Source of the DNA: a virus | Taxonomy: Duplodnaviria; Heunggongvirae; Uroviricota; Caudoviricetes | Length of the DNA stretch: 4,639 nucleotides | Direction: 5' to 3' (one strand) | IMG/VR virus record: IMGVR_UViG_2734482591_000017 | Shown here: one piece after another, positions 1-4,639 of the stretch | How the letters are laid out: each line of letters begins with the position of its first letter | How positions within the stretch are numbered: position 1 is the stretch's first letter | Translations under genes and position numbers: made by a program | Notes under the pieces: model-generated | The model's input: the letters and a program-made list of their open reading frames with translations, nothing else | Databases searched by the model: none | Told to the model about the DNA's origin: nothing

Positions 1-127
1 GGCGGCCATCCATCCAGTCATCGGTTCGTCTGAGAATGACGTGCAACTGCGCACGCGACACCCGGAGACAACGGCTGACTAAGCTTACTCCCCATCCCCG
101 GGCAATAAGGGCGCGTGCGCTATCCAC
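1..127 (-). CDS. insD: IS2 transposase InsD (OrfB), N-terminal part only; 3' end lies beyond the window start
   Basis: GTG start at 127-125 (minus strand) gives [20 protein letters not shown]..., matching the IS2 InsD N-terminus from memory. It overlaps the insC 3' end, as expected for the -1 frameshift arrangement. Confidence 0.85.
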
Positions 128-450
128 TTTTTTGCCCGTCCATATTCAACGGCTTCTTTGAGGAGTTCATTTTCCATCGTTTTCTTGCCGAGCAGGCGCT
201 GGAGTTCTTTAATCTGCTTCATGGCGGCAGCAAGTTCAGAGGCAGGAACAACCTGTTCTCCGGCGGCGACAGCAGTAAGACTTCCTTCCTGGTATTGCTT
301 ACGCCAGAGAAATAACTGGCTGGCTGCTACACCATGTTGCCGGGCAACGAGGGAGACCGTCATCCCCGGTTCAAAGCTCTGCTGAACAATTGCGATCTTT
401 TCCTGTGTGGTACGCCGTCTGCGTTTCTCCGGCCCTAAGACATCAATCAT
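85..450 (-). CDS. insC: IS2 transposase InsC (OrfA), 121 aa
   Basis: The ORF track 85..495 contains [30 protein letters not shown]...LLPGDGE. The recognised InsC start is the internal Met (MIDVLGPEK) at 450; the stop is TAA at 87-85. Confidence 0.9.
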
Positions 451-541
451 CTGTACTCCAATGACTAGTCTAAAAACTAGTATTAAGACTATCACTTATT
501 TAAGTGATACTGGTTGTCTGGAGATTCAGGGGGCCAGTCTA

Positions 542-788
<247 letters not shown>

Positions 789-944
789 ACAATTGCGATC
801 TTTTCCTGTGTGGTACGCCGTCTGCGTTTCTCCGGCCCTAAGACATCAATCATCTGTACTCCAATGACTAGTCTAAAAACTAGTATTAAGACTATCACTT
901 ATTTAAGTGATACTGGTTGTCTGGAGATTCAGGGGGCCAGTCTA
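789..944 (-). repeat. Second, isolated copy of the IS2 left-end 156 bp (IRL plus first ~21 codons of insC); exact direct repeat of 386-541
   Basis: Base-by-base comparison: 386-541 equals 789-944 (offset 403), while flanking bases differ (385 a vs 788 c; 542 a vs 945 c). Confidence 0.85.
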
Positions 945-1028
945 CGGACATTTTCTGCCTGTGGACCAGGAAAGTGCACGGGTGCTTTCCACTCCCATGA
1001 AGCCCGGCAATCCGCGCAGATACAGTAA
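945..1028 (+). pseudogene. 3' remnant of a nin-region gene truncated by the IS2 insertion (identity unknown)
   Basis: Frame starting at 945 reads ...RTFSACGPGKCTGAFHSHEARQSAQIQ and ends in tandem stops TAATAA (1023-1028). A GGAG Shine-Dalgarno for the next gene follows at 1053-1056, which suggests a genuine gene terminus. Confidence 0.3.
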
Positions 1029-1079
1029 TAAACGAACTGACAGCAGTAAGATGGAGCGTTTCTTTTGAACAACCAGACA

Positions 1080-1322
1080 ATGACTTTTACCCCTGAACAA
1101 TTGCGTAAACACGCGCAGGAAATGCTGCGTCATGCTGAACAACTCGAAAAAACGGGCATAACAAAAGACGCTATCCGTAAAGATATGGTACCCGCGCTTC
1201 GGGAACTGATGCAGGCGAAGCATCGCGCACAGAAAGCAGTAGATGAGCTGGTGGACTGTGTGGCAGAGCTGGAAACCAGAGTCGGAAAGTTTGAAAAACT
1301 GGTGCAGGAGGTGCTGCGCTGA
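1080..1322 (+). CDS. Hypothetical small phage protein (~80 aa, predicted helical), nin-region; alternative TTG start at 1065
   Basis: ORF track 1065..1322. ATG at 1080; GGAG at 1053-1056 is better spaced for the TTG at 1065. Its stop overlaps the rusA start (TGATG at 1320-1324), indicating translational coupling. No family recognised. Confidence 0.55.
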   Translation: MTFTPEQLRKHAQEMLRHAEQLEKTGITKDAIRKDMVPALRELMQAKHRAQKAVDELVDCVAELETRVGKFEKLVQEVLR

Positions 1323-1426
1323 TGCGCCATGAGTTTATTTTACCTTATCCGCCGACGGTGAATACTTACTGGCGACGTCGTGACAACACATATTTTGTAT
1401 CAAAAGCCGGTGAGCGTTATCGCCGG
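1322..1426 (+). CDS. rusA: RusA-like Holliday-junction resolvase, 5' part only (3' end lost in the N run)
   Basis: N-terminus MRHEFILPYPPTVNTYWRRRDNTYFVSKAGERYRR parallels E. coli RusA ([36 protein letters not shown], from memory). Its position immediately upstream of Q is typical of lambdoid nin regions. Confidence 0.75.
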
Positions 1427-1676
1427 NNNNNNNNNNNNNNNNNNNNNNNNNNNNNNNNNNNNNNNNNNNNNNNNNNNNNNNNNNNNNNNNNNNNNNNNNN
1501 NNNNNNNNNNNNNNNNNNNNNNNNNNNNNNNNNNNNNNNNNNNNNNNNNNNNNNNNNNNNNNNNNNNNNNNNNNNNNNNNNNNNNNNNNNNNNNNNNNNN
1601 NNNNNNNNNNNNNNNNNNNNNNNNNNNNNNNNNNNNNNNNNNNNNNNNNNNNNNNNNNNNNNNNNNNNNNNNNNNN
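1427..1676. other. Run of 250 N (assembly gap or masked sequence)
   Basis: Directly visible. ORF-track entries spanning it are artifacts because N translates as X with no stops. Confidence 1.
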
Positions 1677-1688
1677 GCAGGTCAAAAA

Positions 1689-2543
1689 ATGAAACTGGAA
1701 GATTTACCGAAATACTACTCCCCAAAATCCCCTTGCCTGACCGATGCATCGGCCTCAACGTCAAAAGATGCGCTGAGTATCACTGATGTGATGGCCGCGC
1801 AGGGCATGACACAGAATCGGGCTGAGATGGGGTTTTCTGCGTTCCTGGGGAAAATGGGCATCAGTATGAATGACAGGGCGCGGGCAACAGAATTACTGGC
1901 AGATTATGCACTCAGTCGGTGCGATCGTGTGGCGGCGTTGAGAAAACTTCCGGCAGAAATAAAACCGGTAGTGATGCGCATTATGGCTTCGTACGCTTTT
2001 GAGGATTATGCCCGCAGCGCAGCGAGTAAAAAGCAGTGCCCTTGTTGCTATGGGGAAAAATTTATTGAAAGCGTAGTTTTTACAAACAAGGTCCAGTATC
2101 CGGATGGTAAGCCGCCGGTATGGGCAAAGTGTACGAAAGGTGTGTATCCGTCTTACTGGGAAGAATGGAAAAAAGTCAGGGAGGTGGTAAAAGTTGCCTG
2201 TCCGGAGTGTGGCGGAAAGGGTGAGGTTTCCACCGCCTGTAAGGATTGCCGTGGGCGTGGTGTCGCCATTCATCGTGAAGAGTCGGTAAAACGTGGTATG
2301 CCTGTTATCAGAGACTGCCAGCGTTGTGGTGGTCGTGGCTATGAAAGACTACCATCAACGGAGGCATTTAATGCTATATGCGAGGTGACAAACCAGATAA
2401 CACGCGCGTCATGGGAAAAAACAGTTAAGAAATTCTATGATGCGCTGGTGACTCGGTTTGATATTGAAGAAGCATGGGCTGAGCGGCAGTTAAAAAAGGT
2501 AACTAGGTTGATTTTTCCGGAATCTGTGGTAAATTCGTCATAA
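1689..2543 (+). CDS. Late-gene antiterminator Q-like protein (phage 82 / QuuQ-type) with DnaJ-like CxxCxGxG zinc-finger repeats; true start may lie in the N run
   Basis: First ATG after the gap (1689) gives a 284-aa ORF with repeated Cys motifs (CPCCYGEK, CPECGGKG, CKDCRGRG, CQRCGGRG). It lies downstream of rusA and immediately upstream of a promoter/terminator pair and phage tRNAs, the canonical Q position. Family assignment is from memory. Confidence 0.7.
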   Translation: MKLEDLPKYYSPKSPCLTDASASTSKDALSITDVMAAQGMTQNRAEMGFSAFLGKMGISMNDRARATELLADYALSRCDRVAALRKLPAEIKPVVMRIMASYAFEDYARSAASKKQCPCCYGEKFIESVVFTNKVQYPDGKPPVWAKCTKGVYPSYWEEWKKVREVVKVACPECGGKGEVSTACKDCRGRGVAIHREESVKRGMPVIRDCQRCGGRGYERLPSTEAFNAICEVTNQITRASWEKTVKKFYDALVTRFDIEEAWAERQLKKVTRLIFPESVVNSS

Positions 2544-2547
2544 CTAT
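2508..2547 (+). promoter_or_regulatory. Candidate late promoter pR' with promoter-proximal pause element (qut-like region)
   Basis: -35 TTGATT (2508-2513), 16-bp spacer, extended -10 TGgTAAATT (2527-2535). Predicted start is near 2542, followed by AACTAT at 2542-2547, a -10-like element resembling the lambda pR' AACGAT pause inducer. It overlaps the Q stop codon (2541-2543). Confidence 0.45.
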
Positions 2548-2583
2548 GGGCGTTTTATGCCTGACGTTAGAAGAGTTTCTACA

Positions 2584-2607
2584 ACCCGCCGCCGAGCGGG
2601 TTTTTTA
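2584..2607 (+). terminator. Intrinsic terminator (tR'-like) ending a short (~65 nt) leader RNA from the candidate pR'
   Basis: GC stem cccgc / gcggg (2585-2589 with 2596-2600), 6-nt loop, followed by TTTTTTATTG (2601-2610). Confidence 0.6.
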
Positions 2608-2645
2608 TTGCGGAATTAATTACGGACCGTTATTATTCTGCTCCC

Positions 2646-2721
2646 GGCCCTTTAGCTCAGTGGTGAGAGCGAGCGACTCATAATCGCCAGGTCGCTGGTT
2701 CAAATCCAGCAAGGGCCACCA
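2646..2721 (+). tRNA. ileZ: tRNA-Ile2 (anticodon CAU, presumably lysidine-modified); ileX/ileZ-like
   Basis: 76 nt with 7-bp acceptor stem GGCCCTT/AAGGGCC, D-arm GCTC/GAGC, anticodon loop CU-CAU-AA, T-loop TTCAAAT, discriminator A and encoded CCA. Very close to E. coli ileX as I recall it, so Ile2 is preferred over Met. Confidence 0.85.
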
Positions 2722-2820
2722 TCACAAACCGCCATTAGCTTATCAGGAAGAGCAGACGACACGATAACAGGGTTGTTGGTGCGGGGGCGGGTCCCCGATG
2801 GCGGTCCATTATCGGTATTC

Positions 2821-2897
2821 AGCGTTGTTAGCTCAGCCGGACAGAGCAATTGCCTTCTAAGCAATCGGTCACTGGTTCGAATCCAGTACAGCGCGCC
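2821..2897 (+). tRNA. tRNA-Arg (anticodon UCU, reads AGA/AGG); argU-like phage tRNA
   Basis: 77 nt with acceptor stem GCGTTGT/ACAGCGC (one G-U pair), anticodon stem ATTGC/GCAAT, loop CT-TCT-AA, T-arm ACTGG TTCGAAT CCAGT and encoded CCA. Confidence 0.85.
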
Positions 2898-3008
2898 ATA
2901 TTCATTCTTCCAGATTCCTTCCGGCAGAGCCTTATACTGAAATATACCTGGCTCAGGATATTGTTGAAAATATTTTATGTTTGTCAAAAATAAAAGTTCT
3001 GTTAAGTA

Positions 3009-3362
3009 TTGATTGAGTGTTTGTTATACGGTCTAATGGTTTTTTCAGCATTAAATATTTATCATTCATATGGTGTGGGTAGAGTGAATATTGATGAGGC
3101 GTCGGGGTGTTTCATCCTTAGGCAGCGTATTGATATAGTCAATGCAGCACGAGCAAAGGCCTTCAGCCGTTTGACAGTTTTGTTCTGTACTCCTGATCGT
3201 CTTTCGGGAAGAGACGTTATTATTCTGAATAGTGATGCTATACAGAGGGTTTGCGATGAGTTCATGGTTGCTAATTCAGAATTATTTGCTCTTGTTCAGG
3301 AGTACAACAGAATAGCCAGGACCTGTGGTATGGATGAACTTCGGATTACTCATCTGGGGTAG
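3009..3362 (+). CDS. Hypothetical protein, up to 117 aa; start ambiguous (TTG 3009, ATG 3036, GTG 3084), no convincing Shine-Dalgarno
   Basis: ORF track entry. It occupies the position of stxA in Stx phages but has no resemblance to Stx. Rare-codon rich (3 AGA, 3 AGG, 3 AUA). Could be non-coding or a decayed gene. Confidence 0.3.
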   Translation: MIECLLYGLMVFSALNIYHSYGVGRVNIDEASGCFILRQRIDIVNAARAKAFSRLTVLFCTPDRLSGRDVIILNSDAIQRVCDEFMVANSELFALVQEYNRIARTCGMDELRITHLG

Positions 3363-3442
3363 ATACATATCTGGATTATCACCTGTTACGGTAAAAAGTG
3401 ATTGCTTACTGTTTTTGTGAATGGCATTGCAGCAGCCGGATA

Positions 3443-3529
3443 ATGTCAGTGCTGGCTGACGGTGTGCTGGTGGCGGGTGTGGTGGTTGTTGCTTTCCCGT
3501 TGCTGAAAAAGAAAACGCCAGACTGTTAG
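3443..3529 (+). CDS. Candidate 28-aa hydrophobic mini-protein MSVLADGVLVAGVVVVAFPLLKKKTPDC (possible small membrane peptide); GTG 3398 would give 43 aa
   Basis: Read manually; below the ORF-track length cutoff. One predicted transmembrane-like stretch followed by KKK. Locally GC-rich codons (GTG/CTG/GGT) contrast with the AT-rich surroundings. Weak Shine-Dalgarno. Confidence 0.2.
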   Translation: MSVLADGVLVAGVVVVAFPLLKKKTPDC

Positions 3530-3670
3530 CCGGGTATCAGTTAGCGGGAGAAATTTTTAAATACTTCACAATTCAGGCGGTTGACTGTTGTCTGGTTTGC
3601 GGGGAGTTTGTTAAAAGAAACTGGCATGGTGAATCCCCCTGTGCGGAGGGGCAATCAGCGAGTAGGTATA

Positions 3671-3679
3671 TGGGATAAT
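3671..3679 (+). promoter_or_regulatory. Candidate extended -10 promoter element TGgGATAAT
   Basis: TG at 3671-3672, hexamer GATAAT at 3674-3679. No good -35. It would start a transcript of about 100 nt ending at the 3754-3790 terminator. Confidence 0.25.
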
Positions 3680-3753
3680 CGCGGATTCAGGTGCTGGTAC
3701 TGAATTCACCGGGAGGCACCCGGCACCATGCAATGGCACATAGCGCCACTCTC

Positions 3754-3790
3754 CAGCCCCTCTCCGGAGGGGCTGTTTATATTGATTTTG
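3754..3790 (+). terminator. Strong intrinsic (rho-independent) terminator, plus-strand orientation
   Basis: Perfect 9-bp GC-rich stem CAGCCCCTC / GAGGGGCTG (3754-3762 with 3767-3775), loop TCCG, then U-rich tail TTTATATTGATTTTG (3776-3790). Confidence 0.65.
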
Positions 3791-3807
3791 TCAGATGTGA
3801 GTAAACT

Positions 3808-3839
3808 CCTTATGGACTTTGTTGTTTTAGTCCATAAGG
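3808..3839 (-). repeat. Perfect 11-bp inverted repeat (hairpin) covering the stop codon and last codons of the minus-strand ORF
   Basis: CCTTATGGACT (3808-3818), 10-nt loop, AGTCCATAAGG (3829-3839). No clear U-tract follows on the minus strand, so it may be a 3' stabiliser or weak terminator. Confidence 0.45.
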
Positions 3840-4145
3840 ACATATTTGCAGAGTGCAACGGTTATTAAAGCATTCATTCAATACGTTATCTGTATTTGTA
3901 GGGCATTCCTGGCTATTTTTGATTGAATTCCAGAATGTTTTATTGAATGGTACTACGTTGTAAATGGTTACAGGTAGCACTTTGTTATTGAGCATGATGC
4001 CTGTGTGAGTCAGTGTAAATATACTTTCAGGAGGTAAGAAAGCATCCGATTGATACCAGATTATTAATTTTATTTTACTCCATATGACTGAAAAAGATAT
4101 TCCGCATGATGGCTGGATAACTGTATCAATCACAATCCACTTCAT
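3810..4145 (-). CDS. Hypothetical protein, 111 aa, antisense to the phage late operon; Trp/Ile/Asn-rich, no recognised family
   Basis: ORF track entry, verified codon by codon. ATG at 4145-4143 preceded by AAGGA with 6-nt spacing (plus-strand 4152-4156). Stop is TAA at 3812-3810. Six of its 13 Ile codons are AUA. Confidence 0.55.
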
Positions 4146-4185
4146 TTAGTTTCCTTGTTTATGCCTTGCTGGTGATGTTCTGAAA

Positions 4186-4212
4186 AGTATAAATGATATT
4201 TTTGAATGTAAA
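4186..4212 (-). promoter_or_regulatory. Candidate sigma-70 promoter for the 111-aa minus-strand ORF
   Basis: On the minus strand: -35 TTTACA (plus 4212-4207), 15-bp spacer, -10 TATACT (plus 4191-4186), about 40 nt upstream of the ATG. The spacer is short, so confidence is modest. Confidence 0.35.
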
Positions 4213-4405
4213 CCATAGAGCAGAATTATTTTTCTGATGTTGTTTATTGTTTATTTAAATGCAGGGTGGTTTATATCTCGTCTTGTAGTTTATCCATGCA
4301 TATCTGCTTGATAATCAGGTTTTTATTTAAGGTATGGTTTTGTGTTTTTTCTGTATTACATGTCAGGTATTTTAAAGAATTATTTTTCAGATGGTGGAAA
4401 GAACC

Positions 4406-4579
4406 ATGGCATTTAAACACTATGATGTTGTCAGGGCGGCGCCGCCGTCAGATCTTGCGGAAAAGCTGACACATAAACTGAAAGAGGGCTGGCAGCCGTT
4501 TGGTAGTCCGGTGGCCATAACCCCTTATACCCTGAGGTGTACTGGCAATAGCGGACACTACCATTTGTTCTTTTTTTAA
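4406..4579 (+). CDS. DUF1737-like small phage protein (57 aa from ATG 4406; ORF track starts at 4391), possibly the 5' part of a longer frameshifted gene
   Basis: MAFKHYDVVRAAPPSDLAEKLTHKLKEGWQPFGSP... matches the YDVVRA...LAEK...KLxEGWxPxG pattern I recall for DUF1737 proteins between Q and the lysis genes. GGTGGAAAG precedes the ATG. The ORF ends in TAA directly after a T7 run (4571-4577). Confidence 0.45.
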   Translation: MAFKHYDVVRAAPPSDLAEKLTHKLKEGWQPFGSPVAITPYTLRCTGNSGHYHLFFF

Positions 4580-4639
4580 GCAGCCATCTGATGATATTTT
4601 TCCCTGAAGGCTGCCGGGGAGATATTCCCCAGACGAGAG

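Follow-up and report, generated by a model that had tools for sequence, protein, structure and literature searches.

A probable lambda-type late-gene regulatory cassette overlapping the 3' end of Q in a prophage remnant flanked by IS fragments

In the window, by which the whole analysed stretch of 4,639 nucleotides of viral DNA is meant, sequences resembling a promoter, a promoter-proximal pause element and an intrinsic terminator are crowded around the 3' end of a gene for a Q antiterminator, and the question arises whether they belong together as a late-gene switch of the lambda type and what is to be made of a promoter located within the gene itself. The initial annotation had likened the arrangement to pR'/qut/tR' of lambda and had stressed its compactness as well as the unusual position of the promoter inside the last codons of Q. 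On comparative sequence grounds we regard 2508-2607 as very probably a cassette by which a lambdoid prophage regulates its late genes, composed of a lambda-family Q, the promoter pR' with a Q-binding element (QBE), a sigma-dependent pause element and the terminator tR'.

The Q gene (1689..2543, + strand; stop codon TAA read from the sequence at 2541-2543) encodes an antiterminator of the lambda family with 284 aa, compared with 273 aa in relatives, and its product matched PF03589 in Pfam at 7e-55 as the sole Q family. QBE placement and pause positions of the Q21 (PF06530) and Q82 families differ from those of lambda, the pause being found at +18 in phage 21 and at +25 in phage 82. Over its full length the window Q aligned to lambda Q in the Q-loading complex (PDB 7UBM, chain entry 7ubm_Q; E=1.8e-40), with residues 1-113 corresponding to lambda 1-113 and residues 182-273 to lambda 116-207, while an insert of ~68 aa contributes two additional CXXC pairs at the base of the zinc arm. 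The lambda residues L202 and T206 touch the flap-tip helix of RNA polymerase (PMC9388147), and their counterparts in the window Q, L268 and T272, are invariant.

The putative promoter consists of a -35 hexamer TTGATT (2508..2513, + strand, read from the sequence), which is identical in mEp460, Evi, Stx2_EH1910 and two further loci (L086, L094) and reads TTGACT in lambda, a 16-nt spacer TTTCCGGAATCTGTGG (2514..2529, +) containing the TG of an extended -10 at 2527-2528, and a -10 hexamer TAAATT (2530..2535, +) identical to that of lambda pR'. Scored against the consensus alone it is weak: with 8/12 matching positions it fell under the threshold of 9/12 and was not listed in a simple promoter scan of the window. 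The promoter call was kept because of homology to lambda and not because of the consensus score. Across relatives the form TTGATT-16-TGgTAAATT is conserved, and the lambda-derived composite TAAATT-N6-AACNATGGG matched the window exactly once, with 0 mismatches, where chance would provide 0.06 matches per window even if 2 mismatches were allowed. The spacer is nearly identical across clades whose Q proteins are only 50-58% identical (in L087-L093 it reads TTTCCCGAA(T/A)CTGTGG), and the QBE of lambda is located next to its promoter (PMC9388147). Such an element is contacted by the Q body (HTH) and by the zinc arm, which is enlarged in the window Q. To the lambda spacer that of the window bears only a loose resemblance, and it is for this reason that the spacer is named a candidate QBE by its position and its conservation within the clade.

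Downstream of the promoter, the predicted start site A2542 opens the putative pause element AACTAT (+1..+6), which is followed by GGG at 2548-2550 (+7..+9), so that the whole segment (2542..2550, +) displays the lambda spacing. Compared with lambda (AACGATGGG) the window (AACTATGGG) differs in one base and keeps the same 6-nt gap from the -10 hexamer. In lambda, a -35-like TTGACT is situated one base upstream of the pause element; at this place the window has TCGTCA, with 3/6 matches. Among natural variants in the window's clade A2, A5 and T6 of the hexamer are kept, positions 1, 3 and 4 vary, and A2 and T6 are invariant in 77 loci; AACTAT itself is a minority variant. The bases of a -10 element read by sigma region 2 are -11A and -7T. 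Natural variation supports A2, A5 and T6 as the bases of the pause element that matter. For L098 and L131 the anchoring on the pause element was set by hand, AACATTGGG occurring in their promoter spacer as well. Further downstream TATG (2556..2559, +15..+18, + strand) matches the pause-site consensus TnYG, which at lambda pR' was given as T+14 N Y+16 G+17 (bioRxiv 10.1101/2022.01.24.477500), and predicts a pause near +17; in the class of leaders with a 27-nt 5' segment, T15 hardly varies and T17 does not vary at all.

The intrinsic terminator tR' (2583..2609, +) comprises a stem of 2583-2589 with 2596-2602, a 6-nt loop (2590-2595) and a T-run at 2601-2606 followed by ATT; in the terminator scan its hairpin showed 7 pairs, 5 of them G-C, and its folding energy is -11.4 kcal/mol. 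An RNA terminated here would be ~65-68 nt long. In relatives a hairpin and T-run occupy the same position, the stem sequence often being unrelated between clades, and similarity to phages Evi and Stx2_EH1910 ends at window position 2606, just past the T-run, as at a module boundary. Across Enterobacterales, 87 distinct leaders of relatives were compared, and in 70 of them the T-run of the first terminator was located at +48..+73; about 30 diverse genomic loci, from Enterobacter, Pectobacterium, Edwardsiella, Kosakonia, Yokenella and others, have the promoter, YAACGATGGG, a short leader and a hairpin with T-run in common. The compact layout remarked upon initially is therefore present and yet not unusual, since leaders of ~50-75 nt are the norm for lambda-family Q cassettes, and it is the 194-nt 6S RNA leader of lambda that is the outlier, atypical for its own family. 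According to PMC7547250, short RNAs of this type are made by lambda, 21, phi80, 82, P22 and Stx phages, and by analogy the predicted terminated leader of ~65 nt may reasonably be taken for a 6S/StxS-like RNA.

The strongest support for the cassette comes from its recurrence, as each clade examined showed the same layout downstream of its Q homologues. It also agrees in order with the definition of such a cassette as Q gene, pR', sigma-dependent pause element, terminator and late genes (PMC9388147). Promoter, pause element and terminator were all read from the sequence where the initial annotation had placed them, and its comparison with lambda holds more strongly than was claimed: a true lambda-family Q lies upstream, the -10 hexamer, the gap and +1..+9 align base for base, and a TnYG and a terminator follow. 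Judged by this alignment the cassette is homologous to lambda pR'/qut/tR', beyond mere likeness, and is a further member of a well-known type of switch, by which late genes of lambda-like prophages are controlled.

Sequence elements, homology to lambda and conservation were observed directly; start site, pause, Q binding and read-through in the window cassette we infer by analogy with lambda. Sigma-70 holoenzyme would initiate constitutively at A2542, whereupon sigma region 2 would bind once more, now to AACTAT (+1..+6), which resembles a -10, in the non-template strand, and the paused complex would scrunch near +17, at TATG (+15..+18). Without Q, polymerase would leave the pause and terminate at the hairpin and T-run (+42..+65), so that an RNA of ~65 nt would be released and downstream tRNAs, morons and lysis genes would stay off. 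Q, provided that it is functional and supplied from an early promoter, would bind the promoter spacer and be transferred to the paused complex, which would then read through tR' and later terminators.

Inspection of the leaders raised the additional possibility of a 5'-terminal RNA hairpin that includes the pause-element sequence (2542..2568, +1..+27, + strand). In the window, where it is weakened by a change of G4 to U, +1..+30 folds as (((...((((((...))))))...))) with -6.3 kcal/mol. A 5'-terminal helix occurred in 73 of 87 leaders, compared with 19.9 +/- 3.4 after shuffling, and 95.2% of cells were paired in an alignment of 46 leaders, compared with 28-47% when the partners were slid. Pair counting was confined to the gap-free 27-nt leader class, because MAFFT scattered the CGTT partner over several columns when loop lengths were unequal. 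Changes in the 3' arm almost all preserve G-U or A-U pairs and the unpaired column 23 shows all four bases; compensated changes were recognised in Pectobacterium (AACAA/UUGUU), Yokenella (AAUGA/UCAUU) and the locus L373 (A4-U24), and the variants AACAAT, AACTAT and AATAAT of the pause element in the window's clade are uncompensated and recent. Compensatory support is thin, and the shuffle control on the leader alignment was not significant, as the 5' arm, fixed by the pause element, hardly varies; hence the hairpin is put forward as a possibility and not as a finding. In general terms, it is conceivable, though not probable, that in lambda-family Q cassettes, the window's included, the first 23-27 nt form a selected 5'-terminal hairpin, of which the 5' arm would be the transcribed pause element (AACGAUGGG) and the loop would hold the pause site. 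If this were true, the hairpin would belong to the working parts of the switch: it could shield the 5' end of leader and late mRNA from decay, and could prevent competition between the 5' leader and the nearby terminator hairpin, leading to tight termination of the ~65-nt 'off' transcript. No mention of a 5'-terminal hairpin in Q-cassette leaders was found in the accessible literature.

The location of the promoter inside the last Q codons is true of the window, but does not represent a feature of design. Q of all relatives, lambda included, ends with ...VTR, and in the window's clade the -35 hexamer begins 5 nt past the Q stop. One 8-bp unit GTAACAAG is missing here: relatives display GGTAACTAG-GTAACAAG-GTTGATT, the window GGTAACTAG-GTTGATT, with the deletion junction at 2507/2508. 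Since this deletion took out the normal stop, 11 codons were added (LIFPESVVNSS plus TAA; 2508..2543, + strand), which run through the promoter. The overlap is, in the light of these relatives, a derived oddity, a secondary accident of an 8-bp slippage deletion. Its allele is rare: this cassette variant was present in 1235 of 5426 complete E. coli genomes, and the deletion in at most 4 of the 1235, as well as in 6 of the 80 closest viral contigs. E. coli CFT073 is a strain with a copy of the cassette (NC_004431.1, around 1341404-1341507).

An aberrant tail on Q leads to a first rival view, namely that pR' and tR' are genuine by descent and look intact, and yet no longer form a working switch here, with at most the short leader RNA being made. 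This may be so, although we do not consider it the probable case; the view bears on whether the cassette works in this host and is compatible with the identification of a lambda-type cassette. What surrounds the cassette is a prophage remnant bounded by IS elements: IS2 and IS21 fragments fill 1-1000 upstream of it, the DUF968/ydfU-like gene found upstream of rusA in relatives is absent, and beyond 4535, a position within a DUF1737 gene, relatives are no longer similar. On the 3' side of tR' the window holds only tRNA genes, an IraM-like ORF, STnc100 and the truncated DUF1737 gene. The first gene after tR' is a tRNA with CAT anticodon, tRNA-Ile in the annotation of relatives (2646..2721, +; ARAGORN, Rfam at 72.5 bits, RefSeq relatives), and a tRNA-Arg (TCT) lies further downstream (2822..2898, +; ARAGORN, Rfam, RefSeq relatives). 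Lysis genes do not occur in the window; late genes downstream in relatives include a holin gene in Evi, stx2A in Stx2_EH1910 and essD in TK3889. In addition, the frameshift-like tail of 11 aa directly follows the C-terminal helix equivalent to the RNAP-contacting helix of lambda Q, and the minority variant AACTAT of the pause element fits a decayed switch. Against such decay stand the intact promoter, pause element and terminator, the retention of A2 and T6 in AACTAT, a variant found moreover in two loci that lack the deletion, and the length of the window, too short to reveal genes further downstream. Moreover, the same elongated Q allele was found in E. coli TK3889, in a prophage with lysis genes still downstream, so that the tail need not inactivate Q.

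It was also considered whether the terminated leader of ~65 nt is a selected, trans-acting regulatory RNA comparable to StxS and not a by-product of the switch, which appears unlikely. StxS comes from the pR' of Stx phages, and it was proposed that promoters controlled by antitermination give rise to sRNAs generally (PMC7547250). At its 3' end the leader has a hairpin with U-run, the usual Hfq-binding module, and +10 to the terminator is well conserved within clades, but this conservation may only reflect recent common ancestry, and outside of the 5' hairpin and the terminator the leader differs freely between clades. No Rfam family scored above threshold for 2542-2608, and no reports were found on expression, Hfq binding or targets.

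The notion of coincidence, i.e. of a chance promoter-like string beside a terminator which merely ends an early (Q) transcript, could draw on the low promoter score and its absence from the scan list, on terminator-like sites being as frequent in shuffles as in the window (5 found, 4.1 expected) and on the folding of the leader (2542-2608, -19 kcal/mol), slightly more stable than that of shuffles (z = -1.59). It is very improbable and already contradicted by comparative data, that is by the base-for-base agreement with lambda pR' and by an arrangement conserved behind Q homologues of 30-58% identity in many genera. Least credible of all is a leader-peptide attenuator, suggested by a 45-aa ORF (2546-2683) that an ATG at +5 opens through the terminator and by a weak match to Rfam Trp_leader (RF00513; 25.7 bits, E=0.044, over 2503-2609), both of which were rejected, given that the match is to the terminator hairpin and far under the gathering score of 41, and that the ATG simply belongs to the conserved pause-element motif, is without a ribosome-binding site, opens a frame that is not conserved (stopping after 2 codons in lambda and 11 in L087) and is not followed by regulatory codon runs.

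With the reading as a lambda-type late-gene cassette, promoter, pause site and terminator are assigned where genome annotation leaves a blank, and the odd Q allele of 284 aa finds its explanation in the slippage deletion. For this window alone the significance is small. Should the promoter be constitutive, like its counterparts in lambda and the Stx phages, a considerable proportion of E. coli strains would make an unannotated RNA of ~60-65 nt, considering that the variant is so widespread among complete genomes and that the Qin prophage of K-12 possesses the same type of cassette.

Among known systems, phages 21 (PF06530) and 82 (PF06323) have the same order of Q gene, pR', sigma-dependent promoter-proximal pause, terminator and late genes (PMC9388147), but their Q protein families are unrelated to PF03589. 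The pR'-StxS-tR' arrangement of Stx phages (Sp5/Sp15 of E. coli O157:H7 Sakai) likewise has a constitutive late promoter which in lysogens is terminated just downstream, resulting in a short RNA, and has morons and tRNA genes of the ileZ/argN/argO type ahead of the lysis genes, on the 3' side of tR'; StxS differs in being a 258-nt primary transcript processed by RNase E to 74 nt (PMC7547250), and no sequence similarity to the window leader was seen.

In the Qin prophage of E. coli K-12, ydfT (quuQ) encodes a lambda-family Q ending ...KVTR, followed by TTTGCA-N18-TAAAAT-N6-AACGATGGG, a leader of the 27-nt 5' hairpin class and a hairpin with T-run at about +60, so that an RNA from 1642422 to ~1642361 on the minus strand of NC_000913.3 is predicted. 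Differences to the window lie in Q, which is ~41% identical (L108/L110), in the promoter, which starts ~30 nt past the stop, and in the spacer sequence. As far as found, the Qin cassette likewise is without annotation or characterisation of promoter and terminator. The K-12 Term-seq tables (PMC7815308), which are possibly incomplete and could miss so short an RNA, list no 3' end near 1642361 or 1642422, just an antisense 3' end in ydfT.

Closest in its elements is lambda itself, with a homologous Q, the -10 TAAATT, a 6-nt gap to +1, AAC(G/T)ATGGG at +1..+9, a TnYG within 1 nt (+15..+18 in the window, +14..+17 in lambda), a possible 5' stem of AACGA with UCGUU (+1-5 with +19-23) and a terminator before the late genes. 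The two differ in leader length (194 nt in lambda, ~65 nt in the window), in the -35 hexamer (TTGACT and TTGATT), in the spacer, which has 17 nt in lambda and 16 nt with a TGn extended -10 in the window and deviates in its QBE sequence, and in the place of the -35, which starts 42 nt past the Q stop in lambda, 5 nt past it in the window's clade and inside Q in the window, where, unlike in lambda, Q carries the ~68-aa insert and tRNA genes follow the terminator.

The Q cassette of lambdoid phages is textbook knowledge (PMC9388147), and short terminated RNAs have been reported from the late promoters of lambda, 21, phi80, 82, P22 and the Stx phages, with a regulatory role for StxS, the RNA from the Stx-phage late promoter pR' (PMC7547250). 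The cassette in the window belongs to the lambda family, in which it is a very common and previously uncharacterised member; the search for expression data found none, either for this cassette or for the one in K-12. The elements named by the initial annotation were all confirmed by reading the sequence: a -35 TTGATT (2508-2513), a 16-nt spacer with an extended -10 (T2527-G2528), a -10 TAAATT (2530-2535), the pause element AACTAT (2542-2547) six bases past the -10 and followed by GGG, and the terminator tR', a hairpin of seven pairs, five of them G-C, with a 6-nt loop (2583-2602) and then TTTTTT. The hairpin was also recovered by the terminator scan, whereas the promoter scan of the window did not list the 2508-2535 promoter because of its score of 8/12. 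Promoter-like and terminator-like sites as classes were not enriched in the window against shuffles, and the leader fold reached -19 kcal/mol (z = -1.59); taken alone, the window sequence makes a modest case for the cassette. A sub-threshold Rfam match to the Trp operon leader at 2503-2609 (plus strand; 25.7 bits, gathering score 41) was put down to chance similarity with the terminator hairpin.

The comparison with relatives is more telling for the layout. Phage mEp460 (96%) is a close relative, as are phages Evi and Stx2_EH1910 (81-82%); similarity to the latter two stops at 2606, right past the T-run, with unrelated sequence beyond, while the match to Salmonella phage F1055 is limited to leader and terminator (2542-2609). 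Q, pR' and tR' appear to travel as one module. A mosaic joint lies at 2606/2607, at the end of the tR' T-run. Searching one genome per species with a Q alignment yielded some 30 informative loci (Enterobacter, Pectobacterium, Edwardsiella, Kosakonia, Mangrovibacter, Yokenella and others), almost all of which keep the order Q stop, promoter, (C/T)AACGATGGG, short leader, and G+C hairpin with T-run. E. coli K-12 carries the same type of cassette in its cryptic prophage Qin, unannotated, after the Q gene ydfT (locus L151, NC_000913.3 1642361-1642460, minus strand), reading TTTGCA-N18-TAAAAT-N6-AACGATGGG with the terminator T-run about 60 nt further on. Three further scans of viral contigs brought the total to 87 distinct leaders, in 70 of which the first T-run falls at +48 to +73, counted from the predicted start, which in the window is A2542. 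Together with the layout across relatives, this makes compactness, which had been taken for an unusual feature of the window, the family norm, to which lambda with its 194-nt leader is the exception. The terminator stems vary in sequence between clades and keep their position, as should be expected of a functional terminator and not of an inherited string.

The promoter does lie inside the last codons of Q, as the initial annotation had it; this proved to be a rare deletion allele. The Q C-terminus reads ...VTR in all relatives compared, lambda included, and in the window's clade the stop codon lies 5 nt upstream of the -35. Relatives have GGTAACTAG-GTAACAAG-GTTGATT; the 8 bp in the middle, which make up one unit of an imperfect tandem repeat, are missing from the window. 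Their loss takes the Q stop with it, so that a further 11 codons (LIFPESVVNSS) extend through the promoter to a TAA at 2541-2543. Across the 1235 complete E. coli genomes with the region, sampled rows span 104 and not 96 bases, the best match excepted, and identity is compatible with a gapless match in only four. The deletion was present in 6 of the 80 closest viral contigs, and the elongated Q recurs in one complete genome, TK3889, within a prophage that retains its lysis genes. Since lambda Q refolds just ahead of its C-terminus and there contacts the RNAP flap-tip helix (PMC9388147), the 11-codon tail could, by analogy, affect Q function.

The pause element itself varies naturally. The 77 loci compared in the window's clade carry AACGAT (34), AATGAT (22), AACTAT (8), AACAAT (6), AAAGAT (5), GATGAT (1) or AATAAT (1), with A2, A5 and T6 invariant; positions 2 and 6 correspond to -11A and -7T, the two bases that sigma region 2 reads specifically. 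This polymorphism fits a -10-like element under selection and shows the window's AACTAT to be a tolerated minority form.

A further lead from the alignments is a 5'-terminal hairpin in the first 23-27 nt of the leader (window 2542-2568), which can form in most lambda-family Q cassettes, lambda included. In the transcript, a conserved (T)CGTT roughly 20 nt beyond the pause element is its complement, as +19-23 is to +1-5 in lambda, and for the commonest class of leaders a hairpin of 9-10 pairs can be made by the first 27 nt, with the pause site in the loop. Pairing is found in 95% of cells, against 28-47% with partners slid; substitutions in the 3' arm nearly all preserve G-U or A-U pairs, and an unpaired column has all four bases. 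The minimum-energy fold contains a 5'-terminal helix in 73/87 leaders versus 19.9 +/- 3.4 shuffled ones. Compensated changes occur in Pectobacterium, in Yokenella and in a single viral contig, the truly compensatory ones being few; where the pause element has varied recently within the window's own clade, compensation is absent. A column-shuffle control of the hairpin was not significant because the pause element fixes the 5' arm. A search of the accessible literature turned up no mention of such a hairpin.

The window covers part of a lambdoid prophage. By ORF listing and Pfam, a RusA-type resolvase gene starts at 1322 and Q (284 aa) occupies 1689-2543; 250 N in a row (1427-1676) hide most of rusA as well as the sequence directly upstream of the Q start codon. 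A DUF968/ydfU-like gene, upstream of rusA in relatives, is absent. After Q follow a tRNA with a CAT anticodon (2646-2721), tRNA-Arg (TCT, 2822-2898) and a 117-aa IraM-like ORF (3009-3362, plus strand), annotated in relatives as the late-region moron IraM, an anti-adapter protein. An STnc100 sRNA gene (RF02076; 3595-3784, plus strand; full-length match, 132 bits, E=5e-30) also lies in the late region downstream of tR', with a strong terminator of its own (3754-3775). The match to relatives breaks off at about 4535, within a DUF1737 gene (4391-4579, plus strand), which points to an insertion or rearrangement there. Given this break and the IS2 and IS21 fragments that make up the left 1 kb (1-1000), the prophage in this genome is a remnant. 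The IS2 end with the orfA region is present in two copies (~385-541 and ~788-944) on either side of an IS21 istB 3' fragment (543-730).

The reading of the cassette after the pR'/qut/tR' logic of lambda is supported by Q and by the promoter with its pause element. Q matches Pfam PF03589, the Q-lambda family (PMC9388147), and aligns over its full length with lambda Q in the Q-loading complex (7UBM; E=1.8e-40), broken solely by an insert of about 68 aa (residues 114-181, 2028-2231) with two more CXXC pairs, CPCC and CPEC, at the base of the zinc-ribbon arm; a DnaJ CXXCXGXG domain scored 29.2 bits, slightly under the 32.7-bit cut-off. The arm, which in lambda contacts the Q-binding element and sigma region 4, is therefore enlarged in the window. 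Lambda 43800-45300 was retrieved and searched for the pause element: its pR' reads TTGACT-N17-TAAATT-tgactc-AACGATGGG, that of the window TTGATT-N16-TAAATT-cgtcat-AACTATGGG. The composite TAAATT-N6-AACNATGGG occurs in the window without mismatch, 0.06 per window being expected even with two mismatches allowed. In lambda the +1 to +6 hexamer is a sigma-dependent pause element and the scrunched pause is set by T+14-N-Y+16-G+17 (bioRxiv 10.1101/2022.01.24.477500); the window has TATG at +15 to +18.

Follow-up and report, generated by a model that had tools for sequence, protein, structure and literature searches.

In Stx phages of the 933W/Sp5 type, the late antiterminator gene Q is followed by tR', a tRNA-Ile/Arg/Arg trio, cargo, an STnc100-like element, a further gene, DUF1737 and the holin gene. 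In Escherichia coli K-12, IraM (YcgW) is an anti-adaptor of RssB that is induced by Mg2+ starvation, and its structure has been solved (8TWD). IraL serves as an anti-adaptor of RssB and keeps RpoS stable during log phase, both in E. coli CFT073 and in Shigella sonnei (PMC4045071; Hryckowian et al. 2014). It binds RssB in two-hybrid and copurification assays; deletion of iraL lowers both the level and the half-life of RpoS in CFT073, and lowers RpoS in S. sonnei (PMC4045071). IraM is stress-induced, whereas IraL is active in unstressed log phase, and the two also differ in their mode of interaction with RssB (PMC4045071). The mRNA of iraL is increased by 1.6 log2 at 37 °C (PMC12890032), and a fur mutant contains more IraL (PMC7157518). 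The small RNA STnc100 and the PasD RNAs of EPEC lie in prophage late regions near Q (preprint 10.64898/2026.05.13.724894). One STnc100 copy is located 75 nt downstream of stx2, and STnc100 has been detected by RT-PCR in STEC vesicles (PMC12370729).

The window considered here is the whole stretch of 4,639 nt analysed from the Caudoviricetes record IMGVR_UViG_2734482591_000017. In the original prediction, the slot downstream of Q and the tRNA genes was held to carry uncharacterized AT-rich genes in the place of stx. The comparisons below indicate that it is, very probably, an already known moron cluster of four units, belonging to a lambdoid prophage of the CFT073 potB-island type. The features of the region are as follows.

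1689-2543: Q antiterminator (Pfam Antiterm, 7e-55)
2583-2609, plus strand: tR'-like intrinsic terminator downstream of Q, a 7-bp stem (2583-2602) with five GC pairs, then TTTTATT
2646-2721, plus strand: tRNA with a CAT anticodon, Ile2-type (ARAGORN; Rfam tRNA, 72.5 bits)
2729-2808, plus strand: degenerate relic of the middle tRNA-Arg of an Ile/Arg/Arg trio (alignment with CFT073)
2822-2898, plus strand: tRNA-Arg (TCT) (ARAGORN; Rfam, 68 bits)
3084-3362, plus strand: conserved 92-aa protein, phrog_2873, GTG start at 3084
3398-3529, plus strand: 43-aa DUF3927/TciB-like small hydrophobic protein (Pfam PF13064)
3595-3784, plus strand: STnc100 sRNA including its intrinsic terminator (Rfam RF02076)
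3809-3840, minus strand: hairpin over the stop codon and 3' end of iraL (12-bp stem)
3810-4145, minus strand: iraL, encoding an RssB anti-adaptor of the IraM family, 111 aa (near-identity to CFT073 iraL)
4146-4278, minus strand: 5' UTR, transcription start site and sigma-70 promoter region of iraL, -100 to +33 (CFT073 5' RACE mapping)
4406-4535, plus strand: DUF1737 gene remnant (Pfam PF08410, 1.5e-15)
4536-4639: end of an IS600 copy (megablast, IS3-like element IS600 family transposase)

The elements originally described, namely a 117-aa ORF, a hydrophobic mini-ORF, a structured region with a terminator and an antisense 111-aa ORF, were all found in place. The proposed Stx-phage architecture holds for Q, the tR'-like terminator, tRNA-Ile2, tRNA-Arg and the cargo, but not for the lysis region. 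There are no lysis or structural genes in the window, and from approximately 4536 IS600 takes the place of the rest of the late region; in the intact relatives, CFT073 and E. coli 042, a holin/lysis cassette follows. Of the features of an Stx slot, Q and a tRNA cluster directly upstream are thus present, and the same tRNA trio occurs in phi296 and Nil3; stxA, stxB and a holin/lysis cassette directly downstream are missing from the window. No RIP or Stx-B domain is encoded by any slot ORF, in line with the claim that the slot has no Stx-like sequence, and other features account for its whole length.

The gene for the tRNA with the CAT anticodon is identical to one annotated as tRNA-Ile by PGAP in E. 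coli 042 and CFT073. The relic of the middle tRNA-Arg is called by neither ARAGORN nor Rfam; in comparison with the called tRNA-Arg of CFT073, the acceptor and T-arm ends are kept and the central part is replaced. The same degenerate variant is carried by E. coli 042. An Rfam Trp_leader candidate at 2503-2609 scored 25.7 bits, below the gathering threshold of 41, and was rejected, as it represents the tR'-like terminator hairpin.

On sequence grounds, the antisense 111-aa ORF is IraL. Its closest characterized counterpart is CFT073 C_RS06710, which is c1429 and iraL, an equation of tags confirmed in the supplement of a paper; the one residue that differs is 74 (S74 here, L74 in CFT073). The protein matches the IraL/IraM family NF007393 of NCBIfam with 162 bits (cutoff 121) over residues 1-110 of 111, and also matches the IraM structure (PDB 8twd, E 6e-31). 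In published practice, a gene is assigned to iraL rather than iraM when its entire coding region is 95% or more identical to CFT073 iraL and no iraM match overlaps it (PMC4045071). With 110/111 aa identical to CFT073 IraL and 61% identity to K-12 IraM, the ORF falls on the iraL side of this division. Across 4,775 E. coli records, best-match identities fall into two sharply separated groups, approximately 1,420 lying at 95% or above and 3,329 at 60-80%. The RefSeq label 'IraM' on iraL hides a functionally distinct paralogue.

The ORF had also been credited with its own promoter and hairpin, and both are borne out. The published 5' RACE sequence of CFT073 iraL matches at 31/32 positions and places the start at 4178 on the minus strand; read off the sequence, the -10 hexamer TATACT lies at 4186-4191 and a -35-like TTTACA at 4207-4212. 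From -100 to +33 the region is identical to CFT073 at 131/133 positions, the differences being confined to -1 and +31 and the hexamers unchanged; a conserved iraL promoter has been defined by at least 96% identity to CFT073 from -100 to the start codon. In CFT073, the -100 to +33 fragment together with the coding region complemented ΔiraL (PMC4045071). At the other end of the gene, the 12-bp hairpin has a free energy of -20.4 kcal/mol (z -4.33) and none of 200 shuffles folds as well; since just GUUUACU follows the stem, it can be regarded only as a putative terminator.

From the near-identity of gene and promoter to those of CFT073, we infer RssB binding and RpoS stabilization by the window copy. 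With a sigma-70 promoter of its own, the gene would be transcribed whether or not the phage is induced, and IraL would bind the adaptor RssB and block delivery of RpoS to ClpXP, raising RpoS in growing cells. In many uropathogenic E. coli and in Shigella, iraL explains high RpoS during growth, as published in 2014.

The structured region is STnc100. RF02076 is matched over its full length (model positions 1-206 of 206) with 132.4 bits against a gathering threshold of 47 (E 5e-30), the terminator consists of a 9-bp stem at 3754-3775 with seven GC pairs and then a T run, and the minimum free energy is -74.6 kcal/mol (z -2.3). A minus-strand pseudo-CDS annotated over STnc100 by PGAP is considered spurious. 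The product would be a structured sRNA of approximately 190 nt, and its relationship to the Hfq-bound PasD sRNAs suggests a base-pairing regulatory role. The element lies at the same relative position in 9/10 related loci scanned. Comparison of the cargo at this junction across prophages, which the original prediction had called for, shows that the cluster recurs in CFT073 and 042 and that STnc100 is the constant landmark of the slot downstream of Q, the genes swapped around it being stx, tciAB, the 92-aa gene, nanS or iraL. This makes STnc100 a handy landmark for the annotation of such slots.

The predicted hydrophobic mini-ORF of 28 aa is present (ATG 3443), but constitutes just the last 28 residues of the 43-aa DUF3927 protein. 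This protein matches PF13064 over residues 2-43 (1.7e-27; 95.6 bits against a cutoff of 25) and the 'TciB-like' phrog_1470 (7.8e-13), and is identical to CFT073 WP_000562553.1. It would be a membrane peptide. For TciA/TciB, literature searches yielded nothing beyond P1-plasmid annotations and Trypanosoma papers on other subjects, and the Tci functional label is annotation-based.

The 92-aa (117-aa) ORF is the sole slot element without a function, and even so it is represented in PHROGs. Its frame is open upstream of GTG 3084, with an ATG at 3036 (108 aa) and a TTG at 3009 (117 aa, 3009-3362, plus strand), and ORF residues 10-117 match phrog_2873 over the full length of the profile (1-108 of 108; 3.8e-70). 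Homologues are 33-64% identical, have 91-95 aa with conserved blocks and mostly start at the position of GTG 3084. In the protein databases, from which this distribution is drawn, they occupy the Q-to-holin slot of prophages in Escherichia, Citrobacter and Salmonella; others are carried by E. coli plasmids, where they adjoin fimbrial and (type IV) pilus operons. A scan of the genome collection with the single protein gave one locus, in E. coli ECMA0423 (99%), and mEp460_ev081 is the only phage record found by tblastn to encode it. Neither Pfam, NCBIfam, PADLOC nor PDB gave a match, and a Pfam search with all 12 aligned family members (E up to 1) returned scattered noise in single members. An AF2 model based on these 12 sequences (pLDDT 91.5) predicts a helix/β-hairpin/helix arrangement; in fold comparison this is a generic helical hairpin, with no informative or toxin-like match. 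A prefoldin beta-like fold, with its two long helices and connecting β-hairpin, is no more than a candidate for it.

PGAP leaves this ORF unannotated in approximately 1,180 genomes, the Shine-Dalgarno sequence before GTG 3084 is weak in the window allele, and 46/1000 dinucleotide shuffles of the slot (4.6%) contain an ORF that long (at least 117 aa). All this would be expected if the ORF were no gene, but a frame left open by chance within a conserved non-coding leader. Such an origin is improbable. For the slot ORFs, conservation in relatives is stronger evidence than the shuffle statistics, in which two ORFs of at least 111 aa occur in 2/1000, and the divergent relatives retain both length and conserved blocks. 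Three E. coli alleles that are approximately 60% identical (the window allele and those of L006 and L007) have exactly 92 codons, no indels and the GTG start, and changes at the third codon position are about double those at positions 1 and 2. PGAP does call the ETEC6333 allele, which has an AGGAG box, and the high pLDDT was reached from an alignment of 12 sequences only. The gene is thus better regarded as real. In about one in five complete E. coli genomes the PGAP annotation lacks it, so that omics tables omit it as well; the supplement of the CFT073 temperature study passes directly from c1427 to c1429.

In the window the 92-aa gene lies directly upstream of DUF3927, with a gap of 35 nt, and in a Citrobacter prophage its homologue, located between Q and holin, has a TerB-like gene and DUF3927 beside it. 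Among the neighbours called or annotated in ETEC6333, 07-4299, Salmonella and plasmid contexts, DUF3927 is missing; the two are adjacent or near each other in the window type and Citrobacter, and an obligate partnership was rejected. The 92-aa family is small, unstudied, enterobacterial and borne on mobile elements. It could represent a new small regulator, or a factor that binds proteins, with an effect on gene expression of the host or of mobile elements, missed systematically since PGAP skips the commonest allele, although we consider this unlikely.

That the slot holds novel, uncharacterized cargo, such as a toxin, virulence factor or anti-phage system in the place of stx, might be argued from its position, which is the classical moron slot, from the Citrobacter arrangement, and from the 92-aa and DUF3927 proteins having no demonstrated function. 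This is very improbable, since iraL, which is both the largest gene and the only one with a divergent promoter, is characterized and the structured region is a catalogued sRNA. The 92-aa protein has a generic fold, and the location of its relatives beside fimbrial and pilus operons on plasmids is not suggestive of phage-specific defence. PADLOC found no defence-system match for the 117-aa, 43-aa and 111-aa proteins, and for the DUF1737 fragment gave just noise (AbiEii, E 0.012-0.03); there is no evidence for either the toxin or the anti-phage function that had been suggested. The statement that none of the ORFs matches a nameable family does not survive either, as three of the four elements are named (NF007393, RF02076 and PF13064) and iraL has published genetics. 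The content of the slot, comprising a characterized gene, a catalogued sRNA and a protein of a named family, is already known and its discovery value is little.

The known moron cluster occurs at approximately 99% identity in E. coli, and 863/5,426 complete genomes carry at least 80% of the slot; being common, it is ordinary. DNA identity is 98.1% to CFT073 over window positions 2604-4535 and 99.2% to E. coli 042 over 1677-4535, and both strains share the gene order Q, tRNAs, DUF3927, iraL, DUF1737, holin. The term cluster denotes co-location and implies no joint function of the four units. Its genes had been described as AT-rich, which applies to 2899-3083 (31% GC) and 3785-4405 (32.5%) but not to the 92-aa gene (44%) or the sRNA (55%). 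A promoter scan found six promoter-like sites against 5.0 expected from shuffles; as this is no excess, neither the 92-aa gene nor STnc100 is assigned a promoter. By analogy with lambda, the 92-aa gene, DUF3927 and STnc100 would be sense to the Q-antiterminated late transcript in an intact phage, and this transcript would run antisense through iraL.

The prophage is badly degraded and may in part be inert. IS2/IS21 fragments and IS600 form the borders of the remnant, and homology with CFT073 and 042 stops at 4535. Numbered from an in-frame ATG further upstream (4391), DUF1737 is truncated after approximately residue 48 and diverges from the intact 67-aa protein of phage vB_EcoS-640R1 after ...ITPYTL. 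These IS boundaries and the truncation, together with the degenerate middle tRNA and the lack of lysis and structural genes in the window, are what would be seen if the whole slot were inert, decaying DNA of a dead prophage, with ORFs that persist only through recent decay and nothing functional. There is little probability of this, because each of the four cargo units is complete, with 98-100% identity to its counterparts in intact prophages, and the iraL promoter hexamers are unchanged. S. sonnei has an IS-rich genome, yet loss of iraL there lowers RpoS (PMC4045071). The gene is enriched in Shigella isolates (P = 0.0001) and under-represented in EHEC/STEC (PMC4045071), and the enrichment argues for retention rather than neutral decay. 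Homology to structural or lysis proteins and untranscribed, decayed DNA had been named at the outset as counter-evidence; none of the ORFs resembles such proteins, and iraL is transcribed in CFT073 (PMC4045071). As the prophage is here a remnant of approximately 3.5 kb between IS elements, the known cluster would persist as host-domesticated cargo, with iraL the unit most likely to be under selection.

The Stx slot contains stxAB; in the window, the tRNAs are followed by the 92-aa gene, DUF3927 and then STnc100. The Stx2-converting phages in the collection share just the STnc100 segment with the window slot. In relatives of Stx phages STnc100 is followed by the sialate esterase NanS, and in the window by iraL; phi296 and JLK-2012 have NanS at the place that iraL occupies here. 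The unit formed by the 3' end of DUF3927 and STnc100 in JLK-2012 is 93.7% identical to the window. The 43-aa protein corresponds, through DUF3927 and the 'TciB-like' phrog_1470, to TciB of the TciA/TciB pair named in P1 and annotated in JLK-2012. In JLK-2012 and the Citrobacter prophage a TerB-like tciA precedes tciB; the window lacks tciA, and there the gene directly before DUF3927 is the 92-aa gene. As described for STnc100 and PasD, the window copy lies in a prophage late region near Q and is a full-length match with a terminal hairpin.

The iraL locus of CFT073 resembles the window in the sequence of the transcription start site, the promoter, the flanking elements (DUF1737 at one end, DUF3927 with STnc100 at the opposite end) and the location downstream of Q and tRNAs. 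It has three called tRNAs, an IS200C between Q and the tRNAs, and retains holin, lysis and structural genes; in the window the middle tRNA is a degenerate relic and, beyond residue 48 of DUF1737, everything has given way to IS600. K-12 IraM belongs to the same NCBIfam family, with 61% amino acid identity over 107 residues and approximately 70% identity in DNA. Its gene lies beside the e14 region and iraL in the Q-lysis slot, and both proteins block RssB-dependent degradation of RpoS.

The window is a piece of a lambdoid prophage late-regulatory region set within insertion sequences, and homology to intact relatives spans 1677-4535. Its features are as follows.

1-944, IS2 fragments and an IS21-type istB gene fragment
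1322, rusA-like start
1427-1676, masked N run
1689-2543, Q (Pfam Antiterm, 7e-55)
2583-2602, tR'-like terminator
2646-2721, tRNA(CAT), named tRNA-Ile by PGAP in identical copies
2822-2898, tRNA-Arg(TCT)
3009-3362, plus strand, 117-aa ORF
3398-3529, plus strand, small hydrophobic ORF (the 28-aa version first predicted runs from the internal ATG at 3443 onward)
3754-3775, strong terminator closing a GC-rich structured stretch
3810-4145, minus strand, 111-aa ORF (iraL), with a 12-bp hairpin across the stop codon (dG -20.4 kcal/mol, z -4.3)
from ~4536, end of an IS600 copy

All features originally described for the slot between tRNA-Arg and DUF1737 (2898-4405), where Stx phages carry stxAB, are present, and a pair of ORFs of at least 111 aa arises in just 2 of 1000 dinucleotide shuffles. 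As predicted, the slot lacks Stx-like sequence, with a Stx-like domain in none of its ORFs. The description 'AT-rich' holds for both slot ends only (31-33 % GC) and fails for the middle (44-55 % GC), and the lysis region expected downstream is not within the window, where IS600 interrupts DUF1737 after residue 48. The slot is a position where cargo genes are expected, and morons are indeed present. The original prediction of uncharacterized cargo belonging to no nameable family does not stand: the RNA belongs to a catalogued family, the mini-ORF to a Pfam family, and the principal gene is a regulator already in the literature; the slot is of low discovery value. The observation is confirmed and its interpretation only partly supported. 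The arrangement is already known and common: of 5,426 complete E. coli genomes, 863 carry the complete slot at ~99 % identity. Its one loose end is an unannotated family of 92-aa proteins.

The 111-aa ORF is iraL. Its product matches NCBIfam NF007393, 'anti-adapter protein IraM' (162 bits; cutoff 121), and the solved IraM structure 8TWD (E 6e-31), is 61 % identical to K-12 IraM, and is identical at 110 of 111 residues to C_RS06710 of uropathogenic E. coli CFT073, which is c1429, named iraL by Hryckowian et al. 2014 (PMC4045071). The published iraL 5' RACE sequence matches the minus strand at 31 of 32 positions, with the start at 4178 and a -10 box, TATACT, at 4186-4191; the promoter fragment from -100 to +33 is identical to that of CFT073 at 131 of 133 positions, differing at -1 and +31 only. 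The RACE start, the promoter and the identity to CFT073 show that what had been presented as an unknown antisense ORF, equipped with a promoter and hairpin of its own, is a gene already characterized by experiment. For the iraL segment, best-match blastn identities in 4,775 E. coli records fall into two groups (~1,420 at ≥95 %, iraL type; 3,329 at 60-80 %, iraM), in agreement with the report that iraL and iraM never overlap (PMC4045071). IraL binds RssB, and RpoS in K-12 increases in the presence of iraL plus 100 bp of upstream sequence (PMC4045071). In addition, IraL is increased in a fur mutant (PMC7157518), and iraL mRNA rises by 1.6 log2 on a shift to 37 °C (PMC12890032). Codon 74 (3924-3926, minus strand) encodes Ser here and Leu in CFT073 and E. 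coli 042 (WP_000871291.1); Leu is likewise the aligned residue in K-12 IraM.

The structured region corresponds to STnc100: the full Rfam RF02076 model, terminal hairpin included, aligns to 3595-3784 on the plus strand (132.4 bits; gathering threshold 47; E 5e-30), and this stretch folds stably (-74.6 kcal/mol, z -2.3). STnc100 is related to the Hfq-associated PasD sRNAs of EPEC prophages (2026 preprint). In Stx2 phages, a copy follows stx2 after 75 nt (PMC12370729), and in the Stx2-converting phages of the phage collection the STnc100 segment is the only part in common with the slot. It occupies the same relative position in 9 of 10 related loci scanned, all Escherichia; the two exceptions are a Citrobacter prophage and ETEC6333. 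There are five copies in E. coli 07-4299 (four in tandem at 4139-5118 and a fifth upstream at 2167-2379 of the locus) and two in phage vB_EcoS-640R1 (3165-3358 and 3634-3822). Duplicated STnc100 may be a landmark at which cargo modules recombine. Opposite STnc100, the PGAP annotation includes a pseudo CDS, 'hypothetical protein' (3614-3739, minus strand; 6717-6842 and 13269-13394 in related loci L001 and L005); this CDS matches no family and is probably an artefact stemming from the missing sRNA annotation.

The mini-ORF is DUF3927. Its 43-aa product, read from GTG 3398, matches Pfam PF13064 over residues 2-43 (95.6 bits; cutoff 25), is identical to a PGAP-annotated CFT073 protein and also matches phrog_1470, 'TciB-like', the Tci label being a phage annotation that is putative as a function.

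The 117-aa ORF matches phrog_2873 (3.8e-70) and is the sole slot element named by PHROG number alone. Relatives of its product number 20 by exhaustive HMMER search of 1.84 billion representatives and 31 by profile search, all 'hypothetical' and without Pfam domains; the family spans Escherichia/Shigella, the Citrobacter freundii complex and Salmonella. At 33-64 % identity, the diverged members have lengths of 91-95 aa and mostly begin where GTG 3084 lies (alignments A1 and A2), which makes the conserved gene one of 92 aa. Three E. coli alleles, ~60 % identical, all have exactly 92 codons, the GTG start and zero indels, with third-position differences ~2x those at positions 1 and 2; this pattern supports genuine coding. 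A confident AlphaFold model (pLDDT 91.5) predicts a helix (3-34), a β-hairpin (39-46) and a second helix (50-81). The ETEC6333 allele is called by PGAP and has an AGGAG box. RefSeq-based omics tables lack the gene because PGAP leaves the common allele unannotated. This commonest 92/108-aa allele is without annotation in ~1,180 complete E. coli genomes (3009-3362 in the window; 12663-13016 in L005, for example), and the CFT073 temperature-shift supplement passes directly from c1427 to c1429, with the 92-aa gene missing. Partial copies of the 108-aa protein lie on Shigella flexneri draft contigs of ~2.0 kb, which, taken with the IS2, IS21 and IS600 debris, is a hint of a Shigella origin for the window. 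No constant neighbour of the gene was found across the contexts compared:

Q-to-holin slot, in E. coli (the window, CFT073, 042, mEp460, ETEC6333 and 07-4299)
Citrobacter, with a 95-aa homolog, TerB-like gene, DUF3927 and holin, in that order
Salmonella
Rep3 plasmids, beside PapB/usher fimbrial operons
End of a type IV pilus operon
Short metagenome contig, 3' of a GerE-type regulator gene

Distant members (~33-34 % identity) lie outside prophages (loci L015-L018, 5001-5276; L020, 4001-4285), some on Rep3 plasmids, where a chaperone-usher fimbrial operon regulated by PapB is ~1.2 kb away, and one directly 3' of a cluster of type IV pilus genes.

At the left end, 1-944 is nested or rearranged IS debris. 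The same IS2 end occurs twice (~407-543 and ~790-944), flanking the 3' end of the IS21-type istB, and one N lies at 543. The whole 1-1330 arrangement of debris and adjoining phage DNA is present in no complete E. coli genome of the collection. An 85-aa ORF in 1065-1426, immediately 5' of the rusA-like start, has only sub-threshold Pfam matches, several of them to coiled-coil families. The rusA-like start has only ~80 % DNA identity to rusA of CFT073 and 042, and identity is 98-99 % from 1677 on; the N-masked run may conceal a mosaic junction. Q has a C-terminus (2510-2543) 11 codons longer (…KKVTRLIFPESVVNSS) than that of CFT073 (…KKVTR), with two residue differences elsewhere. Between the two called tRNAs, 2729-2808 is a degenerate middle tRNA-Arg of an Ile/Arg/Arg trio, not called by ARAGORN or Rfam; its acceptor and T-arm ends are as in the called tRNA-Arg of CFT073 and its central part is replaced. 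The same variant occurs in E. coli 042.

In a lysogen, iraL would be transcribed from its own sigma-70 promoter and IraL would sequester RssB, such that RpoS would escape ClpXP and accumulate during growth, as shown elsewhere. STnc100 would be a terminated sRNA acting by base pairing. By analogy with lambda, in an intact phage Q-modified polymerase from upstream of the tRNAs could read through the STnc100 terminator, and would then cross iraL antisense before DUF1737 and the lysis genes. This late function is lost in the window's genome, in which the lysis region is replaced by IS600 and Q itself is intact, and the cluster probably persists as domesticated cargo.

Comparison across relatives reveals that the slot is a mosaic. 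CFT073 and E. coli 042 carry tRNAs, the 92-aa gene, DUF3927, STnc100, iraL (minus strand), DUF1737 and holin; JLK-2012 carries tRNAs, tciA, tciB, STnc100, an esterase and holin. In phi296 and Nil3, STnc100 comes straight after the tRNAs, with NanS next in phi296, and in vB_EcoS-640R1 the two STnc100 copies are followed by iraL. Across the layouts compared, the 92-aa gene and DUF3927 occupy the space from the tRNAs to STnc100, which is the position of stx2 in Stx2 phages (PMC12370729), and iraL takes the position of the sialate esterase in phi296 and JLK-2012.

Follow-up and report, generated by a model that had tools for sequence, protein, structure and literature searches.

The DNA analysed here (the window, 4,639 nucleotides of the Caudoviricetes record IMGVR_UViG_2734482591_000017) comes from a Qin-like lambdoid prophage of E. 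coli or Shigella and covers its late regulatory region, with insertion sequence (IS) debris at the left end of the window. Its principal features are collected in Table 1. The left-end sequence of IS2 occurs twice, at positions 1-540 and 780-945, with a repeated segment at 407-540 and approximately 810-945. An InsC-like protein is encoded on the minus strand of this sequence (85-495), and a fragment resembling the C-terminus of an IS21-family IstB lies between the two copies (541-730). These IS identifications were made by reading the translations by eye and are not tool output. A run of Ns (1427-1676, 250 nt) interrupts the upstream part of Q and the RusA gene that precedes it; together with an ambiguous base at 543 it indicates that the source was a draft or scaffolded, IS-rich and Shigella-like genome. 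A near-identical locus in NZ_CP048322.1 has the same gene order inside a full prophage inserted next to ompW, and its Q orthologue is annotated as 'antitermination protein'. In this intact orthologous locus (L001) a holin gene is found about 1.4 kb downstream of the gene that is the subject of this study, and the window ends before the holin.

Table 1. Features of the late regulatory region in the window.
Feature	Position	Strand	Evidence
Q late antiterminator gene, 284 aa	1689..2543	+	Pfam Antiterm PF03589 E=7e-55; phrog_127 E=1e-110
Intrinsic terminator-like hairpin and T-run, tR' position, just 3' of Q	2583..2607	+	terminator scan
tRNA, anticodon CAT	2646..2721	+	ARAGORN; Rfam tRNA 72.5 bits
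Decayed middle tRNA-Arg(UCG) (argN of Stx phages)	2722..2821	+	alignment with phi346
tRNA-Arg(UCU), reads AGA and AGG	2822..2898	+	ARAGORN; Rfam 68 bits
In-frame 25-codon extension, most likely untranslated leader	3009..3083	+	stops in relatives; no SD-like pairing
Gene for 92-aa protein, GTG start, phrog_2873	3084..3362	+	dN/dS, HMM match, conserved GTG
DUF3927 / TciB-like small membrane protein	3398..3529	+	Pfam DUF3927 E=1.7e-27; phrog_1470
iraM, 111-aa ORF	3810-4145	-	gene name from orthologous locus; phrog_4407 E=3.1e-72
Truncated DUF1737 gene	4391-4579	+	family-model match only to residue 50, divergent beyond

The DUF3927 gene starts 36 nt downstream of the 92-aa gene, with which it is probably co-transcribed. 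Between DUF3927 and iraM there is a full-length STnc100 sRNA on the plus strand (3595-3784; Rfam RF02076, 132 bits, E=5e-30), closed by a strong terminator at 3754-3775. A 2026 preprint has linked STnc100 to the prophage PasD sRNAs (10.64898/2026.05.13.724894). The orthologue of iraM is annotated as the anti-adapter protein IraM, a stabiliser of RpoS, and the gene represents reverse-oriented cargo in the late region; its ORF is very AT-rich (GC 0.34) and contains 5 AUA codons. The orthologue of the DUF1737 gene is flagged as a pseudogene with its C-terminus missing.

The first-pass annotation placed an ORF of 117 codons in the stxA position of a Stx-type phage, with two tRNA genes 100-350 bp upstream, and both of these statements were borne out. 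The ORF is preceded by the Q gene, the terminator and a tRNA module that shares 87% identity with its counterpart in Stx2a phages (86.9% over 300 nt, query positions 47-347), and ARAGORN located a tRNA(CAT) and a tRNA-Arg(TCT) 111 to 363 nt upstream of 3009. In the terminator scan the hairpin at the tR' position has a stem of 7 pairs, 5 of them GC, and then TTTTATTG. Phage phi346 has Met(CAT)-Arg(TCG)-Arg(TCT), with stxA beginning 90 nt later. The tRNA(CAT) of the window is identical over its whole length to the first of these tRNAs, and its tRNA-Arg(UCU) is the near-identical orthologue of the third. The middle tRNA-Arg(UCG) was not detected in the window by either ARAGORN or Rfam. When this segment is aligned with phi346 it is seen to keep the 5' acceptor and D-arm and the T-arm and 3' acceptor, and the anticodon arm has been replaced. 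Arg(tcg) is intact in two related loci, 276 nt upstream of the gene.

The identity of the tRNA(CAT) deserves comment. It is labelled Met by ARAGORN, and annotations of this tRNA in phages and in the literature are often 'Met', but PGAP labels the orthologue in the near-identical locus tRNA-Ile. From the PGAP label and from its identity to the first tRNA of the Stx2 module, it appears to be of the Ile2 (ileZ/ileX) type. An Ile2-type CAT tRNA reads AUA after lysidine modification. A difference was also seen in the anticodon loop of the tRNA-Arg(UCU) (2856-2862), which has A37 in the window (CTTCTAA) and G37 in the Stx2 phage copy (L105, phi346; CTTCTGA). In tRNAs that read ANN codons this position is normally occupied by a modified A, which may make the Stx-phage copy the exception.

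Whether the ORF is a gene at all had been left in doubt, with the suggestion that it could also be non-coding. Comparison of its relatives removes most of this doubt. The E. coli sequences fall into clades 1 (which includes the window), 2 (L009), 3 (L106) and 3b (L012), which share 68-72% nucleotide identity over 276 nt with zero indels. In five clade pairs the Nei-Gojobori dN/dS was 0.22-0.32 in the frame of the ORF and 0.86-1.39 in the other two frames, and third codon positions held an excess of the differences (for example 24/22/43; chi-square P 0.003-0.036). The proteins of three E. coli lineages are about 60% identical and align without gaps. A protein search recovered both near-identical proteins and a second lineage, the latter 54-61% identical, while a profile search against 1.84 billion representatives found 20 relatives. 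These include a third E. coli lineage (P0024, 63%) and remote relatives of 91-106 aa and 21-40% identity, of which one is from the Citrobacter freundii complex. Disruption of the frame in orthologous prophages, which would have spoken for non-coding DNA, was looked for and not found in the core. All 84 of the clade-1 loci keep the 279-nt frame intact with at most 2 positions changed relative to the window, and the 103 loci fetched reduce to 17 distinct core sequences, every one of which is intact. Rare broken versions do exist, with an in-frame deletion (P0008), a frameshift (P0013) or an IS2 insertion (P0019), each having 1-5 members.

The selection signal confined to one frame, the gapless divergence and the existence of remote homologues together indicate that 3084-3362 is almost certainly a real coding gene. 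A chance open frame in non-coding DNA, such as a spacer or regulatory region 3' of the tRNAs, could account for the lack of a strong ribosome-binding site, the ambiguous start, the AT-richness of the region and the want of an annotation (PGAP had called no gene at the clade-1 copy in any of the clade-1 RefSeq records among those listed). It would not, however, be expected to show constraint solely in the ORF frame or to remain free of gaps at about 70% nucleotide identity. Nor would it have relatives of 21-43% identity with the same length and genomic slot, a canonical Shine-Dalgarno (SD) sequence in clade 3 or a structure predicted with confidence. This explanation is thus extremely improbable and largely refuted already. 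With coverage of at least 80% required, the gene is found in 1236 of 5426 complete E. coli genomes (about 23%), and CFT073 and O55:H7 DEC5E are among its carriers. When the core was compared by tblastn with 50,697 phage records mEp460_ev081 was the sole match. Two ORFs on the minus strand, at 2953-3069 (annotated in mEp460_ev081) and 3062-3265, are unsupported, as selection is seen in the plus frame alone. A terminator-like hairpin inside the gene (3198-3216) is not conserved in clade 2 and was set aside as due to chance.

The start codon was described at first as ambiguous. It is true that a frame of 117 codons plus stop is open from TTG 3009, but the unit that is conserved is the shorter one of 92 codons beginning at GTG 3084, and we conclude that translation very probably starts there. 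The GTG is shared by clades 1, 2 and 3 at equivalent positions, and the remote homologues of 91-95 aa have their first residue within a few residues of it. The absence of a strong ribosome-binding site was likewise correct for the window, where the SD at GTG 3084 is weak, but not for the family, since clade 3 has the canonical AGGAG-taga-GTG where the window reads GUGGG-uaga-GUG. The calculated anti-SD pairing energy is -6.9 kcal/mol for clade 3 and -4.5 kcal/mol for the GTG of the window. In the window, then, GTG 3084 would be used behind the weak Shine-Dalgarno-like GGUGUGGG.

A longer protein with a hydrophobic N-terminal extension, of 117 aa from TTG 3009 or 108 aa from ATG 3036, has also to be considered. 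The frame is open from 3009, the 108-position phrog_2873 matches residues 10-117, NCBI/GenBank records carry the 108-aa version, and a minority of clade-2 sequences (P0014, P0015) retain a similar in-frame extension. Against this, stops close the extension in the form common in clade 2 (cluster P0016, which includes P0078, a sequence present on more than 1000 contigs), and in L009, L012 and L094 they are found 5, 10 and 3 codons before the start, respectively. In P0017-type loci an IS2 directly upstream of the GTG replaces the extension without loss of the core. Neither of the upstream starts is preceded by SD-like pairing (-0.9 kcal/mol for TTG 3009 and -2.4 kcal/mol for ATG 3036), and all remote homologues begin near the GTG. 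Translation of the longer form is therefore improbable. The first 25 codons are probably a leader, and the 108-aa form in GenBank and phrog_2873 is probably an over-extended call. A block at 3048-3083 that abuts the start codon is conserved across clades, and the segment conserved between clades begins at about 3006. In clade-2 loci L003-L008 an IS2-type element lies immediately 5' of the GTG in at least 24 contigs, the leader being replaced and the 92-aa frame intact.

The counts of rare codons that had drawn attention to this ORF are exact. It has 3 AGA (codons 25, 68 and 101 in the 117-codon numbering), 3 AGG (38, 80 and 104) and 3 AUA (43, 78 and 102), that is 9 of 117 codons or 7.7%, where about 8% had been claimed, and 8 of the 9 are in the 92-aa core (8.7%). 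A comparison with the host had been proposed as a check, and this too agrees. AGA, AGG and AUA make up 0.69% of codons in the flanking host genes, so that the load of the core is about 12 times that level (P about 3e-7). Relative to the 58 coding sequences of the same prophage, in which these codons amount to 2.08% (190 of 9119), the load is about 4 times the average (P about 7e-4). The ORF is not alone in this respect, as it ranks second in rare-codon share among the prophage genes listed. The other rich genes are a hypothetical gene of the early region (9.3%), another hypothetical gene (7.5%), xis (7.3%) and a head closure gene (7.1%). In phi346 the corresponding values are 7.2% for stxA and 0% for stxB.

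A high load is not in itself evidence of selection for rare codons. Given the amino acid sequence and the base frequencies of the ORF, 7.1 rare codons are expected in the core against the 8 observed (P=0.42), and the +1 frame contains 8 of the same trinucleotides. The share of AGR among arginine codons (5 of 10) and that of AUA among isoleucine codons (3 of 9) are close to their expectations of 0.42 and 0.33. The gene merely fails to avoid codons that are rare in the host, and there is no enrichment beyond composition. We consider it likely that the rare codons are explained by composition rather than by adaptive coupling to the tRNAs. The high content of AGA, AGG and AUA would then be a passive result in an AT-rich, horizontally mobile gene that was never selected to avoid host-rare codons.

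The alternative is that rare codons have been maintained so that translation depends on the adjacent tRNA-Arg(UCU) and tRNA-Ile2, which would restrict the protein to times when the late transcript carrying the tRNAs is expressed. Plunkett and colleagues reportedly proposed in 1999 that the tRNAs of Stx phages serve rare codons, and several features of the locus could be read in the same way. In essentially every clade-1 locus the tRNAs are found 186 nt (Arg(UCU)) and about 363 nt (Ile2) upstream of the gene, and clade 1 is the richest of the family, with 8 rare codons in 92. Clade 2, which has no tRNA or has Ile2 and Arg(UCG) 2.2-3.6 kb upstream, has 3 in 92; clade 3, without any tRNA within 5 kb, has 5 in 92; and the Citrobacter-like lineage, with a tRNA-Thr 2.2 kb upstream, has 1 in 95. 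Three of the rare codons are clustered in AGA-AUA-GCC-AGG at core codons 76-79, and stxA, behind the same tRNA module, has a comparable load.

On closer inspection these features do not favour coupling over composition. Apart from the agreement of the count with neutral expectation, the arginine positions conserved across clades are CGN in clade 1, bar one AGA that is common to clade 2. The AGR and AUA codons specific to clade 1 have come mostly from amino acid replacements at variable positions, and there are only two synonymous isoleucine switches (ATT or ATC to ATA). Clade 3 keeps its rare codons with no tRNA nearby, and small genes of the same prophage distant from the tRNAs, such as xis, are equally rich. 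Clade 1 is moreover nearly clonal, so its linkage with the tRNAs counts as one evolutionary event. Because composition and the tRNA-less homologues explain the richness, the presence of rare codons beside phage tRNAs is no proof of coupling, and we regard adaptive coupling, with the restriction on expression that it would entail, as unlikely. The ranking 8 > 5 > 3 > 1 in the four lineages compared is compatible with a modest relaxation beside the tRNAs. Co-transcribed tRNA-Arg(UCU) and tRNA-Ile2 could make rare codons harmless during late expression across the whole prophage (2.1% as against 0.7% in the host). The proposed parallel with the logic of Stx phages thus holds in part: the load equals that of stxA, but a tie between the codons and the adjacent tRNAs is not supported.

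The position of the gene suggests how it may be expressed. It would be transcribed mainly by Q-antiterminated read-through from pR', on one transcript with the tRNAs and DUF3927. A candidate pR' consists of TTGATT at 2508-2513, a 16-nt spacer and TGgTAAATT ending at 2535, and matches 8 of 12 consensus positions; it was read by eye and was not reported by the promoter scan. Over this region neither the promoter scan nor the terminator scan gave results above chance. Q-dependent late transcription, which is suggested by gene order and by analogy with lambda and the Stx phages, is on balance somewhat favoured. It is also conceivable, if rather unlikely, that the gene is a moron expressed in the lysogen without the need for Q, with a promoter of its own inside the AT-rich 185-nt spacer, and that it benefits the host as iraM and STnc100 presumably do. 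That spacer contains a match of sigma-70 type (TTGAAA-16-AAAAAT, 2964-2991), the neighbourhood is dense in host-directed accessory elements (iraM, STnc100, DUF3927), and in clades 2 and 3 the gene lies 3' of a gene for an AraC-family regulator. However, promoter-like matches numbered 4 where 2.6 were expected from shuffled controls, and the candidate at 2964-2991 is outside the segment conserved between clades.

The protein belongs to a family that has already been catalogued, in PHROGs and among the hypothetical proteins of NCBI, without an assigned function. All its members are named 'hypothetical protein' in the databases. The 117-aa ORF matches phrog_2873 over the full length of the model (E=3.8e-70; residues 10-117 against model positions 1-108) and the 92-aa core does so with E=5.6e-58. 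The model differs from the core in having 16 extra N-terminal positions, which go back to genes called from ATG 3036 and probably remain untranslated. All nine aligned family members match phrog_2873 and eight of the nine match phrog_4827. Scans of nine members against Pfam, NCBIfam and PADLOC gave only scattered single-member matches (E>=0.009), and with the ORF itself Pfam returned nothing at E<=1 except a spurious RHIM match. From an alignment of seven sequences AlphaFold2 predicts an antiparallel two-helix hairpin with helices at 3-35 and 50-81 (pLDDT 84, pTM 0.72), and the loop that joins the helices, F-C-T-P-D-R-x-S-G, is the most conserved segment of the family. Fold searches with the predicted hairpin found no informative match. 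The best match in a profile search of the PDB was UPF0335 (E 0.054), which was rejected.

We conclude that this is a cytoplasmic protein of 92 aa, and that its gene is an accessory member of the late operon in a Qin-like lambdoid prophage. The sole clue to function comes from genomic context, which points to a late-operon accessory protein acting by protein binding, possibly with the TerB-like and DUF3927 pair described below. A helical hairpin with a conserved TPDR loop would most likely bind another protein, and its place, in two other lineages, in a cassette with TerB-like and DUF3927 genes just before the lysis genes would, speculatively, suggest a role late in infection. A protein-binding role linked to the lysis-proximal cassette is a tentative possibility.

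Gene order is consistent across the family in its main outline. In every lineage the gene lies between Q and the lysis genes. DUF3927 follows it in 82 of the 84 clade-1 loci. In L106, L012 and L094 the genes after it are, in order, a TerB-like gene, DUF3927 and Phage_holin_8, and the arrangement gene, TerB-like, DUF3927, holin, endolysin is found in clade 3 and in the Citrobacter-like lineage. DUF3927 was also looked for downstream of the gene in clade 2 and is absent there. Clades 2 and 3 have a different cargo set in the same slot. In L009, L106 and L107 the gene is directly 3' of the AraC-family (HTH_18) regulator gene, which encodes 241-242 aa, and in these clades a gene for an N6/N4 DNA methyltransferase is also upstream, all of these being between Q and the lysis genes. 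It might be imagined that the hairpin protein, the TerB-like protein and DUF3927 form an unrecognised late module placed before the holin that modulates lysis timing or host physiology, and that it is gated by tRNA through AGA-AUA-GCC-AGG in the clade carrying ileZ-argO. As a whole this is very improbable.

Taken together, the observations are best explained by a real 92-aa accessory gene of the late operon that occupies the stxAB slot, starts at GTG 3084 and owes its rare codons to composition, and we hold this combined explanation to be reasonably probable. Its value lies mainly in annotation and in a negative result on the idea of tRNA-supported cargo. About 23% of complete E. coli genomes carry this gene, which is usually not called by RefSeq and, where it is called, has its start placed 48 nt too far upstream; with the start corrected a clean 92-aa family is available for functional work. 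The parallel with stxA in tRNAs and rare codons is numerically real but ordinary. As the slot is known to carry lambdoid cargo of high impact such as Stx, a conserved protein in this position is a reasonable, although low-priority, candidate for phenotype screens by knockout or induction.

Two known systems invite comparison. The first is the cassette of TciA (TerB-like) and TciB (DUF3927) in phage JLK-2012 and its relatives, which occupies the same late-operon slot from the tRNAs to the lysis genes. DUF3927 is directly 3' of the gene in the window, but the window has no TerB-like gene, clade 2 has no downstream DUF3927, and JLK-2012 itself lacks a homologue of the 92-aa gene. The second is the Stx2 phages of the 933W type (Q - pR'/tR' - ileZ-argN-argO - stxAB - (nanS-p) - lysis genes). 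In Stx2 phages the tRNA genes are always located between q and stx, except in the Stx2f phage phi467, where the stx region is inverted (PMC7366253). The product of the gene has no relation in sequence or fold to Shiga toxin. It is a single helical hairpin of 92 aa and not about 315 aa, without a RIP domain or signal peptide, and the next gene is DUF3927 and not stxB. The phages also differ, in that phi346 has another type of Q protein, the middle tRNA (argN) is decayed in the window, and the window phage is a Qin-like resident prophage of about 23% of complete E. coli genomes and no toxin converter. In organisation, however, the resemblance is close. The gene lies in the same slot downstream of Q and the terminator and before the lysis cassette, as judged from the holin of the intact locus. 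It is preceded by a homologous tRNA module, the cargo begins 90-190 nt after tRNA-Arg(UCU) in both cases, and the load of AGA, AGG and AUA codons in the 92-aa gene (8.7%) is close to that of stxA (7.2%).

Follow-up and report, generated by a model that had tools for sequence, protein, structure and literature searches.

A probable relic of the phage cargo gene tciB (DUF3927) in the late region of an Escherichia coli lambdoid prophage

The TciB proteins (DUF3927) include P1 TciB, P7 Upf69.4, and TciB of phage JLK-2012; the "Tci" name derives from the similarity of TciA, the product of the neighboring gene, to TerB. P7 Upf69.4 is a 54-aa family member encoded directly behind terB, at the position that tciB occupies on the P1 map. 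No functional study of DUF3927/TciB was found in the searchable literature. The family is small (40 clusters at E ≤ 1e-3 among 1.84 billion representative proteins scanned), and family alignments show that intact TciB has a length of 49–57 aa and a fixed plan: an M-x-x-K-x-R N-terminus is followed by approximately 14 hydrophobic residues, then by V-D-F-[TS]-S-[RK]-x-[ML]-S-V-L-A-D-G, a second hydrophobic stretch, and W/F-P-L-x-K-K at the C-terminus. The two hydrophobic stretches make a two-helix hairpin plausible, although the AlphaFold2 model of canonical TciB is one continuous helix (residues 2–49, pLDDT 89). For most pairs of canonical tciB genes, dN/dS is 0.07–0.33 (maximum 0.5), with synonymous sites near saturation; thus, intact tciB is a genuine, constrained coding gene under purifying selection.

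Intact tciB is the second gene of a pair. At every intact locus examined, its start lies on, or at most 3 nt from, the stop of tciA, a gene of approximately 141–168 codons for a TerB-domain protein; where the stop and start overlap, the overlap is GTGA or ATGA, and TciB is therefore made by translational coupling. TciA is encoded adjacent to or overlapping tciB in all six GTDB loci (Rosenbergiella, Pseudescherichia, Enterobacter, Pantoea, and others) and in all 76 full-length IMG/VR tciB loci, and is missing at all four truncated IMG/VR copies. The pair is also present in E. coli KE21, phage JLK-2012, and P7. In lambdoid phages it lies in the late region, with Q or tRNA genes on one side and the lysis genes on the other; P1/P7-type phages carry it as well. 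In a Pseudescherichia prophage (locus L007), an intact tciA-tciB pair is directly upstream of holin/endolysin lysis genes, and in an Enterobacter prophage (L009) it is approximately 0.7 kb upstream of such genes (locus coordinates approximately 2070–4040 for L007 and L009); this gene order hints at co-expression with the lysis genes.

Two other groups of known systems bear on the locus described here. TerB-domain systems include TerB of the ter operon and DjlA, the N-terminal TerB-like domain of which is tethered by a transmembrane helix. Intact TciB invariably occurs together with a stand-alone protein of the TerB-domain type, and we infer that TciB is a membrane partner of that protein, perhaps providing a membrane tether as the transmembrane helix does in DjlA. 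The type I toxins (Hok/Gef, TisB, Ldr, Ibs, ShoB, ZorO, and DinQ) resemble the ORF studied here in size and hydrophobicity, and in residing in prophage or accessory DNA, beside a small RNA gene.

The window (the entire 4,639-nt stretch analyzed) comes from a lambdoid prophage of E. coli, of which it represents the late-regulatory and cargo region. Positions 1677–4535 are 98.8% identical to the genome of E. coli 2013C-4991, and 3340–3800 are 100% identical. From left to right, the window begins with IS fragments, the start of rusA, a run of N, and the antiterminator Q gene, which ends at 2543 and is followed by a terminator (2583–2602). A plus-strand tRNA gene with anticodon CAT (2646–2721), called Met by ARAGORN and tRNA-Ile by RefSeq, marks the upstream limit of the cargo region, within which a tRNA-Arg (TCT) gene is also encoded (2822–2898, plus strand).

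The ORF of interest (3398–3529, plus strand) extends from a GTG start to a TAG stop and encodes 43 aa (MIAYCFCEWHCSSRIMSVLADGVLVAGVVVVAFPLLKKKTPDC). The window contains 76 ORFs of at least 20 aa, and the length of this ORF alone is therefore insignificant; a chance ORF is ruled out by profile matches to Pfam PF13064 (DUF3927; 95.6 bits against a cutoff of 25, E = 1.7e-27) and to PHROG 1470 ("TciB-like"; E = 7.8e-13). RefSeq protein WP_000562553.1, which is already named DUF3927 family protein, is identical to the 43-aa product, has matching coordinates in E. coli 2013C-4991, and is found in this intact 43-aa form on at least 999 contigs. The 28-aa peptide singled out by the initial annotation is the product of a sub-ORF in the same frame (3443–3529, plus strand), the ATG of which (3443) corresponds to the Met within the R-I-M-S-V-L motif, an internal residue that is conserved in the family. 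It is the form annotated by RefSeq wherever GTG 3398 is mutated, and is present on 529 contigs. Thus, the small hydrophobic protein frame that had been described from the sequence is present, according to both the ORF listing and the DUF3927 match, but it belongs to an already-known family, and nothing in the window is new in this respect.

The compositional contrast with AT-rich surroundings, also noted in the initial annotation, is real: GC content is 0.54–0.56 over 3400–3549, compared with 0.29–0.45 upstream and 0.27–0.42 downstream of 3800. The ORF is rich in G and T (AT skew −0.48), and both this and the GC contrast result from runs of Val, Leu, and Gly codons. The STnc100 gene next to the ORF is equally GC-rich (0.52–0.56).

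Relative to intact TciB, the 43-aa ORF is homologous over SSRIMSVLADG, the second hydrophobic segment, and the basic tail (here KKK), and it occupies the same slot, downstream of Q and tRNA genes and upstream of STnc100 and lysis genes. It differs in having no basic N-terminus, first hydrophobic segment, invariant V-D-F, tciA, native start, or Shine-Dalgarno sequence, so that the full-length architecture is not retained. Three of the seven invariant or near-invariant positions of the family alignment (R6, D21, and F22) are absent. Initiation at GTG 3398 instead adds an N-terminus, MIAYCFCEWHC, that is unrelated to TciB. No relative of solved structure was found in the PDB at E ≤ 1. A role in anti-phage defense was dismissed, as PADLOC gave no significant match for the peptide, canonical TciB, or the neighboring gene products; TciA had only a marginal PADLOC match (14.6 bits).

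Nucleotide alignments to intact tciA-tciB (phage JLK-2012, E. coli KE21, and one MAG) show how the gene has been altered. Homology begins at approximately 3371, upstream of which the sequence is unrelated, and approximately 27 nt of the old tciA/tciB junction are left as a relic (3371–3397, plus strand) that covers the end of tciA and the region around the tciB start; it reads CTGGATTATCACCTGTTACGGTAAAAA vs. CTGGAGAATCATCTGTGACGGTAAAAA in canonical copies. The old Shine-Dalgarno sequence has changed from GGAG to GGAT (3373–3376), and the old tciB start from GTG to GTT (3385–3387). Codons 2–4 of the old gene (T-V-K) are intact at 3388–3396, out of frame with the remainder. From the T-V-K codons to the CAGCAG of the S-S-R motif, the distance is 32 nt in the window compared with 52 nt in canonical copies; the aligner places this loss of 20 nt as three gaps of approximately 11, 4, and 5 nt. 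The net loss thus accounts for the absence of the first hydrophobic segment and V-D-F from the ORF, and as 20 nt is not a whole number of codons, the old start no longer reads in frame with the remainder and now runs into TGA 3418–3420. The surviving C-terminal part is open from GTG 3398 or ATG 3443 only. Anti-Shine-Dalgarno pairing at these two codons is −3.0 and −3.3 kcal/mol, respectively, against a window background mean of −2.95 kcal/mol, whereas the canonical E. coli-type tciB start combines −6.4 kcal/mol with stop-start coupling; the ribosome-binding site at either codon is no better than background.

These alignments provide the nucleotide homology to a known larger gene that would mark the ORF as a remnant. 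The earlier suggestion of a gene remnant therefore holds insofar as a known gene is concerned, but what remains is the C-terminal two-thirds of a 49–57-aa gene. A fossil N-terminus of a large membrane or secreted protein, as had been proposed, is ruled out, the homology being to the C-terminal part of a 54-aa gene.

A tblastn search of the whole window found no tciA, and the ORF is thus not coupled to a TerB-domain gene. With no such gene in the window, the job of the TciA-TciB pair is impossible from this locus alone. The tciA slot is filled by an unrelated 117-aa ORF (3009–3362, plus strand; PHROG 2873, function unknown; E = 3.8e-70). This ORF has no PGAP annotation in the 98.8%-identical genome of E. 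coli 2013C-4991 and shows no sign of purifying selection among 120 copies (S:N = 7:16); it may not be a working gene.

Other E. coli copies of tciB are disrupted in different ways. In EJN001 and phage 640R1, a tRNA-Arg fragment is fused into tciB at approximately codon 8, and there is also a 1-nt frameshift in the second hydrophobic segment; in WCHEC4533, only the last 22 or so codons are left; and in GPEC1354 and STEC367, GTG 3398 has become GTT and RefSeq calls only the 28 aa. These copies have decayed independently. Some DUF3927 DNA is present in 1760 of 5426 complete E. coli genomes, and 1184 of these 5426 genomes contain the window-type junction, defined as a match covering at least 80% of window positions 3370–3560. 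The truncated, single-segment DUF3927 peptide is accordingly encoded in about one-fifth of complete E. coli genomes, including O104:H4 and ST131.

For a population sample, 120 IMG/VR loci with the window-type junction were aligned over 2899–3800. Seventeen distinct substitutions fall in the ORF (12.9 per 100 nt), a density similar to that of the flanking intergenic DNA (13.6 and 9.2 per 100 nt) and approximately twice that of the neighboring ORF (6.5 per 100 nt). A change at 3400 abolishes the start in six of the 120 loci, a nonsense change at 3419 is present in two, ATG 3443 is lost in one, and one has a 3-nt deletion. Within the 28-aa part, four of six nonsynonymous changes fall in MSVLADG, the most conserved motif of the family (P = 0.04); an L-to-P allele of the motif is found on at least 1000 contigs and a G-to-C allele on 795. 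In the frame of the ORF there are nine synonymous and eight nonsynonymous changes, against an expected synonymous fraction of 0.28 (P = 0.025); P is 0.07 when start loss is counted as disruptive, and 0.05 for the 28-aa part alone. Six frames were tested, and one antisense frame shows the same substitution periodicity as the ORF frame. Across the 120 copies, constraint on the ORF appears mostly relaxed, with possible residual constraint on the C-terminal peptide.

Downstream of the ORF is the gene for the small RNA STnc100 (Rfam RF02076; 3595–3784, plus strand; 132.4 bits against a gathering score of 47), which ends in an intrinsic terminator at 3754–3775. STnc100 is a conserved downstream neighbor of tciB in E. 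coli- and Salmonella-type prophages, and is also found in loci L001–L003 and in viral tciB loci; the tciB-to-STnc100 distance is 15 nt in Salmonella-type loci and approximately 66 nt in E. coli-type loci. The STnc100 HMM, which is E. coli-trained, gave no match in most of the more divergent tciB loci (those with 49–51-aa forms). STnc100 is a known prophage small RNA that occurs in multiple copies: EDL933 has 11, one of which was confirmed by Northern blot (PMC5331693), and STnc100 is related to PasD (bioRxiv 10.64898/2026.05.13.724894). In phage vB_EcoS-640R1 (L002), a frameshifted tciB relic is followed by two tandem STnc100 copies, at locus positions 2665–2858 and 3134–3322 (138 and 132.5 bits, respectively). 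In RefSeq, a partial pseudogene for a "hypothetical protein" is annotated on the minus strand across STnc100 (approximately 3614–3739), which looks like an annotation artifact.

Taken with its homology and genomic setting, the ORF at 3398–3529 likely derives by decay from the phage cargo gene tciB (DUF3927, PHROG 1470). It is probably a non-functional relic and, being already annotated in RefSeq, is no new toxin. Recombination has taken tciA out of the prophage; the junction has lost its Shine-Dalgarno sequence and GTG start; and the 5′ coding part has become shorter by a net 20 nt, with loss of the first hydrophobic segment and VDF and a break in the frame. The remnant presumably persists mainly by its position between neighbors that are kept in a very common E. 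coli prophage lineage (tRNA genes and cargo upstream, STnc100 downstream). Any transcription of it would occur within the Q-dependent late transcript, and it most likely no longer performs the job of TciB.

An alternative is that translation of the truncated peptide (28 or 43 aa) from the late transcript continues, with a retained or gained function, for instance as a single-pass membrane modulator, or as a fragment that interferes with TciAB from other phages, either co-resident or incoming. In favor of this, most copies have an intact ORF, which is very widespread; the peptide keeps MSVLADG as well as the second hydrophobic segment; and there is a weak synonymous excess (P of about 0.03–0.07), which under this reading would arise because the truncated peptide is active on its own. 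We nevertheless consider it unlikely: the partner gene, coupled start, and Shine-Dalgarno sequence are gone, leaving pairing of background strength; R6, D21, and F22 are missing; start-loss and nonsense alleles and radical motif changes are common; substitutions are as dense as in intergenic DNA; and tciB has been truncated independently several further times. The specific proposal of a peptide that is made while the late prophage genes are transcribed and is active in its own right, as a membrane modulator or a fragment that poisons TciA-TciB of competing phages, is quite improbable. It is also very doubtful that the DNA is kept because it serves STnc100 as a promoter or leader, in a non-coding role to which the open frame is incidental. 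The 3′ end of tciB does stay joined to STnc100 in every decay state, a −35-like TTGACT lies at 3581–3586 (TTGACA in a distant MAG), and there is a promoter-like site at 3415–3444; yet the six promoter-like sites in the region are no excess over the 4.0 ± 2.4 expected from shuffles, many EHEC prophage copies match the STnc100 module only from approximately 3554, past the stop of the ORF, and in Stx2 phages STnc100 is 75 nt downstream of the stx2 operon (PMC12370729). The last two observations indicate that STnc100 needs no sequence from the ORF.

The initial annotation had raised a type I toxin-like peptide and suggested looking for an antisense RNA on the opposite strand. In such a locus, a membrane-depolarizing peptide would be repressed by an antisense or partly complementary small RNA, and the general shape is consistent with this: a short hydrophobic peptide with a basic tail, and a small RNA gene adjacent. 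However, the search for the antisense RNA was negative, with no Rfam antitoxin family (Sok, IstR, OhsC, Sib, Rdl, SymR, OrzO, etc.) at E ≤ 1 and nothing promoter-like on the minus strand near the ORF. STnc100 lies downstream and is co-oriented with the ORF, and complementarity between the two is a single imperfect 10-nt match that was created by one of the allele-specific deletions and is absent in canonical copies. Unlike type I toxin genes, the ORF has no evident divergent antitoxin RNA, promoter of its own, or long 5′ UTR; its ancestor is cistron 2 of the protein-coding tciA-tciB operon rather than a stand-alone cassette, and Shine-Dalgarno pairing at background strength offers no sign of a regulated initiation region. 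There is likewise no PADLOC match and no sequence relationship to any toxin family. With an operonic ancestry and neither an antitoxin RNA nor an antisense promoter, a type I toxin-antitoxin locus is extremely unlikely, and the toxin-like interpretation is not upheld.

Reading the ORF as a tciB relic has value that is mainly curatorial. RefSeq contains many 24–43-aa "DUF3927 family protein" fragments from E. coli and Shigella, and these appear to be truncated relics of the two-gene tciA-tciB cargo unit; they should be neither counted as intact small proteins nor mined as candidate toxins. The comparison also clarifies the intact family: TciB is a membrane protein of 49–57 aa whose gene, in phage late regions, is strictly coupled to one for a stand-alone TerB-domain protein, so that tciA-tciB is a defined two-gene system for testing TerB-type functions.

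Several other features of the window were observed. A minus-strand gene for an IraM-like anti-adapter (3810–4145; NF007393, 162 bits against a cutoff of 121) is cargo of an RpoS-stabilizing type in the prophage late region. A 12-nt perfect inverted repeat (3807–3818/3829–3840) forms a hairpin that overlaps the 3′ end of this gene, around its stop codon (3810–3812). Further downstream, a cut-off plus-strand gene (4391–4579) encodes the N-terminus of a DUF1737 protein (Pfam); in E. coli 2013C-4991 the gene is intact, as a 1851-nt SASA/NanS-p-type esterase gene. The window diverges from E. coli 2013C-4991 at 4536, and the unrelated sequence beyond is probably an inserted mobile element. A weak plus-strand match to the Rfam "Trp_leader" (2503–2609) scores 25.7 bits where the gathering score is 41; it overlaps the terminator at 2583–2602 as well as the end of the Q gene, and most likely represents the pR′/tR′ region of the late operon rather than a trp leader. 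Assembly gaps comprise a single N at 543 and the N run at 1427–1676, and to one of these gaps the window owes the absence of most of rusA as well as of the beginning of the Q gene. Positions 1–1000 are a patchwork of IS fragments, including an IS3-family orfA-like ORF (85–495, minus strand), an IstB-like C-terminal fragment (approximately 544–730), and a 160-nt direct repeat, in which 383–541 recurs at 785–944 with 99% identity.

Follow-up and report, generated by a model that had tools for sequence, protein, structure and literature searches.

What is encoded in a stretch of about 120 nucleotides that ends at an intrinsic terminator downstream of the antiterminator gene Q of a prophage? This question was raised by a 4,639-nt piece of viral DNA (IMG/VR record IMGVR_UViG_2734482591_000017; the whole of it is called the window here), for which a preliminary description had proposed, at positions 3671-3790, a structured small RNA of about 100 nt that starts near 3687 at an extended -10 element (TGgGATAAT), adding that the terminator could equally just end the preceding coding unit. 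According to our analysis, the plus strand between either ~3570 or 3624 and 3784 very likely constitutes a stand-alone small RNA (sRNA) gene of the STnc100 family with the same sequence as EcOnc05 of the Sakai prophage Sp4.

A prophage-borne small RNA of the STnc100 family

The window matches Rfam family RF02076 (STnc100) at 3595-3784 on the plus strand with 132.4 bits (E 5e-30) over the full model (positions 1-206), a score above the curated gathering score of 47 bits that, when reached over the whole model, defines membership of this family. The core helices and motifs of STnc100 (UGGUGAAUCCCC...GGGGC; CACCGGGAGGCACCCGGCACCA) are present in the window with all invariant columns kept. Since the match covers 3595-3784, the stretch that had been flagged represents the 3' half of a member of a known sRNA family. 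Moreover, positions 3566-3775 of the window recur without any difference in prophage Sp4 of E. coli O157:H7 Sakai (L245 716-925), the identity stopping within the terminator, and the northern probe used for EcOnc05 (AATCCGCGATTATCCCATATACCTACTCGCTGATT) is the exact reverse complement of 3653-3687 (Tree et al., 2014; PMC4104026, probe list and Table S2). EcOnc05 was described in Sakai as an orphan Hfq-CRAC peak that passed 5/5 filters, and its northern band has a size of ~222 nt (Tree et al., 2014). A northern blot and an Hfq association dataset, both of which had been proposed as checks of the small RNA, thus already exist for the exact sequence.

As an STnc100 member that carries the EcOnc05 sequence, and of which at least 80% of the locus is found in 2219 of 5426 complete E. 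coli genomes (at up to 12 places per genome, carriers including EAEC 042 and ST131 strains), the element is an already known, prophage-borne gene for an Hfq-binding small RNA. The supposed likeness to regulatory sRNAs from prophages of pathogenic E. coli was therefore correct, because the element is a homologue of Hfq-binding ones. The plus-strand gene also ends at the terminator that had been named and lies downstream of Q, but it is longer than had been proposed and starts further upstream. In a study on Shiga-toxin-producing E. coli and their outer membrane vesicles, RT-qPCR primers were used that match 3625-3644 and 3698-3717 exactly. Strain EDL933 carries 11 STnc100 copies, with transcriptome reads well above background for 10 of them and northern verification for one, and the RNAs of related loci have sizes of ~177 nt (EcOnc06), 172-187 nt (EcOnc13/PasD) and ~235/247 nt (EcOnc27), the 247-nt form of EcOnc27 being destabilised in a delta-hfq strain. 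RNAs of the STnc100 type are among the bacterial sRNAs annotated most often. What is new here is structural, namely a pseudoknot and a modular exchange of tails, while the remainder rediscovers a known element.

Table 1. Positions of features at the sRNA locus and in the surrounding late region, in window coordinates.
Feature	Position	Strand	Remarks
Q antiterminator (PF03589)	1689-2543		Pfam
Terminator after Q	2583-2602, then TTTTTATT		strong
tRNA, anticodon CAT	2646-2721		ARAGORN
tRNA-Arg(UCU)	2822-2898
117-aa ORF	3009-3362	+	no Pfam or NCBIfam match
DUF3927 ORF	3398-3529		upstream neighbour of the sRNA
Candidate distal -10, TTAAAT	3557-3562	+	putative; start would be ~3569-3570
Upstream block TCACAATTCAG, TTGAC, GTTGTCTG, TTTGTTAAAAG	3566-3623	+	conserved in 15 subfamily members
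Proximal promoter candidate	-35 TTGTCT 3588-3593; TG 3609-3610; -10 TAAAAG 3612-3617	+
Structured core	3624-3731	+	108 nt, conserved; Rfam alignment, covariation
Closing helix P1	3624-3631 / 3724-3731	+
Hairpin P2	within 3635-3651	+
Three-pair helix P3	3651-3653 / 3680-3682	+	third pair mismatched in the window's subclass
Pseudoknot 5' strand, AUCAGCG	3654-3660	+	just after P2; pairs with P4 loop
Hairpin P4	3683-3690 / 3700-3707	+
Pseudoknot 3' strand, UGCUGGU	3692-3698	+	in P4 loop; includes the GGTGC segment of the preliminary description
Hairpin P5	3709-3713 / 3719-3723	+	CCGGG/AGGCA/CCCGG, loop AGGCA; essentially invariant in 82 variants
Variable 3' tail, AAUGGCACAUAGCGCCACUCUC	3732-3753	+	probable target-pairing (seed) region
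Intrinsic terminator	3754-3784	+	stem-loop 3754-3775, U-rich tract 3776-3784
iraM homologue	3810-4145	-	NF007393, 162 bits; convergent to the sRNA
DUF1737 ORF	4391-4579		precedes the lysis genes

A conserved core with a covarying pseudoknot

Scanning viral contigs with a long gapped motif pattern yielded more than 120 prophage or viral loci, from which 82 distinct core sequences were aligned (a scan of genome contigs with the 16-mer GCATGGTGAATCCYCC gave almost only chance matches in unrelated phyla and was abandoned). The full-length RNA folds with a minimum free energy of -69.5 kcal/mol (z -2.96). Across the 82 variants, 34 columns of the core are invariant, and 93.4% of the cells assigned to helices are paired, compared with 41-44% when the partners are slid; the covariation score of 0.283 was reached by 0 of 500 shuffles, and the slid controls did not exceed 0.072. 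The third pair of P1, for example, is A-U in 40 sequences and G-C in 36, and five pairs of P4 are changed on both sides across variants. The core is thus strongly structured and covarying, RNA folding and covariation across homologous prophages being among the checks that had been proposed. However, of the two complementary segments on which the preliminary description had based its fold, only one turned out to be a helix of the family. The segment CGGGAGGCACCCG (3710-3722) forms a real hairpin, which corresponds to P5 (3709-3723). The segments GGTGC and GCACC both exist and pair in the fold of a truncated 98-nt RNA, but their pairing is supported neither in the full-length fold nor in the family consensus, where GGUGC lies in the pseudoknotted hairpin loop and GCACC in the invariant hairpin and the closing helix; comparative support is lacking because CCGGCACC is constant across homologues in which the loop with GGUGC is free to vary.

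The loop of P4 instead pairs with a strand just downstream of P2. Among 51 distinct classes of strand and loop, 34 different helices of at least 5 bp were found (for example CCAGUC/GACUGG, CUGGUGU/ACACCGG, AAUGAC/GUCAUU and ACUGGAUA/UAUCCAGU). Since MAFFT shifts the 3' strand of the pseudoknot by one column in the subclass of the window, the pseudoknot was tested in an alignment-free manner, by permuting the loops among classes. The mean length of the complementary stretch was 6.08 with a strand's own loop and 4.19 with permuted loops, and 0 of 5000 permutations gave a value as high; an earlier control with 18-nt windows had been too noisy. Even on the MAFFT alignment 72% of the pseudoknot cells are paired, despite the mis-registration of the window's subclass. 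The pseudoknot appears neither in the structure line of the Rfam hit alignment nor in the 2026 preprint on PasD and STnc100.

These helices also bear on whether the locus might instead encode a small protein, in plus-strand ORFs at 3691-3804 or 3728-3868 or in a minus-strand ORF at 3611-3739. Such ORFs do exist, the ATG at 3728 is preceded at a distance of 10 nt by GGGAGG, an antisense ORF at the locus is called by RefSeq, and the EDL933 copy that carries 'tatgggata' has a ratio of ribosome footprints to transcripts of 3.2, which leaves a small chance of translation. Nevertheless, none of the three ORFs has a Pfam match, the ATG at 3728 lies within P1 and is replaced by ACA or ACG in other variants while the opposite strand changes in compensation, and substitutions generally follow the covariation of RNA helices rather than codons, so that translation of any of these ORFs as the function of the locus appears extremely unlikely. 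In RefSeq the RNA itself is unannotated, and the minus strand at 3611-3739, antisense to it, is listed as a hypothetical protein or as a partial pseudogene; this antisense ORF is probably a spurious gene call that extends across several thousand genomes.

The core is kept across highly divergent prophages with invariant sequence, at times in tandem arrays of three to five copies. Its 34 invariant positions, five closely packed helices and strongly covarying pseudoknot have led us to consider, tentatively, that the core might be a functional RNA module itself rather than just a passive scaffold; it could, for instance, serve as a platform to which a protein of host or phage binds, as a device for processing or stability, or as a sensor. 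If this possibility were true, prophages would graft interchangeable tails, each with seed and terminator, onto the module by recombination exactly at the end of P1.

Promoter candidates and the 5' end

The extended -10 element that had been taken as the start of a ~100-nt RNA does exist as TGGGATAAT at 3671-3679, but several lines of evidence argue against a role as promoter. It has one mismatch to TGnTATAAT and is accompanied by no -35 element, and its frequency is that of chance, since three near-matches to TGnTATAAT occur in the window where 4.37 +/- 2.03 are expected, and at least three were present in 167 of 200 shuffles. A two-hexamer promoter scan of the window did not list the motif. 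In the Rfam alignment its UAAU represents an insertion relative to the family consensus, and in the alignment of 82 variants it falls into a non-conserved linker between the pseudoknot strand and P3/P4 and is not kept beyond the closest subfamily.

A start near 3687 is further contradicted by the RNA that was detected for the identical sequence. The EcOnc05 probe site, within which the motif falls, lies entirely upstream of the proposed start, so the RNA includes the region before 3687; moreover its size of ~222 nt exceeds 100 nt, and the covarying core begins at 3624. With a start at 3687 half of every long-range helix would be missing, as P1, P2, P3, the pseudoknot and P4, all of them covarying, would be cut, and the region that was to pair with GGUGC never co-varies with it. 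In favor of such a short RNA are the correct spacing of the TG in the motif, the finding that 98 nt fold well on their own (-42.2 kcal/mol, z -3.54), and the position of the published probes, which lie mostly upstream of 3687 and would miss a minor short isoform. Weighing both sides, we regard a ~100-nt sRNA that starts at TGgGATAAT and folds through GGTGC/GCACC and CGGGAGGCACCCG as distinctly improbable.

For the STnc100-type RNA itself, two estimates of the 5' end differ by ~55 nt. From the size of the northern band we infer a start at ~3570, and from promoter conservation and the RNA-seq of PasD a start at 3624; both of these candidates contradict a start at 3687. In the first case, the TTAAAT hexamer at 3557-3562, which has counterparts 4-6 nt before the TCACAATTCAG box in Sakai Sp4 (TTAAAT) and in a Stx2 phage (TGTAAT), might act as a distal -10 element, although its -35 is poor; a start at ~3569-3570 would give an RNA of ~215 nt, which fits the EcOnc05 band. 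In the second case, transcription from the proximal promoter candidate would give an RNA of 161 nt. Other subfamilies, which have unrelated upstream DNA, all possess a TTGAC-like -35, a spacer of ~17 nt and an A/T-rich -10 that ends 5-8 nt before the core. Similarly, the 5' end of PasD1 in RNA-seq corresponds to the first G of GCAUGGUG, and the sizes of EcOnc06 (~177 nt) and EcOnc13 (~187 nt) are compatible with a start at helix P1. Because the northern size was obtained for the identical EcOnc05, ~3570 is kept as an equal or better candidate than 3624. The conserved block at 3566-3623 may accordingly be read, from its sequence, either as a transcribed leader or as a proximal promoter. Within this block a leader hairpin, CAGGC/GUCUG, seemed plausible by eye, but RNAalifold found no supported hairpin in 3566-3623 (-0.68 kcal/mol, no compensatory pairs).

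A band that exceeds the distance from core to terminator would also be expected if the stretch were the 3' untranslated region of DUF3927, with the terminator ending that mRNA and the small RNA arising by processing. No terminator-like site was found in 3216-3754, and therefore none lies between the DUF3927 ORF and the sRNA; read-through from DUF3927 would consequently also stop at the terminator at 3754-3784 and could supply part of the RNA. Likewise, PasD2 of EPEC and the gene before it were drawn under one bracket. The notion that the terminator ends the preceding coding unit is hence not exclusive of the presence of an sRNA gene. However, the identical RNA of Sakai Sp4 is still ~222 nt long even though it is preceded there by tRNA genes and a strong terminator instead of DUF3927. 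In addition, family members are situated behind unrelated upstream DNA with promoter-like hexamers at a fixed distance, and tandem arrays have one terminator per copy. An origin of the RNA by processing from the DUF3927 transcript is thus considered unlikely.

Terminator, variable tail and association with Hfq

The terminator is real, although the label 'textbook' that it had been given is slightly generous: its stem (3754-3775) comprises 9 pairs, 7 of them G-C, with a loop of 4, and is followed by TTTATATTGA, in which the U tract is interrupted. An intrinsic terminator with a 3' U tail (UUUAUAUUG), the feature associated with the proximal face of Hfq, is present with this interruption. The stem is reused by many family members. 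Between core and terminator lies a tail that is highly variable within the family: at least five unrelated tails, including one of the PasD type, are joined to near-identical cores exactly after P1. A hairpin with a T-run was identified in 65 of 76 distinct family tails, 26-99 nt (mostly 40-47 nt) after the core, while an obvious terminator is absent from the other 11.

Three sets of data place Hfq binding and target pairing in this 3' module. RIL-seq chimeras of PasD map to its last ~50 nt; the Hfq-CRAC peak of EcOnc27 spans P5, tail and terminator (positions were counted from stx2B, and AsxR served to check the coordinate shift); and the EcOnc05 peak corresponds to 3655-3763 of the window if the Sakai coordinates are unchanged at Sp4, as the probe position of EcOnc08/21 suggests. 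The tail at 3732-3753 is therefore probably the seed, as judged by analogy with these relatives. Targets have been suggested for relatives (fimZ and espA for sRNA103, and a complementarity to stxB) by indirect or in silico evidence.

Taken together, the gene would be transcribed in the lysogen by host RNA polymerase from its own promoter, and the transcript would end at the terminator. The RNA consists of two modules, a pseudoknotted multi-helix core of ~108 nt with invariant sequence and a short tail with terminator hairpin and U tract, the tail being swapped by recombination among members of the family. The 3' module is predicted to bind Hfq and would most likely pair in trans with mRNAs of host or prophage, as RIL-seq showed for the sibling PasD. 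By the same reasoning the variant in the window may regulate in trans, with the core contributing to stability or serving as a binding platform, and the terminator may in addition shield the lysis genes from read-through in the lysogen.

The layout of promoter, invariant pseudoknotted domain, variable linker and intrinsic terminator resembles that of a riboswitch, and the core might accordingly be an attenuator-like device that controls read-through into the late genes, with the 'sRNA' as a terminated by-product. The 34 invariant positions, among them whole stems, and the 11 of 76 tails with no obvious terminator would agree with such a control element. However, the next gene is the convergent iraM homologue, the next gene on the same strand is 600 nt away, and in a Stx2 phage and in Sakai Sp4 a convergent RNA follows; thus the window presents no same-strand gene directly under the terminator, nor a mutually exclusive pairing between aptamer and terminator. 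Furthermore, the exchange of tails takes place precisely at the P1 boundary, neither an antiterminator nor another conserved pairing that involves the terminator was seen, and RNAs that end at the terminator associate with Hfq and occur in chimeras with mRNAs. Control of downstream genes in cis is consequently very unlikely, and a stand-alone sRNA gene remains our preferred reading.

Location in the late region of a lambdoid prophage

ORFs, tRNA genes, Pfam matches and terminator calls identify the window as the late-region junction of a lambdoid prophage. The sRNA gene is situated in the cargo ('moron') region, with Q and tRNA genes on one side and the lysis genes on the other, a late location in lambdoid prophages that is a trait of the STnc100 family. 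The same arrangement occurs with 99.6% identity in E. coli 042 and many ST131 genomes, where it runs on into holin and lysozyme genes. When the RNA of the window was compared with phages by blastn, matches were obtained only in Escherichia, Shigella and Stx phages; more distant family members have only two short invariant blocks in common with it.

Several minor features of the surrounding DNA were recorded. Within 2500-2609, the strong terminator at 2583-2602 lies directly 3' of the Q stop codon (2543), at the site that PR' (the late promoter) and its terminator tR' occupy and from which the short RNA StxS is produced in Stx phages. The Rfam scan gave only a sub-threshold match to Trp_leader there, which reflects the terminator, and this weak match was dismissed together with one to Plastid-ycf2, whose source was the antisense strand of a tRNA. 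The tRNA with anticodon CAT is a Met tRNA according to ARAGORN, and its RefSeq annotation varies between Ile and Arg from genome to genome. Three tRNA genes (ileZ, argN, argO) are present at this site in Sakai Sp4 and Stx2 phages; the middle one is missing from the window, where a 100-nt spacer takes its place. The ORF at 3009-3362, which the annotation of E. coli 042 does not contain, is preceded by A/T-rich DNA that includes promoter-like hexamers (2964-2991). On the other side of the sRNA, the homologue of the anti-adaptor gene iraM fills the slot that in Sakai Sp4 and Stx2 phages is taken by a convergent Hfq-bound small RNA, and a 12-bp inverted repeat (3805-3838) overlaps its stop codon, with AAAACAACAA as the loop on the minus strand. 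Towards the start of the window, an insertion-sequence end of ~155 bp (caattgcgatcttttcctgtgtgg...ggccagtcta) is present twice (~387-542 and ~790-945), giving duplicated ORF starts within 1-950, and a run of 250 N bases (1427-1676) breaks the RusA/Q region; both look like features of assembly or scaffolding.

Comparison with known relatives

EcOnc05 in Sakai Sp4 has the same plus-strand orientation relative to Q and the tRNA genes and likewise resides in the cargo region before the lysis genes, but its surroundings differ. Its upstream neighbours are tRNA genes and a terminator, whereas DUF3927 precedes the sRNA in the window, and after the terminator stem Sp4 continues with ...GGGGCTTTCTTATGG and a convergent minus-strand Hfq-bound RNA, the window with ...GGGGCTGTTTATATTG and the iraM homologue. 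Salmonella STnc100, from the RF02076 seed, shares the covariance model and is also multi-copy and prophage-borne, while its linker, pseudoknot and tail sequences differ from those of the window.

PasD1 and PasD2 of EPEC E2348/69 (EcOnc13 type) share the 5' start GCAUGGUGAAUCC... with the window and, like the sRNA of the window, have a Q gene (PF03589) and a DUF3927 gene upstream. They are Hfq-dependent RNAs of 172-173 nt with a seed in the 3' part (Pearl Mizrahi, 2021; Zhu, Shabalina and Storz, 2026 preprint). In contrast to the window, PasD is devoid of the P5 hairpin (AGCGGGAGGCGCCAUGC), has a shorter P2 and a UGUGAG seed tail, and scores below the STnc100 gathering score. The UGUGAG seed with GGCUGCGCAUGGCGCGGCC terminator that characterizes PasD is not found in the window, whose tail and terminator differ, although other copies of this core do carry tails of the PasD type. 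The RNA of the window is hence a sibling of PasD and not a member.

The anti-sRNAs AsxR and AgvB (RF02703/RF02702) occupy the same cargo site, are modular too, and form convergent 'dyads' with STnc100-type RNAs. They measure 51-60 nt, are encoded on the opposite strand and combine a 5' seed that varies with a 3' end that is conserved, an arrangement that mirrors STnc100. Neither RF02703 nor RF02702 matched the window on any strand at E <= 1, while AsxR scores 88 bits beside STnc100 in a Stx2 phage.

In some prophage contigs (L127 2265-3380; L132 342-1038; L178 4349-5513 and 8357-8555), three to five STnc100 copies follow one another in tandem at distances of 180-330 nt. Each array copy that was inspected has a promoter-like region and a terminator, and a match to isrI abuts one of the L178 copies.

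EcOnc27 of Sakai (sRNA103 of EDL933), an Hfq-binding, northern-verified RNA encoded downstream of stx2B in Stx2 phages, belongs to the same Rfam family (207.7 bits) and has the same core and upstream TCACAATTCAG...TTTGTTAAAA block as the window. It differs in tail and terminator (AGUAUACAGAGAUUAGGCAUAUACCAAGGCC...) as well as in linker and pseudoknot sequences, and its convergent partner is the anti-sRNA AsxR, absent from the window; the effects on fimZ and espA that were reported for sRNA103 need not apply to the variant in the window. This sibling copy directly behind stx2 overlaps polymorphisms that predict haemolytic uraemic syndrome (HUS). The HUS-associated polymorphisms +90 (T/C) and +103 (T deletion) map, within 2 nt, to ~2545 and ~2558 of Stx2 phage II (L243) and, as counted from the stx2B stop codon, fall in TTTGTTAAAAAAATTTC, directly 5' of the STnc100/EcOnc27 core, where a putative proximal -10 element and discriminator are located.

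Follow-up and report, generated by a model that had tools for sequence, protein, structure and literature searches.

An antisense gene in a lambdoid prophage of Shigella sonnei-type DNA is iraL, a previously characterized RssB anti-adaptor gene

INTRODUCTION

The closest described system to the gene studied here is IraL of uropathogenic Escherichia coli CFT073, an anti-adaptor of RssB reported by Hryckowian et al. (mBio 2014, PMC4045071). [quoted passage not shown] The iraL allele of the S. sonnei strain used there is presumably identical to the one analyzed here. CFT073 iraL is reported to be expressed in log phase without phage induction, iraL remains active when it is placed with its native promoter at attTn7 or on pACYC184, and 5'-RACE of its mRNA yielded the 5' end sequence ACATCACCAGCAAGGCATAAACAAGGAAACCA (PMC4045071).

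IraL belongs to the same class of RssB anti-adaptors as IraM of E. coli K-12 (YcgW, encoded beside e14). The biology of iraL was published in 2014, and the structure of its homologue, IraM in complex with RssB (PDB 8twd), followed in 2023. In that structure, IraM is docked on RssB at the alpha4-beta5-alpha5 face and at the helical linker, which blocks the engagement of sigma-S. The two anti-adaptors differ in their regulation, since Mg2+ starvation induces K-12 iraM and iraL is reportedly expressed in log phase without stress. They also differ in their binding, since IraM contacts both domains of RssB and IraL reportedly only the N-terminal one. Because of this difference, the 8twd complex is only a partial guide to the binding mode of IraL. 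The C-terminal tail of IraM was cut from the 8twd crystal construct and is described with the structure as flexible and less conserved.

Two further proteins are relevant for comparison. RssC of Salmonella is an IraL/IraM-like anti-adaptor with approximately 49% identity to iraL and is restricted to Salmonella (PMC4045071). PmrD, a connector protein that protects phospho-PmrA, resembles IraM and IraL in that each binds the receiver domain of a response regulator; the partner of PmrD is PmrA and not RssB, and the outcome of binding also differs.

RESULTS

The window, by which we mean the entire 4,639-nucleotide stretch analyzed here (IMG/VR record IMGVR_UViG_2734482591_000017), is a piece of a lambdoid prophage in DNA of the S. 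sonnei type. The features that frame the gene of interest all lie on the plus strand.

1065-1322, plus strand: small coiled-coil ORF
Interrupted by the N run at 1427-1676, plus strand: rusA-type gene
1689-2543, plus strand: Q antiterminator (Pfam Antiterm, E = 7e-55)
2646-2721 and 2822-2898, plus strand: tRNA genes
3595-3784, plus strand: STnc100-family sRNA gene (Rfam RF02076, 132 bits against a gathering score of 47, E = 5e-30)
4391 onward, plus strand: start of a DUF1737 gene

The protein encoded by the antisense ORF is, residue for residue, the NCBI-listed protein for Shigella. It is encoded in S. sonnei chromosomes such as HE616528.1, whose flanking DNA matches window positions 553-1426 and 1677-4639 at 99.9 to 100%. 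Positions 1677-4535 are collinear with the prophages of CFT073 and E. coli 042 at 98 to 99% identity, and the gene occupies the same slot as in E. coli 042 and in the potB-island prophage of CFT073, extending from the Q and tRNA genes to the DUF1737 and lysis genes. In S. sonnei the prophage is a remnant: IS21-type and IS2-type sequences take the place of the DNA upstream of 1065, the DUF1737 gene is interrupted at approximately 4536 by an IS3-family element, and the lysis cassette found in the CFT073 and E. coli 042 prophages has been lost. Within this remnant, iraL, its promoter, and its ribosome-binding site are intact, which fits a gene that is kept for the benefit of the host.

Several smaller features of the window were recorded alongside. 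IS debris lies on both sides of the prophage fragment, at 1-1060 and 4536-4639, and includes an IS2-type orfA (85-495, minus strand) and an IstB-like C terminus (541-730). An exact 156-bp repeat is present at 386-541 and 789-944, and the first 541 bases are arranged unlike those of S. sonnei reference chromosomes, which may reflect repeat assembly. The end of the rusA-type gene and the beginning of the Q gene are hidden within the 250-base run of N at 1427-1676, and a single N is present at 543. The tRNA gene at 2646-2721 (plus strand) was called tRNA-Met (CAT) by ARAGORN, and its RefSeq homologue is annotated as tRNA-Ile. This is consistent with the ileZ-type tRNA of Stx-like phages, in which the CAT anticodon is modified to read AUA. 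An ORF at 3009-3362 (plus strand; probable ATG at 3036) is a conserved phage ORF (phrog_2873, E = 4e-70) that had no match in Pfam, NCBIfam, or PADLOC and is absent from the RefSeq annotation of E. coli 042. Positions 3398-3529 (plus strand) encode a 43-amino-acid small hydrophobic protein of the DUF3927/TciB-like type (phrog_1470, moron/host takeover) that is annotated in both E. coli 042 and CFT073.

A reading of this DNA made from its letters alone, referred to here as the sequence-only reading, had singled out a 111-amino-acid ORF at 3810-4145 that runs antisense to the surrounding genes. That ORF was confirmed; with an ATG start in the list of translated ORFs, it lies opposite in orientation to the Q gene, the tRNA genes, the sRNA gene, and the DUF1737 gene. 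The features of this gene are as follows.

3810-4145, minus strand: iraL coding sequence, 111 amino acids plus stop, IraM-family RssB anti-adaptor (ORF list, NCBIfam, identity to the CFT073 and K-12 proteins, match to PDB 8twd, structural model, and dN/dS)
3813-3905, minus strand: C-terminal tail, residues 81-111 (cysteine pattern from alignment)
3807-3840, minus strand: hairpin with a perfect 12-bp stem and a 10-nt loop, spanning the stop codon and the 10 codons before it (PYGLKQQSP) (sequence and folding; putative function)
4152-4156, minus strand: Shine-Dalgarno sequence AAGGA, 6 nt upstream of the ATG (read from the sequence)
4178, minus strand: transcription start (A) with a 33-nt leader (alignment of the published CFT073 5'-RACE sequence; assigned here by identity)
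4184-4191, minus strand: -10 region, TATACT (4186-4191) overlapping TACTTT (4184-4189) (position relative to the mapped start)
4207-4212, minus strand: -35 hexamer TTTACA (sequence and distance from the start; unchanged in CFT073 and in E. coli 042)

The homology searches that the sequence-only reading had proposed showed that the protein is not an orphan. The ORF matched the NCBIfam model NF007393, "anti-adapter protein IraM," with 162 bits against a cutoff of 121 over residues 1 to 110 of 111. The window protein is identical to CFT073 IraL (WP_000871291.1) at 110 of 111 residues and shares 61% amino acid identity with K-12 IraM over 107 residues. At the nucleotide level, 334 of the 336 coding positions are identical to CFT073 iraL, compared with only 69% identity to K-12 iraM. 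The study that described iraL counted a sequence as iraL if it had at least 95% nucleotide identity to CFT073 iraL across the coding region and did not overlap with matches to iraM (PMC4045071); by this definition, the window gene is iraL and not iraM. A 701-bp segment that includes the promoter, the leader, and both flanks is 99% identical to CFT073 and to E. coli 042, with six differences from CFT073, two of which are inside the ORF. By contrast, the similarity to K-12 iraM stops at the ends of the ORF, and the DNA upstream and downstream of iraM is not homologous to the window, so the locus is not that of an iraM orthologue. In thousands of E. coli genomes, RefSeq names the matching ORF "anti-adapter protein IraM," a label that is given to IraL and IraM proteins alike.

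Other resources were less specific. In our own Pfam scan, the ORF had no match at E <= 0.01 and gave only a spurious hit to Nairovirus NSm (E = 0.056). Precomputed tables assign the Pfam label PF11183 (PmrD) to the IraM/IraL family; since hmmscan did not reproduce this label, we relied on the fold match described below. PHROGs lists the family (phrog_4407) as having unknown function. Our word-seeded homologue search reached Escherichia sequences only and did not retrieve RssC, which is compared with IraL from its published description.

With regard to composition, the protein had been described as rich in Ile, Asn, and Lys, with 5 Cys and about 5% Trp. The first four values stand (Ile, 11.7%; Asn, 9.9%; Lys, 6.3%; Cys, 5 residues), and the Trp content is lower than claimed, at 4 of 111 residues (3.6%).

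The sequence-only reading had itself raised the possibility of a chance ORF in AT-rich DNA, frameshifted or absent in close relatives. Under this explanation, the hairpin and the promoter-like sequences would be fortuitous as well. The GC content of 30 to 38% across 3750-4350 suits such an explanation, as does the outcome of a generic promoter scan, which found no excess of sites over shuffled sequence and missed the iraL promoter. Against it stand the match to a curated family above its cutoff, the published genetics and biochemistry of iraL (PMC4045071), and the conservation of the gene. Intact IraM/IraL relatives were found at 53 to 88% identity, the dN/dS ratio relative to K-12 iraM is 0.15 (with synonymous sites saturated), and intact homologues are present in thousands of genomes. 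An iraL-type copy (>=90% identity) occurs in approximately 1,450 of 5,426 complete E. coli genomes, and most of the complete genomes that lack one carry the iraM type alone. Taken together with the solved homologous structure, this wide distribution, the intact relatives, and the dN/dS ratio indicate a real protein gene, and we regard the chance-ORF explanation as already refuted.

By consensus alone, the iraL promoter is weak and no better than chance. The -35 hexamer TTTACA is separated by 15 nt from TATACT and by 17 nt from TACTTT. A generic sigma-70 scan of the window did not call the iraL promoter, and the sites it did call were no more numerous than in shuffled sequence. The promoter is nevertheless real, because the 5'-RACE end reported for CFT073 (PMC4045071) aligns at 4178 on the minus strand. 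From this base onward, ACATCACCAGCAAGGCATAAACAAGGAAACCA aligned to the window; the single mismatch, 3 nt ahead of the ATG, is a natural difference. Four positions in the upstream 255 bp differ from CFT073, which places this region above the 96% conservation taken as the threshold for an iraL upstream region. The claim of a plausible sigma-70 promoter is thus anchored by the CFT073 5'-RACE, and the promoter is not statistically distinctive in its own right. The predicted start near 4178 on the minus strand proved to coincide with the published iraL start to the exact base, and the proposed ribosome-binding site, AAGGA, is well spaced as claimed. The further proposal of expression in the lysogen from a promoter of the gene's own, and not together with the late genes, agrees with what has been reported for the 99%-identical CFT073 locus (PMC4045071).

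Comparison with other family members is consistent with these assignments. The window and CFT073 iraL have in common the -35 and -10 elements, the ribosome-binding site, the hairpin, and the 111-amino-acid length. They differ at residue 74 (L in CFT073, S in the window), at the -1 base (G in CFT073, A in the window), and three bases before the ATG (C in CFT073, T in the window), as well as in host, which for the window is an S. sonnei-type chromosome, and in the state of the prophage, which in the window is truncated by IS elements. In a paralog from an Stx2c phage (74% identity), a consensus TATAAT stands at the aligned position of TATACT, and the ribosome-binding site AAGGAAA is also kept.

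A PhoP-box-like direct repeat, TGTTTATTGTTTATTTA, with one mismatch to the consensus, is located at 4241-4257 (plus strand), 63 to 79 nt upstream of the iraL start. We considered it as a sign of iraM-like regulation and rejected it, since this is one site with a single mismatch compared with 1.6 expected by chance in the window.

At the 3' end, a perfect hairpin of 11 bp had been described at the stop codon. The hairpin is perfect and does cover the stop; it measures 12 bp, with arms at 3807-3818 and 3829-3840 and the TAA stop (3810-3812) within the 3' arm. The stem itself is stable upon folding. For the 106-nt 3' region, the folding energy is -39.2 kcal/mol (z = -6.2 versus shuffles), a figure that includes the terminator of the neighboring sRNA gene. 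The status of the hairpin as a terminator did not hold up: the terminator scan called no minus-strand terminator in the window, and the stem has no U-tract and is followed by GUUUACUCAC. A canonical intrinsic terminator was therefore rejected, both for the failed U-tract criterion and for the lack of conservation in paralogs. Neither K-12 iraM nor the Stx2c-phage paralog has the hairpin, and the proteins of both end four residues earlier; an approximately 28-nt segment comprising the hairpin 3' arm and the codons for QQSP is present in iraL and absent from both. Among the iraL copies compared the hairpin is invariant, and because all of these are approximately 99% identical, covariation is uninformative. 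The hairpin could be a stabilizer of the mRNA 3' end, a weak terminator, or an accident of inverted duplication; it is not a demonstrated terminator.

The STnc100-family gene and iraL converge, with 25 nt between the end of the sRNA gene and the stop codon of iraL. The terminator scan identified its intrinsic terminator at 3754-3775, followed by a T-run, 22 nt beyond the iraL hairpin. This terminator would normally shield iraL from read-through on the plus strand. Q-modified late transcription might be expected to override it and to run antisense across iraL. According to a 2026 preprint, STnc100 and the PasD sRNAs found in Stx-type phages are linked.

The structure prediction that the sequence-only reading had called for gave an IraM/PmrD-like fold. 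A phmmer search matched residues 1 to 78 of the window protein to 8twd_A (IraM) with E = 6e-31. The AlphaFold model has pLDDT values of 72 to 87 at residues 1 to 80 and below 50 at residues 81 to 111, and it superimposes on 8twd_A with a TM score of 0.90 and a root mean square deviation of 1.3 A. PmrD structures were the next matches (PDB 4hn7, 2jso, and 2rqx); they share the same small beta-barrel at TM scores of 0.70 to 0.75 and 13 to 21% identity, and the window protein has no significant sequence match in our own Pfam scan. K-12 IraM and the window protein are thus alike in the beta-barrel-plus-helix fold, and they also share four tail cysteines and most of the RssB contacts. In the crystal structure, RssB is contacted by 15 residues of IraM (clusters I to III plus Pro66), and 11 of them are identical in the window protein, including all of the cluster I contacts and all five residues that touch the RssB N-terminal domain. 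The remaining four are conservative changes (T13S, L75I, H63N, and I64V).

The one residue that distinguishes the window protein from CFT073 IraL is encoded by codon 74 (3924-3926, minus strand), which specifies Ser in the window (Shigella) allele and thus corresponds to L74S. An improbable but specific alternative follows from this change, namely, that the Shigella allele is a weakened or inactive iraL in which L74S has crippled RssB binding, while the ORF has stayed intact only by inertia as the IS-ridden prophage around it decays. In its favor, the other 16 family members examined, down to 53% identity, all have L or I at position 74, which adjoins RssB-contact residue 75; the disruption of the prophage by IS elements on both sides and the absence of the lysis cassette also accord with decay. 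On the other hand, the S74 protein is unchanged on at least 999 contigs, and the index places it in 4,016 blocks of the collection. [quoted passage not shown] We therefore favor a functional iraL over a weakened allele. Binding to RssB and stabilization of sigma-S are established for iraL, and for the window allele both are predicted with high confidence from near-identity.

The tail carries four cysteines, C81, C92, C97, and C102, which lie within the pattern CP-x9-C-x4-C-x4-CP and are invariant in 17 of 17 aligned IraM/IraL members down to 53% identity; the fifth cysteine, C14, is variable among the aligned members. One could imagine that the cysteine tail forms a small metal- or redox-sensitive module for the stability or activity of IraL and that, in addition, the hairpin and the STnc100 terminator couple iraL mRNA 3'-end formation or stability to the sRNA or to late-phage transcription. 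We consider this combined proposal speculative and rather unlikely.

DISCUSSION

The ORF at 3810-4145 is iraL, an already characterized RssB anti-adaptor gene, and no new biology follows from this window. Very probably, the iraL copy described here is a real, lambdoid-prophage-borne gene with its own promoter, the product of which would bind RssB and stabilize RpoS; for the mechanism, this explanation draws on near-identity to the CFT073 protein. In this scheme, iraL is a horizontally acquired gene that occupies the accessory-gene slot of a lambdoid prophage, a slot flanked by the Q antiterminator and tRNA genes on one side and by the lysis cassette on the other. A sigma-70 promoter of its own would drive its transcription against the direction of the phage late transcript, with the start at minus-strand position 4178, and it would be translated from the ATG that AAGGA precedes. 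IraL is predicted to fold as a PmrD-like beta-barrel (residues 1 to 78) followed by a Cys-rich tail. Binding of IraL to RssB, a response-regulator-like adaptor, would then prevent the handover of RpoS (sigma-S) to ClpXP, so that RpoS would be stabilized during exponential growth and the general stress response would be primed.

A gene expressed from the lysogen in the accessory-gene slot of a prophage could instead be a lysogenic-conversion gene that serves mainly in anti-phage defense or superinfection exclusion and not in RpoS control. That position, together with the listing of phrog_4407 in PHROGs as a family of unknown function, is compatible with such a role. Nonetheless, no PADLOC profile matched (0 families at E <= 0.01), which led us to reject the defense-gene idea. 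Moreover, the direct partner documented for IraL is RssB, the effect documented for it is a change in the stability of sigma-S (PMC4045071), and iraL has been retained in a prophage remnant that is no longer able to make phage. A defense role is, in our estimation, very unlikely, and RpoS control remains our reading. Since the known effect of iraL is on RpoS stability, the phage plaque assays that had been suggested as a follow-up target the wrong phenotype.

IraL is one route to high RpoS during growth in pathogenic E. coli and Shigella, which may help these bacteria to tolerate stress within the host. The gene also offers a clear example of a prophage accessory gene that rewires a core regulator of the host cell. 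For methods that read DNA without databases, the window serves as a positive control: the sequence-only reading correctly recognized a gene that is transcribed independently and expressed from the lysogen, and its predicted start site was right to the base.

The comparisons also brought up a third paralog of the IraM family, WP_001303568.1, from the Stx2c phage of E. coli O157:H7 Z1816 (NZ_CP062719.1; positions 4115-4438 of our locus L004), located immediately after stx2cB. Our literature search found neither a paper on this paralog nor an experimental characterization of it. The protein has 74% amino acid identity to IraL and differs in its length of 107 amino acids, in the lack of the QQSP extension, which K-12 IraM also lacks, and in its placement between stx2cB and a SASA-family esterase gene. 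As with iraL, its gene is antisense to the late genes and occupies the same slot after the Q and tRNA genes, its -10 region can be aligned, and it abuts the same GC-rich terminator hairpin.
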